Source: an uncultured Gemmatimonadales bacterium (GTDB taxonomy: Bacteria; Gemmatimonadota; Gemmatimonadetes; Gemmatimonadales; GWC2-71-9). Taken from it: DNA of 64,000 nt. The translations under genes were made by a program, and so were the position numbers. The notes beneath the pieces are model-generated. The model was not told the DNA's origin. It did not search any database and saw only the letters and a program-made list of their open reading frames with translations. The DNA is taken from assembly GCA_963771275.1 (NCBI GenBank), contig CAVYSW010000003.1:576001-640000 (forward strand), read 5' to 3'. Of this stretch, positions 1 through 64,000 are shown piece by piece; the stretch's first letter is position 1, and each line of letters opens with the position of its first letter.

Positions 1-2
1 CG

Positions 3-557
3 TTCGGGGTGCTGTGCCGCAATGGATACGCGCTCCTCGCTCCGCCCGACTCCGCTGCCTACGCCGCCGCCGTGCCCGGCGGAATCGCCTATCAGCAGTC
101 GACCGGGGGCTACGTCTTCAATCCGTCGGTGACGGTCACCGGGATCACGGCCAGCACCACGGAATGCGACAAGGACAGTCTCCGGCTGGTGCCCGGAGGG
201 AAGCGCATCACGCTGTCGAGCACCAGCCTCCCCACCACGGCGATCTTCTACCTCTACCAGACCGTGACGTACAAGTTCGCGGCCTCCGTCGCGCTGCCCG
301 GCCGGGTGGCCCTGTGGCGCAACACCTCAGCAGGCGATGAAGAGCTGCTGGCGCCGTTCGCGAGCAGCGCGCGGTTCGCGTTCCTGGTCGGCTCCCGGCT
401 CACGGTGCAGACCACGGTGCCGGCACCGCTTTCCCTGGTGCGCGGCCTCGAGCTGCGTCTGACGGGAGAGAGCGAGGCCGCACCCGAAGGGGCGACCGCC
501 CCGACGCAGTTCCCGCTGAGTCCGCGGGTCAAGTTCATGAACCAACTGCCGCTCTGA
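3..557 (+). CDS. PilW-like type IV pilus assembly protein, 5'-truncated by window edge
   Basis: Frame is open from the window start. The stop overlaps the ATG of a PilX-like gene (TGATG). Identity rests on operon position only. Confidence 0.5.
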   Translation, partial: FGVLCRNGYALLAPPDSAAYAAAVPGGIAYQQSTGGYVFNPSVTVTGITASTTECDKDSLRLVPGGKRITLSSTSLPTTAIFYLYQTVTYKFAASVALPGRVALWRNTSAGDEELLAPFASSARFAFLVGSRLTVQTTVPAPLSLVRGLELRLTGESEAAPEGATAPTQFPLSPRVKFMNQLPL

Positions 558-1612
558 TGCGCCGGATCGGGGACGACCGGGGCTTCGCGCTGCCGGCGGT
601 GATCTTCCTGGTAGCGTTGCTCACGCTGCTGCTGACCAGCGGGCTCACCCGGGTGCGGGGCGATCACGAGATCGCCACGGCGAGCGAGGAGGCCACGATC
701 GCGTTCGCGATTGCCCAGAGCGGGCTGCAGATGTACATGGGCTCGGTCACGGCGCGCCCCAACGACGGCGACTCGGTGCGGATCAACGTGCCCGGCGGCT
801 ATGCCAACGTGGTGACCCACCTCGTGCGCCAGCCGGCGACCACAGCCACGCCCCACATGTTCCTCGTGCGCTCCACAGGGATCGCGATCAACCCGGCGGT
901 CGGATCGGCGCCGCAGGCGCGACGGACGGTGGCCCAGTACGCCCGGTGGCAGAACGGCTCGATCGACCGGCGCGCCGCCTACACGGCCGCGAACGGCATC
1001 ATGGAGGCGAGCAGCCCCCACGCCACCGTCCTCGTCCGCGGGACCGACGCCTGTGGCGTGGAGCCGGCGATTCCGGCGGTGCGCACCACCAACATCACCA
1101 ACCCGCCCCATTCCGCACTGGATCTCCAGGGCAACCCGGATCTGATCGAAGAGGGATCGACCACGGGGTCCACGATCGCCGCCCAGACCGACATCGACTG
1201 GGCGTCGACCATCGGCAGCGGGATCACACCGGACTACGACTACTTCCGCCAGCTCGACTTCTCGTTTCCGGTCCAGCGGGTGGCGGACGACCTCGCGATC
1301 TCATCGGGCGCCGGTACGGGGCTCCTCATCGTTCCGGGGGACTTGAGGATCACCGGGGCGTTCTATTTTGAGGGCGTCATCCTGGTCGGCGGGAGCATCG
1401 ATTTCTCGGGGGACTTGATCCTGCTGCGGGGGCTCGTGGTCTCGGGACTCAACGAGCAGCTCGGCACCAACCCCCAGCGTACGATCGTGGGCGATCACGA
1501 TCACGACCTCTACATCTTTTTCGACTCCTGCAAGATCGAGCGGGCGCTGGCCCCGTTCACCGGGCTCGCACCGGTGCAGAACGCCTGGCTGGACAACTGG
1601 GCGGCCTACTGA
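557..1612 (+). CDS. PilX-like minor pilin (paralog 1)
   Basis: Class III signal peptide RG|FALPAVIFLVALLTLLL with no Glu5, as is typical of PilX/GspK. C-terminal GLLIVPGDL/GVILVGG beta-rich region. Confidence 0.75.
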   Translation: MRRIGDDRGFALPAVIFLVALLTLLLTSGLTRVRGDHEIATASEEATIAFAIAQSGLQMYMGSVTARPNDGDSVRINVPGGYANVVTHLVRQPATTATPHMFLVRSTGIAINPAVGSAPQARRTVAQYARWQNGSIDRRAAYTAANGIMEASSPHATVLVRGTDACGVEPAIPAVRTTNITNPPHSALDLQGNPDLIEEGSTTGSTIAAQTDIDWASTIGSGITPDYDYFRQLDFSFPVQRVADDLAISSGAGTGLLIVPGDLRITGAFYFEGVILVGGSIDFSGDLILLRGLVVSGLNEQLGTNPQRTIVGDHDHDLYIFFDSCKIERALAPFTGLAPVQNAWLDNWAAY

Positions 1613-1626
1613 TCCCCTCGGCGATC

Positions 1627-2745
1627 ATGGCGCCCCCGGACTTTCCGGCCTCCCCCCTGCGGAGCGAAGCGGCCGCCGAGAGCGGCTTCGCCCTCCCGAT
1701 GGTGCTGTTCCTGGTCGCCCTGCTCACCGCCCTGCTGGCGGCGGGGCTGATGCGGGTCGGGGCGGAGATGGAGGTTGTCGAGGCGGGGGCCGACGCGATC
1801 ACGGCCAGGGCCGTGTCGTGGAGCGCCCTCCAGATCTACCTTGGCACGCTCACGCTCGACGCCTGCGAGCGTCCCATCCGGCCGCCGGACGGCGATTCCG
1901 TCCGGATCAACGTGCCCGGTGGGTACGGAGAGGTCGTCGCGCGGGTGGTGCGCCGGCCGGCCGACAGCACGGCCAACTGGCTGTACCTGGTGTCGTCGAC
2001 CGGGTATGCCATCAAGCCCACGACCGGCCCTGCGCCCGTCGGGAGGCACACCGCCGCACAGTTCGCGTCGTGGCAGTCGGGGGACCTGTCGTTGCCGGCG
2101 GCCTTCACGGCCGCCAACGGCCTGTGGCGGACCGCGGGCGGCTCCGGGCAGCTGACGGGCGCCGACGAGGATTCCACGGCGAGCTGCCGCACGCCGGCGC
2201 GCGCGGCGCTGCGCGTTCCTGCCGGGCTCGCGCCGAACCTCGACGACTACACCATCACGGGGAACGGCGTCGTGGAAGGTGGATCCGGCGCGTCGATCGT
2301 CACGGCGGCGAACATCGACTGGGCCCAGGTCCTGGCTTCCGGCACGCTGGTCCCCGACTACACGAGCGTGCACCCGGGCGACTGGGACTACTCGCTGCAG
2401 CTCGTGTCGGGCAATGCGGTGCTGGGAGCAGCCGGGGCGACGACCGTCGGGACGGGCCTGCTGATCGTCGGAGGGAACCTCACGGTGCTGGGGAACTTCG
2501 TGCAGTGGTATGGCGTGATTCTCGTGGGCGGCCAGCTCCGGTTCGACGCCGCCGATCAACGGTTCGACGGTCTGGTGGCGTCGGGTTTGAATGCGCAGCT
2601 CGGCACCGGCCCGTCCGCAGGCCAGATCGGCGGCGACTACACGGACATCGACTACAACTCCCGCTTCGTCCGGCGCGCCATGCGCCCGTTCACCGGTTTC
2701 GCCCCCGTGGCGAACGCGCGGTTCGACAACTGGTGGACGTACTGA
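1627..2745 (+). CDS. PilX-like minor pilin (paralog 2)
   Basis: SG|FALPMVLFLVALLTALL prepilin motif. Shares DGDSVRINVPGGY, TAANG, IDWA and PFTG..P..NA..DNW..Y blocks with the upstream paralog. Confidence 0.75.
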   Translation: MAPPDFPASPLRSEAAAESGFALPMVLFLVALLTALLAAGLMRVGAEMEVVEAGADAITARAVSWSALQIYLGTLTLDACERPIRPPDGDSVRINVPGGYGEVVARVVRRPADSTANWLYLVSSTGYAIKPTTGPAPVGRHTAAQFASWQSGDLSLPAAFTAANGLWRTAGGSGQLTGADEDSTASCRTPARAALRVPAGLAPNLDDYTITGNGVVEGGSGASIVTAANIDWAQVLASGTLVPDYTSVHPGDWDYSLQLVSGNAVLGAAGATTVGTGLLIVGGNLTVLGNFVQWYGVILVGGQLRFDAADQRFDGLVASGLNAQLGTGPSAGQIGGDYTDIDYNSRFVRRAMRPFTGFAPVANARFDNWWTY

Positions 2746-2860
2746 AACCCCGGCCGCCCCACGCTGCGACCGGTTCGGCGCACCGCTCCCCACCGCGCTC
2801 CCAACCTCCCCGCCACGGGACTACATTTCGCACGTAGCCCCTTCCGTCGAAAGATGAGAC

Positions 2861-4030
2861 ATGGCGACCGAGCCTGATACCGGTGCGGTACCCCTCACCC
2901 ACCTGTCCGAAGATGAAGAGATGTTCCGCGAGGCGGTGCGCGACTTTGCCGAGGCCGAAGTGCGACCCCGCGTGCACGCGATGGACCAGAAAGCAGAATT
3001 CGACCGGACGCTGATCCCCAAGATGGCCGAGCTGGGCCTCATGGGGATCGACGTGCCCGAGCAGTACGGCGGGGCGGGCGGCACGTTCTTCATGAGCGTG
3101 CTCGCGGTCGAGGAGCTGGCGCGCGTGGACGCCAGCACATCCGTGCTGGTGGACGTGCACAACACGCTGATGAACGTGGCGCTCGGCGGGTGGGGCGGCG
3201 ACGCCCTCAAGGCCAAGTACTTTCCGCGGCTCGCAGCCGGCGAGGTGGGCGCCTACGCGCTCTCCGAGGCCGGGTCGGGCTCGGATGCCTTCGCGCTCGC
3301 GGCGCGGGCCGAACCGCGTGGCGACGAGTGGATCCTGAACGGCCAGAAGCTCTGGGTCACCAACGGCAACGAGGCGGACCTGTTCGTCGTGTTCGCGACC
3401 GTGGACCCGTCCAGGGGCTACAAGGGGATCACCGGCTTCATGGTGGAGCGCGGGTTCGCCGGCTTCACCGTCGGCAAGAAGGAGGACAAGCTCGGGATCC
3501 GTGCGTCCAGCACGACCGAGCTGATCCTCGAGGACTGTGTGGTGCCCGGCGCGAACCTGCTCGGCGAGATCGGCAAGGGGTACAAGGTGGCGATCGAAAC
3601 CCTGAACGCCGGCCGCATCGGCATCGGCGCCCAGATGGTGGGAGTCGCCGAGGGGGCACTCCATGCCACCGTGAAGTACGTGATGGAGCGCCAGCAGTTC
3701 GGCCAGCCGCTGGGCGCGTTCCAGGCCGTGCAGTTCCAGCTCGCCCAGGCGGCGATGGAGCTGGAGGCCGCCCGGCTGCTGGTCTACAATGCGGCTCGCC
3801 TGCGTGACGCCGGCCAGTCGCACGCCGTCGAGGGCGCGATGGCGAAGCTCTACTCCTCCCAGGCGGCCGAGCGGATCACCAGCCTGTGCGTCGAGCTGTT
3901 CGGAGGGTACGGCTACACCAAGGAGTATCCGGTGGAGAAGTACTACCGCGACGCCAAGATCGGCACGATCTACGAGGGCACGAGCAACATGCAGCTGCAG
4001 ACGATCGCGAAGGCGCTGTTGCAGTCGTAG
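2861..4030 (+). CDS. Acyl-CoA dehydrogenase (short/branched-chain type)
   Basis: ALSEAGSGSD, KLGIRAS, GGYGY and IYEGTSNMQ signature motifs. Confidence 0.95.
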   Translation: MATEPDTGAVPLTHLSEDEEMFREAVRDFAEAEVRPRVHAMDQKAEFDRTLIPKMAELGLMGIDVPEQYGGAGGTFFMSVLAVEELARVDASTSVLVDVHNTLMNVALGGWGGDALKAKYFPRLAAGEVGAYALSEAGSGSDAFALAARAEPRGDEWILNGQKLWVTNGNEADLFVVFATVDPSRGYKGITGFMVERGFAGFTVGKKEDKLGIRASSTTELILEDCVVPGANLLGEIGKGYKVAIETLNAGRIGIGAQMVGVAEGALHATVKYVMERQQFGQPLGAFQAVQFQLAQAAMELEAARLLVYNAARLRDAGQSHAVEGAMAKLYSSQAAERITSLCVELFGGYGYTKEYPVEKYYRDAKIGTIYEGTSNMQLQTIAKALLQS

Positions 4031-4033
4031 CCG

Positions 4034-7000
4034 GTGAGTCTCCTCCACCTCTATCGCCACCCCGGCCTTTCCGAGGCGCGCCGGCGGTCCCTGCTGGAGG
4101 CGCTGCGGCAGCGCGCGGGGCAGGCGATCGGGGATCTCGACACCGAGTTCTGCTTCAACATCGAGCTTCGCGCCCCACTCACCACCCGGGAGATGGGGCT
4201 GCTCGGGTGGTTGCTGCGGGAGACGTTCGCGCCGCACGGGTTCGGCCCGGCGTCGTTCTTGGCCGGCGGCGCCACGGTGCTCGAGGTCGGCCCGCGGATG
4301 AACTTCACGACCGCGTGGTCCACCAACGCGGTGGCGGTCTGCCAGGCCTGCGGGCTCACCAAGGTGCGGCGGATCGAGCGCTCGCGCCGCTACCGCATCG
4401 ACGGGGGCCCCGCGCCCACCTCGTCCGACATGGCGCGGCTTCTGGCCGCCGTACACGACCGGATGACGGAGTGCCCCTACCCCCGCCCGCTCGAGTCCTT
4501 CGCCACCGGCATCACGCCGGAGGCCGTGTTCGCGGTACCGGTGCTCGAGGAGGGCCGGGGGGCGCTGGAACGGATCAACCGGGCGATGGGCCTCGCGTTC
4601 GACGACCGGGATCTCGACTACTACACCGACCTGTTCGCCAACCGGTTGCGGCGCAATCCCACGAGCGTCGAGTGCTTCGACATGGCGCAGTCGAACAGCG
4701 AGCACTCGCGGCACTGGTTCTTCCGCGGGCGGCTCGTGATCGACGGCGTGGAGGCCCCCGCCCACCTGCTGCGCCTGATCAAGGGGACGCTGGACGCGCA
4801 CTCGAACAACTCGGTGATCGCGTTCTGCGATAACTCGAGCGCCATCCGGGGCTATCCGGTGAGGACGCTGCTGCCGGAGCGGCCGGGCGCGCCGTCGCCG
4901 CTGGTCGAACGGGCGACGGAGTATCACATCATCTTCACGGCGGAGACCCACAACTTCCCGTCGGGCGTCGCGCCGTTTCCCGGCGCTGAGACCGGCACGG
5001 GCGGGCGGATTCGCGACGTGCACGCCACCGGTCGCGGCGCCCTCGTGGTGGCCGGCACCGCCGCCTACTGCGTGGGGAACCTGCGCATCCCCGGCTACGC
5101 GCTGCCGTGGGAGGACGCCTCGTTCGCCTACCCGGGGAGCCTCGCCCCGCCCTTGCAGATCGAGATCGAGGCCTCGAACGGCGCCTCCGACTACGGCAAC
5201 AAGTTCGGCGAACCGGTGATTCAGGGATTCACGCGCTCGTTCGGGCTGCGGCTGCCGGGCGGTGAGCGCCGCGAGTGGCTCAAGCCGATCATGTTCAGCG
5301 GCGGCATCGGGCAGCTGGACGCGCGGCACGTGACCAAGGGCGCGCCGGCCCGCGACATGTGGGTGGTGAAGATCGGCGGGCCGGCGTATCGCATCGGGAT
5401 GGGCGGCGGGGCGGCCTCCAGCATGGTGCAGGGCGAGAACGTGGCCGAGCTCGACTTCAACGCGGTGCAGCGCGGCGACGCGGAGATGGAGCAGAAGGTG
5501 AATCGCGTGATCCGGGCGTGCGTCGAGCTGGGGGACGCCAATCCGATCGTCGCGATCCACGACCAGGGGGCGGGCGGCAACTGCAACGTCCTCAAGGAGA
5601 TCGTGGCGCCGGCCGGGGCGGTCATCGAGGCGCGCGCGATCCCGGTGGGAGACGACACGCTGTCGGTGCTGGAGATCTGGGGTGCCGAGTATCAGGAACA
5701 GGACGCCCTGCTGCTGCGACCGGAGCACGCGTCGCTGTTCCGGGACCTGTGCGCGCGGGAAAACGTGCCGGTCGCCTTCGTCGGTCGGATCACGGGAGAC
5801 GGCCGGATCGTGCTCCACGACGAGCGGGACGGGACGACGCCGGTCAACCTCGATCTCGCGACCGTGCTCGGCGACATGCCCGCCAAGACGTTCGGGCTGC
5901 AGCGCGTCGCCCCGCGGCTCGAACCGCTGCGGCTGCCGCCCGACCTCACGGTGCGCGCGGCCCTGGAGCGCGTGCTGCGCCTGGTGTCGGTGGGCTCGAA
6001 GCGCTTCCTCACGACCAAAGTGGACCGGAGCGTCACCGGCCTCGTGGCGCGCCAGCAGTGCGCCGGCCCGCTGCAGCTCACCGTCGCAGACGTGGCCGTG
6101 ATCGCCCAAAGTCACTGCGGGATCACGGGGGCGGCCACCGCGATCGGCGAGCAGCCGATCAAGGCCCTGCTGCACCCGGCGGCGATGGCCCGGATGACGG
6201 TCGGTGAGGCGCTCACGAACCTCGTGTGGGCCCGGGTGAGCGCGCTCGAGGACGTGAAGTGCTCCGGCAACTGGATGTGGGCCGCGAAGCTGCCGGGTGA
6301 GGGCGCCGCCCTGTACGATGCGGCCGTCGCACTGTGCGATCTGCTGATCCGGCTCGGGATCGCCGTCGACGGCGGCAAGGATAGCCTCTCGATGGCGGCG
6401 CTCGCCCCGGGGCCCAATGGGAAGCAGGAGATTGTGAAGGCCCCCGGCACGCTCGTGGTGTCCGCGTACGTGACCTGCCCGGACATCACCAAGACCGTGA
6501 CGCCGGACCTCAAGCGCCCGGGCGCGACCCGGCTGCTCTACGTCGATCTGGCCGGCGGCCGAGAGCGACTGGGCGGCTCGGCCCTGGCGCACGTGTTCGG
6601 GCAGCTTGGCGACGCGTGCCCCGACGTCGAGGACGGCGGCCTGCTCGCTCGGGCGTTCAATACCGTGCAGCGGTTGCTGGACGGCGAGCTGATTCTCGCC
6701 GGTCACGATCGGAGCGACGGCGGGCTGGTCACGACGCTGCTCGAGATGGCGTTCGCCGGCGACTGCGGGTTCGAGGTCGATGTCCCGGCGCCAGCGCGCG
6801 ATCCGTTGGCGGCGCTGTTCACCGAGGAGCTCGGCCTGGTGATGGAGGTGGCGGACGCAGACGTCGCAGAGGTCCAGCGGGTCTGCGGCGACGCCCAGCT
6901 CCCGTGCGTCGTGCTGGGTCCCACCACGCCGGAGCGCCGCGTGCGCATCCGCTGCGCCGGCCGCGTGGTGCTGGATGAGGACGTCGCCGAGCTGCGCGAC

Positions 7001-7957
7001 CTCTGGGAGGCGACCAGCTTCGCGCTCGACCGGCTGCAGGCGGACCCCGCGTGCGTCACGGCAGAGCAGGAGTGCCTCGCGCGGCGGACGGCACCGCCCT
7101 ACGCGCTGTCCTACATTCCCCGGGAAACCCCGCCGGCCGTGCTGGGGTCGACCCGCAAGCCGCGCGTCGCGATTGTCCGGGAGGAAGGCAGCAACGGCGA
7201 TCGGGAGATGGCGTCGGCGTTCCACGCCGCCGGGTTCGAGCCGTGGGACGTCGTGATGGCGGACCTGCTGCGGGGGAAGGTGGCGCTCGCCCAGTTCCGC
7301 GGCGTGGCGTTCGTCGGCGGGTTCAGCTTCGCGGACGTGATGGACTCGGCCAAGGGGTGGGCTGGGGTCTCACGCTTCAACCGCGGCCTCTGGGACCAGT
7401 TCGAGGCGTTCTACGCGCGCCCGGACACGTTCAGCCTCGGCGTGTGCAACGGCTGCCAGCTCGCGGCGCTCCTGGGGTGGGTGCCGTGGCGCGGCATCCC
7501 CGACGAGCGCCAGCCCCGGTTCATCCAGAACGGGTCGGGCCGGTTCGAGTCGCGGTTCGCGACCGTCCGGATCGAGTCCAGCCCGGCGATCATGCTGCGC
7601 GGAATGGCGGGCTCCATCCTCGGCATCTGGTCGGCGCATGGCGAGGGCCGGGCCTACTTCCCCGACCCGGAGATCCTGGACCGCGTCGAGCGGGAGCGCC
7701 TCGTACCGCTCCGGTTCGCGGATGACGCCGGGGTCGCCACGGAGCGGTACCCGTTTGATCCGAACGGATCACCGCGCGGGATCGCGGGGCTCTGCTCCCC
7801 GGATGGGCGGCACCTCGCGGTGATGCCCCATCCGGAGCGCACCTTTCTGAAATGGCAGTGGGGCTGGATGCCGGAGGCCTGGCAGCGCGGTCTCGCGGTG
7901 TCGCCCTGGTTGACCATGTTCCAGAACGCGCGAGCGTGGTGCGGCCCAACCGCCTGA
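4034..7957 (+). CDS. purL: Phosphoribosylformylglycinamidine synthase, large fused form
   Basis: 1307 aa with SEHSRH, ETHNFP, GAETGTGG and DQGAGG motifs. C-terminal glutaminase has GVCNG and HPER. Confidence 0.97.
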   Translation: MSLLHLYRHPGLSEARRRSLLEALRQRAGQAIGDLDTEFCFNIELRAPLTTREMGLLGWLLRETFAPHGFGPASFLAGGATVLEVGPRMNFTTAWSTNAVAVCQACGLTKVRRIERSRRYRIDGGPAPTSSDMARLLAAVHDRMTECPYPRPLESFATGITPEAVFAVPVLEEGRGALERINRAMGLAFDDRDLDYYTDLFANRLRRNPTSVECFDMAQSNSEHSRHWFFRGRLVIDGVEAPAHLLRLIKGTLDAHSNNSVIAFCDNSSAIRGYPVRTLLPERPGAPSPLVERATEYHIIFTAETHNFPSGVAPFPGAETGTGGRIRDVHATGRGALVVAGTAAYCVGNLRIPGYALPWEDASFAYPGSLAPPLQIEIEASNGASDYGNKFGEPVIQGFTRSFGLRLPGGERREWLKPIMFSGGIGQLDARHVTKGAPARDMWVVKIGGPAYRIGMGGGAASSMVQGENVAELDFNAVQRGDAEMEQKVNRVIRACVELGDANPIVAIHDQGAGGNCNVLKEIVAPAGAVIEARAIPVGDDTLSVLEIWGAEYQEQDALLLRPEHASLFRDLCARENVPVAFVGRITGDGRIVLHDERDGTTPVNLDLATVLGDMPAKTFGLQRVAPRLEPLRLPPDLTVRAALERVLRLVSVGSKRFLTTKVDRSVTGLVARQQCAGPLQLTVADVAVIAQSHCGITGAATAIGEQPIKALLHPAAMARMTVGEALTNLVWARVSALEDVKCSGNWMWAAKLPGEGAALYDAAVALCDLLIRLGIAVDGGKDSLSMAALAPGPNGKQEIVKAPGTLVVSAYVTCPDITKTVTPDLKRPGATRLLYVDLAGGRERLGGSALAHVFGQLGDACPDVEDGGLLARAFNTVQRLLDGELILAGHDRSDGGLVTTLLEMAFAGDCGFEVDVPAPARDPLAALFTEELGLVMEVADADVAEVQRVCGDAQLPCVVLGPTTPERRVRIRCAGRVVLDEDVAELRDLWEATSFALDRLQADPACVTAEQECLARRTAPPYALSYIPRETPPAVLGSTRKPRVAIVREEGSNGDREMASAFHAAGFEPWDVVMADLLRGKVALAQFRGVAFVGGFSFADVMDSAKGWAGVSRFNRGLWDQFEAFYARPDTFSLGVCNGCQLAALLGWVPWRGIPDERQPRFIQNGSGRFESRFATVRIESSPAIMLRGMAGSILGIWSAHGEGRAYFPDPEILDRVERERLVPLRFADDAGVATERYPFDPNGSPRGIAGLCSPDGRHLAVMPHPERTFLKWQWGWMPEAWQRGLAVSPWLTMFQNARAWCGPTA

Positions 7958-8006
7958 GCCGCATGGTGTTGACGACGCGTTGACAGCGCGCCACTATCGT
8001 AGCGCC

Positions 8007-9074
8007 ATGAAACCAACCTCGCTCGCGTTCCTGCGAACGCTGCTCGACGCGCCCGGGCCGTCGGGCTTTGAGACCGCTCCTGCCGCCGCCTGGCGGGAGG
8101 AGGCCGGGACGATCGCCGATACGGTCCGCGCGGACGTGTCCGGCAACTCGGTTGCCGTGCTCAACGCCGACGGCGCTCCCAAGGTGATGCTCGCCGGTCA
8201 CATTGACGAGATCGGCCTGATGATCGTCCACGTGGACGACGAGGGCTTCCTCTATTTCCAGGGGATCGGCGGCTGGGACAGCCAGGTCCTGGTGGGCCAG
8301 CGTGTCCTGATCGCCGCCAAGGGCGGGCCGGTGCCCGGGGTGATCGGCAAGAAGCCGGTACACCTCATCAAGACCGAGGATCGGGACAAGGTCACGAAGA
8401 TCACGGATCTCTGGATCGACATCGGGGCCCGGGACCGCAAGGACGCCCTCAAGCGCGTGCGGGTGGGAGATCCGGCGGTGATCGCGAGCGCCTCGGTGGA
8501 GCTGCCGAATGGGAGGCTCGCCTCCCGCAGCATCGATAACCGGATCGGCGCGTTCATCGTGCTCGAGGCGCTGCGGCTGCTCAAGGGCACGCGGCTCAAG
8601 GCGGCGGTGTACGCCGTGGCGACGTCGCAGGAGGAGATCAGCTGGTTCGGCGGCGGGGCACGCACCAGTGCCGCCGGGATCGACCCGGCGGTCGCGGTCG
8701 TGGTGGACGTGACACACGCCACGGACAACCCCGGGGTGGAGAAGAAGGAGGTGGGCGATTTTCGGCTGGGCGGCGGCCCCGTGCTGGCCCGCGGCTCCGC
8801 GGTGAACCCGGTGGTGTTCGAGATGCTGGCCGAAACGGCGGAGCGCGAGAAGATCCCGTACGCGATTCAGGCGGCGCCGCGGGATACCGGCACCGATGCC
8901 GACGCGATCTACACGGCACAGCACGGCATCGCGACGGGGCTGGTATCGATCCCCAACCGCTATATGCACAGCCCGAGCGAGATGGTGGACCTGGGAGACC
9001 TCGAGCGGGCGGCCAAGCTGCTCGCCGCCTTCGCACGCCGGGTGACCCCGGCGACGGACTTCACCCCGCGCTAG
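8007..9074 (+). CDS. M42 family metallo-aminopeptidase
   Basis: GHIDEIG, DNRIG, QEE, GTDA and YMHSPSE motifs. Start chosen 6 nt after a TATCGT box. Confidence 0.9.
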   Translation: MKPTSLAFLRTLLDAPGPSGFETAPAAAWREEAGTIADTVRADVSGNSVAVLNADGAPKVMLAGHIDEIGLMIVHVDDEGFLYFQGIGGWDSQVLVGQRVLIAAKGGPVPGVIGKKPVHLIKTEDRDKVTKITDLWIDIGARDRKDALKRVRVGDPAVIASASVELPNGRLASRSIDNRIGAFIVLEALRLLKGTRLKAAVYAVATSQEEISWFGGGARTSAAGIDPAVAVVVDVTHATDNPGVEKKEVGDFRLGGGPVLARGSAVNPVVFEMLAETAEREKIPYAIQAAPRDTGTDADAIYTAQHGIATGLVSIPNRYMHSPSEMVDLGDLERAAKLLAAFARRVTPATDFTPR

Positions 9075-10602
9075 CGCGCGCCTTTTCGAGCGCCGCCGCC
9101 GCCGCCGCCCGGATGTCCCCCGAGCGGCTGGTGGCCAGCTGTTTCAGCGTCTCCAGAGCGGGCCCGGTTCCGGCCGTGCCGAGCGCCTCGATCGCGGCAA
9201 GGCGCGGTCCCGCAGGCTTGCGGGAGAGCAGGCCCCCGCCCGACGACTCCTTGATCAGCACCTGGACCGCATCGGGCGTCCCAATGCGCCCCAGCGCCCG
9301 GTAGAACTCGCCCCGAATATCCGGGTCTTCCTCCGCGCCGGCCGCGCTCACCAGCGGCATGGCGAGGCCGCCGAGCGCCCGGCCACCAACCTCCCGCACG
9401 ACTGCCATCCGCACTTCCGGGTCGGGGTCGACCAGGGCCTTGCGCAGGTGGAGCGCCGTTTCGGCGGTGCCGATCCGCGCGAGGGCCACCCCAACCGAGC
9501 GCCGCACCCGGGGGTCGTCATGCGACATGGCCCGGCTGAGCGCGGCCGTGGCCTCGGCGATCCCGAGCTCGCCCACGAGGTCGGCCGCATTCCGCACGAC
9601 GAACCACTCGTGGTGGTTGAGCAGGCTCGCGATCACGTCCATGCCCTCTTCGAGCATCCGGAGGGCCTTGAGGCAGGCGCGCCGCTCCATCTGGCTCGGC
9701 GCCTCGATCAGCAGATCGAGCAGCGTCTTCGTGCCCTGCGTGCCGGCCCGCCGCATCAGCAGCACGATGTCGTCGTGATACACCTCGTCGAACACGTACG
9801 GCGCGAACCGGCGGAGCGTGTCGGCGGTGAGAATGCGGCGCAGCGCGATGCCGTAGGCGCGCTGGGCCTCGGGGTTCGTGGTCTCTCGCTCCTGGTGGAT
9901 CATCCGCAGGATGGCTTCGATCGCCTGATTCAGCTCCCCGGTGTTCAGCGCCTTCGCCAGCCCGTGCTGAACCTGATCGAGCTTCGAGAGCAGCTGGAGG
10001 TTGTCGGCTTCGTCCGCCAGCCGGGCGACCGCCGCGACCAGGGTGTTCCCCTGGGCCCGCTGCTGTCGGATCATCTCGTCGTAGGCGGCGGTGCCTGATT
10101 CCGGCGCGATCTCCCCCGGCACCAGTCCGGCCGGCCGCTGCCGCAGCGCTCCAAGAGGGACCTGGAGGGCGTCGGTGATGCGCGTGTCGCGCTGCATCTG
10201 GCCGGCGGACTCGAGCTCGGCGGAGACAACCGCCACGCTCGCCACCTGCGCCTGCCGCAGCTGCTCCGCCACGTGCCTGCCGCCGCGGCCCGGGGGCGCG
10301 GCCAGCATCCGGAGCACCTGGGCGAGATCCACGGCGGAGGCCCCAAACCCGATCAGCACTCGGCCCACGTCATGCGCCCCGAACCGCTCGCGCACAACCT
10401 CGGCGAAGGGGGTGTCTTCAGGCACCATGAACCCTTCGACCACCACGTGGCCGCCGGCCACGACGATCGTCATGCTGCGGCCGGCCACGAGCGCGACGAG
10501 CGCCCGGAGAGCCGCCCGATGATCCTCCGTGGTTTCCGTGCCGCGGGCCATCAGCCCGAGCAGCCGCCCGAACAGGACCGTGAGTTTGACTTCGTCTCGC
10601 AT
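9061..10602 (-). CDS. HEAT/PBS-lyase repeat protein
   Basis: WFVVRNAADLVGEL, DPRVRRSVGVALARIG and ALGRIG repeats. Start at MRDEVK. Confidence 0.8.
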   Translation of the reverse strand: MRDEVKLTVLFGRLLGLMARGTETTEDHRAALRALVALVAGRSMTIVVAGGHVVVEGFMVPEDTPFAEVVRERFGAHDVGRVLIGFGASAVDLAQVLRMLAAPPGRGGRHVAEQLRQAQVASVAVVSAELESAGQMQRDTRITDALQVPLGALRQRPAGLVPGEIAPESGTAAYDEMIRQQRAQGNTLVAAVARLADEADNLQLLSKLDQVQHGLAKALNTGELNQAIEAILRMIHQERETTNPEAQRAYGIALRRILTADTLRRFAPYVFDEVYHDDIVLLMRRAGTQGTKTLLDLLIEAPSQMERRACLKALRMLEEGMDVIASLLNHHEWFVVRNAADLVGELGIAEATAALSRAMSHDDPRVRRSVGVALARIGTAETALHLRKALVDPDPEVRMAVVREVGGRALGGLAMPLVSAAGAEEDPDIRGEFYRALGRIGTPDAVQVLIKESSGGGLLSRKPAGPRLAAIEALGTAGTGPALETLKQLATSRSGDIRAAAAAALEKARASAG

Positions 10603-10655
10603 GTGCGTCCACCGAAAATACGGGTGGGTCGTGCGCCCGGCAACGCGCTCTCGTG

Positions 10656-12137
10656 CTAGAGCACGTCGAGGTCTTCGAGCGCCTCCCGCGCCGCACGCCG
10701 GACCTCCGGCTCGCGGTCGTCGAGCAGCGCCTCGAGCGTGCCGATCGCCGCCGCCCCACCCGCAAGCTTCAGGCCTTCGATCGCGGCCAACCGGTCGCCC
10801 GGACGGCGGCGCCACAGCCGCCAGCGCCCCGGCTGGGCGGCGCGCGCCAGCGCCTGGACTGCGGCCGCCGTCCCGAGCCGGCCCAACGCGCGCGAGTATT
10901 CCAGCAGCACCCGGGGATCGCGCTCGCGCTCGGCCGCCAGGACCAGCGGCATGGCCAACCCCTCCATCTCGCGGCCGCCGATGGCAACCGCCACCGCCGC
11001 CCGCAGGTCGGCATCTTCATCCTGCAGCAGGCCGGCCAGGTGCTCGACCGTGGCGGCCGTGCCGACGCGCGCCAGCGCCAGGGCCGCGGCGCGACGGACG
11101 CGGACGTCCGGGTGGCGCAACGTCCGCGCCAGCGCCGGCACCGCCTCTTCGACCCGCAGCTCGCCGAGCAGGTCCGCGATGTTCCGCACGGCGAACCACT
11201 CTGGGTGTCCGAGCATCAGGATCACCTGCCGCAGTCCTTCGGTCTGACCCTTGAGCAGATCGAAGAAGTGACGCCGGTCCGCCATCGAGTCGGCCTGCAC
11301 CAGCCGCTGGATCAGCACCTCGGTGGCCTCGGCCCCGGCCCGCCGGAGCACCCGGCGTGCCGCCTCGCCGGTGGCGGGCTCGCGGGCGAGCTGAATGGCG
11401 GCGTGCAGCAGGGAGCCCGTCAGCAGGCGCTTGAGCGTGATCGCGAAGCTGTTCCGGGCGCTCCCCTCAGGGAGCGCGCCCTCGAGCCGTGCCATCTCCG
11501 CCACCGCCCGCAGCACTTCCGGCATGCGGCCCGCCTCGATCTCCTCGCGGAGGACGTCCGCGGCGGCGGTGAGACGGTCGAGGATGTCCGGCCCTGCGGG
11601 GTCGAGCGCCAGCCCCGCGAGCGCCGTCTCGAGCGCGGCCTCCGGCGCGGGTGGCGCCGCTTCCGCCAGCACCGCCTGCACGTCTTCCGCGTCGAACGCC
11701 TGCGTCACGCCCATGGGTCGGGCGCCGGGGGGCTGCACCTCGGGGTGGACCGTCAGGACCGTCACGGTCGTCACGCTGGAATCGCGCAGTCGTCCCCCAA
11801 TGTCCCGCTCGTCGGTGTATCCACCGAGGTTCACGGCGAGGGCGCGCAGCAGTTGCAACAGGTCGGCCGCGGCGGCGTTCTGCTCGATCCGGATCTCCGT
11901 CACGCCGTGCGCCCCCATCTGGCTCATCAGCGCGGCGATCCCGGGCAGCGTCACCGCGACCGGCGTCGCCTCGATGGTGAGGCCCTCGGGCTCCAGGCGC
12001 AGCGTGGCGCCGCCGAGTTTGGTGAGCGCGAACAGCGCCCGGAGCACGGCCTTCTGCTCGTCGATCGCGTCGGGACGGCGGCGGAACACGTCCACCGCCC
12101 GCCCGAGCGTGATCGCGAAATTGTCGTAGTTGAGCAT
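10656..12137 (-). CDS. HEAT/PBS-lyase repeat protein (paralog)
   Basis: WFAVRNIADLLGEL, DVRVRRAAALALARVG and EPEVRRAAREAL repeats. Start at MLNYDN. Confidence 0.8.
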   Translation of the reverse strand: MLNYDNFAITLGRAVDVFRRRPDAIDEQKAVLRALFALTKLGGATLRLEPEGLTIEATPVAVTLPGIAALMSQMGAHGVTEIRIEQNAAAADLLQLLRALAVNLGGYTDERDIGGRLRDSSVTTVTVLTVHPEVQPPGARPMGVTQAFDAEDVQAVLAEAAPPAPEAALETALAGLALDPAGPDILDRLTAAADVLREEIEAGRMPEVLRAVAEMARLEGALPEGSARNSFAITLKRLLTGSLLHAAIQLAREPATGEAARRVLRRAGAEATEVLIQRLVQADSMADRRHFFDLLKGQTEGLRQVILMLGHPEWFAVRNIADLLGELRVEEAVPALARTLRHPDVRVRRAAALALARVGTAATVEHLAGLLQDEDADLRAAVAVAIGGREMEGLAMPLVLAAERERDPRVLLEYSRALGRLGTAAAVQALARAAQPGRWRLWRRRPGDRLAAIEGLKLAGGAAAIGTLEALLDDREPEVRRAAREALEDLDVL

Positions 12138-12317
12138 CGCCGGTCGCCGAAGATACCGGCGCGGGACCCCTCGCGGCAACGCGCCGCAGTCGGGGCCCTG
12201 CACGGAGCCCCGTGCCCGATTAAGTTTGAACGATCCCCGCGCACGCCGCGGGGATGAAAGTCTCTGCGTGGCAACGCCTTGCCGCCTCGTTCATTCCCCC
12301 AGCGCAGGATGACCTGC

Positions 12318-13577
12318 ATGCGTATGCGGACACTCGGATTCCTGATCATGGCCGGCCTGGGCGCCACGACCGGGGCGCTCGCGGCTCAGGGTGGCTCTCC
12401 TCGCCGAGTTCAGGCCGACGTCAACTACCTCGCCGCCGATGCCCGGGAAGGGCGCGGCGTCGGGACGGCCGGTCTCACGCAGGCCGCCGACTACATTGCC
12501 CGGGAGTTCGCCCGCATCGGGCTCACCCAGCCGCCTGGCGGGTTTTTCCAGGATTTCACGATCGATTCCACCGCTCCGGGCGCGGCCCACGCGGGCTTGG
12601 GTGGGGCCGCGGTAAAGAACGTCGTGGGCATCCTGCCGGGCCGCGGCCCGCTGGCGGGAGAGGCCGTCGTGATCGGCGCTCACTACGACCACCTGGGACG
12701 TGGTGGCGCCGAGGTCGGCGCGCTCGACCCCGACAGCGTCGGCGTGATTCACAACGGGGCGGACGACAACGCGTCCGGAACGGCGGCGATGCTGGAGGTG
12801 GCGCGGCTGCTGCGCGCCCGGCTGCAGGGGGACCGGCGCACCATCGTGTTCGTCGCGTTCACGGCGGAGGAGCTGGGGACGATCGGGTCGCTGTACTACG
12901 TGTCGCACCCGCTGGTGCCGAACGACTCGACCATCACGATGATCAACTTCGACATGGTCGGCCGGCTGCGCGCCAACCGGCTGCTCGCCCTGGGCGCCCT
13001 GAGCGCGCAGGAGCTGAAGTCGCTGCTCGATTCCCTCAACGTGGGCGCCGGATTCGACCTCCACGCCGAGGGCGACGGCTGGGGGCCGAGCGACCATCAG
13101 TCGTTCTACGCGCACAAGATCCCGGTGATCCAGTTCTTCACCGATCTGGAGGAGCAGTACCACCGGACGACCGACGACGCCAACCTGATCAACGCCGACG
13201 GCCTGGCGAGGATCGCGGGCTTCGGCGCCGAGGTCGCCGCCGTGCTGGCAACCCGGCCCACGATGCTGACGTACGTGAGCGCGCCGCAGCCGGTCATGGC
13301 CAGCGGGTCGCGCGCGTCGCTCGGCACGGTCCCCGACATGGCCAGCTCGCCCGGCGGCGTGCGGCTGAGCGGCGTCCGGGAAGGTAGTCCGGCCGCCGTG
13401 GCCGGCATCGCGGGCGGCGACATCATCATCAAGATCGGCGACTACGACGTGAAGGACCTGTACGGCATGCAGAATGCCCTCACGAAGTACAAGGGCGGGG
13501 ACGTCGTGACGGTCGTCGTGCGGCGTGGCGACGAGACCAAGTCCTTCACGGTGACCCTCGGCGGGAGTCGTGGCTAA
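12318..13577 (+). CDS. M28 family peptidase with C-terminal PDZ domain, exported
   Basis: Signal peptide; GAHYDH, GADDNASG, AEE, SDH and YH motifs; GSPAAVAGI..GDII PDZ segment. Confidence 0.9.
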   Translation: MRMRTLGFLIMAGLGATTGALAAQGGSPRRVQADVNYLAADAREGRGVGTAGLTQAADYIAREFARIGLTQPPGGFFQDFTIDSTAPGAAHAGLGGAAVKNVVGILPGRGPLAGEAVVIGAHYDHLGRGGAEVGALDPDSVGVIHNGADDNASGTAAMLEVARLLRARLQGDRRTIVFVAFTAEELGTIGSLYYVSHPLVPNDSTITMINFDMVGRLRANRLLALGALSAQELKSLLDSLNVGAGFDLHAEGDGWGPSDHQSFYAHKIPVIQFFTDLEEQYHRTTDDANLINADGLARIAGFGAEVAAVLATRPTMLTYVSAPQPVMASGSRASLGTVPDMASSPGGVRLSGVREGSPAAVAGIAGGDIIIKIGDYDVKDLYGMQNALTKYKGGDVVTVVVRRGDETKSFTVTLGGSRG

Positions 13578-14031
13578 GGCGGTCCTCGACGCGGAAGCGG
13601 TAGTCCGCGCGCTGCAGGGGGCGTTCAGTCGCGACGTCGGGCGCCGCGCGCTGTTGCAGCTCGCGGCGTCCCGTCTGCGCGCGGCCGGGCCGCCGTACAG
13701 CGGCGTCTACCTCTACATGGTGCAGGACGGCGACCTCGTGCTCGAGGCGTTCGACGGGCGCTCGACCGAGCACACGCGCATTCCGGTGGGAGCCGGCATC
13801 TGCGGCCGCGCGGTCGCGGAGCGCCGCGACATCAACGTGCCGGACGTGCGCCGGGCCGACGGCTACCTTGCCTGCAGCATCGAGACGCGATCGGAGCTGG
13901 TGGTGCTGATCCGGCGACACGACGAGATCCTGGGACAGATCGACATCGACAGCGACGTGACGGACGGCTTCGCGGCGGCCGAGGAAGCGGCGGTAAGGAC
14001 CGTGGCGGACGCCCTGGCGGTTCTCCTCTGA
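13570..14031 (+). CDS. GAF-domain protein, free methionine-R-sulfoxide reductase-like (two-Cys type)
   Basis: GICGRA, VPDV, YLAC..ETRSELVV and GQIDIDS motifs. Confidence 0.8.
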   Translation: MAKAVLDAEAVVRALQGAFSRDVGRRALLQLAASRLRAAGPPYSGVYLYMVQDGDLVLEAFDGRSTEHTRIPVGAGICGRAVAERRDINVPDVRRADGYLACSIETRSELVVLIRRHDEILGQIDIDSDVTDGFAAAEEAAVRTVADALAVLL

Positions 14032-14034
14032 AGC

Positions 14035-14111
14035 GGAGAGGGGCAGAGGGGGAGAGGGGGAGGGATGCAGCACGTCCCTTCCATCTCTCCCCCTCTGCCC
14101 CTCTGCCCCTT
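14035..14111. repeat. Inverted octamer-repeat hairpin (GAGGGG[C/G]A units)
   Basis: agaggggcagagggggagag on the left arm pairs with ctctccccctctgcccctct on the right arm; intergenic. Confidence 0.8.
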
Positions 14112-14120
14112 CCCGATCCG

Positions 14121-14951
14121 ATGCACGAAGTAATCACCGTCAATGGGGTCGCGCTGTTCACCCGGACCTTCGGAGACGGGCCCGACGTCGTCGTGCTGCA
14201 CGGCGGGCCGGGGGCGCACCACGACTATCTCCTCCCCCAATTCGACCGCCTGGCGCGCGGTCGCCGGCTGCGTTACTACGACCAGCGGGGTGGCGGCCGC
14301 TCGCCGGTGCCCCGGGCCGTGTCGGTGACGTGGCGCGATCAGGTCGCCGATCTCGCCGCGCTGCTCGCGCACTGGGACGCCGCACCTGCCACCCTGCTGG
14401 GCTACTCCTGGGGAGGGTTGCTCGCCCTGCTGTTCGCCGTCGAGCATCCCGATCGGGTGGCGCGGCTCGCTCTCGTGTGCCCCGCCCCGTCCAACGCGCG
14501 CGACCGGCGGCGGTTCGAGACGCGGTTTGCCGAGCGGTCGCGCACCCCGGCCATCGCCCAAGCGCGCGCAGATCTCCAGGCTTCCGGCCTGCGCGAGCGC
14601 GAGCCCGCGGTGTACCGGCGGCGCGCGTTCGAGCTCTCGGTCGCGGGGTACTTCCACGACTTCGCGACCGTCGGGAGCCTCACGCCATTTCGCCTGACCG
14701 GCCGGACGCAGGAGGACGTGTGGCGCAGCCTCGGGGACTACGATCTGCGTCCCGCCCTTGACGCTCTGCGGATTCCCGGCCGCGTGTTCGCCGGTCGCCA
14801 CGACCCCATCCCGCTCGACACGGCCGAAGACACGGCCCGCCGCATCGGCGCTGAGCTCGTGGTGTTCGAGTCGTCCGGCCACTGCCCGTACGTCGAGGAG
14901 CCCGACCGGTTCATGACCGAGCTGGACCGCTGGCTCCCGAGCGCGGCGTGA
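14121..14951 (+). CDS. Alpha/beta hydrolase, proline iminopeptidase-like
   Basis: HGGPG, DQRG, GYSWGG nucleophile elbow and SGH. Confidence 0.9.
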   Translation: MHEVITVNGVALFTRTFGDGPDVVVLHGGPGAHHDYLLPQFDRLARGRRLRYYDQRGGGRSPVPRAVSVTWRDQVADLAALLAHWDAAPATLLGYSWGGLLALLFAVEHPDRVARLALVCPAPSNARDRRRFETRFAERSRTPAIAQARADLQASGLREREPAVYRRRAFELSVAGYFHDFATVGSLTPFRLTGRTQEDVWRSLGDYDLRPALDALRIPGRVFAGRHDPIPLDTAEDTARRIGAELVVFESSGHCPYVEEPDRFMTELDRWLPSAA

Positions 14952-15610
14952 CGCGCGCCGATCCATTCGATCTCGTCTTTCACGACCTGCTCACCGAGCT
15001 GGACGCGCTTCCTGCCGCCGCCGCGCGCGCCGGCAAGGACCCACGCGACCGGGCGGCGTTCGCCCGGGTGCCCGAGGTGCTGCGGCTGGTGGAGCGGATC
15101 GCGCCGACGGCCGATGCGGCGGGGCCCGCCGCGACGCACGAGTACGCCGCCCTGCTGTACGCCGCGTTTCGGTTCCGGGAGGCCGGGGAGCGTGTGCTCG
15201 TGATATCCCGGGCGCGGCTCGAGCCCGCGCTGTCGGTGCTTACGTCGGCGGAGCCGCCGCGGATCCCGGGCAAGGCGTGCTACCTGCAGCTGCCGCCCGC
15301 CTGGTTCTGGGCACGAGCGACCGACGACGGGGCGCACGAGCCGCTGGACGGCTGCTTCGTGATCGAGGGCTCGCGCGGCGACGAGATCACGATCGTCGCC
15401 GTCCTCGGGCTGCGGCGCGAGCGCGGTGGCTTCACGCAGGTCACGCTGCATGTCGCGCCGGGCGATTTCGCTGAGGCGCGCGCCCTGCGGCGCGACCCGC
15501 CGTTCGCACCGCTCATGGAGGGCGGCGCCGCGGCCGGATTCCGCTCGCTCGCCACGCCGGCCGAGCTGCTCACGCTCGTGCACCTCGCCGTCGTCGCCGC
15601 CACGGAGTAG
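14948..15610 (+). CDS. Hypothetical protein
   Basis: GTGA overlap with the upstream gene and coding-like composition. No motif recognised. Confidence 0.65.
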   Translation: MTRADPFDLVFHDLLTELDALPAAAARAGKDPRDRAAFARVPEVLRLVERIAPTADAAGPAATHEYAALLYAAFRFREAGERVLVISRARLEPALSVLTSAEPPRIPGKACYLQLPPAWFWARATDDGAHEPLDGCFVIEGSRGDEITIVAVLGLRRERGGFTQVTLHVAPGDFAEARALRRDPPFAPLMEGGAAAGFRSLATPAELLTLVHLAVVAATE

Positions 15611-15620
15611 CTTGCCGCGC

Positions 15621-16319
15621 ATGCAGGACGCCGCCCAGCGGATCAGGCCGATCATCGCGAAGCTCCGGCGCCGGTATCCGGCGGCTCGGTGCTCGCTCGA
15701 TTTCGGGGGAGCGCTCGAGCTGCTGGTCGCCACGATCCTCTCGGCCCAGTGCACCGACGAGCGCGTCAACCTCGTGACGCCCGTGCTGTTCGCGAAGTAC
15801 CGGACGGCGCGCGATTTCGCCGACGCCGACCCCGCGGAGCTCGAGAGCATCATCCGGCCCACCGGGTTCTATCGCAACAAGACCAGGTCGCTGATCGGCA
15901 TGGGCCGGGCGCTGGTCGAACGGCACGGCGGCGAGGTCCCCCGGTCCATGGAGCAGCTGACGGCAATCCCCGGCGTCGGCCGCAAGACCGCCAACGTGGT
16001 GCTCGGTAACGCGTTCGACATCAGTGCCGGGGTGGTCGTCGACACGCACGTGACCCGCATTGCCCAGCGCCTCGGCCTGACCCGGCACCGGGATGCGGTG
16101 AAGATCGAGCAGGACCTGATGGGCCTGGTCCCCCAACGCCACTGGACGCTGTTCCCCCACCTCATGATCCATCATGGCCGGGCCGTGTGTCAGGCGCGCA
16201 AGCCCAAGTGCGAGATCTGCCCGGTGCTCGCCCTCTGCCCGTTCCCCGCCGGCGGCGCGCCGCGCGCGGCGGGAACCACGCGGGGCGTTCCGGGACGCCG
16301 ACCCCGAGCGCGGCGCTAG
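15621..16319 (+). CDS. nth: Endonuclease III
   Basis: LSAQCTD, HhH motif PGVGRKTA, VDTHV and the C-x6-C-x2-C-x5-C iron-sulfur motif. Confidence 0.95.
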   Translation: MQDAAQRIRPIIAKLRRRYPAARCSLDFGGALELLVATILSAQCTDERVNLVTPVLFAKYRTARDFADADPAELESIIRPTGFYRNKTRSLIGMGRALVERHGGEVPRSMEQLTAIPGVGRKTANVVLGNAFDISAGVVVDTHVTRIAQRLGLTRHRDAVKIEQDLMGLVPQRHWTLFPHLMIHHGRAVCQARKPKCEICPVLALCPFPAGGAPRAAGTTRGVPGRRPRARR

Positions 16320-16374
16320 CGCTCCCCGGGCCGCTTCGTTCCGCCGCTCCACTCCCCGGCCGTACATTCCCGGC

Positions 16375-18453
16375 ATGCCATCCCGCCTGGCCGACGCGCT
16401 TTCCGCATACCTCCGCTCCGCCGCCGATCAACCGGTGGACTGGTATCCGTGGGGTCCCGAACCGTTCGCGCGCGCGCGACAGGAGGGCAGGCCCATCCTG
16501 CTCGACATCGGCGCCGTGTGGTGCCACTGGTGCCACGTGATGGACCGCGAATCGTACGAGAGCCCGGCGATCGCGGAGCTGCTCGCCAGGGACTGGATCT
16601 GCGTCAAGGTGGATCGAGACGAGCGGCCCGACGTGGACGCGCGCTATCAGCGGGCCGTGCAGGCCATCACGGGGCAGGGCGGCTGGCCGCTCACCGGCTT
16701 TCTGACGCCGGACGGCGACGTGTTCTACGGCGGCACCTACTTCCCGCCGGATGGGGCGCACGGGCGGCCCGGCTTCGCGACCGTGCTCAAGGAGCTGGCG
16801 CGCGTGCACCGCGAAGAGCCCGCCAAGCTCGCCGACCAGGCCGCGATGATCCGCCGTCACCTCGAGGAGCACGCGGCCGAGTCCCGGCCGGGCACGCTGC
16901 CGCCCGACCTCATCAAGCACGCGGCAGACGGGATGGCGCAGGTGTTCGACTTCCGCTACGGCGGGTTTGGCACCGAGCCGAAGTTCCCCTACCCCACGGC
17001 GTGCGAGCTGTTGCTCGCCAGGTGGTGCGACACCCGCGAGGCGTGGCTCCGCGAGATGGTGGACCGCACGCTCACCGCGATGGCCCGGGGCGGTGTCTAC
17101 GACCAGATCGGCGGCGGGTTCCACCGGTACTCGGTGGATGCGCGCTGGATCGTGCCGCACTTCGAGAAGATGGCGTACGACAACGCCGCGCTGCTGCGGC
17201 TGTACGTGCACGCGGCGGCGTTGCCGAGAACGGAGGGGGAGAGGGGCGGGGGTGAGGAGGCGGCACTCTACCGCCACGTCATCGAGGGCGTCGTGCACTG
17301 GGTGACGACCGTGATGTCCGATCCCGCGGGCGGCTACTACGCCTCACAGGATGCCGACATCGGGCCGGAAGACGACGGTGACTACTTCACCTGGACCACG
17401 GACGAGGCGCGTGCCGCCGTGAGCCCGTCCGAGTTCGCGGCGCTCGCCCGCCGGTTCGACATCGAGCAGCAAGGCGAGATGCGGCACGACCCGCGCCGCA
17501 ACGTGCTCTGGGTGCGGCAGTCGTTCGGCGAGATCGCGGGCGTGCTCGGCGTAACGGAGCACGAGGTTGCCGCGCTGGTCGACTCCGGCGCCCGCAAGCT
17601 CGCCGACGCGCGCGGGCGCCGGGCCGCACCGTTCATCGATCGCGCGGTGTATACCGGCTGGAGCGCCATGCTCGCGTCCGCGACGCTGGCGGCGGGCGCC
17701 TTCCTCGCGCGCCCCGGGATCGAACGTCACGCTCTCGCGACACTCGACCGCCTGTTTCGCGATGCCGCGGACGGGGACGGCGGCGTGCGTCACGGGATCG
17801 ACAGTGCGGTGACCGGCATCCTCGAGGACCAGGTGCATCTCGCGGACGCCGCGCTCGACGCCTACGAGGCGACCGGCGCGCGCCTCTGGCTCGATCGCGC
17901 CGCGGCGCTGATGGAGCATGTGTGGACGGTCTATCGCGCGGACGACGGCGGCTTGTTGGACCGGGCGCCGCGCGGCGGGGAGGGCATGCTGGGCCACCGC
18001 GTCAAGCCCGTGCTGGACGCGCCGACGCCGTCACCGAACGGCGTCGCGGTCGCGCTGCTCGCCCGTCTCGCCGAGCACACCGGCCACGCTTCGTGGCGGG
18101 ACCGCCGTGACGACCTGCTCGGTACGTTCGGCGGTGGCCTCGCCGATCTCGGCCTGCACGGCGCGGCGCTGCTGCTCGGCGCCGACTGGGCGCTCAACCC
18201 CGCCACGCACGTGGTCGTGGTGGCGCCCGCCGGACCGGACGGTGACGCGTTGCGGCGCGCCGCGCGGGTGGCCTATCGGCCCCGCAAGGTCGTCACCCTG
18301 CTCGCCCCGGGCGACCCGGCCGCCGGTCTCCCGCCACCCGTTCAGGCAATGCTGGACGGGGCGACGCCTCGCGCCTACGTCTGCGTCGGCACCGAGTGCC
18401 TCGCGCCGACCGATTCCGCAGACGGCCTCCTTCACCTTCTGGAACCGCGATGA
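16375..18453 (+). CDS. Thioredoxin-domain protein (YyaL/SSP411, DUF255 family)
   Basis: WCHWCHVM, KVDRDERPD, GGWPL, GGFHRYSVD and PHFEKM motifs. Confidence 0.92.
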   Translation: MPSRLADALSAYLRSAADQPVDWYPWGPEPFARARQEGRPILLDIGAVWCHWCHVMDRESYESPAIAELLARDWICVKVDRDERPDVDARYQRAVQAITGQGGWPLTGFLTPDGDVFYGGTYFPPDGAHGRPGFATVLKELARVHREEPAKLADQAAMIRRHLEEHAAESRPGTLPPDLIKHAADGMAQVFDFRYGGFGTEPKFPYPTACELLLARWCDTREAWLREMVDRTLTAMARGGVYDQIGGGFHRYSVDARWIVPHFEKMAYDNAALLRLYVHAAALPRTEGERGGGEEAALYRHVIEGVVHWVTTVMSDPAGGYYASQDADIGPEDDGDYFTWTTDEARAAVSPSEFAALARRFDIEQQGEMRHDPRRNVLWVRQSFGEIAGVLGVTEHEVAALVDSGARKLADARGRRAAPFIDRAVYTGWSAMLASATLAAGAFLARPGIERHALATLDRLFRDAADGDGGVRHGIDSAVTGILEDQVHLADAALDAYEATGARLWLDRAAALMEHVWTVYRADDGGLLDRAPRGGEGMLGHRVKPVLDAPTPSPNGVAVALLARLAEHTGHASWRDRRDDLLGTFGGGLADLGLHGAALLLGADWALNPATHVVVVAPAGPDGDALRRAARVAYRPRKVVTLLAPGDPAAGLPPPVQAMLDGATPRAYVCVGTECLAPTDSADGLLHLLEPR

Positions 18454-18890
18454 AAATCGACTTCGCTCTCGCCTGCGACTACGCGCTGATCGATCAGTAC
18501 GGCAAGCTGTCCGTGCTCGGCATCTTCCAGCACATCTGGGTTGCGCAGTTTCCCACCGTGCACCCGCGTCTCCACCTCGTCGTGCGGCTCAAGGGAAAGC
18601 GCACGGAAGTCGGCCAACACCACATTCTCATCCGGCTGCTCGACGAGGAAGGCGTGCAGATCCTGAACGGGGAGGGCACGGTGACGTTCAACGAGCCGCC
18701 GGCGGGAGTCATCGAGATCGAAGCCGGCACCGTGCTGGCCTTCGACGTCCCGTTCCGCAAGCCGGGCCGCTACCAGTTCGAGATCAGCATCGACGGCCGG
18801 ATCGAGACGACCGTGCCGATCACCGTCTCCCAGGCGCCGCCGGGGGGCACGGCGCCAGGCGCTCCGGGCGCCCCACGCGGGGTGCACTAG
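18450..18890 (+). CDS. Small beta-sandwich hypothetical protein (DUF6941-like)
   Basis: LACDYA...GKLSVLGIF N-terminus and PGRYQFEISIDG; ATGA overlap with the upstream gene. Confidence 0.7.
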   Translation: MKIDFALACDYALIDQYGKLSVLGIFQHIWVAQFPTVHPRLHLVVRLKGKRTEVGQHHILIRLLDEEGVQILNGEGTVTFNEPPAGVIEIEAGTVLAFDVPFRKPGRYQFEISIDGRIETTVPITVSQAPPGGTAPGAPGAPRGVH

Positions 18891-18892
18891 CG

Positions 18893-20629
18893 GTGACGGC
18901 CGGTCCAGCACGGAGCGACGGAGGCTCCGGCTCCCCGCCGGCGGGCCCGCCCGCGCATCGGTCGCCCCGGGGATCGCTCCTGCTGGCTGCCGGACTGGCC
19001 CTCGCCGGTCTCACGTACGGCCTCACCGCCTACCCGCTGCTCGAGCCGGACGAGGGGCGGAACGCCGAGGTGGCGCGCGAGATGGCGGTCGGCAGCGACT
19101 ACGTGCTGCCGCACCTCAACGCCCTGCCCTACGTGGACAAGCCGGTGCTGTACTTCGCGGCGAGCGCTCTCACGATGAAGCTGCTCGGCCCCACCGAGCT
19201 CGCCGCGCGGCTGCCGTCGCTCGCATTCACCCTGCTCACCGTCGCCCTGGTGGCCTGGTTCGCGCGCCGTCTGCTCGGCACTCCCGCCGCCTGGACCGCC
19301 GCCATCGCCACGGCCGCGACGCCGTTTACCCTGGCGTACGCGCGCACCGCGATCTTCGACGCCGCCCTCACGCTGTGGGTGGTGGCGGCGCTGATGGGAT
19401 TCTATCTGGCGGTGGAGACGGGACGGGACCGCCGACCGACGGCGGCGCGGTGGAGCGCGGCCGCCTGGGTCGCCATCGCGCTCGGCGTCCTGACCAAGGG
19501 CCCGGTCGCGCTCGCCGTCCCCCTGCTCGTCGCTTTGCCCTACGCGGTCTGGCGCCGCCAGGCCTCGAAGGTGCTCGATCCGGTGGGCATGCTGGCCCTG
19601 CTGGCGCTGGTCCTCCCCTGGGTGTTCGCCGTCACCAACCGCGTGCCGGATTTCCTGCGTTACGTGCTGCTGGTGGAAACGGCCGACCGGCTTGCCGGGA
19701 GCGGACTGGGGCGGACGGAGCCGTGGTGGTACTTCCTGCCGATCACCGTCGGCGCCGCCCTGCCGTGGAGCCTGGTGGCCTGCAGCGCTCTCACGAGGCG
19801 ACGGTCCGCGGGAGTCGACCACCGGCTGGTGTTCCTGCTGCTCTGGATCGCCGTGCCGGTCGTGTTCTTCAGCCTGTCCCAGTCGAAGCGCCCGCAGTAC
19901 ATCCTCCCCGTGGTTCCCGCGTTCGGGCTGCTCGTCGCCCTCGTGTGGGACCGCGCCGACGGGCGGCTCCCCGGCGCTCGACTCGCAGGCACCGCGCTCG
20001 CGCTGCTGGGCGCGGCCCTGACGCTCGGCGGCTCGCGGCTGCCGTCGCTGGTGCGCTCCAGCGCCGCGGTGGCGGCCGTGATCCCGCGTACCGCCCTGTG
20101 GCTCGGCGCGCTGTGCGTGGTGAGCGGTGCCGCGGCGTGGATGTTCGCGACGCGTCGGGACCGGGCCCTGATTGCGCTCGCGCTCCCCGTGGCGGCGATC
20201 CCCGTCATCGCGATGCCGCTGATGCGCGCCATCGGGAGCGAGCGGTCCAGCCGCGCGCTGGCCGACGCCATTGCCCCGTTCGTGCCGGAACACGCGGAGA
20301 TCGTGGCGATCGCCACGTACCCGCTCTCACTCCCGTTCTACCTGCGCCGGACCCTGACGCTGGCCACGCCGGACGGCCGGGAGCTCACCAGCAACTACGT
20401 GGCGCGGCGACTCGCCGCGCTGCGCCTGGCACCCGGCAGCACGCTCCGGCCGGCCGACTGGTGGGAGAGCGCGCTCGTCGAGTGCGACCGGCCGAGGCTC
20501 TTCGTGGTCGGAGTCGACGACCGGGCCGCCCGCCAGCGCCTCGCGACCCTGCTCGCGTTGCGCGGCGAGTCTCGAAAGGTGGCGGTCTACGGTCCGTGCC
20601 GCGCCGGCGAGTACGCCCGGCGTCCCTGA
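18893..20629 (+). CDS. ArnT/PMT-like (GT-C) membrane glycosyltransferase
   Basis: PDEGRNAEVAREM, DKP, ARLPS, LTKGP, EPWWYF and SKRPQYILP motifs; many TM segments. Confidence 0.9.
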   Translation: MTAGPARSDGGSGSPPAGPPAHRSPRGSLLLAAGLALAGLTYGLTAYPLLEPDEGRNAEVAREMAVGSDYVLPHLNALPYVDKPVLYFAASALTMKLLGPTELAARLPSLAFTLLTVALVAWFARRLLGTPAAWTAAIATAATPFTLAYARTAIFDAALTLWVVAALMGFYLAVETGRDRRPTAARWSAAAWVAIALGVLTKGPVALAVPLLVALPYAVWRRQASKVLDPVGMLALLALVLPWVFAVTNRVPDFLRYVLLVETADRLAGSGLGRTEPWWYFLPITVGAALPWSLVACSALTRRRSAGVDHRLVFLLLWIAVPVVFFSLSQSKRPQYILPVVPAFGLLVALVWDRADGRLPGARLAGTALALLGAALTLGGSRLPSLVRSSAAVAAVIPRTALWLGALCVVSGAAAWMFATRRDRALIALALPVAAIPVIAMPLMRAIGSERSSRALADAIAPFVPEHAEIVAIATYPLSLPFYLRRTLTLATPDGRELTSNYVARRLAALRLAPGSTLRPADWWESALVECDRPRLFVVGVDDRAARQRLATLLALRGESRKVAVYGPCRAGEYARRP

Positions 20630-20630
20630 C

Positions 20631-22469
20631 ATGTGCGGCATCTGCGGGACCGTGGCCTTCGGGGCAGGCGCACTCGAGGCGCCGGAGGCGGTCGAGCAGC
20701 TCCGCGCCGCGCTGCGGCACCGTGGCCCCGACGGCGAGGGCCTGTGGCGCACCGACCGCGCGGCGCTCGGCGCGACACGGCTGCGCGTGGTGGATCTCGA
20801 CCCGCGCGCGGATCAGCCGTTCACGGACCCCGCCGGTGTGGTCCTCGTGTGCAACGGCGAGATCTACAACGCCGGCGAGCTGCGACGCCGGTACGCCACG
20901 TACCCCTTCCGGTCCCGCTCCGACGTCGAGGCGCTGCTGCCCCTGTACCTCGATCGCGGGCCCCACGGGCTCGACCAGATCGACGGGATGTTCGCGGTGG
21001 CGATCTGGGACGCCGGCCGCGCGCGTCTGACGCTGGCGCGGGACCGTGCGGGTGAGAAGCCGCTGTTCTACACGGAGCGCGGTGGCGAAGTCTGGTTCGC
21101 GTCCGAGATCGGCGCCCTTCTCGGGGCGCCCGGCGTGTCCCGGGCCGTCGATCCGGATGCGCTCGCCGAGTACGTGCGGCTCGGCTACGTGCGGGAGCCG
21201 CGCACGCCGTTCCCGGCGATCCGCAAGGTGCCGGCCGGGACCATCCTCACCTTTGCGGCCGAGGGCCGGGCGGCGCACCGCTACTGGCAGCCGGTGGACC
21301 CCGCACTGCCGCCACCCGACGCGCCCGCGATGCGGCGCCTGCTGGAGCGCGCGGTCGGGAAGCAGGTCACCGCCGACGTGCCGATCGGGATCTTCACCAG
21401 CGGCGGGCTCGATTCATCGCTGCTCGCCGTGCTCGCCGTCCGCGCGCTCGGCGCGGACCACGTGCACACGTTCACCGTGGGGTTCCCGGACCGCGACTTC
21501 GACGAGCGGCCGTATGCCGCGCGGCTGGCCCGCCACCTCGGCACCCGTCACACCCAGATCGAGGTTGCCGGCTCCGACGTGCCGGCCGCGCTCGACGCGC
21601 TCGCCGCGAGCGGCGAGCCGATCGGCGACCCGGCGGCGATCCCCACACTGCGGCTCGCGCGTGCCGCCCGGGAGCGGGTCGGCGTCGTGCTGAGTGGCGA
21701 AGGCGCGGACGAGTTGTTCGGCGGCTATCCGACCTACGTCGGCCACCGCGCGGCACCGGGGTTCGCGCGGCTCCCGACGGCGCTGCGCCGCGGCATCCGC
21801 GCCGCGCTGGACCGCGTTCCGCCGTCCTCCGGGCGGGTGCCACTCGAGTTCCTGCTCAAGCGATTCGTGTCGGTCGGCGACCGCCCGTGGGCCGAGCGGC
21901 ACCAGGCGTGGTTCGGGACCGGCCTCCCCGCGGAGGTCCTGCGGCCGTCATGGCGGGAAGGACCCCCCCTGAGCCCCCCCGATCCAAGCGACGCCGACGT
22001 GGTACGGCAGGCGATGCGGCTGGACTATGAGACCGCGCTGCGCGAGCGTCTGCTGGTCAAGGGGGACCGGGCCACGATGCGTGTCGCGCTCGAGGCCCGC
22101 GCCCCGTTCCTCGATCCGGACGTCACCCGCGCCGCGTTGTCCGCGCCGAGCCGCGTGCACGTGCGCGGGTTCCGCACCAAGATCCTGCTCCGGGCCGTGG
22201 CACGGGGCTCGGTTCCCGAGTTTATTGTGCGCAGGGGGAAGCGCGGGCTCAGCGTGCCGGTCGGGCGCTGGCTCAACGGCCCGCTGGCGGCCGTGGCGAA
22301 CGAGCACCTGGGGCGGGACCGGCTGGAGCGTCAGGGGCTGCTCGACGGCGCCGCCGTCGCGGGGCTCATGGCCGAGCATCGCGCGGGCCGGGCCGATCAC
22401 GGGCGCGCGCTGTGGCCGCTGCTGACATTGCAGCACTGGTTGGCGTACTGGGGACTGGAGGGGGGCTGA
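20631..22469 (+). CDS. asnB: Asparagine synthase (glutamine-hydrolysing) family amidotransferase
   Basis: N-terminal MCGI, HRGPD, NGEIYN, SGGLDSS, SGEGADELFGGY and EARAPFLD motifs. Confidence 0.9.
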   Translation: MCGICGTVAFGAGALEAPEAVEQLRAALRHRGPDGEGLWRTDRAALGATRLRVVDLDPRADQPFTDPAGVVLVCNGEIYNAGELRRRYATYPFRSRSDVEALLPLYLDRGPHGLDQIDGMFAVAIWDAGRARLTLARDRAGEKPLFYTERGGEVWFASEIGALLGAPGVSRAVDPDALAEYVRLGYVREPRTPFPAIRKVPAGTILTFAAEGRAAHRYWQPVDPALPPPDAPAMRRLLERAVGKQVTADVPIGIFTSGGLDSSLLAVLAVRALGADHVHTFTVGFPDRDFDERPYAARLARHLGTRHTQIEVAGSDVPAALDALAASGEPIGDPAAIPTLRLARAARERVGVVLSGEGADELFGGYPTYVGHRAAPGFARLPTALRRGIRAALDRVPPSSGRVPLEFLLKRFVSVGDRPWAERHQAWFGTGLPAEVLRPSWREGPPLSPPDPSDADVVRQAMRLDYETALRERLLVKGDRATMRVALEARAPFLDPDVTRAALSAPSRVHVRGFRTKILLRAVARGSVPEFIVRRGKRGLSVPVGRWLNGPLAAVANEHLGRDRLERQGLLDGAAVAGLMAEHRAGRADHGRALWPLLTLQHWLAYWGLEGG

Positions 22470-23044
22470 TGACGCGGGACGAGGCGCTGGCGCTGATGCA
22501 CGAGTACACACCGTCTGAGGCGCTGCGCAAACACATGTATGCGGTGGAGCTCGCGATGCGGGCGTACGCGCGCAAGCTCGGCGAGGACGCGGAGCGCTGG
22601 GGCCTCGTTGGCCTGGTGCACGACTTCGACTACGAGCGCTACCCCAACGACACGCACTCCCCGACCGAAGAGCACCCGTCGTGGGGCGTGCGGCTGCTTC
22701 GGGAGCGCGGGCTCGACGAGCCTTCCTGCCAGGCGATCCTGGGCCACGCATCCTACACGGGGGTCGTGCGGACCTCGACCATGGCCAAGGCGCTGTTCGC
22801 CGTGGACGAGCTGTGCGGCTTCCTGGTGGCCTGCGCCCTGGTGCGCCCGTCCCGCAGTCTGGGGGATCTCGAGGTGAAGAGCGTCAAGAAGAAGCTCAAG
22901 GACAAGGCATTCGCGCGCGGTGTCAACCGGGACGACATCGTGCGGGGCGCCGAGGAGCTCGGCGTGCCGCTGGATGACCACATCCAGTTTCTCATCGAGG
23001 CCCTGCGGCCCGACGAGGGGCAGATCGGGCTGGGTGGGGCGTGA
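22469..23044 (+). CDS. HD-domain (HDIG-like) phosphohydrolase
   Basis: LRKH, VHDFDYE, AVDELCG and KKLKDKAFARGVNR motifs. Confidence 0.85.
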   Translation: MTRDEALALMHEYTPSEALRKHMYAVELAMRAYARKLGEDAERWGLVGLVHDFDYERYPNDTHSPTEEHPSWGVRLLRERGLDEPSCQAILGHASYTGVVRTSTMAKALFAVDELCGFLVACALVRPSRSLGDLEVKSVKKKLKDKAFARGVNRDDIVRGAEELGVPLDDHIQFLIEALRPDEGQIGLGGA

Positions 23045-23090
23045 CGCGCGGGGGCGGGCGGGCAGCCTGGGAGGGGGCGGCAGGGGTCTC

Positions 23091-23116
23091 AACGCCCCCG
23101 AGCCCCGATGCGTAGT
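23091..23116 (+). promoter_or_regulatory. Candidate ECF-type autoregulatory promoter (AAC-N17-CGTA)
   Basis: AAC at 23091-23093, a 17-nt spacer, then CGTAGT at 23111-23116 at the head of the ECF gene. If real, the start codon may be the TTG at 23138. Confidence 0.4.
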
Positions 23117-23674
23117 AAAGACGTACCGGACGCTGAGTTGGCTGCACGGGCCCAGGCGGGTGATCGTGAGGCCTATGGGGCCCTGGTGATGCGCTATGCC
23201 GCGCAGGCCCGGCGGGTGGCGCGGGCGATCCTGGGGAATCCGGAGGATGCGGACGACGCGGCGCAGGACGGGTTCCTCGCCGCGTTGCGGCACATAGGCC
23301 GGTACGATCCGGATCGCCCCTTCGGACCGTGGCTCGTGCGGATCGTCGCCAATGCGGCGGCGGACCGCCGGCGACGGCGGAAGGTGCGACGCACCGAGGA
23401 GCTGTCGCCCGTGGCCGCCACCGCGGCCCCGGGACCCTCGGAGGTGACGGACCGGCGGGCGCTGCGGGCGGCGTTGGAGACGGCCCTGGCGGACTTGCCG
23501 GAGCGGCAGCGGATCGCGGTGGTGCTGTTCGACGTCGAGGGATACAGCCACGCCGAGATCGCCGGGATGCTGGGCGTACCGGAGGGCACGGTGCGCTCGG
23601 ACGTGTTTCACGCCCGCCGCGGGCTGCGCGAGCCGCTGGCGGTGTGGCGGACCTGGAAGGAGCGAGACTCATGA
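23108..23674 (+). CDS. ECF RNA polymerase sigma factor
   Basis: Region 2 DADDAAQDGF..WL and region 4 SHAEIA..LG..EGTVRS. Confidence 0.92.
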   Translation: MRSKDVPDAELAARAQAGDREAYGALVMRYAAQARRVARAILGNPEDADDAAQDGFLAALRHIGRYDPDRPFGPWLVRIVANAAADRRRRRKVRRTEELSPVAATAAPGPSEVTDRRALRAALETALADLPERQRIAVVLFDVEGYSHAEIAGMLGVPEGTVRSDVFHARRGLREPLAVWRTWKERDS

Positions 23675-24033
23675 ACAGCCAGTCGCCGTTCGATCATCAG
23701 CGCGATGCCGAGCTGGGGGCGATGCTGTTGGAGGTGCTGACGCCGACGGACGATGCGGTCTTCGTGCGGCGCGTGCTCGCCCAAGCCGGAGCATCACCGA
23801 CTTGGTGGGAAGTGCTGGACGGTTGGGCGCGCCCCGGGCTCGCGGCCGCGCTCGTCCTGGTGGCGCTGGCCGGCTTTCTGCTCGGCCGAACGCTGCGGCC
23901 GTCCGCGTCGGGCATGGCGCTCGACGAGCCGGTCCGGGCGGTGGCGGAGGGGGTCGGGGTTGCGGCGCTGTTCAGCGCTTCGGTACCCCCGGACGTAGAC
24001 ATGGTGGTGTTGGCGGTCAACAACGGGCAGTGA
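23671..24033 (+). CDS. Single-TM protein, putative anti-sigma factor
   Basis: ATGA overlap with the sigma gene; one hydrophobic segment (LAAALVLVALAGFLLG). Confidence 0.6.
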   Translation: MNSQSPFDHQRDAELGAMLLEVLTPTDDAVFVRRVLAQAGASPTWWEVLDGWARPGLAAALVLVALAGFLLGRTLRPSASGMALDEPVRAVAEGVGVAALFSASVPPDVDMVVLAVNNGQ

Positions 24034-24079
24034 GGGCGCGCGGGCAGCGCCCGCGCCCTGCAACGATAAGGGACCTGGC

Positions 24080-24490
24080 ATGCTGATGAACCGTTCGAAG
24101 ATCCTGGCCCTGGTGCTCCTCGTCGCCGTGTTCGTCGCGGGAGGGGCAGTAGGCATCGCGGCGTCGGGCGCCTGGCGGGGACACCGGGCGGGCGACGCCG
24201 AGCGCCGGGACCGCCGCGCGACGACCAGCTACGCCGATCGGCTGCAGGGCGAGCTCAACCTCTCGCCGGCGCAGCACGACACGGTGGAGCGCATCGTCAC
24301 GGGGTATCAGGGACACATGGATCGGATCTGGGCGGAAATGCGCCCGCGGATGGACTCCCTGCGAGACAACATTCGCGCCCAGATCACGCTGGTATTGGAC
24401 TCCACGCAACAGGCACGCTTCCGGGCGATGATCGCCCGCAGCGATAGCGTTCGCGCGGCACGCGCGCAGGAGGGACGTCATGGCCGCTGA
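24080..24490 (+). CDS. Membrane-anchored periplasmic helical protein (Spy/CpxP-like)
   Basis: N-terminal TM, L.LSPAQ and VLDSTQQARF segments resembling LTXXQ motifs. Confidence 0.6.
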   Translation: MLMNRSKILALVLLVAVFVAGGAVGIAASGAWRGHRAGDAERRDRRATTSYADRLQGELNLSPAQHDTVERIVTGYQGHMDRIWAEMRPRMDSLRDNIRAQITLVLDSTQQARFRAMIARSDSVRAARAQEGRHGR

Positions 24491-25823
24491 CCGCGTGACG
24501 CGGATCGCGTTGGTATGCGCCTGCCTCGCCGGGGTGATCCCGGCGGCGGCACGCGCGCAGGACTCGACCCAGGTGCCGACCGTCACCCTCACCGAGGCCA
24601 TCGACCTGGCGCTGCGGGTGCAGCCGGCCGTGGTGCAGGCCCGCGGCGCCGTGACCAACGCGCAGAGCGGCAAGCGGGAGGCCCTCGGGGCCTGGCTGCC
24701 CACGATCACTTCGAGCGGCAGCTGGGGCCTGGCGTCCAACTCCCGGTACAACGCCGCGACCGGCACGTTCGTCTCGGCCGACCGGCAGGACTCCTACACG
24801 GCCGGCCTTTCGGCCAGCCTCACGCTGTTCGACGGATTCCAGCGGGCCGCCAATGGTCGGTCGGCCTCGGCGACGCTCGCCAGCGCGGACGCCAAGCTGA
24901 CGAACCAGCAGTTTCAGGTGACGCTGCAGGTCAAGCAGGCGTTCTTCAACGCGCTCGCCGCCCGCGAGCTGCTCCGCGTCGCGCTGACGCAGATCCAGCG
25001 GGCCGAGGAACAGCTCAAGGCGTCGCAGGAGAAGTTGGCGGCCGGCAGCGCCACGCGCTCCGACACGCTGCGGAGCCGGGTGGAGGTGGGGAACGCCCAG
25101 CTGGCGCAGCTCACCGCCCAAACGCAGCTCGCGACGGCGGAGGCCGACCTGGCGCGGCTGATCGGCTACGACGGCCCGGTTCGGGCGGTGGGCGACTCCA
25201 GTCTGTTCGTCATGGCCCCGTTCGACACGGCGGCCCTGCGGAACGAGGTGCTCCAGACTGCCCCATCCGTCGTGGCCGCGGAAGCGGACGCCAAGGCGGC
25301 GGCGGCGGCCGTCGCCGTGTCGCGGGCCGCGTACTTCCCGCAGCTCCGGGGGACGTTCAGCAACACGTGGTCGGGGCCCGTCGGCATCGGGACCGACTCG
25401 GTGACCAACCAGGCGCAGTACCTCACGTTCCGCCGCCAGTGGCAGGCGCGGCTTTCCCTGAGCTGGGACCTGTTCAACGGGTTCACCCGTGAGGGGGCGC
25501 TGAGCCGCGCCGTCGTGAGCCGCGAGTCGGCGGCGGCCCAGGCCGACGACGCGCGGCGGCTCGCGTCCGCGCAGCTCACGCAGCAGCTCGCCGCGCTGCA
25601 GTCCACGCGCAGCCAGATCGGGATCGCGATCGCGAGCCGGGCCGCCGCGGAGGAAGACCTGCGTGTCGTGCGCGAGCGCTACCGGCTGGGCGCGGCCACG
25701 ATCGTGGACGTGCTGACGTCGCAGGTGACGCTGGACCAGGCGGAGGTGAACGTCGTGCAGGCCGAGCTCAACTTCCTGGTGGCGCGGGCCCAGCTCGAGT
25801 CGCTGCTCGGGAGGTCGCTATGA
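24480..25823 (+). CDS. TolC family outer membrane efflux protein
   Basis: Signal peptide, two OEP-like repeats, [13 protein letters not shown]. Confidence 0.9.
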
Positions 25824-26563
25824 CGGCCGCGCAGCACATGGACTTCCGGACCGGCGATCAGCCGCTGCCCGACATCGTCATCCTGACGCACAAGCTCGCG
25901 CGGGACTACCAGGTGGGCACGGAGACGGTGAAGGCGCTCCGCGGGGTGAGCATCCAGGTCCGGCGCAACGAGTTCACGGCGATCATGGGGCCGTCGGGCT
26001 CCGGCAAGTCCACGCTGATGAACCTGCTCGGGTGCCTCGACACGCCGAGCGCGGGCGAGTACTGGCTCAACGGCCAGAAGGTGAGCGAGCTGAACGATGA
26101 CGAGCTGGCCCGGATTCGCAACAAGGAGATCGGGTTCGTGTTCCAGACGTTCAACCTGCTGCCGCGCGCGACGTCGCTGCACAACGTCGAGCTGCCGCTG
26201 ATCTATGCCGGGTTCTCGGCCCGGCGGCGGCGCGAGCAGGCGGAGCACTCCCTCATGCAGGTGGGCCTCGGCGACCGCATGCACCACAAGCCGAACGAGC
26301 TGTCGGGCGGCCAGCGCCAGCGCGTCGCGATCGCGCGGGCGCTCGTCAACAGCCCGAGCATTCTGCTGGCCGACGAGCCGACGGGCAATCTCGACAGCGC
26401 CACCAGTGCCGAGATCATGAGCGTGTTCGAGGCGCTCCATGCCACGGGCCAGACGATCATCCTCATCACTCACGAACACGACATCGCCGCTCACGCGCAT
26501 CGCCAGATCCATCTTCTGGACGGGCACGTGGAGCAGGACGTTGTCACGAGAGCCGCATCATGA
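25820..26563 (+). CDS. ABC transporter ATP-binding protein (MacB/LolD type)
   Basis: [25 protein letters not shown] and H-loop. Confidence 0.95.
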
Positions 26564-28113
26564 CGCCTATCCCGCGATTTCCCGCAGCGGCCGCCGGCCT
26601 GGCGGTCGCGCTGTCCGTGGCCTGCCACAAGCCGCCACCGCCGCCGGTGTACGAGGCCGTTCCGGTGACGACCCGCGACATCGTCGTGTCGGCGAGCGCG
26701 TCGGGCGCGATCGAGCCGATCACCACGATCGAGGTCAAGTCGAAGGCGTCGGGCGAGATCGTCGATGTGGCCGTCGAGACGGGCGATCTCGTGCAACCCG
26801 GTCAGCTGCTCGTGCGCGTCGACCCCCGGGTCCCGAGCAACGCGCTGACGCAGGCCCAGGCCGATCTCGACGTCGCCAAGGCGCAGCTCGAGAATGCGCA
26901 GTCCCAGCTGCGCCGGTCGGACGAGCTCTACAAGACGCAATCGATCACCGAGCAGGAGTACGAATCCGCGAACCTGGCGGCGGCCAACGCCAAGGCGCAG
27001 CTCGTTCGCGCGCAGCGGTCGCTCGAGGATGCCAAGATCTCGTTCGAGGACACCGACGTGCGCGCCCCGAGCGCCGGCATGGTGATCAAGCGCACGGTCG
27101 AGAAGGGCACCGTGATCTCCTCCGCCACCAGCAACGTGAGTGGGGGGACGGTGCTGCTCACGATGGCGAACCTCGACACGGTGCAAGTGCGGGCCATGGT
27201 GGACGAGACGGACATCGGGAAGATCGAGGCCGGCATGCTGGTCACGATCACGGTGGACGCGTTCCCCAGCCGGCCGTTCGAGGGTTCGGTACTCAAGGTC
27301 GAGCCGCAGGCCACCACCACCCAGAACGTCACGATGTTCCCCGTGCTGGTGCGCATTCCCAACGCCGGCCTCCTGCTGAAACCGGGCATGAACGCCGACG
27401 TCGAGGTGCACGTCGGCGAGCGGCAGGGCGTGCTGGCGATTCCCAACGCGGCGCTGCGGACGCAGCGGGACGTCGCGTCGGCGGCCCAGGTGCTCGGGCT
27501 CACGATGGAGCAGGTGGAGCAGCAGCTCGCCCAGGCGAAGGAGCAGCAGCCCGGTCAGGGCGGCCAGGCGTCGCTCGGCGGGACGACCACGGCGGACTCC
27601 ACGCCGGCCAACGTGTACCGCACGCCTGACGGGCGCGAGATCAAGCTGCCGGCGGGCGTGACCGCGCAGCAGGTTGCGGCCGTGTTCGCGAAGATGCGCA
27701 GCGGGGGCGGCCCCGAGGCGCTGACCGCCGAGGAGCGGGCCCTCCTCCAGAAGGTGCGCGGCGCGATGGGCGGCGGCGGGCGGCTCGGCGGGACCAACGG
27801 CGCACGGCAGAACGGCAGTCGCGCCGGCGCGCAGAGCACGTCGGTGCTGTTCGGCGGCACGTACATCGTGTTCATGCTGAAGAACGGCCAGCCGACGCCC
27901 GTCGAGATCCGCACGGGCCTCACCGACCTCGACTACTCGGAGATTCGGAGCGGGCTCACCGCCAGCGACACGGTGCTGGTCCTGCCGAGCGCGAGCCTGA
28001 TCGCGTCGCAGGAGCAGGATCGCGAGCGCGCCAACCGGATGGCCGGCGGCGTGCCCGGCATGACCCAGGGCAGCACGCCAACCGGCGGCGGCCCGGGTCG
28101 AGGGCCCCGCTGA
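26560..28113 (+). CDS. Periplasmic adaptor (MacA/HlyD-like), probable lipoprotein, with Gly-rich insertion
   Basis: LSVAC lipobox-like segment, [15 protein letters not shown] and LKPGM motifs. Confidence 0.9.
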
Positions 28114-29327
28114 TGCTGTCCGGCGAAATCTTCATGGTGGCGCTGAGCGCGATCCGCGCCAACAAGCTGCGCTCGGCCCTCACCATGCTCGGTATCGTGA
28201 TCGGCGTCGCGGCCGTAATCACGATGGTGGCGCTGGGTTCCGGCGCCCAGAAGGCGGTGCAGGAGCAGATCGCGCGGCTCGGGACCGATCTGCTGTCGGT
28301 CTATCCCGGCCAGTCCTTCATGCACGGGGTGGCGAGCCAGGAGCGCGTCAGCCTCAAGATGGACGACGTCATGGCGCTGGAGCACGGCGCGCGCGTCATC
28401 ACGAACGTGGTGCCCGAGATGTCGGGGAACCGGCAGATCAAGTACAGCAACGCCAACATCAACGTGAGCATCGTCGGCACGACACCGAACTACATCACCG
28501 TCAACAACTACAAGGTGGTGGCCGGGCACAACTTCACGCGCGGCGAGAACGAGGGCCGCCGCCGCGTCGCGGTGTTGGGAGGCGGCGTGCCCGCCATGCT
28601 CAACGCGAACGGGCCCGCCATGATCGGCCAGGAGGTCCAGATCGGCGGCGTGCCGTTCGAGATCGTGGGTCTGCTCGAGACGAAGGGCTCGAGCAACAGC
28701 TGGGACAACCCCGACGAGCGCATTCTGATCCCGATCCTCACGGCGCAGTACCGCGTGTTCGGCAACGACCGGGTGCGGTCCATCACGGTGCAGGTCGCGA
28801 GCGCGGACTCGATGAACCTCGCGATGCTCGAGATCGAGCGCGCGCTGCGCTCGGCGCACGGCATCCGGCCCGGGGCCGACAACGACTTCCAGATCCGGAA
28901 CCGCTCGGAGTTCCTCGCGACGTTTGAGGAGACGACCCGCACGTTCACGTTCCTGCTCGCGGGCATCGCGGCGGTGAGCCTGCTGGTGGGCGGCATCGGC
29001 ATCATGAACATCATGCTGGTCTCCGTGACCGAGCGGACCCGCGAGATCGGCGTGCGCAAGGCGCTCGGCGCCACGCGGCGCAGCATCCTGCTGCAGTTCC
29101 TCGTCGAGGCGATGGCGCTGTGCCTGCTCGGTGGCGTGGTCGGCATCCTGCTCGGCTCCGGCGGCGCGGTGCTGCTGTCGAAGCTCGCCAGCTGGAACAC
29201 GCACATCTCGATGCCGGCGATCGTTCTGGCGGTGGCGTTCAGCCTGGGCGTCGGGGTGTTCTTCGGGCTGTGGCCCGCGCAGCGCGCGGCGCGGCTGGAC
29301 CCGATTCAGGCGCTGCGGTACGAGTAG
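28113..29327 (+). CDS. ABC transporter permease (MacB family)
   Basis: RSALTMLGIVIGV, GGIGIMNIMLVSVTERTREIG and LDPIQALRYE motifs. Confidence 0.95.
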   Translation: MLSGEIFMVALSAIRANKLRSALTMLGIVIGVAAVITMVALGSGAQKAVQEQIARLGTDLLSVYPGQSFMHGVASQERVSLKMDDVMALEHGARVITNVVPEMSGNRQIKYSNANINVSIVGTTPNYITVNNYKVVAGHNFTRGENEGRRRVAVLGGGVPAMLNANGPAMIGQEVQIGGVPFEIVGLLETKGSSNSWDNPDERILIPILTAQYRVFGNDRVRSITVQVASADSMNLAMLEIERALRSAHGIRPGADNDFQIRNRSEFLATFEETTRTFTFLLAGIAAVSLLVGGIGIMNIMLVSVTERTREIGVRKALGATRRSILLQFLVEAMALCLLGGVVGILLGSGGAVLLSKLASWNTHISMPAIVLAVAFSLGVGVFFGLWPAQRAARLDPIQALRYE

Positions 29328-29343
29328 GCGGCATTCGGATCAG

Positions 29344-29385
29344 CGGGGGAGAGGGGCAGAGATGCGATAGTCTCTGCCCTTCTGC
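29344..29385. repeat. Octamer-repeat hairpin (possible terminator)
   Basis: gaggggcagaga-tgcgatag-tctctgcccttc stem-loop after the permease stop. Confidence 0.65.
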
Positions 29386-29396
29386 GTTTCTCCACC

Positions 29397-29402
29397 TATA
29401 AT
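29397..29402 (+). promoter_or_regulatory. Consensus -10 box, leaderless arrangement
   Basis: TATAAT 5 nt before the ATG at 29408; no Shine-Dalgarno sequence. Confidence 0.7.
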
Positions 29403-29407
29403 TCGCC

Positions 29408-31729
29408 ATGCACAGACCCAGCCTGATCGCTTTCCTGCTGGCCGCTCCGGCGGCCGCGACGGGGCAGCAGACCTACAACGGGCGGGCGGGCCAGCTGGAT
29501 GTCGCGCCGCCCCGCCTCACCGACCACGTCACCATCGACGGCATCCTGAGTGAGCCCCAATGGCGGCAGGCGGCCGTGCTCACCGGCTTCTCGCAATACC
29601 GACCGGTGGACGGGCGCCCGGCGGTGGACACGACCCAGGTCCTCGTGTGGTACGCCCCCGACGCGATCTACTTTGGGATTCGCGCGTTCGAGGCACACGG
29701 CGCGGTCCGCGCGACGCTCGCCGACCGCGACAAGATCGACAACGACGATTACGTCCAGCTGATCCTCGACACGTTCAACGACCGGCGGCGCGCGTTCGTG
29801 ATCGGCGTCAACGCGCTCGGCGTGCAGGCCGACGGCATCCGGTCGGAGGGCGGCGGCAACCACGCCGGCGGCCGGGGCGCCGGCGGCAACTTCGACAACG
29901 TCGACATGAACCCGGACTTCCTGTACGACGCCAAGGGCCGCGTCACGGAGTGGGGCTACGAGGTCGAGGTCCGGGTCCCGTTCAAGAGCATCAGCTACCA
30001 GTCGGCGGACCCGCAGCGCTGGGCGATCAACGTGATCCGCAAGTCCCAGCACTCGGGCTACGAGGACACCTGGACGCCCGCCGTGCGCGCCAACGCGTCG
30101 TTCCTCACGCAGTCGGGCAGCCTGGAGGGGCTCACCGACCTGCACCGCGGCCTGCTGCTCGAGCTGAACCCCTTCACGACCGGCCGGCTCGACGGCGCCC
30201 CGGACAGCACCGGTGCCTGGGCCTACGACGCGAAGCCGGAAGTCGGCTTCAACGTGTCGTGGGGGCTCACGACGACCCTCGCCCTGGACGGCACGGTGAA
30301 TCCGGACTTTTCGCAGGTCGAGGCCGACGTCGCGCAGGTCACCGTGAACGAGCGCTTCGCCGTGTTCTATCCCGAAAAGCGCCCGTTCTTCCTCGAGGGC
30401 ATCGAGCAGTTCAACACGCCGAACTCGCTGATCTACACCCGCCGCATCGTCTCGCCGGTCGCCGGCCTCAAGCTCACCGGCAAGGTCTCCGCGACCAACA
30501 TCGCGCTGCTCTCCGCGGTGGACGACAAGCTGGGCGGGACCGACAACCCGGTCGTGAACGCGCTGCGCGTACGGCGGGATCTCGGCCGGAGCTCGGCCGT
30601 GGGCTTCGCCTACACGGACCGGATCGTGGGGAGCGACTTCAATCGCGTCGCGTCGCTCGATACCCGGCTGGTGTTCGCCAAGCTGTACTATTTCGAGGCG
30701 CAGGTTGCCGGGAGCTGGACCCGCGAGGCGGGCGTGACGCAGACGGCGCCGCTCTGGGAGATGACCTGGGACCGCACCGGCCGCAACTGGGGGTTCCACT
30801 ACGTGTTCCAGGGGATCGACCCGGACTTCCGGACCGACGTGGGCTTCGTGCAGCGCACGGGCATCGTCAGCGGCCAGATCATGAACCGCATCACCACCTA
30901 CGGCAGCCCCGGGGCGACGATCGAGCAGTGGGAGACGTTCTACTCGTTCGGCGGGATCTGGAACTACGACGACTTCTGGCACTTCCCGGCCCCGTTGGAG
31001 GGCAGTGCCAGCGCGCGCAGCTCGCTCACGCTGCGAGGCGGCTGGGAGCTCGGCCTGACGCCCGCATGGTCGTCCGTCGCGTTCGACTCCACGTTCTACC
31101 GCGGGTACGCCCTGGACACTGGCACCGACACGATCCCGTTCACCGTTCCGGGGCGCGAGAACGGTCTGTGGGAGGTGGACCTGAGTGCCCAGACGCCGCA
31201 ACGCGCCTTCGCCGCCTCGGCGAGCGTCACACTGGGCCGCGCGGCGGCGTTCTTCGAGCCCGCCCCGGCCCGGGAGCTGGGGGCGTCGGCCAGCCTGGAC
31301 TGGCGGCCGACCGACAAGATCCGGCTGAGCGGCCAGTACTCGTACCTCGCGCTCAACCGCGTGCGGGACGGCAGCCGGCTCTCCACCGCGCATATCCCGC
31401 GCTTCAAGATCGAGTATCAGATCTCGCGCCCGATCTTCTTCCGGTTCGTGGGCCAGTACGCGTCCCAGAAGCAGGATGCCCTGCGCGATCCCGCGACCGA
31501 CCAGCCGATTCTGATCCGCGACGCCGACGGCCTGTACCAGCCGGCGGCGGCGGAAGTCCAGAACGACTTCCGCGTCGACTGGCTGTTCTCGTTCCGCCCC
31601 AGCCCTGGAACCGTGTTCTACGCGGGGTACGGCTCGAGCCTCACCGAGGGGCGGGCGTTCAGCTTCAGCGATCTGCACCGGGTCAGTGACGGGTTCTTCG
31701 TCAAGCTCAGCTATCTCTTCCGGGTGTGA
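29408..31729 (+). CDS. CBM9-like/DUF5916 outer-membrane protein
   Basis: Signal peptide, IDG.L.E..W, NPDFSQVEAD and PEKRPFFLEG motifs, C-terminal FFVKLSYLFR beta-signal. Confidence 0.85.
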   Translation: MHRPSLIAFLLAAPAAATGQQTYNGRAGQLDVAPPRLTDHVTIDGILSEPQWRQAAVLTGFSQYRPVDGRPAVDTTQVLVWYAPDAIYFGIRAFEAHGAVRATLADRDKIDNDDYVQLILDTFNDRRRAFVIGVNALGVQADGIRSEGGGNHAGGRGAGGNFDNVDMNPDFLYDAKGRVTEWGYEVEVRVPFKSISYQSADPQRWAINVIRKSQHSGYEDTWTPAVRANASFLTQSGSLEGLTDLHRGLLLELNPFTTGRLDGAPDSTGAWAYDAKPEVGFNVSWGLTTTLALDGTVNPDFSQVEADVAQVTVNERFAVFYPEKRPFFLEGIEQFNTPNSLIYTRRIVSPVAGLKLTGKVSATNIALLSAVDDKLGGTDNPVVNALRVRRDLGRSSAVGFAYTDRIVGSDFNRVASLDTRLVFAKLYYFEAQVAGSWTREAGVTQTAPLWEMTWDRTGRNWGFHYVFQGIDPDFRTDVGFVQRTGIVSGQIMNRITTYGSPGATIEQWETFYSFGGIWNYDDFWHFPAPLEGSASARSSLTLRGGWELGLTPAWSSVAFDSTFYRGYALDTGTDTIPFTVPGRENGLWEVDLSAQTPQRAFAASASVTLGRAAAFFEPAPARELGASASLDWRPTDKIRLSGQYSYLALNRVRDGSRLSTAHIPRFKIEYQISRPIFFRFVGQYASQKQDALRDPATDQPILIRDADGLYQPAAAEVQNDFRVDWLFSFRPSPGTVFYAGYGSSLTEGRAFSFSDLHRVSDGFFVKLSYLFRV

Positions 31730-31736
31730 GGCAACG

Positions 31737-32960
31737 GTGACCTTCGTCAGCGCGCTCGCCTGTCGCCGCTGCGGCACGCGCGCCGAGAAGACGGCGGTCA
31801 TCGGGTGCGCGGCCTGCGGGGCGCCGCTCGATCCCGTGTACGACTGGGACCGCATCGCCAAGGGCGTCACCCGCCCCGACGTGGCGGTCCGGCCGCGCAC
31901 GATCTGGCGCTATCGCGAGCTGCTGCCGCTCGACGCGCCGCCCCGGGTGAGCCTCCACGTCGGGTGGACGCCGCTGGTCGAGATCCCCCACCTGGCCGAT
32001 CTGCTGGGCGTGGGCCGCCTGTGGGCCAAGGTGGACGGCGTCTCGTTCCCGTCGCTCTCGTTCAAGGATCGCGTCGTGGCGGTCGCGCTCAACAAGGCGC
32101 TGGAGCTCGGCCTCCAGACCGTTGCCTGCCCGAGCACGGGCAACCTCGCGAACGCGGTGGCCGCGCACGCCGCGGCGGCCGGCCTCGACGCGTGGGTGTT
32201 CGTCCCCGACTCGATCGAGCTGACCAAGACGCTCGGCACGGTGGTCTACCGGCCCAACATCGTGCGGGTGCACGGCACGTACGACCAGGTGAACCAGCTG
32301 TGCCGCGAAGCCGCCGCCGCGTACGGCTGGGGCGTGGTGAACGTGAATCTTCGCGCGTATTACGGCGAGGGCTCCAAGACGATGGCGTTCGAGATCGCCG
32401 AGCAGCTCGGCTGGCGGGCGCCGACCGCGGTGGTGACGCCGATGGCGGGCGGCTCGCTGGTGACGAAGCTGGCCAAGGGCTTCGGCGAGCTGCAACGCCT
32501 CGGCTGGATCGCCGGCCCGGGGCCGCGCGTGTTCGGCGGGCAGGCGGCGGGCTGCGCCCCGATCGTCACGGCGGTGGCCAACGGCACCGAAACGATCACG
32601 CCCGTCGTGCCGCAGTCGGCGATCGCGAAGTCGCTCGCCATCGGCAACCCGGTGGACGGGCCGTGGGCGGTGCGCACGATCCACGAGACCGGCGGGTGGG
32701 CGGTGGCGGTGCCCGATCCCGAGATCGTCGAGGGCATCCGCATGCTGGCGGAATTCAGCGGCATCTTCACCGAGACCGCGGGTGGCGTCACGGTGGCCGC
32801 CGCCCGGCACCTGGCGGCCGACGGGCGGCTCGGGCGCGACGACGAGATCGTGCTGTGCCTCACCGGGAACGGCATGAAGACGATCGAGGCCCTCGAGCAC
32901 GCGTTCGAGCCCATGCCGGTGATCAACCCGACGCTCGGCGACCTGGAGCGGCTGCTATGA
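31737..32960 (+). CDS. thrC: Threonine synthase
   Basis: SFKDR (PLP lysine), STGN and CLTGNG motifs; adjacent to homoserine kinase. Confidence 0.9.
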   Translation: MTFVSALACRRCGTRAEKTAVIGCAACGAPLDPVYDWDRIAKGVTRPDVAVRPRTIWRYRELLPLDAPPRVSLHVGWTPLVEIPHLADLLGVGRLWAKVDGVSFPSLSFKDRVVAVALNKALELGLQTVACPSTGNLANAVAAHAAAAGLDAWVFVPDSIELTKTLGTVVYRPNIVRVHGTYDQVNQLCREAAAAYGWGVVNVNLRAYYGEGSKTMAFEIAEQLGWRAPTAVVTPMAGGSLVTKLAKGFGELQRLGWIAGPGPRVFGGQAAGCAPIVTAVANGTETITPVVPQSAIAKSLAIGNPVDGPWAVRTIHETGGWAVAVPDPEIVEGIRMLAEFSGIFTETAGGVTVAAARHLAADGRLGRDDEIVLCLTGNGMKTIEALEHAFEPMPVINPTLGDLERLL

Positions 32961-33829
32961 CGCTGGCGGTCAGGGTCCCCGGCTCGACCTCCAACCTCGG
33001 GGCGGGGTTCGACTGCCTGGGCCTGGCACTCGACCTGTGGCTCGAGGCGCGGCTCGAGCCGGGCGACGCCCCGCACCGCTACGGCGGGACGCTGGCCGCC
33101 CTCGATGCGGTGGACGACCTCACGCGCCGCATGCTCGCCGATCGGGACGCCCTGGAGGGCCACCGGCTGGTGGTGCACTCGGAGATCCCGGTCGGCAAGG
33201 GCCTCGGCTCGTCGGCCGCCGCGATCGTTGCGGGGCTCGCGCTGGCGCGACTCAGGCTGGGCCATCCGTTCGACCGCGACGCGATGTTCCGCGGCGCGGC
33301 GCAGGAGGAAGGCCACCCCGACAACGCCGGCCCCGCCGTGTACGGCGGGCTCGTGCTCGCGGCCCACCGTCCCACCCAGCTCACACTGCACCGCGACCTC
33401 GCCGTGGCGCTGGCGATTCCCGCGCACGCGATCTCCACCAAGGCCGCGCGCGACTTGCTGCCACCCGCCGTGTCGCGCGACACGGCCGTCGAGCAGGCGG
33501 CGCGCAGCGCGGCGCTCGTGCTCGGGCTCACGTGGGGCGATCCCGACCTGATCGACTTCGGGATGGACGATCGGCTCGCCGTGCCGCACCGGCGCCAGCT
33601 GATCAAGGGGTACGACGCGGCGGTTGCGGCCGCGATGGATGCCGGGGCCTACGGCGTCTCGATCTCGGGGGCCGGATCGTCGCTCGTGGCGATCTGCGCC
33701 AAGGCGGACGCCGTCGCCGTGGCCGACGCGACGGCGGCCGCGCTCACGCGGGCGGGAACGCCGGCCGAGCCGCTGGCGGCGAAGGTGGCGCTGGAGGGGC
33801 TGACGATTGTCCGGGAAGGGGAGTCCTGA
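32957..33829 (+). CDS. thrB: Homoserine kinase
   Basis: PGSTSNLGAGFD, P.GKGLGSSAA, EGHPDN and ISGAG motifs. Confidence 0.93.
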   Translation: MTLAVRVPGSTSNLGAGFDCLGLALDLWLEARLEPGDAPHRYGGTLAALDAVDDLTRRMLADRDALEGHRLVVHSEIPVGKGLGSSAAAIVAGLALARLRLGHPFDRDAMFRGAAQEEGHPDNAGPAVYGGLVLAAHRPTQLTLHRDLAVALAIPAHAISTKAARDLLPPAVSRDTAVEQAARSAALVLGLTWGDPDLIDFGMDDRLAVPHRRQLIKGYDAAVAAAMDAGAYGVSISGAGSSLVAICAKADAVAVADATAAALTRAGTPAEPLAAKVALEGLTIVREGES

Positions 33830-33891
33830 CCTCTGCGGTCTCCGCGCTCTCTGCGGTGATCACGACCCAGGCGCGGCGCGGTGGAACGAGG

Positions 33892-34440
33892 CTAGAACGC
33901 GTCGAACGCCGGCGGCGCCATCCCGTTCAATCGGAAATAGGGCACGATGCTCCCCAGCGTCCACAGGTCGTGCGAGTGCACCATGAGGAACACGCGCCAC
34001 TTGGGAATGTCGCGCCCGAAGAAGCGGGTCGGCTGAAGCAGCGTGCTGTCCGGCAGCGTCCGCACCTCGTGGAGACAATAGTCGAACGCCGTCCGCACCA
34101 TCTGCTTGAGCGCCGCCTTGTTCGCGACCGCTTTCGTGCTGTCGCTCAACGCCGGCCCGTGGTTGTCGTCGAGCACGAACCGCGCGACGTAGGCCGCCCC
34201 GGTGGAGGCCACGTGCTCGATCTGCTGGGCGAAGTCGCGGACCTCGGGAACGGGCTTGAAGCGGAACAGCCGTGCCGGCATCGAGTCCACCATCGCGAGC
34301 GCGAGATCCCGGTCGCCCGTGAGGGTTTCCACCAACATCTGGCGCGTGCCCGCCGCCAGCCTGGTCTGCGCCCACGCGGCGCCCGGAACGAGCCCGAGGA
34401 CCACGAGGAGCACCCGCACCGCCGTCGCTCTGCCGCTCAT
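33892..34440 (-). CDS. DinB-family protein with signal peptide
   Basis: Signal peptide ending AWA|Q; FKP.PEVRDFAQQIEH and YFRLNG..PP motifs. Confidence 0.75.
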   Translation of the reverse strand: MSGRATAVRVLLVVLGLVPGAAWAQTRLAAGTRQMLVETLTGDRDLALAMVDSMPARLFRFKPVPEVRDFAQQIEHVASTGAAYVARFVLDDNHGPALSDSTKAVANKAALKQMVRTAFDYCLHEVRTLPDSTLLQPTRFFGRDIPKWRVFLMVHSHDLWTLGSIVPYFRLNGMAPPAFDAF

Positions 34441-35033
34441 CGCCCGCGCGGACTCCTTCCCTTCTCGTGTTTCGCCTTCCCGCTCTTCCCCTCGCCCTTC
34501 CTGTCCCTCTGCCCCTGCGGTCCCTTCTCCTTCAGCCATCGCTGCCGCACTGCGATCTGGTGCGCGTGGTGCCGGCTGTGCACGTAGAAGAATCGGACCC
34601 ATTCGGGCAGGTTGAGGTCGCCGAGCACCGGATGGCGCACGAAGATCCGCTGGTGGCGCTCCGCGGGCCACGTTTCGAGCAGCGCTTCCAGGCGTTCCAC
34701 CCCCATGCGGAATTGCGCGGCCACCAGCTCCGGATCGGGGCGCTCGGGCGGCCGCGTCGCCTCGGGAGGCCGCCCGGGCGGCAGCTTGCCCACACCGAGG
34801 ACGAGATGCCGCAGGAGGTGCTCGCCGGGCGTCGCCCGGCGCGCCATGTCGGTTCGGCCCGCGCGCGCCTCCAATTGCCCCGCCACCAGGTCGACACCCT
34901 GCGCCAAGTGGCTCAGGGTCTGCGCCAGGCTCCAGCGTCCCTTCGGGGCGCGGTACCACTCTTCACCCGTCACGCCGTCGAGGGGGTCCAGGACGATTTC
35001 CTCGAGCCGAGCCAGCTGTCGCCGCGCTTTCAT
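34437..35033 (-). CDS. DinB-family protein (DinB_2-like)
   Basis: WSLAQTLSHL, HPVLG and H..HH..Q motifs; low-complexity repeat-derived tail. Confidence 0.8.
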   Translation of the reverse strand: MKARRQLARLEEIVLDPLDGVTGEEWYRAPKGRWSLAQTLSHLAQGVDLVAGQLEARAGRTDMARRATPGEHLLRHLVLGVGKLPPGRPPEATRPPERPDPELVAAQFRMGVERLEALLETWPAERHQRIFVRHPVLGDLNLPEWVRFFYVHSRHHAHQIAVRQRWLKEKGPQGQRDRKGEGKSGKAKHEKGRSPRGR

Positions 35034-35479
35034 CGGTCCGCTCCGGCGAGGGCGAGGCACTCGATCTCGACCGCAGCCCCGCGGGCGAGGCCGCTCGCCG
35101 CGATGGTCGAGCGGGCGGGCGGGTCCTTGGGGAAGTAGGAGGCGTACACCGCGTTCATCGCGGCGTAGTCGGCGATGTCCCGCAGGAACACCGTGCACTT
35201 GACGACCCGGTCGAGCGAGCTGCCGGCGTACGCAAGCACCGCCTTGATGTTCTCCATGGTTTGGCGCGTTTCCGGCTCGATTCCACCCGGCACCACCGCA
35301 CTCCCGCCCTGGGGGACTCCGATCTGCCCGGAAAGGTACAGCATGTCACCCACGCGCACCGCCGAGGAGAACGGCAGGCCCTCGAGGCTCCCCGGCATAC
35401 GGATCACCTGCAGATCCTGTCCGTGAAGCAACGGCGGTGCCATCAGCACCAGCACCGCCAACGCGATCGCCCTCGTCAT
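35030..35479 (-). CDS. RidA/YjgF family protein with N-terminal signal-like peptide
   Basis: PFS.AV..G..LYLSGQIG, VVKCTVFL, PARST and VEIE motifs. Confidence 0.9.
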   Translation of the reverse strand: MTRAIALAVLVLMAPPLLHGQDLQVIRMPGSLEGLPFSSAVRVGDMLYLSGQIGVPQGGSAVVPGGIEPETRQTMENIKAVLAYAGSSLDRVVKCTVFLRDIADYAAMNAVYASYFPKDPPARSTIAASGLARGAAVEIECLALAGADR

Positions 35480-35622
35480 GCGTTCCTTCCTCCTCCGTTC
35501 AACGGGAGATACCGCCGAGCCGCCGATGCACGCCACACTTGCCGTGCGGTGTCGCATGGTGAATAATACCCACGTGCATGACCGATCCCCGCCTGCGTGG
35601 CGTGTCGCTCCTGCCACGCTAA

Positions 35623-37150
35623 CGTCTGTGTGCGCTCAAGCCGTCCACGAACCCAGCCCCGCCCCCATTCCGTAGCCTGACGATCGCGCTGCGGCTCGTG
35701 GGCGCCCTCACGACCGTCACGGCCATGTCGCTCTCCGCCCAAGAGCGGGCGGCAACAGTCGAGGGACGCGTCACGGAGGCCGAGAGCGCGCGCCCGCTGC
35801 CCGGTGCCGTGGTCACGAGTAGTTCGCCCTGCGCTCCGTCCCGACCGGTGCCCTCGCGTCGCTGACGACCGGCGGCCCCACGGCAGGCGACCTGGCGTCG
35901 CTCGGCACCCTGATCATCCTCGACGGCGTGCCGCTCTCGAACAACGCGAACCGGCAGACCTCCGGCCCATCGGCTCGTGTTCGGCGGCAGCACGCCCGAC
36001 GAGCCGGGCACGGTCGTGCTCGACTCCCGCATCGACGCCTTCGCTCTGAACCAGAACAGTCCGGAGCGCCCCGACCTGTTCCCGGGACAGACGGACCGGA
36101 ACCATGACAAGGGGCTGCGCCTGGCGGAGCGGCTGCGGGCCCGTCTCGGACCAGCGGCTACCTCCGCGTCATCGCGTCACTCGACTATCAGCGCCAGCGC
36201 TCCGTTTGCCCAGGCGCCCCGGATTCGCGGGGCCACCCCGTTCACCGATCGCCTGACGGAAGGGACCCAGGAGGGTCACTTCGTGCTCGGTCAGTACCTC
36301 TCCGCGATCCAGCTCGACGGGGATGTGTGAAACGGGTTCGCGCAGATCGAGTACGGCACTTCCACCAGCCTCCTGGGGGGCCATCACCAGCTGCTCGGAG
36401 GTGCGGAGCTGCGCCGCGAATGGAACGCCGGCGCCGGATACATCTTCGACATCGAGTTCCCCCCCCAAGTAACGTTCAACGGTGTCCAGGGACGACCGGC
36501 CGCGGCGGTTCGACTCCATCCCGCCCGCTGCGACGACCGCGCTCTACCTGGACGACCGCCTGTCGAGTCTGCTGGGGTTCGCCCCCTTGAGCCTCCAGGC
36601 CGGGGTCCGGCTGGACCTCCTGCACCGCGGATCCACGTGGTTTTCGGCCGTGCGGGATGCGGTCCTCCAGCCGCGGCTGAACTTGGAGCTGGCCCCACGC
36701 TCGTGGCTCAGGCTCCGGGGCGGGATCGGGCGCACGGCCAAGTCGCCCACGCTGGGCCAACTCTACCCGGCGCCGCAGTACTTCGACGTCGTGAACCTCA
36801 ACTGGTTCCCGCCGAATCCCGCAGAGCAACTCGCGATCCTCACGACCTTCATCCGCGACCCCACGAACCCCGACCTGGGGTTCGCGCGGGCGTGGAAGCG
36901 GGAGGCGGGGTTCGAGCTGGGCGGCGCACGGGGCGGGCCGGCCGTGGGCGTCGTGTACTTCGATGACCGGATCAGCGGAGGCATCGGGTTCCGGCCCGAT
37001 CCCGGGTTCCTAGTGCGCGACCTGTACGATTTGGCTGATTCCACGACCGGCACGGGCGCGAAGCCACCGGTGATCACGCCGCCCACCCGGGCCGACACCG
37101 TGCCGATTTTGCTGGACGTCCCCGCCAACATCCTCACGCTCGACAACCGT
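35623..37150 (+). pseudogene. Degraded TonB-dependent receptor
   Basis: Fragments in different frames: VEGRVTEAESARPLPGAVV, plug-like GTLIILDGVPLSNNAN, and barrel-like LQAGVRLD, QPRLN, KSPTLGQLYP and NPDL. In-frame TGA at 36328, frameshift near 36490, C-terminus missing. Confidence 0.8.
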
Positions 37151-37224
37151 GCCCCGCGTTCTTCATGGACGCCGCCGTGTTCATGAGCCTGCGCCGCCGC
37201 GCTGGCACCTGGAGGCGACGCGCG

Positions 37225-37743
37225 TCATCGCCTGTCGGTATCCCTCATGGTCGGTTCGACCGGAATCACGCTCGTTACCGCGATCTTCCACCCCTGCTGC
37301 GACTTCACGAACACCCGCTCGGACCACCCGCGCCCGATCTGGTCGCCCTGCCGCGCGGCGTAGCGATACGCCGCGTACACCACCCCGGGCGCGAGCCACA
37401 CCAACTCCGGCTCGCCGGCGGCCAGGCTGTCGGGAAACTCGGGGCTCGCACGTCGTGCGGCCGCGAACGGCGCGAACCCGCGCTGCATGCCCTCCGGCCC
37501 GACGTAGGTGAAGTCCGGCGACTCCAGGTAGGTCGCGAGGTAGCCCTCGACGTCCCGCCGTTGTATCGCCGTCAGGTTCGCATCGACTGCCACCCGGACC
37601 TCCGCCAGATCGCGCTGCTTGAGCTCCTCGATCCGGCGCCCGGCACACCCGCTGAGCAGCAGCGGCAGAAGGGGCAGAAGCGGCAGCAGATGAGCCAACC
37701 ATCCATCCCTGCCCCTCTCCCCCTCTCCCCCTGTCCCCCTCAC
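37225..37743 (-). CDS. NTF2-like (DUF4440/SnoaL-type) lipoprotein
   Basis: LLSGC lipobox and C-terminal VFVK...GWKI. The start is uncertain because the N-terminus is repeat-derived. Confidence 0.7.
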   Translation of the reverse strand: MRGTGGEGERGRDGWLAHLLPLLPLLPLLLSGCAGRRIEELKQRDLAEVRVAVDANLTAIQRRDVEGYLATYLESPDFTYVGPEGMQRGFAPFAAARRASPEFPDSLAAGEPELVWLAPGVVYAAYRYAARQGDQIGRGWSERVFVKSQQGWKIAVTSVIPVEPTMRDTDRR

Positions 37744-39023
37744 CGGGGCCCTCCGTCCAGCTCCTGAATCGTCGCGGTGCTCGGTCCGCGCTCCTTCTGC
37801 AGCCGGGCGGCCACCCGCTCGGCCTCGCGCATCACGCGCAGCACGTTGAGCCCGACTACCCGCTTGACGTCCCCGTCGCTCCAGCCGCGCCGCAGCAGCT
37901 CCGCCACGAGGGCCGGGTACTTGGACACGTCCTCCAGGCCCACCGGCGTCACGTCGCCCAGGCCGTCCAGGTCGCTGCCGATCCCCACGTGGTCCACGCC
38001 GGCTACGTCGCGCAGGTGCTCGATCTCATCCGCCACGACGCTCAAGGGCGGCGCCGGCATCGGGTTCACCGCCATCCACGCTCGGACCGAGTCGCGCACC
38101 GCGGCCGAGTCGCCGAGCGATGTCATGAGCCGGCGGGCCAACGAGTCGCGATGCTGGGTCCACTCGTAGGCCGGCAGGTAGATGAAGTCGGGGACGAAGT
38201 TCACCATGATCACGCCGCCGTTCTTCGTGACCGCGCGCGCGAGGTCGTCGGCCAGGTTCCGCGGATGCGGCACGAAATGGCGCGAGGAAGAGTGCGAAAA
38301 GATCACCGGCGCCTCGCTCACCCGCAGCGCGTCCCACACGGTCGAGTCGGACGTGTGCGATAGATCCACCAACATGCCCAGCCGGTTCATCTCGCGCACC
38401 ACCTCCTCGCCGAACCTGGTGAGGCCGCCGTGCCTGGAGCTGTCGGTCGAGGCGTCCGCCCAGTCGGTGCTCAGCGTGTGGGTCAGCGTCATGTAGCGCA
38501 CGCCGTCCCGGTAGAACGCCCGCAGCAGGCTCAGGGAGTTCTCGATCATGAACCCGCCTTCCAAGCCCAGCAGCGAGCCGATCTTCCCTTCCTTGTGCAG
38601 CCGGACGATGTCGTCCGCGGTGCCCGCCATCGCGAACGTCTCGGGGTAGCGCTCCACCATGCGGTGGACCACGTCACCCTGCTCCATCCCGTCGTGGAAC
38701 GGGTGCGCGCCGTCGGGCGGGGTGTAGGTGGACCAGAACTGCGCGCCGACCAGCCCGGCCTTGAGCCGCGCGATGTCGGTCTGGAACTGCGGCTGCGGCT
38801 TGGCGATATCGGCCGAGTCGAAGCTCAACCACGCGCGGGTGCGCATCTCCCACGCGAGGTCGTTGTGGCCGTCGATCAGCGGCGTCTCGCGCATGATGGC
38901 CTTGGCGCGGGCGAGGTATGGATCGTCCTGCGCGCGCGCGGCGGGGGCGACCGCGGCGAGAGCGACGGCGGCGAACATGGCGGCGACAGCCACCAGATGC
39001 GGGGCACGGCTGGGAGTGGTCAT
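37740..39023 (-). CDS. Membrane dipeptidase (peptidase M19), exported
   Basis: IDGHND, LEG, YMTLTH, VDLSH, FSHS and GIGSDLDG motifs; signal peptide. Confidence 0.93.
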   Translation of the reverse strand: MTTPSRAPHLVAVAAMFAAVALAAVAPAARAQDDPYLARAKAIMRETPLIDGHNDLAWEMRTRAWLSFDSADIAKPQPQFQTDIARLKAGLVGAQFWSTYTPPDGAHPFHDGMEQGDVVHRMVERYPETFAMAGTADDIVRLHKEGKIGSLLGLEGGFMIENSLSLLRAFYRDGVRYMTLTHTLSTDWADASTDSSRHGGLTRFGEEVVREMNRLGMLVDLSHTSDSTVWDALRVSEAPVIFSHSSSRHFVPHPRNLADDLARAVTKNGGVIMVNFVPDFIYLPAYEWTQHRDSLARRLMTSLGDSAAVRDSVRAWMAVNPMPAPPLSVVADEIEHLRDVAGVDHVGIGSDLDGLGDVTPVGLEDVSKYPALVAELLRRGWSDGDVKRVVGLNVLRVMREAERVAARLQKERGPSTATIQELDGGPR

Positions 39024-39229
39024 AGCTGATCCTTCGCTGGCGGATGCTCGAACCCGGCGCACTCGCGGACCGGGAGCATGGGGTACTTGGGGAACCGCCG
39101 GTCGGTTTCCGACCGGCGACACAACCAGAACCGGGAGCCGCGACCGGTGATCACGCGGCTGTGCCGGCAGCCGGCGCACAGGCCGACCGACGGCTCGCGG
39201 AAGGTGGCGTCGCGCCTCTCGCCTGGCAA
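39020..39229 (-). CDS. Small Cys-rich hypothetical protein (start uncertain)
   Basis: GLCAGC...FWLC...FPKYP.LPV..C.GF with four spaced Cys; ATGA overlap with the dipeptidase start. Confidence 0.6.
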   Translation of the reverse strand: MPGERRDATFREPSVGLCAGCRHSRVITGRGSRFWLCRRSETDRRFPKYPMLPVRECAGFEHPPAKDQL

Positions 39230-39246
39230 GGTTAGATTCGACCTCG

Positions 39247-39501
39247 ATGCCGCCGTTTCGCTGCGCCCGTTGCGGGCGCGACGAGCCCCGCCTCGCCGCG
39301 CCGCCGATGCCAGGTCCGCTGGGCGCACGCGTCCTCGAGCACGTGTGCGGCGCGTGCTGGCAGGAGTGGCAGCGGCAGCAGACCGCTCTGATCAATCACT
39401 ACGGGCTCGACCTCCGCGATCCCGAGGCACGACGGTTCCTCACCCAGCAAACCGAGGCGTTCCTGTTTGCCCCGCCCGCTCCGCGCGCCCCCGACGCCTG
39501 A
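39247..39501 (+). CDS. Fe(II)-trafficking/oxidative damage protection protein (YggX-like)
   Basis: PP.PGPLG.R, W.EW...QT.LIN and L...P.AR.FL motifs. Confidence 0.85.
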   Translation: MPPFRCARCGRDEPRLAAPPMPGPLGARVLEHVCGACWQEWQRQQTALINHYGLDLRDPEARRFLTQQTEAFLFAPPAPRAPDA

Positions 39502-40009
39502 CCGGGCGCTGATCACGCTCGACCTGAACGGGGAGCGCACCCCCGTCGCCTTCGCCCCTCACAAGACCCTGCTCGAAGTGCTCCGCGAGGACCTGGGCCT
39601 CACCGGCACCAAGCACGGCTGCGAGCTGGGCGAGTGCGGCACCTGCACCGTACTGCTCGACGACCAGCCGGTGCTCTCGTGCCTCGTGCTCGCCGCCGCC
39701 TGCGACGGCCGCCGCGTGCGGACCGTCGAGGGGATGGGGGGCGCCGCGCTCCATCCGCTCCAGAGCACGTTCGCCGATCTCGGCGCGGCCCAGTGCGGCT
39801 ACTGCACGCCGGGTTTCCTGCTCGCGGCCCAGGCGCTGCTGGAGCGGAACCCCGCTCCCACGCGCGACGAGATCCGCGAGGCGCTCTCAGGCAACCTGTG
39901 CCGCTGCACCGGCTACCTCAAGATATACGAGGCGGTGGAGCTCGCGGCGGCACGGATGCGGGGGGAAGACGCGGAGCCCCGGCCGGAGACGCTCTATGGC
40001 CGCCGGTAA
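39467..40009 (+). CDS. Xanthine dehydrogenase family 2Fe-2S subunit (HcrC/CoxS-like); start uncertain
   Basis: GC..GECG.C, QCGYC.PG and GNLCRCTGY motifs. Confidence 0.92.
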   Translation: MPRPLRAPPTPDRALITLDLNGERTPVAFAPHKTLLEVLREDLGLTGTKHGCELGECGTCTVLLDDQPVLSCLVLAAACDGRRVRTVEGMGGAALHPLQSTFADLGAAQCGYCTPGFLLAAQALLERNPAPTRDEIREALSGNLCRCTGYLKIYEAVELAAARMRGEDAEPRPETLYGRR

Positions 40010-42434
40010 GGAGCGGGTGGTCGGGACGCCCCACCGCAAGGTGGACGCGGTGGGAAAGGTCACGGGCCGCACCCGATTCGCCGACGACCTGGCGCTCCCC
40101 AGGATGCTGTACTGCCGCCTGCTCAGGAGCCCGCACGCCCACGCGCGGATCGTCGCGATCGACACGGCGCGCGCGGCGGCGCTGGACGGCGTCCGGGCCG
40201 TGCTCACCGGCGCCGCGCTGCCGGTGCCGTTCGGCATCCTCCCGGTGAGCCAGGACGAGCACGCGCTCGCGCCCGACCGCGTCCGGTTCATCGGGGATCC
40301 GGTGGCGGCGGTCGCGGCGGTGAGCGAGGAGATTGCCACCGCGGCGCTCGACCTGATCGACGTGACCTACGAGCCGCTCCCCGCCATCGCCGACCCCGAG
40401 GCCGCGATCGCCCCGACCAAGACGCCGATCCACGACTACGGCGACGCGGGCAACCTCCACAAGCTGATCAGCCTCGAGTTCGGCGACGTGGCGGAGGCGC
40501 TGGCGCGGGCCGATCACGTGCGGGAAGACCTGTTCTTCTACGGCGGGAACACCCATCTCGCCATGGAGCAGCACGCGGCGCTCGCGGACTTCTCGCCCGA
40601 CGGCAAGCTCACGCTCTGGTCGTCGACCCAGACGCCGCACTACGTGCACCGCGCCCTGTCCCGGGTGCTCGAGCTGCCGCCCGCCAGGATTCGGGTGATC
40701 GCGACGCCCAACGGCGGCGGGTTCGGCGGCAAGAGCGACCCGTTCGGCCACGAGATCGTGGTGGCCAAGCTCGCCATGCTCACCGGCCGGCCCGTGAAGA
40801 TCACCCTCACGCGCGAAGAGGTGTTCTACTGCCACCGCGGGCGCCACCCGACGCTGATGTGGGTCCGGACCGGCGTCACGCGCGACGGCCGCATCACGGG
40901 CATGCATTTCCGCACGCTGCTCGACGGTGGCGGCTACGGCTCGTACGGCGTGGCGAGCGCCTACTACACGGGGGCACTCCAGACCGTCACGTACCGGGTA
41001 GAGCGCTACAAGTTCGAGGGCGCGCGCGCGTTCACCAACAAGGCGCCGTGCGGCCCCAAGCGTGGGCACGGCACGCCGCAGCCGCGCTTCGCGCTCGAGG
41101 TCCAGATGGACAAGCTGGCCGAGGACCTCGGCATCGATCCCGCGGAGCTCAGGCTGCGCCACCTGGCGCCCGCCAATTCGGTGACCGCGAACTACCTCAA
41201 GATCGGCTCGATGGGCCTCGGCGCCTGCATCGAGAAGGTGATGGCCGGGGCCGGCTGGAAGGCCCGCCGCGGGCGGCTTGGGCCGGGCCGCGGCCTCGGG
41301 CTCGCGTGCTCGAGCTACCTGAGCGGGGCGGGTCTCCCGATCTACTGGAACGACATGCCCCACTCCGGCGTGCAGCTCAGGTGCGATCGCGGGGGCGGCG
41401 TCACGGTGTTCTGCGGCTCGACGGACATCGGCCAGGGATCGGACTCGATTCTCGCGTCCATCGTCGCCGAGGTGCTCGGCGTCGCCATCGCCGACGTGAC
41501 CGTCGTGACCGCCGACACGGACCTCACGCCGGTTGATCTCGGCAGCTACTCGAGCCGCGTGACGCTGATGAGCGGGAACGCGGCGCTGCAGGCGGCCGAG
41601 CGGGCGCGCGCGATCCTGGCGCCGCACGCCGCCGCGAAGCTCGCGGTTCCTCCCGACCGGCTGGTGTTCGCCGCCGGCCGCGCGTTCGACGCCGAGAACC
41701 CGGAAACCGGCATGGCATTCGCCGAGGCGGTGCAGCTCGCGGAGGCCAAACACGGCACCGTCGGCACGGTGGGCTCCTATACGCCACCCCGAAGCCCGGG
41801 CCGGTATCGCGGGGCCGGCGTGGGGCCGTCGCCCGCCTACTCGTACTCCGCCGCGATCGCGCAGGTCGACGTGGACGCCGAGACCGGGATCGTGCGCGTG
41901 CCCAAGATCTGGGTCGCGCACGACGTGGGGCGCTGCATCAACCCGGCGACCGTGATGGGGCAGGTCGAGGGCAGCGTGTACATGGGGCTCGGCGAGGCGC
42001 TGATGGAGGAGATGGAGTACCGGCCGAACCGGCGCCTGCTGCACAAGATCCCCAGCATGCTCGAGTACAAGAGCCCCACCACGCTCGAGATGTGCGACGT
42101 CGAGACGTACCTGATCGAGGACCCCGACCCGAACGGCCCGTTCGGCGCGAAGGAGGTGGGCCAGGGCCCGCTGCTCCCCATCCCGCCCGCCGTCGCGAAC
42201 GCGGTGTACGACGCGGTGGGCGTGCGGATCGACGAGGTGCCGATCACGCCCGAGAAGGTGCTCAGGGCGCTCAAGGACAAGGCCCGCGGGGGCGCCGCGC
42301 GGTTCGGGCCGGACCGGTTCCCGGACATTCCCTGGCCCGTCCCAACGGTCGTGGCGCCGCCGTGGGAAGGCGGGGATGGACGGCCACGGGCAGGGGCAGA
42401 GGGGCAGAGGGGGAGAGAGGAGCGCCAGCACTGA
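39996..42434 (+). CDS. Xanthine dehydrogenase family molybdopterin subunit (HcrA-like)
   Basis: GGGFGGK, RGHG, GQG, GSYSSR.T and PFGAKE motifs. Confidence 0.9.
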   Translation: MAAGKERVVGTPHRKVDAVGKVTGRTRFADDLALPRMLYCRLLRSPHAHARIVAIDTARAAALDGVRAVLTGAALPVPFGILPVSQDEHALAPDRVRFIGDPVAAVAAVSEEIATAALDLIDVTYEPLPAIADPEAAIAPTKTPIHDYGDAGNLHKLISLEFGDVAEALARADHVREDLFFYGGNTHLAMEQHAALADFSPDGKLTLWSSTQTPHYVHRALSRVLELPPARIRVIATPNGGGFGGKSDPFGHEIVVAKLAMLTGRPVKITLTREEVFYCHRGRHPTLMWVRTGVTRDGRITGMHFRTLLDGGGYGSYGVASAYYTGALQTVTYRVERYKFEGARAFTNKAPCGPKRGHGTPQPRFALEVQMDKLAEDLGIDPAELRLRHLAPANSVTANYLKIGSMGLGACIEKVMAGAGWKARRGRLGPGRGLGLACSSYLSGAGLPIYWNDMPHSGVQLRCDRGGGVTVFCGSTDIGQGSDSILASIVAEVLGVAIADVTVVTADTDLTPVDLGSYSSRVTLMSGNAALQAAERARAILAPHAAAKLAVPPDRLVFAAGRAFDAENPETGMAFAEAVQLAEAKHGTVGTVGSYTPPRSPGRYRGAGVGPSPAYSYSAAIAQVDVDAETGIVRVPKIWVAHDVGRCINPATVMGQVEGSVYMGLGEALMEEMEYRPNRRLLHKIPSMLEYKSPTTLEMCDVETYLIEDPDPNGPFGAKEVGQGPLLPIPPAVANAVYDAVGVRIDEVPITPEKVLRALKDKARGGAARFGPDRFPDIPWPVPTVVAPPWEGGDGRPRAGAEGQRGREERQH

Positions 42435-43441
42435 TGCTCCGCCTGCCGGAGTTCCGCTATCTCCAGCCTGCGACCCTCAAGCAGGCGCTCGTCTTCAAGG
42501 CCAACGCCGGCCCGGAGGGGATGTACGTGGCGGGTGGGACGGATCTCTATCCCAACATGAAGCGCCGGCATCAGGAGCCGCGGGTGGTGATTTCGCTGGC
42601 CGGCATCCGCGCGCTCCGGAAGCAGCCGGCGGAGCGGCGCAACGGTGGAACGGCGGATAGGGGCTACGCGCTCGGGGCCGGGCTCACGCTGACGGAACTC
42701 GTGGAGCACCGGCGTCTGCGGAAGCGATACCCGGTGGTCGCGCGTGCGGCCGAGCTGATCAGCACGCCGCTGCTCCGCAACATGGGGACGCTGGGCGGCA
42801 ACCTCTGCCTCGATACGCGCTGCAACTACTACGACCAGTCGTACGAGTGGCGCAAAGCGATCGACTTCTGCATGAAAAAGGACGGCGCGATCTGCTGGGT
42901 GGCGCCGAGCAGCCCGCGGTGCTGGGCGGTGCAGTCCTCCGACCTCGCCCCGGTGATGGTGGCGATCGACGCGCGCTTCCTCCTGGTCGGCCCGAGCGGC
43001 GAGCGCGTGGTTCCCGCGGCGGAGTTCTACCACGACGACGGGATCGCCTATCTCACGAAGCAGCCGGACGAGATCGTCGCGGAGGTCGCCCTGCCCGCGG
43101 CGCAGGGATGGGATGCCACGTATCACAAGCTGAGGCGCCGCGGCGCGTTCGATTTCCCGGTGCTGGGTGTGGCCGCGTGGGTGCGGTGGGACGGGGACGC
43201 GGTCGCCGACGCGCGCATCGTCCTGGGCGGCATCGCCAGCCACCCGCAGACCGTTCCGGACGCGGCCCGTGCCATCCGGGGCACGCGGCTGGACGCGGAC
43301 GCCGTCCAGGCGGCCGCGGAGGCGGCGTTCCGGCCGGCGAAGCCGATGGACAACACGGATTTCGGGCTGTCCTGGCGAAAGGAGATGACGCGAGTCTATG
43401 TGCGACGGGCCCTCGAGGAGCTGCGCGATCGGCGGCGCTGA
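42434..43441 (+). CDS. FAD-binding subunit with Cys-rich [4Fe-4S]-type insertion (HcrB-like)
   Basis: AGGTDL and RNMGTLGGNLC, followed by RCNYYDQS...C.KKDG..C.......RC. Confidence 0.85.
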   Translation: MLRLPEFRYLQPATLKQALVFKANAGPEGMYVAGGTDLYPNMKRRHQEPRVVISLAGIRALRKQPAERRNGGTADRGYALGAGLTLTELVEHRRLRKRYPVVARAAELISTPLLRNMGTLGGNLCLDTRCNYYDQSYEWRKAIDFCMKKDGAICWVAPSSPRCWAVQSSDLAPVMVAIDARFLLVGPSGERVVPAAEFYHDDGIAYLTKQPDEIVAEVALPAAQGWDATYHKLRRRGAFDFPVLGVAAWVRWDGDAVADARIVLGGIASHPQTVPDAARAIRGTRLDADAVQAAAEAAFRPAKPMDNTDFGLSWRKEMTRVYVRRALEELRDRRR

Positions 43442-44996
43442 GCGCGCGCTGCTGCTGGGTGCCGTGTTGCTCACGGCATGTCGGGCGAGCGGGTTCTCCA
43501 CGCCGCCGCGCGATGCCAGCGTGGTCCGCATCGCGGCGCCGAGCCGCATCAGCGCGATGACGCCGAGCGCGAGCTGGGACTATTACACCGCGCAGGTCAC
43601 CCGGCTCGTGTTCGAGGGTCTCACCCGGATCGAGGAGAGCGGCGATCTCGTTCCCGGCCTGGTGCGGTCGTGGAGCGCCGCCCGGGAGGGACGCGAGTTT
43701 CGCTACATCCTGCGCACGGGCGTGACGTTCCACGACGGCACGCCGGTCACGGCCGCCGACGTGCGGCGCTGCTGGATGGCGGCCTTGCGCGCCGATCCCG
43801 AGGCGTTGTCCCATCCATGGATGCTCGACCCGATCGAGGGCGCCCTCGAATTCTCCCGCGGCACGCGGGACGACCTGCCCGGCCTGGTGGTGCTGGACGA
43901 CACCACGCTGGTGGTCCGCCTGCGCGAGCCGCTCGCGTTCTTCCCCACCCTCACGGCGCTGCCGCAGGCCGCCATCTCGGCCGTGGCGAGCGATTCGGCA
44001 CACCCGATCGGCACGGGCCCGTGGCGCTGGGTGGGCGCCGACGGCGGCGAGCCCGACATCCGCTTCGCCCGGAACACGCGGTACTGGGGGGACCCGCCGC
44101 ACCTGGATTCCCTGGTCTACCGCTTCGTCCCGGACTCGCTGGCCGATCGGGCGTTCGCCGCGGGCTTCGTCGACATGGTCTCCGAGCTGCCCGTCGTGAC
44201 CCGCCTCGAATGGAGCGCCCGGAGCGACGTGGGGTTCGTGGAGTCCGCGGCGGCTGCGCTCACCCGCATCGTGATCAACATGCGGGAGCCGGTGTTTCAC
44301 GACGTCCGCGTGCGGCGCGCCCTGAACCACGCGATCGACGCGGCGCGCCTGGCCCGGACCACCGCGGCGCCCACGTCCGTGCGGGCCGCCGGATCGATCC
44401 CGCCATCCCTGCCGGGCGCCGATCCCGAGCGGGCGCCCTACGCGTTCGACCCGGCCCTGGCACGTCACCTCTGGCAGGCAGGCGGCTACCCCGCAGACCG
44501 GCCGCTGCGACTCTGGGCGCCCGGCCCCGGCCTGGCCGACTACCCCCCGGAGATCGGTGAGCTCGTGCGCAGCTACCTCGAGGGTGCCGGCCTCACGGTG
44601 GAGCTGACGACGCAGAGCCAGGGGCTCGAGCAGGCGATGCGCGAGCGCAGGGCGGACCTGGTGATCTCGGTGTGGGTGGGCGACTACCCCGATGGCGACG
44701 CGTATCTCTACCCCCTGTACCACTCCACGGTCGCGGGCTCGGCGGGCAACGACGGGGCGTACGCCAACCCCGAGGTCGATCGCCTGATCGACGAGTCGCG
44801 CCGCGCGCTCGACCCCGCGCGCCGGGCCGCGTTGCTCCGCGCGGCCGACGGCCTGGTGTTCGCGGACGCGGCGGCGGTCCCGCTCTGGTTCACGCACAGC
44901 GCCACCGCGTACTCGCTCCGCCTCGCGGGCTGGGGCCACGATCCCCAGGGCTCGCGCTTCACCGCGCTTCGCCTCGCGGCCGGCGGGATGCCCTGA
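43398..44996 (+). CDS. Family 5 (OppA/DppA-like) solute-binding lipoprotein; start uncertain
   Basis: LLTAC lipobox; LR.GV.FHDGTP.TA.DV, PIGTGP, DVRVRRALNHAID and Y.NPEVD.L motifs. Confidence 0.88.
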   Translation: MCDGPSRSCAIGGAERALLLGAVLLTACRASGFSTPPRDASVVRIAAPSRISAMTPSASWDYYTAQVTRLVFEGLTRIEESGDLVPGLVRSWSAAREGREFRYILRTGVTFHDGTPVTAADVRRCWMAALRADPEALSHPWMLDPIEGALEFSRGTRDDLPGLVVLDDTTLVVRLREPLAFFPTLTALPQAAISAVASDSAHPIGTGPWRWVGADGGEPDIRFARNTRYWGDPPHLDSLVYRFVPDSLADRAFAAGFVDMVSELPVVTRLEWSARSDVGFVESAAAALTRIVINMREPVFHDVRVRRALNHAIDAARLARTTAAPTSVRAAGSIPPSLPGADPERAPYAFDPALARHLWQAGGYPADRPLRLWAPGPGLADYPPEIGELVRSYLEGAGLTVELTTQSQGLEQAMRERRADLVISVWVGDYPDGDAYLYPLYHSTVAGSAGNDGAYANPEVDRLIDESRRALDPARRAALLRAADGLVFADAAAVPLWFTHSATAYSLRLAGWGHDPQGSRFTALRLAAGGMP

Positions 44997-44998
44997 TC

Positions 44999-47017
44999 AT
45001 GCTCGACCTCCTGTTCGGCCTGCCGCCACGCATCTGGGGGCTGCTGGCCCTCGTCGTGCTCGCCCCGGCCGTCGTGGGACTCGGGTGGCTGATCGTCATG
45101 CGCAACCGGGCGATCGGCATCGCGGCGCGCCTCGCGGGCCGGGCCGTCATCGTGATGGCCCTGGGCCTCGGGGTGCTCGCGACGGTCGCGACGCTCGCCC
45201 TCGTGCGCACGGGGCTGCAGGAAATCCAGCGCCGCCACCTCCCTCCCGTCGTCGAGCTCGCGGCGCAGCTCGGCAGCGGGCACCAGCGCAGCCCGCAGGA
45301 CATGGCCTTCGACCGGGAGCTGGCGTTGTTCCGGGCGGTCCAGCCGGAGGCCAGCGCCGCCGTCGTCTGGGGAACGCCCTGCCGTGCGCGGTGCCTCGCC
45401 GTGGCCGCCGATCCGAGTGCGCGCGCGCGCGTTCGCACCTGGGCGCTCGACCAGATCGATCACCCCCCGGACCCGCGGGAGCTGCACACGATGACGCTGG
45501 GCGGCGAGATGCAGCTGATCGTGCCCGCCGTCATGCGGGACTCGACCGGTCTGCCGACCGGGCATCTCCTCGTCGCGATGCGCGCCGGCTGGGTCGCGAA
45601 CCGCGCCCTGCAGACGGCGACGCTGCTGCTCGTCATCGCCTACGCGTTCCTCGGCGTCGTGTGGTGGCTCACGCGACGCACGGTGCTCGCGATGGTCGCG
45701 CGGCGCGTCAAGCTGATCGCCCACCGGGTGCGCGCCGCCCGGGCTGGCGACCTGCTGCTGGACTCCCCCCGGGCGGAGGGCCGCGACGAGCTGAGCATTC
45801 TGGAACGGGCGGTGCACGCGCACATCGTGGAGTCGGTCGTCCGGCTGCGCGAAGCGGATCGGCGTACCGCGGACGCCCGCGCCCTGGCGGCCCGCATGGA
45901 ATCCACCGCCACGCTGGCGGCCGGTGTGGCGCACGATTTCAACAACCTGATGACGGGGGTCATGGCCAACGCCGAGATCCTCAAGTACGACATCAAGGAG
46001 GGCACCGATACGCACGAGACCATCGGGACGATCATCGAGTGCGCGCATCGCGGCGGCCAGCTGGCCCAGCAACTCCTGGCGTTTGCGCGCGGCGGGCGGT
46101 ATCAGACGACGTGCGTCGACCTCAACGCGCTGGTCCGCGATTCCGTCCGGGTCGAGGCGCACACCGTCACATCCGCCATCGAGGTCCGGACGCACCTCGC
46201 CCCCGACCTGATGATCCTCGAGGCGGATCCGGTGCAACTCGGTCAGGTGGTCGGCAACCTGCACCGCAACGCGGTCGAGGCGCTCGCCGGCGTCGGAGGC
46301 GGCCGAATCACGATTGCGACGCGGAACCTCCCGGCCGACGGCGAGCGACCACCGGCCCTCACCGACCTCCCCGCGAAGCCGTACGTCGAGCTGTCCGTTG
46401 CGGACACCGGCCCCGGTATGAGCGCCGACACGCGGGAACGCATCTTCGAGCCGTTCTTCACGACGAAGGAGGGCGGGCGGGGCATGGGTCTCGCCGCGAC
46501 CTACGGCATCGTGACCCATCATGGTGGCCAGATCGAGGTCCGCAGCGAGCCCGGCACCGGCACGGTATTCCGCGTGTATCTGCCGGCTGCCGCCGCGCAG
46601 GCCCCCGTGCGACCGGGGCCCGTGCCCGCGCCTCCGGCCAAGCGCACGATCCTGTTCGTGGATGACGAGGCGGCGATCCTGTCCGCCACGCGGCGCCTGC
46701 TCGAAGCCTACGGGTATGACGTGCTCGTCGCGGAGAACGGCGCGGCCGGCATCGAGGCCGCCCGGCGCGCGCCGACCCCGATCGACGTCGTGCTGCTCGA
46801 CATGCGCATGCCGGGGATGAGCGGGATCGAGGCGTTCGGGCCCCTGCGGGAAGCGCAGCCCGACGCCAAGGTGATCATCTGCAGCGGCTACGAGCTCGAT
46901 GCCGCCGCCCGGGGCCTGCTCGACCGCGGCGCGGCGAGCTTCGTGCAGAAGCCGTTCCGCATCGACGATCTCGTCGTTGCCATCGAGCAGGCCCGCGCCG
47001 CACCGGTCGGGTCGTGA
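44999..47017 (+). CDS. Membrane hybrid sensor histidine kinase/response regulator
   Basis: TM segments; AHDFNN, N-box, D.G.G, EPFFTTK and G.GL motifs; C-terminal receiver (VDDE, LLD..MP, KP). Confidence 0.93.
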   Translation: MLDLLFGLPPRIWGLLALVVLAPAVVGLGWLIVMRNRAIGIAARLAGRAVIVMALGLGVLATVATLALVRTGLQEIQRRHLPPVVELAAQLGSGHQRSPQDMAFDRELALFRAVQPEASAAVVWGTPCRARCLAVAADPSARARVRTWALDQIDHPPDPRELHTMTLGGEMQLIVPAVMRDSTGLPTGHLLVAMRAGWVANRALQTATLLLVIAYAFLGVVWWLTRRTVLAMVARRVKLIAHRVRAARAGDLLLDSPRAEGRDELSILERAVHAHIVESVVRLREADRRTADARALAARMESTATLAAGVAHDFNNLMTGVMANAEILKYDIKEGTDTHETIGTIIECAHRGGQLAQQLLAFARGGRYQTTCVDLNALVRDSVRVEAHTVTSAIEVRTHLAPDLMILEADPVQLGQVVGNLHRNAVEALAGVGGGRITIATRNLPADGERPPALTDLPAKPYVELSVADTGPGMSADTRERIFEPFFTTKEGGRGMGLAATYGIVTHHGGQIEVRSEPGTGTVFRVYLPAAAAQAPVRPGPVPAPPAKRTILFVDDEAAILSATRRLLEAYGYDVLVAENGAAGIEAARRAPTPIDVVLLDMRMPGMSGIEAFGPLREAQPDAKVIICSGYELDAAARGLLDRGAASFVQKPFRIDDLVVAIEQARAAPVGS

Positions 47018-47053
47018 CGCGAGGCGCCGAGCGCCCCAACACGCCATGAGAGG

Positions 47054-48694
47054 ATGCCCATGTCCATCGCGCTGAGTCGCAGGGAGTTTCTCCAGGCCTC
47101 CGCTCTCGGGGGACTGACGCTGGCGACGCGCCCCGGGCCGGCCGCGTCGGTGGCGGTCGGCGCCGGCCGCAGCGTTGCCCAGTTCGAGCTGGAGGAGGCG
47201 ACGATCGCCGCCCTGCAGGGGTACCTCGCGTCGGGCCGCTACACCGCCCGCGCGCTGTGCGACGCCTACCTCGCGCGCATCGAGGCCGTCGATCGCGGCG
47301 GCCCGACCCTCCGCGCCGTGATCGAGCTGAACCCCGACGCGCCGGCCATCGCGGAGCGGCTCGATGGCGAGCGCCGCGCCGGCCGCGTGCGCGGCCCGCT
47401 GCACGGCATCCCGATCCTCATCAAGGACAACATCGGCACCCACGACCGGATGACCACCACCGCGGGCTCGCTCGCGCTCGAGGGGTCGGTGCCGCCGCGC
47501 GACGCGTTTGTCGTCGAGCGGTTGCGCGCGGCGGGTGCTGTGATCCTGGGAAAGACCAACCTGTCGGAATGGGCCAACTTCCGGGGCAACCAGTCGTCGA
47601 GCGGCTGGAGCGGCCGCGGGGGCCAGTGCCGCAATCCGTACGCGCTCGACCGCAACCCATGCGGGTCCAGCTCCGGCACCGGCGCGGCGATCTCGGCCAA
47701 CCTCGCCGCCGTCGGCGTCGGCACCGAAACCGACGGCTCGGTCGTGTGCCCGTCCAACGCGAATTCGCTCGTCGGGATCAAGCCGACGCTCGGGCTGGTG
47801 AGCCGCTCCGGCATCATCCCGATCGCGCACAGCCAGGACACCGCCGGCCCGATGTGCCGCACGGTCACCGACGCGGCGATCCTGCTCGGCGCCATGACCG
47901 GGACGGACCCGCGCGACCCGGCGACCGCCGCCGGTGCCGCGTACGCCGGCACCGATTACACGCGGTTCCTCGACGCCGGCGGGCTCCGCGGCGCGCGAAT
48001 CGGCGTCGCCCGGAAGAAGTTCTGGGGCTACAGTCCCGAAGCCGATCGGCTGGTCGAGGCCGCGCTCGAGGTGCTCCGCCGCCAGGGCGCCGTGCTCGTC
48101 GACCCCGCCGACCTCCCCCATGCCGGCGAGTACGGGGACAGCGAGTACACGGTGCTGCTCTACGAGTTCAAGGCCGACCTCAACGCCTACCTCGCGGACC
48201 TCGGCCCCGCGGCGCCGATCGGAAGCCTGGCCGACGCGATCGCGTTCAACGAGCAGCACGCGGACCGTGAGCTGCTGTACTACGGGCAGGAGACCTTCAT
48301 CGAGGCCCAGGAGAAAGGGCCGCTCACCGAGCAGGAGTACCTCGACGCGCTGGCGAAGAACCATCGCCTGGCGCGTGACGAGGGGCTCGACGCCGTGATG
48401 CGGCAACACGGCCTCGACGCCCTGGTGGCGCCGACCGGCGGCCCGCCCTGGCCGACCGATCTCGTCAACGGGGACCACTTCCTGGGCGACAGCTCGACGC
48501 CGGCGGCCGTGGCGGGCTACCCCGGCATCACGGTGCCGGTGGGCTACAGCTTCGGCTTGCCGGTGGGGATGTCGTTCGTCGGGCGGGCGTGGTCGGAGGG
48601 AACGCTCATCAAGCTGGCGTTTGCGTACGAGCAGGCGGCGCAGCCGCGCCGGCCGCCGCACTTCCTCCCGACCGCCGACCTCACGACCCCCTGA
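47054..48694 (+). CDS. Amidase signature enzyme with Tat signal
   Basis: SRREFL twin-arginine motif; IKDN, GSSSG and GTETDGS motifs. Confidence 0.93.
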   Translation: MPMSIALSRREFLQASALGGLTLATRPGPAASVAVGAGRSVAQFELEEATIAALQGYLASGRYTARALCDAYLARIEAVDRGGPTLRAVIELNPDAPAIAERLDGERRAGRVRGPLHGIPILIKDNIGTHDRMTTTAGSLALEGSVPPRDAFVVERLRAAGAVILGKTNLSEWANFRGNQSSSGWSGRGGQCRNPYALDRNPCGSSSGTGAAISANLAAVGVGTETDGSVVCPSNANSLVGIKPTLGLVSRSGIIPIAHSQDTAGPMCRTVTDAAILLGAMTGTDPRDPATAAGAAYAGTDYTRFLDAGGLRGARIGVARKKFWGYSPEADRLVEAALEVLRRQGAVLVDPADLPHAGEYGDSEYTVLLYEFKADLNAYLADLGPAAPIGSLADAIAFNEQHADRELLYYGQETFIEAQEKGPLTEQEYLDALAKNHRLARDEGLDAVMRQHGLDALVAPTGGPPWPTDLVNGDHFLGDSSTPAAVAGYPGITVPVGYSFGLPVGMSFVGRAWSEGTLIKLAFAYEQAAQPRRPPHFLPTADLTTP

Positions 48695-48751
48695 GACACA
48701 GCCCGCGTGGCGCGGACCGGGTTTTGCCGCGTCCGGCGCCCAGCACGCAAA

Positions 48752-48801
48752 CGTGCAGCGAGGAGTGGCAACGAGCACCGCTGCACGCTGCACGCTGCAC
48801 G
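48752..48801. repeat. Heptamer (CGCTGCA)x3 with an inverted copy, between convergent genes
   Basis: cgtgcagcg at 48752-48760 pairs with the cgctgcacgctgcacgctgcacg array at 48779-48801. Confidence 0.6.
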
Positions 48802-48805
48802 GCAG

Positions 48806-51800
48806 TTAGTCCGGCAGCGGGTACTCCCCGGTTTCGATCCGCTCCACCCGGCGCCGGATCGCCGAGCCGATCCGGTCGATCTTGATGTACAGCACCGGAA
48901 TCAGCATCAGCGTGAACACCGCGGAAACCAGCACGCCGCCCATCGTGACGACGGCCATCGGGATCCGGTAGAACGAGCCGGGCCCAGAGCCAAGCGCCTG
49001 GGGAACGAGCGCGATGGCGATCGCGACGTTCGTCATGATGATGGGACGCAGCCGCATCGGCGTCGCTTCGAGCAGGGCCTCCACGGCGGTCTTCCCCTGC
49101 GCGCGGAGCTGCTGCGCGTAGTCGAGGATCAGGATCGCATTGTTCACCACGATTCCCACCAGCATGATGACCGCCATCATGCTGAAGATGTTGACGGACG
49201 TGCCCGTCAGGAACAGCGCAAACACCACGCCGATCCCGCCCAGCGGCACCGTCATCATGATCGTGATGGGATGCACGTAGGACTCGAGCATCATCGCGAG
49301 CAGCACGTAGGTGAGAATCACGGCGAGCAACAGCGCTTTCATCATCTCGCCGATCGATTCCTGGTACGCCTCGAACTCGCCGGTGATCGCATAGCTGTAG
49401 CCGGGCGGCAGGCCGAGGCTGTCGAGCGCGGCGCCCGTCAGGCGCGCGGCGTCCGTGAGGCTGCCGCCGGACAGAAAGGCGTCGATCCGCACCGTCCGCT
49501 GCTTGTCGTAGCGCTGGATCGCCGTCTCGCCGCCGCGGTTCTCGAGGGTGCCGAGCGCCCCGACGGGCACGACTCCCACGGGGGTTCGCAGCTGCAGTGT
49601 CGCCAGCTCGTCGGCGCGATCGCGCGCGCTTTCGATGAGCCGCACCCGGATGTCCCGCTCGTCACCGGCTTCCCGGTAGACCCCCGGCACCATTCCCTCG
49701 ATCGACCCGCGCAGCGTTCCCCCGACCTGGGCCATCGTCAAGCCATACTCGCGCATCACCTCGCGGTTCGGTCGGAACGCGACCTCGGGGCGCGGATCCT
49801 CGATCGTGTTGCGCACCTCGCCCAGCCCCGGTACCGCCGACACCACTCGGGTGGCCTCGCCGGCGACCGCTTCGAGGCGCTGCTGGTCCGGACCCTTGAT
49901 CAGCACCTGGAACGGCGCCTCGCCTCCTCCCATCGACTCCGCGAGCGCCACCGTGACGTCCGCGTCCGGAATGGCCGCGACCGCCTCGCGCAGCCGCGGG
50001 ATGATCGCCTGCGTGCCCAGCTCGGACTCGACGGTCACCTGGATCTCCGCGACGTTCACGCCGGCGCCCGCGATCCGGAAGCCGCCGCCGCCCCCGCCCA
50101 CCTGGGTGAGCAGCGCCTTGACCTCGGGCACCACCCGGAGCAGCGACTCGGCCCGCGCCGCGATCAGGGTCGTGCGGGCGATCGGCGTGCCGGGCGGGAG
50201 CTTCAGCGTCACGCGCGCGAGCCCTTCGTCCTGCCGCGGCATGAACTCGCCGCCCACGAACAGCAGCTGGACGGCGAGGGCGATCAACGCGACGGCGCCC
50301 GAGGTGCCGATGATCAGCCAGCCGTTCCGCCGCGTGCGCAGCGCCCAGGCCAGCAGGCCGCCGAACCGGCGCTCGAGGTCGGCGTACCAGGCGTCGATCG
50401 CGCGCCACACGCGTCCCAGGCGCCCGGCCAGCTCGCGCTGCGTCTCCTGTGGCCTGAGCAAGCGCGAGGCGAGCATCGGCGCCGCCGTGAACGAGATCAG
50501 CAGCGACATGACGGTGGCGTACACCACCGTGATGCCGAACGCGTAGAAGAACTGGCCGATGATCCCCTTCATGAAGGCGATCGGCGTGAACACCACCACG
50601 TTCGTCAACGCCGACGCCGCGACGGCGACGCCGACCTCGGTGGTGCCGCGCTCGGCGGCCTCCTTGGGGGGCGTACCACGATCCAGATGGCGGTAGATGC
50701 TCTCGAGCACCACGATCGTGTTGGTGACCAGAATCCCGACGGTGATACCGAGTCCCATCAGGGTCATGATGTTGATCGTGAAGCCCGCGCCGTCGAGCGC
50801 CAGAAACGTCGCGACGATCGTCGCGAGCATCGAGACGACGGCGATCACGGTGGCGCGCCACGAGTGGAGGAACACGAACAGCACGACCGTGGTGAGCAGG
50901 ATCCCGATGATCATGCTGCCCGTGAGATCCTTGATCGAGTCCCGGATGAACAGGCTCGCGTCCCGGGCCACGTCGAGCGTGGCCCCCGTCGGGAGCTGGG
51001 GACGCAGCTCGTCGAGCGCGGCGAGAATCCCGTCCGCGGTGGCGACGGTGTTGGCCCCCGACTGCTTCTGGATCGAGAGGCTCACCGTGCGCTGCCCGTT
51101 GTACCGCGCGATCTCGCGGACGTCTGCCGCCCCTTCCCGCACCACGCCCACGTCGCGCAGCCGGATCCGCCCGCCCGACGGGAGTTGCAGCGGCAGGGTG
51201 CGCAGCTCCTCGAGCGACCCGTACTCGCCCACCACCCGCACCGCGACCTCCGCCCCCGGCTCGGTGACCCGGCCCGCCGGCACGGAGAGATTCTCGCCGC
51301 CCACCACGCCCGCGATGTCGGTCACGGTCAGCCCGTACGCCCGCAGGCGGTCGGGGTCGACCAGCACCTCGACCTCGCGCTTCAGCCCGCCGACGATCGT
51401 GACCCGGGCCACGCCGTCCAGCCGCGCCAGGCGCTCCTCGACGACGTCATCCGCGAGGTCCGTCAGCGCCTCCAGCGATTGCGGCCCCGACAGCGTCACG
51501 TCCATGATCGGCATCGCGTTGATGTCGAACTTGAGGGTGGTCGGCGGCTCGGCGTCGGACGGGAGCTGCGCCCGGATCGCGTCCACCTTGTCCTTCACGT
51601 CGATCGCCGCGAGATCCGGATCGACGCCAAGCTCGAACTCGATCACGGCCGTGGAGACGTTCTCCTGGGAGATCGAGATCAGCGACTTGACGTTCGCGAT
51701 CGTGCTGATCGCGTCCTCGATCGGCTTGGTGACCTGGGTCTCCACCTCCTCCGGGCCCGCGCCCGGATACACCGTGGTGACGGTGACGTACGGGAACTCG

Positions 51801-51925
51801 ATCCCGGGCAGGAGGTCCACGCCGAGGGTGAAGTAGCTGAACGTGCCGAGGATCACGAGCGCCACGACGATCATGCTCGTGAGCACCGGGCGCCGGACGG
51901 CGAGCTGGGCGAAGAAGCGGAACAT
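48806..51925 (-). CDS. RND efflux permease (AcrB/HAE1-like)
   Basis: 1039 aa; YPGA.PEEVE, NNAIL and RLRPIIMT motifs; multiple TM segments. Confidence 0.95.
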   Translation of the reverse strand: MFRFFAQLAVRRPVLTSMIVVALVILGTFSYFTLGVDLLPGIEFPYVTVTTVYPGAGPEEVETQVTKPIEDAISTIANVKSLISISQENVSTAVIEFELGVDPDLAAIDVKDKVDAIRAQLPSDAEPPTTLKFDINAMPIMDVTLSGPQSLEALTDLADDVVEERLARLDGVARVTIVGGLKREVEVLVDPDRLRAYGLTVTDIAGVVGGENLSVPAGRVTEPGAEVAVRVVGEYGSLEELRTLPLQLPSGGRIRLRDVGVVREGAADVREIARYNGQRTVSLSIQKQSGANTVATADGILAALDELRPQLPTGATLDVARDASLFIRDSIKDLTGSMIIGILLTTVVLFVFLHSWRATVIAVVSMLATIVATFLALDGAGFTINIMTLMGLGITVGILVTNTIVVLESIYRHLDRGTPPKEAAERGTTEVGVAVAASALTNVVVFTPIAFMKGIIGQFFYAFGITVVYATVMSLLISFTAAPMLASRLLRPQETQRELAGRLGRVWRAIDAWYADLERRFGGLLAWALRTRRNGWLIIGTSGAVALIALAVQLLFVGGEFMPRQDEGLARVTLKLPPGTPIARTTLIAARAESLLRVVPEVKALLTQVGGGGGGFRIAGAGVNVAEIQVTVESELGTQAIIPRLREAVAAIPDADVTVALAESMGGGEAPFQVLIKGPDQQRLEAVAGEATRVVSAVPGLGEVRNTIEDPRPEVAFRPNREVMREYGLTMAQVGGTLRGSIEGMVPGVYREAGDERDIRVRLIESARDRADELATLQLRTPVGVVPVGALGTLENRGGETAIQRYDKQRTVRIDAFLSGGSLTDAARLTGAALDSLGLPPGYSYAITGEFEAYQESIGEMMKALLLAVILTYVLLAMMLESYVHPITIMMTVPLGGIGVVFALFLTGTSVNIFSMMAVIMLVGIVVNNAILILDYAQQLRAQGKTAVEALLEATPMRLRPIIMTNVAIAIALVPQALGSGPGSFYRIPMAVVTMGGVLVSAVFTLMLIPVLYIKIDRIGSAIRRRVERIETGEYPLPD

Positions 51926-51938
51926 GGCTACCTCCGGC

Positions 51939-52991
51939 TCACGACGCGGATGCGCCGACGACGCGGGTGCGCGCCCCGTCCGACAGCAGCGACGCGCCCG
52001 CGGTCACGACGCGCTCGCCCGGGGTGAGCCCCTGCTCCACCTCCACCCAGCCCTCGCCCGCGAGCCCGAGGCGCACCGCGCGCCGCCGCGCGACGCCCGC
52101 GCTGTCCACCACCCACAGCATGCTGTCCCGCGCGGCCGCCTGCGGCACCAGCAGGACCCCCGACCGGCGCCCCACCTCGATCCGCACCGGGACGAGCGTG
52201 CCGGGGACGACACCCGCGCCCGGCCGGAGCGGGGCGCCCGGGAACGTCAGCTCGACCTCGAGCAGGCGCGAAGCCGGGTCGGCCTGCAGCGCGATGCGCG
52301 AGACCCGGCCCGCGAGCCCGATCTCGGGCAGCGTGGCCGGCTGGCTCACCGCCAGCTCGCGCGCCTGCTCCGCGCTCACGTCGAGCGTGACCTGCAGCCG
52401 CGACAGATCCGAGACGCGCACCAGCGGGTCCCCGGACTCCGGCACCGACCCGCGCGTCATCAGGATGTCGGTGACGACACCGTCGATCGGGCTCCTGAGG
52501 TCCACCTGCCCACGCGCCGCGTCGAGATTGGTCTCCGCCACCCGCAGCGCGGTGGCCGCGTTGTCCCAGTCCTGATCGCTGATCGCGCCCCGTTCCTTGA
52601 GGGGGCGCAGGCGGTCCACCGCGCGCTGCGCCTGCTCGTGCGCGGCCTCGGCCTGCTGCACCGCGGCGAGCGAGCTTTGGCTCGACTGCCGCAGCAGCAC
52701 GTCGCCCGCGCGCACCTGCTGCCCCACGTGCACCGGGATCTCCACGATCTCGTCCCCCGACTTGGCGCGAACCGTCGCGCTGCGAATCCCGCGCAGCGTG
52801 CCCGTGAACTCCCGGCGCACGACCAGCTCGCCCACCCGGGCGGCGGCGACCTCCACCGGGATGCCCGTCCGCTGCCGGATCGCCTCCACGTCCGGCGCTG
52901 TCGCCGTCCCCGACGTCGAGCGCACGACCCGAAACACGATCAGCGCAACGAGCCCGATCACCACCACCCCGGCGCCAATGCGCTTCGTCAT
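51939..52991 (-). CDS. RND periplasmic adaptor
   Basis: N-terminal TM, GQQV.AGD.L, SPIDGVV and GL.PGERVV motifs. Confidence 0.92.
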   Translation of the reverse strand: MTKRIGAGVVVIGLVALIVFRVVRSTSGTATAPDVEAIRQRTGIPVEVAAARVGELVVRREFTGTLRGIRSATVRAKSGDEIVEIPVHVGQQVRAGDVLLRQSSQSSLAAVQQAEAAHEQAQRAVDRLRPLKERGAISDQDWDNAATALRVAETNLDAARGQVDLRSPIDGVVTDILMTRGSVPESGDPLVRVSDLSRLQVTLDVSAEQARELAVSQPATLPEIGLAGRVSRIALQADPASRLLEVELTFPGAPLRPGAGVVPGTLVPVRIEVGRRSGVLLVPQAAARDSMLWVVDSAGVARRRAVRLGLAGEGWVEVEQGLTPGERVVTAGASLLSDGARTRVVGASAS

Positions 52992-54466
52992 GATTCCCTC
53001 CCCGAGAGCAGCTTGAGTCGTCCGCTGCTCAGCCGCTCGAGCTGCGCGAGCGCCTTCACGATGTCATGGAGCGCCTGGATCTCGTTGACCCGCGCCTGGT
53101 CCAGCAGGAGCGCGGCGTCCGAGACCTCGAGCTGCGTCGCGAGCCCGTTGCGGTAGCGCAGCTCGGCCAGGTCGAGCGTCTGGCGGGCGAGGTCCACCGT
53201 CTCGCGCCGCGCGGCGATCTCCGCCCGGGCGGTGCGATAGTCCCCCAGCGCCCCCGCGAGCTCGACTTCGAGCCCCTCCTCGACCTGGGCCCGCTGCACC
53301 ACCGCGTCCCGCAGCTGCGCCTGCGCCTCGCCGATCCGCCCGCGCCGCCCGAACCCGTCGAACGGCATCCACGAGACGGTGAGCTGCACGTTCCAGTCGC
53401 TGCGCCACTGGGACAGCGGCGGCGCGATGTTGTCCGGGTAGGCCTGGAACCCGAAGTTGGCGATCAGGTGAGCCGACGGAAACCGCTCGCTCCGCGCGAC
53501 CCGCAGCCCGGCCTCGCGCACCGCAACCGCCTCGCGCGCCGCCTGGAGCAACGGCCGGTCCGTCACGAGCCCGCGCAGCGCCGCCTCGTCGACCGCGACC
53601 ACGGCGGGGTCGAACTCCGACACCAGGGCTACGGGCTGGTCGAGCGGCAGGTTCACGAGCCGCTTGAGCTCGAGCATGGCGAGCTGCGCCAGATTCCCGG
53701 CCTGTACCACCGCGGGATCGCGGTTCTGGAAGTCGACCCGCGCGCGCAGCAGGTCGAACTCCGACGCGGTGCCGGCCGAGCGGAACGCCTGCGTCTGCCG
53801 CAGGTGGGCGTCCGCGATGCGCCGGCTCTCCTCGGCGACGCCGAGCAGGCGCCGCGCCAGCACCGCGTTCAGGTACGCCACCCGCACCTGGAGCAGGATG
53901 TCCGCTTCCGCCTCCGCGAGCCGGTGGGTGGCGGCCGCCTCGAAGTGCCGCGCGCCGTCACGGGTCCCGCTGATCCGCCCGCCGGTAAACAGCGGCTGCG
54001 CCAGCTGCAGGGCCGCGACGTACGTGTTCCGCCGGCCGAACGGCAGCCCGCTGAACAGGCCCGACACGAAATCCTGCGTCATCAGCTCGCTCAGAATGTC
54101 GTACCGGTCGAACGGCGAGCGCGCCGGATCGAACGCGTCCGGGATCCGCGTGGTGTCCGCCGGCGGCGGCGCCGCGACGTCGAACACGGTCCGGATGGCG
54201 CGGCTGTAGTTGAGCGCCGTTCCGATCTGCGGCAGTCCCGTGGCGCGGGCCTGCGTCACCCGCGCTTCCGCCTGGTCCAGCTGTGCGCGGGCACTCTGGA
54301 TCTCCTCGCTCCGGTCCAGGGCCCGCGCGACGGCCGCGTCGATGGTCAGGCGCAACGTGTCCGGCGGCGCCTGCTGCTCTACGGCCGATGCGCGTGCCGG
54401 CACGACGAAAACCACCGGCAGCAGCCACGCCGCGATGCGCCAGCGCCCTCGCTCCATGCCCCTCAT
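52988..54466 (-). CDS. TolC family protein
   Basis: Signal peptide; G.ASEFDLLRA and RYRNGLATQLEVSDA motifs. Confidence 0.9.
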   Translation of the reverse strand: MRGMERGRWRIAAWLLPVVFVVPARASAVEQQAPPDTLRLTIDAAVARALDRSEEIQSARAQLDQAEARVTQARATGLPQIGTALNYSRAIRTVFDVAAPPPADTTRIPDAFDPARSPFDRYDILSELMTQDFVSGLFSGLPFGRRNTYVAALQLAQPLFTGGRISGTRDGARHFEAAATHRLAEAEADILLQVRVAYLNAVLARRLLGVAEESRRIADAHLRQTQAFRSAGTASEFDLLRARVDFQNRDPAVVQAGNLAQLAMLELKRLVNLPLDQPVALVSEFDPAVVAVDEAALRGLVTDRPLLQAAREAVAVREAGLRVARSERFPSAHLIANFGFQAYPDNIAPPLSQWRSDWNVQLTVSWMPFDGFGRRGRIGEAQAQLRDAVVQRAQVEEGLEVELAGALGDYRTARAEIAARRETVDLARQTLDLAELRYRNGLATQLEVSDAALLLDQARVNEIQALHDIVKALAQLERLSSGRLKLLSGRES

Positions 54467-55134
54467 GGTCGCTTTCCCTTTCCTCTCCGTCGCGGCGTCC
54501 GCCCGGCGGGCCGGGCGATGCCGTTGAACACGATGTCGAACTTCGTCGTCAGCTCGCGATGCAGCGCCGCCCGTGTTCCACGGGCCGACAGCCAGTGCGC
54601 GAGCGTCCGGTGGAACGCGGCCTCGACGAGCGCCGCGGCGGCGACGACGTCCACGTCGCGCCGGACCTCTCCCACCGCCTGCCCCTGTTCCAGGAGAAAC
54701 CGCGTCATCGCCTGCAGGCGGCGCACCGGCTCCTCCTCCGCACGCTGGTCGGTCACCACCGCGTGCATGTACCTGAGGCTCTCGAAGAACGCGAGGCGCG
54801 CGAGCTCCGGATTGCGCGCGCCGAGGTCGGCCAGGAACATGAACACGCGGGTCAGCTTCTCGCGCGTGGTGCCACCCCAGGATTCCACCGGCCCCAGCTC
54901 TTCGGTCAGGCTGATCGTCCAGTGCTCCGCCAAGGCCGCGAGAAACGACGTCTTGCGGGGGAAGTAGTTGAACACGGTCCCCTTGGCGACGTCGGCCCGC
55001 TCGGCGATCTGATCGACCGTGGTGGCGTCGTAGCCCTGCTCGATGAACAGCGCGAACGCCGCGTCGTAGATCCGGTGCCGGGCCTCGCGCTTCTTCCGTT
55101 CGCGGCGCGCCGGGGAAATCGGGGGCTCCGCCAT
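54463..55134 (-). CDS. TetR/AcrR family regulator
   Basis: LF..QGYDATTVDQIA..ADVAKGTVFNYFP.K helix-turn-helix. Confidence 0.95.
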   Translation of the reverse strand: MAEPPISPARRERKKREARHRIYDAAFALFIEQGYDATTVDQIAERADVAKGTVFNYFPRKTSFLAALAEHWTISLTEELGPVESWGGTTREKLTRVFMFLADLGARNPELARLAFFESLRYMHAVVTDQRAEEEPVRRLQAMTRFLLEQGQAVGEVRRDVDVVAAAALVEAAFHRTLAHWLSARGTRAALHRELTTKFDIVFNGIARPAGRTPRRRGKGKRP

Positions 55135-55151
55135 GCTGCGACCTCGCAAAG

Positions 55152-55194
55152 TTGACCAGAGTCAAGAATGACCGGGGGTGCCGTGATGTGTCAA
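55152..55194 (-). promoter_or_regulatory. TetR operon promoter and palindromic operator
   Basis: TTGACA (minus, 55189-55194), CATTCT-like -10 (55165-55170) and the palindrome TTGAC-caga-GTCAA at 55152-55165 over the expected start site. Confidence 0.65.
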
Positions 55195-55291
55195 CCGGAC
55201 GAAGCGCCGTGCCGTCTCGCCGCCCGTCTCAGGACCCTGGTCCTGCGTGCAGGCAAGTGAGATACTTGGCTGGGAGCCAGGAGCCTCCACG

Positions 55292-55501
55292 ATGCAACGA
55301 GCCTACGTCGGCCAGAACCCCGTCGATGCCCAGCTCGCAGCCGATGAGCTGCGGGCGGCCGGCATCGATGCCGTCGTGAAGGTCGATACTGTCGCCGCGC
55401 CCTCGATCCCGTATCCGTCGGTGTGGGTCGAGGATGAGGATCTGCCGCGAGCGCTCGGCGTGCTCCGCGAGCGGGCGGATGCGACCGGCGGCGCAGGCTG
55501 A
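55292..55501 (+). CDS. Small DUF2007-like (putative signal transducing) protein
   Basis: AQL....L.AAGI.A and V.V.DED..RA..L pattern; AGGAG upstream. Confidence 0.7.
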   Translation: MQRAYVGQNPVDAQLAADELRAAGIDAVVKVDTVAAPSIPYPSVWVEDEDLPRALGVLRERADATGGAG

Positions 55502-55564
55502 CCGGCGCTCGACGCTAACCGGTCCGCACGTTCAGCGGGTACCCCACGCGGCTACATTGCGGGC

Positions 55565-55948
55565 ATGGCGTCCAGAGCGGGGTACGCGATCCTGATGGCC
55601 GCCCTCGTCGCCGGTGCGTGCGGTGAGGTCACCATCGGTCCGGTGGGGGTTCGTCTCGATCTCCGGGGCAAGGTGCGCGCGGCCGCGACCGGGCTCACGA
55701 TCGGCGGCGCGCGGGTGACCCTCTACGCGCCGTCGGACACGGCGGCCGGCATCGACAGCACCGCCGTCATCGCCGACGGGTCCGGCAACTACCGCGTCGT
55801 GCACCGGCTCGCCGACAAGGCCGACTGCGCCTTCATGCTGCTGCAGGCGAGCGCGGCGGGATACGCCCCCACCACGGTTCCGAACGACTCGATTCACTGC
55901 ATGGACGCGGCCCAGATCGTCAACATCGAGCTGGACGCGCTCCGCTGA
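55565..55948 (+). CDS. Lipoprotein with carboxypeptidase-regulatory-like beta domain
   Basis: VAGAC lipobox; G.V.......I.GARV.L, AD.SG.Y and A.A.GY patterns. Confidence 0.7.
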   Translation: MASRAGYAILMAALVAGACGEVTIGPVGVRLDLRGKVRAAATGLTIGGARVTLYAPSDTAAGIDSTAVIADGSGNYRVVHRLADKADCAFMLLQASAAGYAPTTVPNDSIHCMDAAQIVNIELDALR

Positions 55949-56005
55949 CTCGCTTCCGCGCCCGGCCGGGTGTATTATCGGGAGTCACTTCATCGGGGAT
56001 CTCCC

Positions 56006-56578
56006 GTGCATCGCCTCTTCGCCACGCTTGCGCTCGCGCCGCTGGTCGCGGTTCCCGCGATCGCGCAGCAGCCCCCGCCCCCGGTGGCACCGCCGCTCGC
56101 GATCGGCGCCGCGGCCCCGGACTTCGCCCTGCCCGGTGCCACCCGGTACGGCGTGCTCAAGGACCCGGTCGGACTGTCGGACTTCAAGGGCAAGACCGTC
56201 GTGCTCGCGTTCTTCTTCCATGCGAGGACCCCTGGCTGAACGATCCAAATGCATGCGTACCGTGATCAGTACGCACAGCTGTTCAGGGATGGCCAGGACG
56301 TCGTGCTGCTCGCGATCAGCGCCGACCCGGTCGAGTCGCTTGCGTCCTGGGCCAGGGACGATCAGTTCCAGTTCGTGATGCTGAGCGACACCGCCACGGC
56401 CGTCGGCAAGCTGTACGGCGCGCTCGCCAGCCGCGCGGGGGTCACCAATCGCAACCTGTTCGTGGTCGGACCGGACGGGAAGATCGCCTACCGCGCGCTC
56501 CCGTTCCGGGAGGTGGACCCGACGTCCTACACCGCACTCGGCGAGGCGATCGGGAAACTGGCAGGGGAGAAACAGTAG
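56006..56578 (+). CDS. Exported peroxiredoxin (BCP/AhpC-TSA fold), predicted selenoprotein with UGA at 56237-56239
   Basis: Signal peptide, G..APDF.L, LSDFKGK.VVL.FF...RTPG-UGA-T, then in frame AIS.D and R..FVVG.DGKI.Y. SECIS-like hairpin follows the UGA. Confidence 0.85.
56254..56275 (+). promoter_or_regulatory. Putative bacterial SECIS element
   Basis: TGCGTAC-cgtgatca-GTACGCA, a perfect 7-bp stem starting 14 nt after the UGA, with G at loop position 2. Confidence 0.7.
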
Positions 56579-56629
56579 GCGGGTCGGGGGTAGGGAGGTA
56601 GCGGTTAGCGGTTTCAGGGAATGCCGCGC

Positions 56630-56658
56630 AGGGTGGTCGGGCGTTGCCCGGCCACCCT
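56630..56658 (+). terminator. GC-rich stem-loop, possible terminator
   Basis: agggtggtcgggc-gtt-gcccggccaccct downstream of the peroxiredoxin; weak U-tract. Confidence 0.45.
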
Positions 56659-56797
56659 CGCTGTTCGCCGACAGGACGGGGCGCGCCAGCGACGCCCTTC
56701 CACCGCACACTTGCAGGTACCGCGCTCGGCCGGTTCACGCGTTTCGGTCTCGCCAGCCGGAGCGCACGGGCGCACGTCATCGTGACGCCGAGGATCC

Positions 56798-57697
56798 ATG
56801 TTTCTCCTCGCTTTGTTGCTTGCCGCCATCGGCCCGACGGTCCGGTCGATCGTCGTGGCGCCGGCGGAGTCCATCGCCGTCACCGTCGTCGGTCACGGTG
56901 AGCCGGTCGTGCTCATTCCGGGGCTGATGGGGTCCGCGTTCACCTTCCGCAGGGTCGCCCCGCAGTTGGTCGACGCCGGCTTCGCGGTGGTGATCGTCGA
57001 GCCGCTGGGCATCGGCGGGTCCGCCCGCCCGCGCGCGGCAGACTATTCGCTCACGGCGCAGGCGGGGCGCGTCGCGGCGGCACTCGACACGCTGGGACTG
57101 CATGACGCCGTGATCGTCGCGCACTCGATCGGCGGCTCGATCGCGTTCCGGCTCGCGTTCCACCGTCCGGATCTCGTCGCGGGCATCGTGTCCGTCGAAG
57201 GGGGGCCCGCCGCGGAGGCCACGACGTCCGGCTTCCGGTTCGCCATGCGGTTCGCCAAGCTGCTGCGCTTCGGCGGGTCGCGGCTGCTGCGCCATACGGT
57301 CGATCACGAAATGAAGGCGGCGTCGGGCGACTCGACCTGGGTAACCGACGCGGTCGTGACCGGCTATACGGCGGGGGCGGCGCGGGACTTCACCGCGACG
57401 TTGATTGCGTTCCAGGGGATGGCGGCATCCCACGAGCCTCCGGAGGCGCTGTCCGCCGAGCTCAGCCGCGTGCGGTGCCCGGTGGTCCTGCTCGTGGGCC
57501 TCGCGCCGCACTCGAGCGGGGTACCGCCCACCGAGATCGCTTTGCTGCGGGACTCGCTGCCCGCGTTCACGGTCGATTCCATCCCGGGCGTCGGGCACTT
57601 CATTTTCGAAGAAAACCTCGCGACCGTCGTGGACGCGGTGACGCGGCTCCGACGGTCCGTGCCGACCGTCGCGCAGGGGGGTGCCGTGCAGCGGTGA
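56798..57697 (+). CDS. Alpha/beta hydrolase, probably exported
   Basis: AHSIGG nucleophile elbow, GVGHF, hydrophobic N-terminus. Confidence 0.85.
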   Translation: MFLLALLLAAIGPTVRSIVVAPAESIAVTVVGHGEPVVLIPGLMGSAFTFRRVAPQLVDAGFAVVIVEPLGIGGSARPRAADYSLTAQAGRVAAALDTLGLHDAVIVAHSIGGSIAFRLAFHRPDLVAGIVSVEGGPAAEATTSGFRFAMRFAKLLRFGGSRLLRHTVDHEMKAASGDSTWVTDAVVTGYTAGAARDFTATLIAFQGMAASHEPPEALSAELSRVRCPVVLLVGLAPHSSGVPPTEIALLRDSLPAFTVDSIPGVGHFIFEENLATVVDAVTRLRRSVPTVAQGGAVQR

Positions 57698-57730
57698 TGG
57701 GGTGCGTGCCGCGCGGGCTTCCGCGCGGCG

Positions 57731-58735
57731 TCAGCTCCTCACGGCCGGCTTCCCCACCTCGACCCGTACGACCCCGCCTTCGGCACGCCGCCGGTTCTCC
57801 TCGTCCACTTTCGCGACCTTGGCCCGGTACATCTGCCGCGCCGTCTCGTTCGCGAGCACGTTATCCGGCAGCGGCCGACCGGGCCGCGCCTCCCAGAATC
57901 CCGCGATGCCGGCCGCGCCGAACAGCCCGGTGATCAGCACGCGCGGTGCGGCGGCATCGGTAAACACCGGCGTCACGAAGTAGGCGGTCGTCGCGAGGGC
58001 GGCGCCGAGCCCCAGGCGGACGAATGCGGGACCGGCGGGCTGCCTTACGGGCAGCATGGCGGGCCGCTCGGGCATGGGGAGCGGGTTTTCGGGGAACCGG
58101 GTAACCTGCACGGGCAGCTCGACGCGCCGGCTCACCCGGCCGCGCTGATCCAGCGAGCTGATGCCCAGGATCAGGCCGCCGGCTGGCGCGCGCTGCGCGC
58201 TCCACCGGATCGTCGCCGTGTCGGCGACTTTGGCGCGCGCGATCGTGTCGAGCACCTCCCCGCGCACCGCTTCCGCCGTGACCACGACGACGTGCGGCGT
58301 GTTCGCTGCGAGGCGGATCGGGAGCCCCGGGTCGCGTGGCGCGATCGTGGCCGAGTGGGCCTCGACCGCCACGATCGGCGTCCGCCGCCGGGCCACCTCG
58401 AAGACGCTCTGCACTTCCGGGGTGAACAGCAGGCGATCGAGCCGGTAGCCCGGCTCCAGCCGGATGAGCTGCGCGAACGCCGAGACGGCCGAATCCCGGC
58501 GGTCCCGGTACAGTTCGGCCGCCCCGAGGTAGCAGAGCCCGGTCTTGCGATCCGCCTCGCTCAGGCTGTTGCTCTGCAGCGCACGCCGCAGCAGCCAGCC
58601 CGCCGATTCCATCTCCAGGTCCCGGTAGGCCTGGATGCCCTGCTGCAGCGAGGCTTCGGGAGACTGGGCGCGGGCGGCCGGGGCAGCGGCCATCGCCAGA
58701 ACCAGCGGGACCAGGGTGACCTTACAGCACGTCAT
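57731..58735 (-). CDS. Exported TPR-like hypothetical protein
   Basis: Signal peptide ending ARA|Q, TPR-like YLGAA...A..AF...IRL.P segment, hydrophobic hairpin near the C-terminus. Confidence 0.65.
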   Translation of the reverse strand: MTCCKVTLVPLVLAMAAAPAARAQSPEASLQQGIQAYRDLEMESAGWLLRRALQSNSLSEADRKTGLCYLGAAELYRDRRDSAVSAFAQLIRLEPGYRLDRLLFTPEVQSVFEVARRRTPIVAVEAHSATIAPRDPGLPIRLAANTPHVVVVTAEAVRGEVLDTIARAKVADTATIRWSAQRAPAGGLILGISSLDQRGRVSRRVELPVQVTRFPENPLPMPERPAMLPVRQPAGPAFVRLGLGAALATTAYFVTPVFTDAAAPRVLITGLFGAAGIAGFWEARPGRPLPDNVLANETARQMYRAKVAKVDEENRRRAEGGVVRVEVGKPAVRS

Positions 58736-60108
58736 GGACGCCTCGTTTCAAGACGGATCCCGGTGCGCCGCAGCTCCTGGCCGGGCTCCACTTTCACGTC
58801 TTCCTCGTACGGCAGATAGCCGTCGCGCTCGATCCGCAGCCGGTGCGGGCCGGCGGCGATCGGGACGTCGATCGCCGGCGTGCGGCCGACGCTCGTGCCG
58901 TCGATCGACAGGAACCCCCAGGGCTCCACGGAAACCCACAGGCGCCCCGGCGGCGGCACGAACGCGGGCTCGTCTTCGACCACCGGCTGGGCGACCAGGG
59001 GCGGGGCCGCGTGCGTCGCCGGCTCGGGAGTGCCGAAGCGCGGCAGCGCGATCAGTGCGGCCGCGGCCGCGACGCCCACGCCGCCGAGGATCAGCAGCCG
59101 GCGGACCAGGCTGGGCGCGCGCGCGCGCCGGAGCGGTGCCGTCGCCGCCGCGGTGAGCGACGTCTCGACGCGCTGGCTGGGGAGCGGACGCCGCGGCCGC
59201 CGGCCGCCCATCGACGTGAGCAGGTCCACCACGTCCGGGAAGCGGTCGTCGGGCTTCTTGCTCATCGCGCGCTCGAGCGCCTCCACCACCTGCGCCGGCA
59301 GGTCCGGCCGGTACTGCGCCAGCGACGGGGCCGGCTCCACGCAGTGCTTGCGGATGATCTCGCCCACCGCGTCGGCCGCGAACGGGTGCGTCCCCGACAG
59401 CAGCTCGAACGTGAGCACCGCGAGCGAATACTGGTCCGAGCGCCCGTCGAGCGGCTGGCCGTAGAGCTGCTCCGGCGACATGTACAGCGGCGTGCCGAGC
59501 GTGCCGCCCGTCTGGGTGAGCCGCGGGTTGCCGGTCGCCTTGGCAACCCCGAAGTCGCACACGAACGCCCAGCCGCTCTCGTCCAGCATGACGTTCGCCG
59601 GCTTCATGTCGCGGTGCACCACGCCACGCCGATGCGCGTAGTGCAGCGCGCCCACCACCTGCTCGACCACGCTGAAGCAGTCGTGCAGATCCAGCGGACC
59701 GGTGTCGCGCAGCAGCTCCTCGAGCGAGCGGCCGCGAATGTACTTCATGGTGTACCAGAGACACCGGCCGGTGCTCCCGAACCGGTGGATCGGGACGATG
59801 TTGGGGTGATCGAGCGACGCGGAGATCGTCGCCTCCTGGCGGAACCGCTCGACGGCGTTCGCGTCCTGCGTGTGACGGCGGGGCAGGACCTTGAGCGCGA
59901 CCAGACGGTTGAGCGCGGTCTCGCGCGCCAGGAAGACGACCGACATGCCGCCCTGGCCCAGGAAGCCCTCGAACCGGTAGTCCTCGGCGAGCGCCTCGCG
60001 AACGGCGAGGTCGGCCTCGTCGACGATGCTCAGCTCGTCGCCGGGCTCGGGAATGATGCGCCCCGCCAGCTGTTTGTCGCTGCGGGCCGCCAGCGCGATC
60101 TCTGGCAT
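58732..60108 (-). CDS. Hanks-type Ser/Thr kinase with TM and PEGA domain
   Basis: GQGGM, VALK, HRDMKPAN, DFG and GTPLYMSPE motifs; TM; IDG..VG.TP....G.H.L.I...GY. Confidence 0.93.
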   Translation of the reverse strand: MPEIALAARSDKQLAGRIIPEPGDELSIVDEADLAVREALAEDYRFEGFLGQGGMSVVFLARETALNRLVALKVLPRRHTQDANAVERFRQEATISASLDHPNIVPIHRFGSTGRCLWYTMKYIRGRSLEELLRDTGPLDLHDCFSVVEQVVGALHYAHRRGVVHRDMKPANVMLDESGWAFVCDFGVAKATGNPRLTQTGGTLGTPLYMSPEQLYGQPLDGRSDQYSLAVLTFELLSGTHPFAADAVGEIIRKHCVEPAPSLAQYRPDLPAQVVEALERAMSKKPDDRFPDVVDLLTSMGGRRPRRPLPSQRVETSLTAAATAPLRRARAPSLVRRLLILGGVGVAAAAALIALPRFGTPEPATHAAPPLVAQPVVEDEPAFVPPPGRLWVSVEPWGFLSIDGTSVGRTPAIDVPIAAGPHRLRIERDGYLPYEEDVKVEPGQELRRTGIRLETRRP

Positions 60109-60314
60109 CGGCCTCGACGGTGGAATCCGGACCTAGCAGGGGCACGATCCATACCGCCATGAGACAGACTGTCGCGAGCGGCGCCAACCGCCTGTGAGGG
60201 CGGGAGTTGCGGAAGGGGCGGCGCACAGCGTGTGAGCCGAGACGAGGGCAGCCGGTCTGGCGTCCTGCAAGGCGGTCCCGCGCCGGCGCTCGACGTTGTG
60301 CGGTGGATCACAGG

Positions 60315-60389
60315 AATGATCAATGCTCAATGATCAATGCTCAACGTCCAAGTACTTGAACATTGAACATTGAACATTGATCATTGAGC
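60315..60389. repeat. AT-rich imperfect palindrome built from heptamers (AATGNTC / GANCATT)
   Basis: Five AATGNTC-like units, a CAAGTACTTG centre, then four to five inverted units; overlaps the TlpA stop codon. Confidence 0.85.
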
Positions 60390-60886
60390 CTTCCGCAGCG
60401 CCTTCGCCACCGCGGCCGCGATGTCCTGATCGGCGCCGTAGCCGGTGTACACCACCCGGCCGGCCCGATCGAGCGCCACGACGTACGAGGTGCCGGGCGT
60501 GTCGAACGCGCGAACCGCCTTGCCCTCGCCGTCCCACAGCACGCGTCCCGGCATCTTCTCGTCGGCGAGGTGCCGCTGGATCGAGCGCGGCGTCTGTCCG
60601 ACCCCGACGGCCACGATCAGGAACGCGACGCTCGTGTCGGCCTGCGCGTGCGCCGCCGCGAGACGCGGCAGCAGCTTGCGGCACAGCGGGCACCATGTGG
60701 CCCAGAATTCCACGAGCACCGGTTTCTTCCCGATGTACGGGCCAGATCCACTGGATTGCCGTCGAGGTCCGCCAGCGTCACGGCGGGCGGGGTCGCGCCG
60801 ACGGCGATGCCGATCTGCTCCTGGGCGGCCGCGGGCGCGGAAAAGGCGACGCCGCACACCAAGGCTCCACAGCCGCGGCGGCCCAT
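60381..60886 (-). pseudogene. TlpA-like thiol:disulfide oxidoreductase with a 1-nt frameshift (pseudogene or sequencing error)
   Basis: Signal peptide and L.DLDG.PVDL in one frame; PYIGKKPVLVEFWATWCPLC in another. The shift lies in a C-run near 60740. Confidence 0.75.
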
Positions 60887-60938
60887 CGGCTCATCGGCAG
60901 TCGGCCATCGGCCATCGGCCCATCGGCAATCGGCTCAT
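60883..60938. repeat. Tandem heptamer array (CATCGGC)n
   Basis: About seven degenerate CATCGGC units between the ccdA-like stop and the tlpA-like start. Confidence 0.75.
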
Positions 60939-60943
60939 TCGTC

Positions 60944-61675
60944 TCACCATACCATGCCCGCCTGTACGAAGTAGTACTCCGCCATGGCGAGGATGATCAC
61001 GCCACCCAGCCGCTTCATCCACACCATCCAGCGCCCCGACCGCGGCAGGGCCGCCAGGGTGCCGGAGAACAACCCGACGACGACCAGCAGGGCCGTCATG
61101 CCGAGCGAGAACGCGAACAGATAGAGGAACCCGAGCAGCGCGCTGCGGGTTCCGGCCACCCAGGTGAGCACGGCGGCGAAGGCCGGTGCGCCGCACGGTG
61201 CCGCGACGAGGCCCGACGTCGCGCCGAGCAGGAACACCGCCGGCACCGATCCGCCGCGCAGGCCGCCGGCCCAGCGCAGCCATCGCTGGGGCGTGCTCAC
61301 CGGAATGACGTCGAGCATCGCGAGGGCGAAGAGCAGCAGGAGGTTGCCGACCGCGAGCCGGGCCCACGGACTCGCCCCCACCGTGCCGAACAGCGAGCCG
61401 GAGAGCCCCGCGACGAGGCCGAGGGTGGCGTACAGCAGCGCGAGTCCCAGGACGTAGGCGACCGTGAGGACCGCGGTGCGGGCGCGGCTCCTGCCCTGCT
61501 GCGCCGTGCCACCCATCACCCCGACGGTGATCGGAATCATCGGGTAGATGCAGGGCGTGAGGCTGGTCAGCACGCCGGCGCCGAACAGCAGCCCGATGGC
61601 GACGGGCGGGCTGTGCGCGAGCGCGCCGGTGAGGCCGAGGGCGGCGAGGAACGGGTACGCGGGGACAGCGGGCAC
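60944..61675 (-). CDS. CcdA/DsbD transmembrane domain protein
   Basis: LTSLTPCIYPMIPI, APC..P, F.FSLG and LPRSG.WM motifs; GTG start 6 nt after TATGAT. Confidence 0.9.
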   Translation of the reverse strand: MPAVPAYPFLAALGLTGALAHSPPVAIGLLFGAGVLTSLTPCIYPMIPITVGVMGGTAQQGRSRARTAVLTVAYVLGLALLYATLGLVAGLSGSLFGTVGASPWARLAVGNLLLLFALAMLDVIPVSTPQRWLRWAGGLRGGSVPAVFLLGATSGLVAAPCGAPAFAAVLTWVAGTRSALLGFLYLFAFSLGMTALLVVVGLFSGTLAALPRSGRWMVWMKRLGGVIILAMAEYYFVQAGMVW

Positions 61676-61810
61676 GAGCGTATCATAGACGCAGAAGGCT
61701 GGGACGGGCAGAGGGGAACAGGGTCGGCACCAAGTTCGCGGACGGCCGGTAGCGGGCGCGCCGCGGCCGTATATTAGGCCCCTGTCATCCCCTCTCGACC
61801 GGACGCTGTC

Positions 61811-63358
61811 GTGGGCGAAACCCGCGTAGACCTGCTCCACCTCCTCGAGGACCTCCGCGACGCATATCCCGGCTCGCTTGAGGAAACCATCGTGAGCGAG
61901 GTGGTCGCCAACGCGCTCGACTCGGGGGCGCGGCGCGTGACCTTCGCCGCCGATCCCACGGCGGCGACGCTCACCGTGGTGGACGACGGGCGCGGCATGG
62001 CGCGGCGGGAGCTGGCACGCTATCACGACCTCGCGGCCAGCACCAAGCTGCGCGGCCGCGGCATCGGGTTCGCGGGCGTCGGGATCAAGCTCGGTCTGCT
62101 TGTGTGCGAGGAGGTCGTGACCGAGACGCGGCGCGGCAAGACCCACGTGGCAACCCTGTGGCACCTCGCGTCGCGTCACCGGGCGCCGTGGAAGTGGGTG
62201 CCCCCGGTGGGCCTTGTGGGTGAAGGGGGAACGGGCGTGCGCCTCCGGCTCGGGAACCCGCTGTCACCCCTGGTTGACGCGGCATTCGTCGAAGCAGCCG
62301 TGCGGCGGCACTACCAGCCGCTGCTCGAGGGCGAGTTCACGGCAGTGCTGGCGGCCTACCCCGAGGGGATCCGGTTCGTCGTGAACGATCGGCCGCTCAC
62401 GCCGGAGGCGGATGACGGAGAGCGCGCGCCGGTCGCCGTACGCGTGGGGCGGCGGCGGAAGCCCTCGGCGGTGGGCTACCTGCGGCGCACCGGCGATGTG
62501 CTCCCGGAGGACGAGCGGGGCGTCGCGGTCAGCACGCTGGGCAAGGTGATCAAGCGGGGGTGGGACTGGCTCGGCGTCTCCCCAGCGCAGCCCGACCAAG
62601 TGTCGGGCCTCATCGAGGTGCCGGCGCTGGCCGAGTGCCTCACGCTCAACAAGGCCGATTTCATTCGCGTGGGCGCGCGCGGCGCGGTGTATCTCGCCCA
62701 CCGCAAAGCGATCCAGCAGGCGGTGGGCGCGCAGCTCGCAGCGTGGGGCGATGCGCCGGCCGAAGAGGCGCGGAAGTCCAAGACGCGGCCGATGGAACGG
62801 GATCTCGAGAAGGTGCTGGTGGACTTGGCGGACGAGTTTCCGTTGCTCGCGACGCTGGTCGAGCGGCACAAGGGCGGGCAGACGCGTCTTCCCATGGGCC
62901 GGGGAGGGCCGGGCCTCGTGCCGGTCGGACCCATGGAGATCAGCGGGGGCGAGGAGCCTGAGACTTCGGCGCCCGGGGAGCCGGAGACGCTGGCCGAGGC
63001 CGCCCCTGCGGTCGCGGAACCCGTTGCTCCGGAGTCCGGCGCGGAGCCCGTGCCTCCCGTTTCCTATCCGGGGATCGCGGGTCCCAAGCGTCCGGCGCGC
63101 TACGGGCTCCAGATTCGCTTCGAGCGCCGTCCGGATGACCTGGCACTCGGCCGGTTGGTCGAGTCCACGGTCTGGGTGAACGAGGCGCATCCGGCGTATC
63201 GTCGCGCGGTGGTGTCACGCGCCGAGGGATATCACATCGCGCTCGCGACGGCGATGGCGATCGGACCGCTGGCGGTGGAGGCGGCGCGGGTGCCGGAGTT
63301 CGTGACGACGTTTCTGGCGCGGTGGGGGGAGGCGGGAGGGGGGAAGAGGCGCAGGTAG
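61811..63358 (+). CDS. Stand-alone GHKL (MORC/HATPase_c_3-like) ATPase
   Basis: E..ANALDS, DDGRGM, GFAGVG and GT motifs; Pro/Glu linker; C-terminal VWVN..HPAY. Confidence 0.8.
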   Translation: MGETRVDLLHLLEDLRDAYPGSLEETIVSEVVANALDSGARRVTFAADPTAATLTVVDDGRGMARRELARYHDLAASTKLRGRGIGFAGVGIKLGLLVCEEVVTETRRGKTHVATLWHLASRHRAPWKWVPPVGLVGEGGTGVRLRLGNPLSPLVDAAFVEAAVRRHYQPLLEGEFTAVLAAYPEGIRFVVNDRPLTPEADDGERAPVAVRVGRRRKPSAVGYLRRTGDVLPEDERGVAVSTLGKVIKRGWDWLGVSPAQPDQVSGLIEVPALAECLTLNKADFIRVGARGAVYLAHRKAIQQAVGAQLAAWGDAPAEEARKSKTRPMERDLEKVLVDLADEFPLLATLVERHKGGQTRLPMGRGGPGLVPVGPMEISGGEEPETSAPGEPETLAEAAPAVAEPVAPESGAEPVPPVSYPGIAGPKRPARYGLQIRFERRPDDLALGRLVESTVWVNEAHPAYRRAVVSRAEGYHIALATAMAIGPLAVEAARVPEFVTTFLARWGEAGGGKRRR

Positions 63359-63446
63359 GAGGCCTCGGGTGGCGTGTCGAGCCGGGAGCCCTATTATTCC
63401 TACGAGCCGCCTTCCCACGAACCGCACGGACGCCCTAGGAGGAGCC

Positions 63447-64000
63447 TTGAGCCGCCCGCACGTCCCCCTCGGCGTAGGGATCTACACTCGGGCTGAGGCT
63501 GCACGCCTCCTTCGCCTGACTCCACAGCGCTTGGGCCGCTGGGTGCGGGGATACACGTACTGGCTCAGGTCGGGCCTTCGCACGCGCCGCACGCGCCAAC
63601 CGCCGGTCGTCCAGACCGACCTCCCGACGATTGACGGGGTCGTAGCCCTCTCATTCCTGGAACTCATGGAGTTGCGGGTCGTACGCGGTTTCGTCGAGAA
63701 GGGCGTGCCCCTGCAGCGGGTCCGGGTGGCCGCGCGCCGCATCGCCCAGCTGTTTGACACACCTCACCCGTTTGCACACCGACGGCTCTTCACCGACCAC
63801 GAGGAGATCTTCGTCGGGTTGTCGGAGGACGAATCACCGCCCGACCTGATGCAGGTCACCGGCCGCCAGGCGACGCTCCAGCTCATCGCCGGGAGTCTGC
63901 TCGAGCACTACGTCGAGGAGATGGACTTCGACGCGACGACCTCGTTGGCGCAACGCTGGTTCCCTCTGGGTCGCGGCGTTCCGGTCGTTCTCGATCCACG
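63447..64000 (+). CDS. HTH + DUF433-type antitoxin-like protein (VapB45-like), 3'-truncated
   Basis: Absent from the ORF track. AGGAGG RBS and TTG start; translates to G.GIYT.AEAARLL, LSFLELMELR, HPFA...FTD and RWFP.G...VVLDP. Confidence 0.75.
   Translation, partial: MSRPHVPLGVGIYTRAEAARLLRLTPQRLGRWVRGYTYWLRSGLRTRRTRQPPVVQTDLPTIDGVVALSFLELMELRVVRGFVEKGVPLQRVRVAARRIAQLFDTPHPFAHRRLFTDHEEIFVGLSEDESPPDLMQVTGRQATLQLIAGSLLEHYVEEMDFDATTSLAQRWFPLGRGVPVVLDP

Follow-up and report, generated by a model that had tools for sequence, protein, structure and literature searches.

PrxU of Eubacterium acidaminophilum is a peroxiredoxin that contains selenocysteine (Sec). Sec-containing peroxiredoxins (Sec-Prx; PF00578, with a TxxU motif) form an experimentally verified selenoprotein family (PMC13188914, Table 1), and a 2016 count placed 91 of them in 78 organisms, the sole Gemmatimonas genome in its supplement being without the Sec trait (PMC5029168). 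Among 12 Sec-Prx, five Cys-to-Sec and no Sec-to-Cys events were reported (PMC1794560). Peroxiredoxins as a whole are defined by a catalytic Cys with an ‘absolutely conserved Pro and Arg’, in the motif Pxxx(T/S)xxC (PMC4749874), the Pro of which ‘serves as a barrier to solvent’ (PMC3337327), and a 2026 review gives the Sec forms a ‘highly conserved PxxxTxxU’ (PMC13188914). In Caulobacter crescentus, electrons pass from ScsB to TlpA and on to the periplasmic peroxiredoxin PprX, a BCP/PrxQ-like enzyme with a signal sequence (PMC3322552). The best fold matches to the protein described below are AhpE, a 1-Cys enzyme of Mycobacterium tuberculosis (PDB 1xvw, 4x0x), and Bcp4 of Sulfolobus (3hjp).

The locus that we compare with these systems lies in a 64,000-nucleotide stretch of DNA from an uncultured Gemmatimonadales bacterium, hereafter the window. 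The initial annotation had joined two open reading frames, 55970–56239 and 56249–56578, into a single selenoprotein gene. The two do share one frame, with the TGA at 56237–56239 as the sole stop between them (FFFHARTPG-TGA-TIQ). The whole gene occupies 56006–56578 of the plus strand, from a GTG start to a TAG stop, and is preceded, 6 nt before the GTG, by a Shine-Dalgarno-like GGGGA (55995–55999) whose role is suggested by its sequence. When the TGA is read as Sec (U), the predicted product is an exported protein of 190 residues with no Cys, in which Sec78 falls in the column of the peroxidatic cysteine, as judged from alignments and from the codons of homologues. Standard annotation misses the gene, as had been anticipated: its halves (77 and 109 residues) are filed as separate NCBI/ENA entries, and since databases hold it as fragments, both the use of selenium and a peroxide defence in the envelope are easily overlooked.

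The protein resembles Sec-Prx and PrxU in its PF00578 domain, in a TxxU motif with Sec at the peroxidatic position and in a bacterial SECIS element (bSECIS) just after the UGA, but it differs from them in having FxxxTxxU instead of PxxxTxxU, a predicted signal peptide and no resolving Cys. The PrxU model (NCBIfam NF040737, ‘peroxi_PrxU’) gives it 58.9 bits against a cut-off of 270. With PprX it has in common the signal sequence (predicted here), the BCP/PrxQ-like character and, judging from gene order, a probable reductant made up of a TlpA-like thioredoxin and a DsbD-family transporter; PprX, however, combines two cysteines with a complete PXXXTXXC motif whereas here there is one Sec, no Cys and no Pro, and the transporter here is a CcdA-type membrane domain. 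A single catalytic residue is found both here and in AhpE, but AhpE and Bcp4 use Cys and retain the Pro, and no signal peptide is visible where they are aligned. Our overall reading, to which we give a probability of roughly 0.85, is that of an exported single-Sec peroxidase with a peroxiredoxin fold, closest to BCP/PrxQ and AhpE.

That the apparently broken gene is one intact exported selenocysteine enzyme is almost certain. In a contig from an independent run of another study (X3), which spans 56188–56609, not one letter differs, so that the TGA is not an assembly error. The differences listed for a further run (X2), at 56003, 56085, 56164 and 56171, include none in the TGA or in the hairpin that follows it. 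A scan of 55800–56850 found no promoter or terminator. The immediate neighbours of the gene (TetR, TolC-like, DUF2007, carboxypeptidase-like and alpha/beta hydrolase genes, and the gene at 57731) stand beside none of 78 relatives, a neighbouring kinase gene having one weak match among them.

Of the 301 genomes sampled from the phylum, which is abundant in soil and sediment, 263 contain at least one match to the family. There are 351 matches in total; among the 150 listed, 139 have a TGA inside and 11 are free of stops. We examined 167 loci with at least 44% identity, namely the 57 closest relatives, the 30 best matches in the phylum and 80 of the other 120 listed, these 80 being picked by hand so as to include all 11 stop-free matches and to spread the rest over families. 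Once duplicates were removed, 159 distinct genes remained, in which the catalytic column is TGA (142 genes) or TGC (17 genes) and nothing else. The pairing of Cys with UGA that had been proposed as a check is therefore found, the 142 distinct genes that have TGA at exactly the catalytic column being spread over six families. Among homologous database proteins, 110 of 120 have Cys at this column. The presence of selA follows the same division: it was found in 134 of the 136 genomes for which a TGA match is listed, versus 1 of the 10 whose listed match is stop-free. This count excludes one genome (G156), any genome may contain matches beyond those listed, and kin are not independent. The two TGA genomes in which selA was not found are fragmented assemblies.

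Several observations were made alongside. A high share of the sampled phylum genomes (241/301) have selA; in one genus (g11), by contrast, it could be found in only 1 of 11 genomes, and the members examined have the Cys form. One genome, G048, holds both a Cys/Pro copy and a Sec/Tyr copy, while G164 has two Sec copies 4 kb apart, one match carrying an extra TAG. Five database proteins (P0003, P0004, P0028, P0132 and P0143) combine Leu or Trp in the catalytic column with Phe or Tyr in the Pro column, and are likely to stem from Sec genes with read errors or a wrongly called code.

The machinery for Sec is present in the host genome (96.7% complete), with selA, selB and selD above curated cut-offs and a tRNA-Sec(UCA). 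Its selD gene has an in-frame TGA of its own (GAG-U-ACK; G000 C3:916686) with a strong hairpin after it. At the peroxiredoxin locus, the perfect 7-bp hairpin described earlier is present at 56254–56275 (plus strand), 21 nt after the UGA, with an 8-nt loop, a G at loop position 2 and a predicted energy of −8.6 kcal/mol. These values satisfy every constraint of the bSECIS model (loop of 3–9 nt, stem of 4–16 bp, G at loop position 1–2, 16–37 nt from the UGA, MFE ≤ −7.5 kcal/mol; PMC13188914, Fig. 2 legend). Folding of the 64 nt after the TGA gave no better energy than did shuffled versions of them (z −0.66), and a comparable stem follows 1335 of 78247 genomic TGA triplets (1.7%). By itself the hairpin is weak evidence, and its conservation is what counts. 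Relatives keep both the UGA and the hairpin: the inner 6 bp are intact in 142/142 TGA genes versus 2/17 TGC genes, and the outer pair of the stem covaries in TGA genes, being C-G (50), T-A (49), G-C (25) or unpaired (16). Synonymous sites of the stem are frozen in TGA genes (GCG in 142/142, and TAC in 142/142, twice), whereas they are free in TGC genes. On this comparative evidence there is very little doubt that SelB with Sec-tRNA would bind the hairpin 21 nt 3’ of the UGA, leading to Sec at position 78, which would be the first step of the mechanism that we propose.

The conserved Pro of PxxxTxxC had been said to be replaced by Phe, and this holds well beyond the present gene. The position is Phe71 here (56216–56218, plus strand) and non-Pro in all 142 Sec genes (Phe in 91, Tyr in 48, Ile in 2, Val in 1), while Pro stands in 17/17 TGC genes and in 109 of the 110 Cys proteins (126 of 127 Cys forms). 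The pattern in the exported family is thus Pro with Cys and non-Pro with Sec. Exceptions were found in 151 further rows: Tyr with Cys in the P0020 cluster, Ser with Cys in P0163 and Phe with Cys in P0184, which is a short divergent fragment. A Pro-bearing exception, P0274, is one of five N-terminal fragments that end at the catalytic codon, the stop codon itself lying outside the fragment data.

We then followed the two traits on trees (a quick tree was used) in which the Pro and catalytic columns were masked and, in some, also 13 residues coded by the SECIS; the latter trees leave out three rows whose catalytic residue is Leu or Trp. On the best trees the Sec/Cys state needs 14–17 changes and the Pro state 14–16, of which well-supported branches force only 4, so that the traits switch together at least 4 times. 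There are 3–4 independent contrasts, none of them discordant, and the sign test on them is underpowered and not significant (p 0.125–0.25). A single clade of Cys forms is rejected by the AU test (26 vs 40 rows, p 5e-78), the rows having been chosen after the first tree. Taking these comparisons together, we lean towards selection as what probably lies behind the pattern. The change would be one from a Pro that walls off the catalytic sulfur to a bulky residue with selenium, and to Pro again in the Cys forms (the fifth step of our mechanism). As to the chemical reason, our guess, drawn from general selenol chemistry, is that loss of the Pro might give room for the larger Se, provide a hydrophobic lid or free a backbone NH that could trap the selenenic acid. 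The coupling of residues 71 and 78 bears on the long-standing question of which active-site changes are needed for selenium over sulfur.

The alternative that survives best, though we consider it unlikely, is that Pro/Cys and Phe/Sec alternate through linkage, a Cys/Pro paralogue having donated a short stretch by recombination or gene conversion. The two codons are only 21 nt apart, so a short recombination would shift both together. Both forms do occur in some genomes (as in G048), and the Cys forms lie away from the ccdA-tlpA locus described below and so may be paralogues or transferred copies; the small number of well-supported independent contrasts (3–4) also leaves room for such a process. 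Yet five variable residues near the tract resemble those of the nearest Sec relative (0.61 over 127 Cys rows) more than those of Cys forms (0.47) or Sec forms (0.43) that are distant, and a gene with both Sec and Pro was seen in 0 of 142 cases although the position varies between Phe, Tyr, Ile and Val. This likeness of residues weighs against a single donor tract, but not against very short tracts.

The fold of the protein is that of a peroxiredoxin. PF00578 (AhpC-TSA) matches residues 33–162, across the TGA, with 101 bits against a cut-off of 26, and none of the NCBIfam peroxiredoxin models reaches its cut-off. An AlphaFold model computed with 68 aligned rows has a mean pLDDT of 90.4, and its best matches, Bcp4 and AhpE, have TM scores of 0.70–0.72 by query length and 0.84–0.88 by target length at 27–31% identity. 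The model shows a helix at 76–87, which puts the U78 column in the peroxidatic position at the start of helix 2. In an alignment with BCP/PrxQ and AhpE structures, F71 falls in the Pro column, T75 in the Thr column, U78 in the Cys column and R149 in the Arg column. Thr75 (56228–56230, plus strand) is Thr in 135, Ser in 6 and Gly in 1 of the 142 Sec genes. Arg149 (56450–56452, plus strand), Arg in 119 of 120 homologous proteins, supplies the conserved catalytic Arg that the initial annotation had expected downstream. The claim that there is no resolving Cys extends to the family, 140 of 142 Sec forms having no Cys either after U or in the 55 residues before it.

By analogy with peroxiredoxin chemistry, peroxidase activity is likely: in the third step, a selenolate placed by Thr75 and Arg149 would attack the hydroperoxide and be turned into a selenenic acid. 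Such activity cannot simply be assumed, since loss of the Pro breaks a defining feature of peroxiredoxins. Because the Sec form lacks this Pro, which the Cys forms of the family have, we class it as a variant that probably acts as a peroxiredoxin does, and not as a canonical member. It is improbable, by comparison, that the protein is a real exported selenoprotein which is not mainly a peroxidase, the loss of the Pro marking a shift to another redox job such as thiol/disulfide or sulfenic-acid reduction, redox sensing or metal binding through the selenol. A Pro termed absolutely conserved and essential (PMC4749874) is, after all, absent from 142/142 Sec genes, and PrxL, a periplasmic peroxiredoxin-like protein that lacks conserved residues, has undetectable peroxidase activity (PMC3322552). 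Against such a shift, however, Thr/Ser and Arg are retained, Cys forms with the full PxxxTxxC are interleaved with the Sec forms at 57–79% identity over the rest of the protein, and selA is absent from 9 of 10 listed Cys-only genomes; the last two observations fit one function carried out with two chemistries.

Export is predicted from the N-terminus. A Sec-pathway signal peptide is called heuristically at residues 1–20 (56006–56065, plus strand), with a basic start, a hydrophobic stretch and a cut after A20 (A-x-A|Q), and leads into a Pro-rich linker; among the 68 aligned rows, conservation of A20 and of Q21 is 90% or more. The same heuristic finds the N-terminal hydrophobic stretch in 138/140 Sec and 17/17 Cys genes scored. 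The peptide would most probably send the protein to the periplasm, as the second step of the mechanism.

With no resolving Cys, the enzyme must be recycled by an outside thiol, and this would be the fourth step. The best candidate is a TlpA-like exported thioredoxin with a WCxxC motif (60381–60886, minus strand), which would be fed by a CcdA-type membrane electron transporter as candidate upstream electron source (60944–61600, minus strand; DsbD_TM match at 60974–61600, start provisional). Two single-base indels shift the frame of the tlpA-like gene in this assembly: run X2 carries an extra base behind 60737, and both X1 and X2 carry one behind 60866. These breaks of frame are probably assembly errors, and they keep ORF callers from detecting the signal peptide. 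On either side of the gene are short tandem repeats with a unit of about 7 bases (60314–60390 and 60880–60935), whose copy number differs in X2. In the window, the ccdA-tlpA pair lies 3.8 kb downstream of the peroxiredoxin gene on the opposite strand; in relatives it usually faces that gene directly. A tlpA-like gene adjoins 64/72 TGA loci versus 0/6 TGC loci (flanks of 1.5–2.5 kb), and ccdA is present at 58 of those 78 loci. In a wider set of 40 stretches, partly from the same genomes, the pair is found at 16/31 Sec versus 0/9 Cys loci, each of the six sampled families providing examples, and is absent from 15/31 Sec loci. Since the pair is convergent and on the opposite strand, it is not co-transcribed with the peroxiredoxin gene. 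The genome also encodes further redoxins and contains two additional DsbD_TM matches. A search of it gave no ResB, and its two cytochrome-c assembly matches are far from ccdA-tlpA; the adjacency may be no more than inherited order, or the pair may serve cytochrome c maturation. Judging from gene order and from the likeness to ScsB-TlpA-PprX, we hold the chances that CcdA-TlpA is the electron donor of the Sec-peroxiredoxin to be close to even, if a little below. The conserved neighbours do offer a testable answer to how a peroxiredoxin free of resolving residues is recycled outside the cytoplasm.

A more far-reaching reading, which we put forward tentatively and which may well be wrong as a whole, brings these elements together: a rebuilt (F/Y)xxxTxxU periplasmic selenium peroxidase, in which Pro and Sec are near-exclusive and have been repeatedly swapped under selection, in which the lone Sec cycles by way of the non-Pro residue, and which is served by a dedicated CcdA-TlpA relay. 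The non-Pro residue, as a lid or through its backbone amide, would allow the lone Sec to cycle in the oxidising periplasm although no resolving residue is present. If true, the rebuilt active site would be a natural repeated experiment on the second-site change that accompanies conversion between Cys and Sec enzymes.

Other readings of the TGA itself fare much worse. That an altered code or a special tRNA leads to UGA being translated as Trp, Cys or some other residue is very improbable: the column does show Trp in one cluster of database proteins and Leu in two or three proteins (protein records only), but the conserved Trp115 is TGG in 157/157 genes in which it could be located, 46/159 genes end in TGA, and the sole UCA tRNA among 63 tRNA lines is tRNA-Sec. 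The first two of these counts rule out a changed genetic code. That the TGA is a true stop, in a pseudogene, through a sequencing error or between two small genes of which the second restarts at ATG 56249, is scarcely credible, since, although gene callers give two products and an in-frame Met lies 4 codons past the TGA in 140/142 genes, the TGA stands at the same column in 142 distinct genes of six families and gives way only to TGC, both the hairpin and selA go with it, a contig from an independent run bears it out, and either fragment would be without the active site.

The assignment of Sec is therefore solid and, Sec-peroxiredoxins being already known, unsurprising. What goes further is the near-exclusive pairing of Pro with Cys and of non-Pro with Sec, together with the candidate envelope relay. 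In the mainly open-access literature searched, we found no publication on the exported Sec family. The text of the 2026 review makes no mention of Gemmatimonadota, a signal peptide or the periplasm (PMC13188914), and a term search of the main texts on BSepDB and deep-Sep gave neither Gemmatimonadota nor peroxiredoxin. The BSepDB input table includes Gemmatimonadota genomes, so members of the family may well be catalogued there as Prx.

The same genome encodes a second Sec-peroxiredoxin family (G000 C6:86589–87038, minus strand), which is BCP-like, has PGNNTPG-U and likewise matches PF00578 with TGA at the peroxidatic column, but has about 30% identity to the exported protein, keeps the Pro and has no signal peptide by inspection. 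Across 121 genomes the TGA is at this column in 33 of 37 matches, mostly with no other Cys, and, in the 30 matches examined of the 37, Pro is retained in 29/29 TGA genes. The codons after the UGA are strongly conserved, and the predicted hairpin is weak and variable. As this second family keeps its Pro, loss of the Pro is a feature of the exported family rather than a general companion of Sec.

When the whole genome was scanned for coding-like read-through of TGA, 268 candidates emerged, those listed being mostly adjacent genes. Ten were followed and five given a Pfam search, in which a domain spanning the TGA was found only in the second peroxiredoxin. An exported DUF411-type protein (G000 C3:303597, minus strand) has a TGA in TPT-U-GCC with a 7-bp hairpin at 21 nt and a Pfam match only after the TGA, and is a candidate for a further selenoprotein. 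In the window, an in-frame TGA at 36328 (plus strand) lies between coding-like stretches (DGDV-TGA-NGFAQ), with no Pfam match and no clear hairpin; this gene may be broken or mis-assembled. Finally, a loose end at 56210 in run X1 led to another organism’s contig, in which a peroxiredoxin reads FPKAFTGG and then TGA, probably a further type of Sec-Prx that keeps the Pro.
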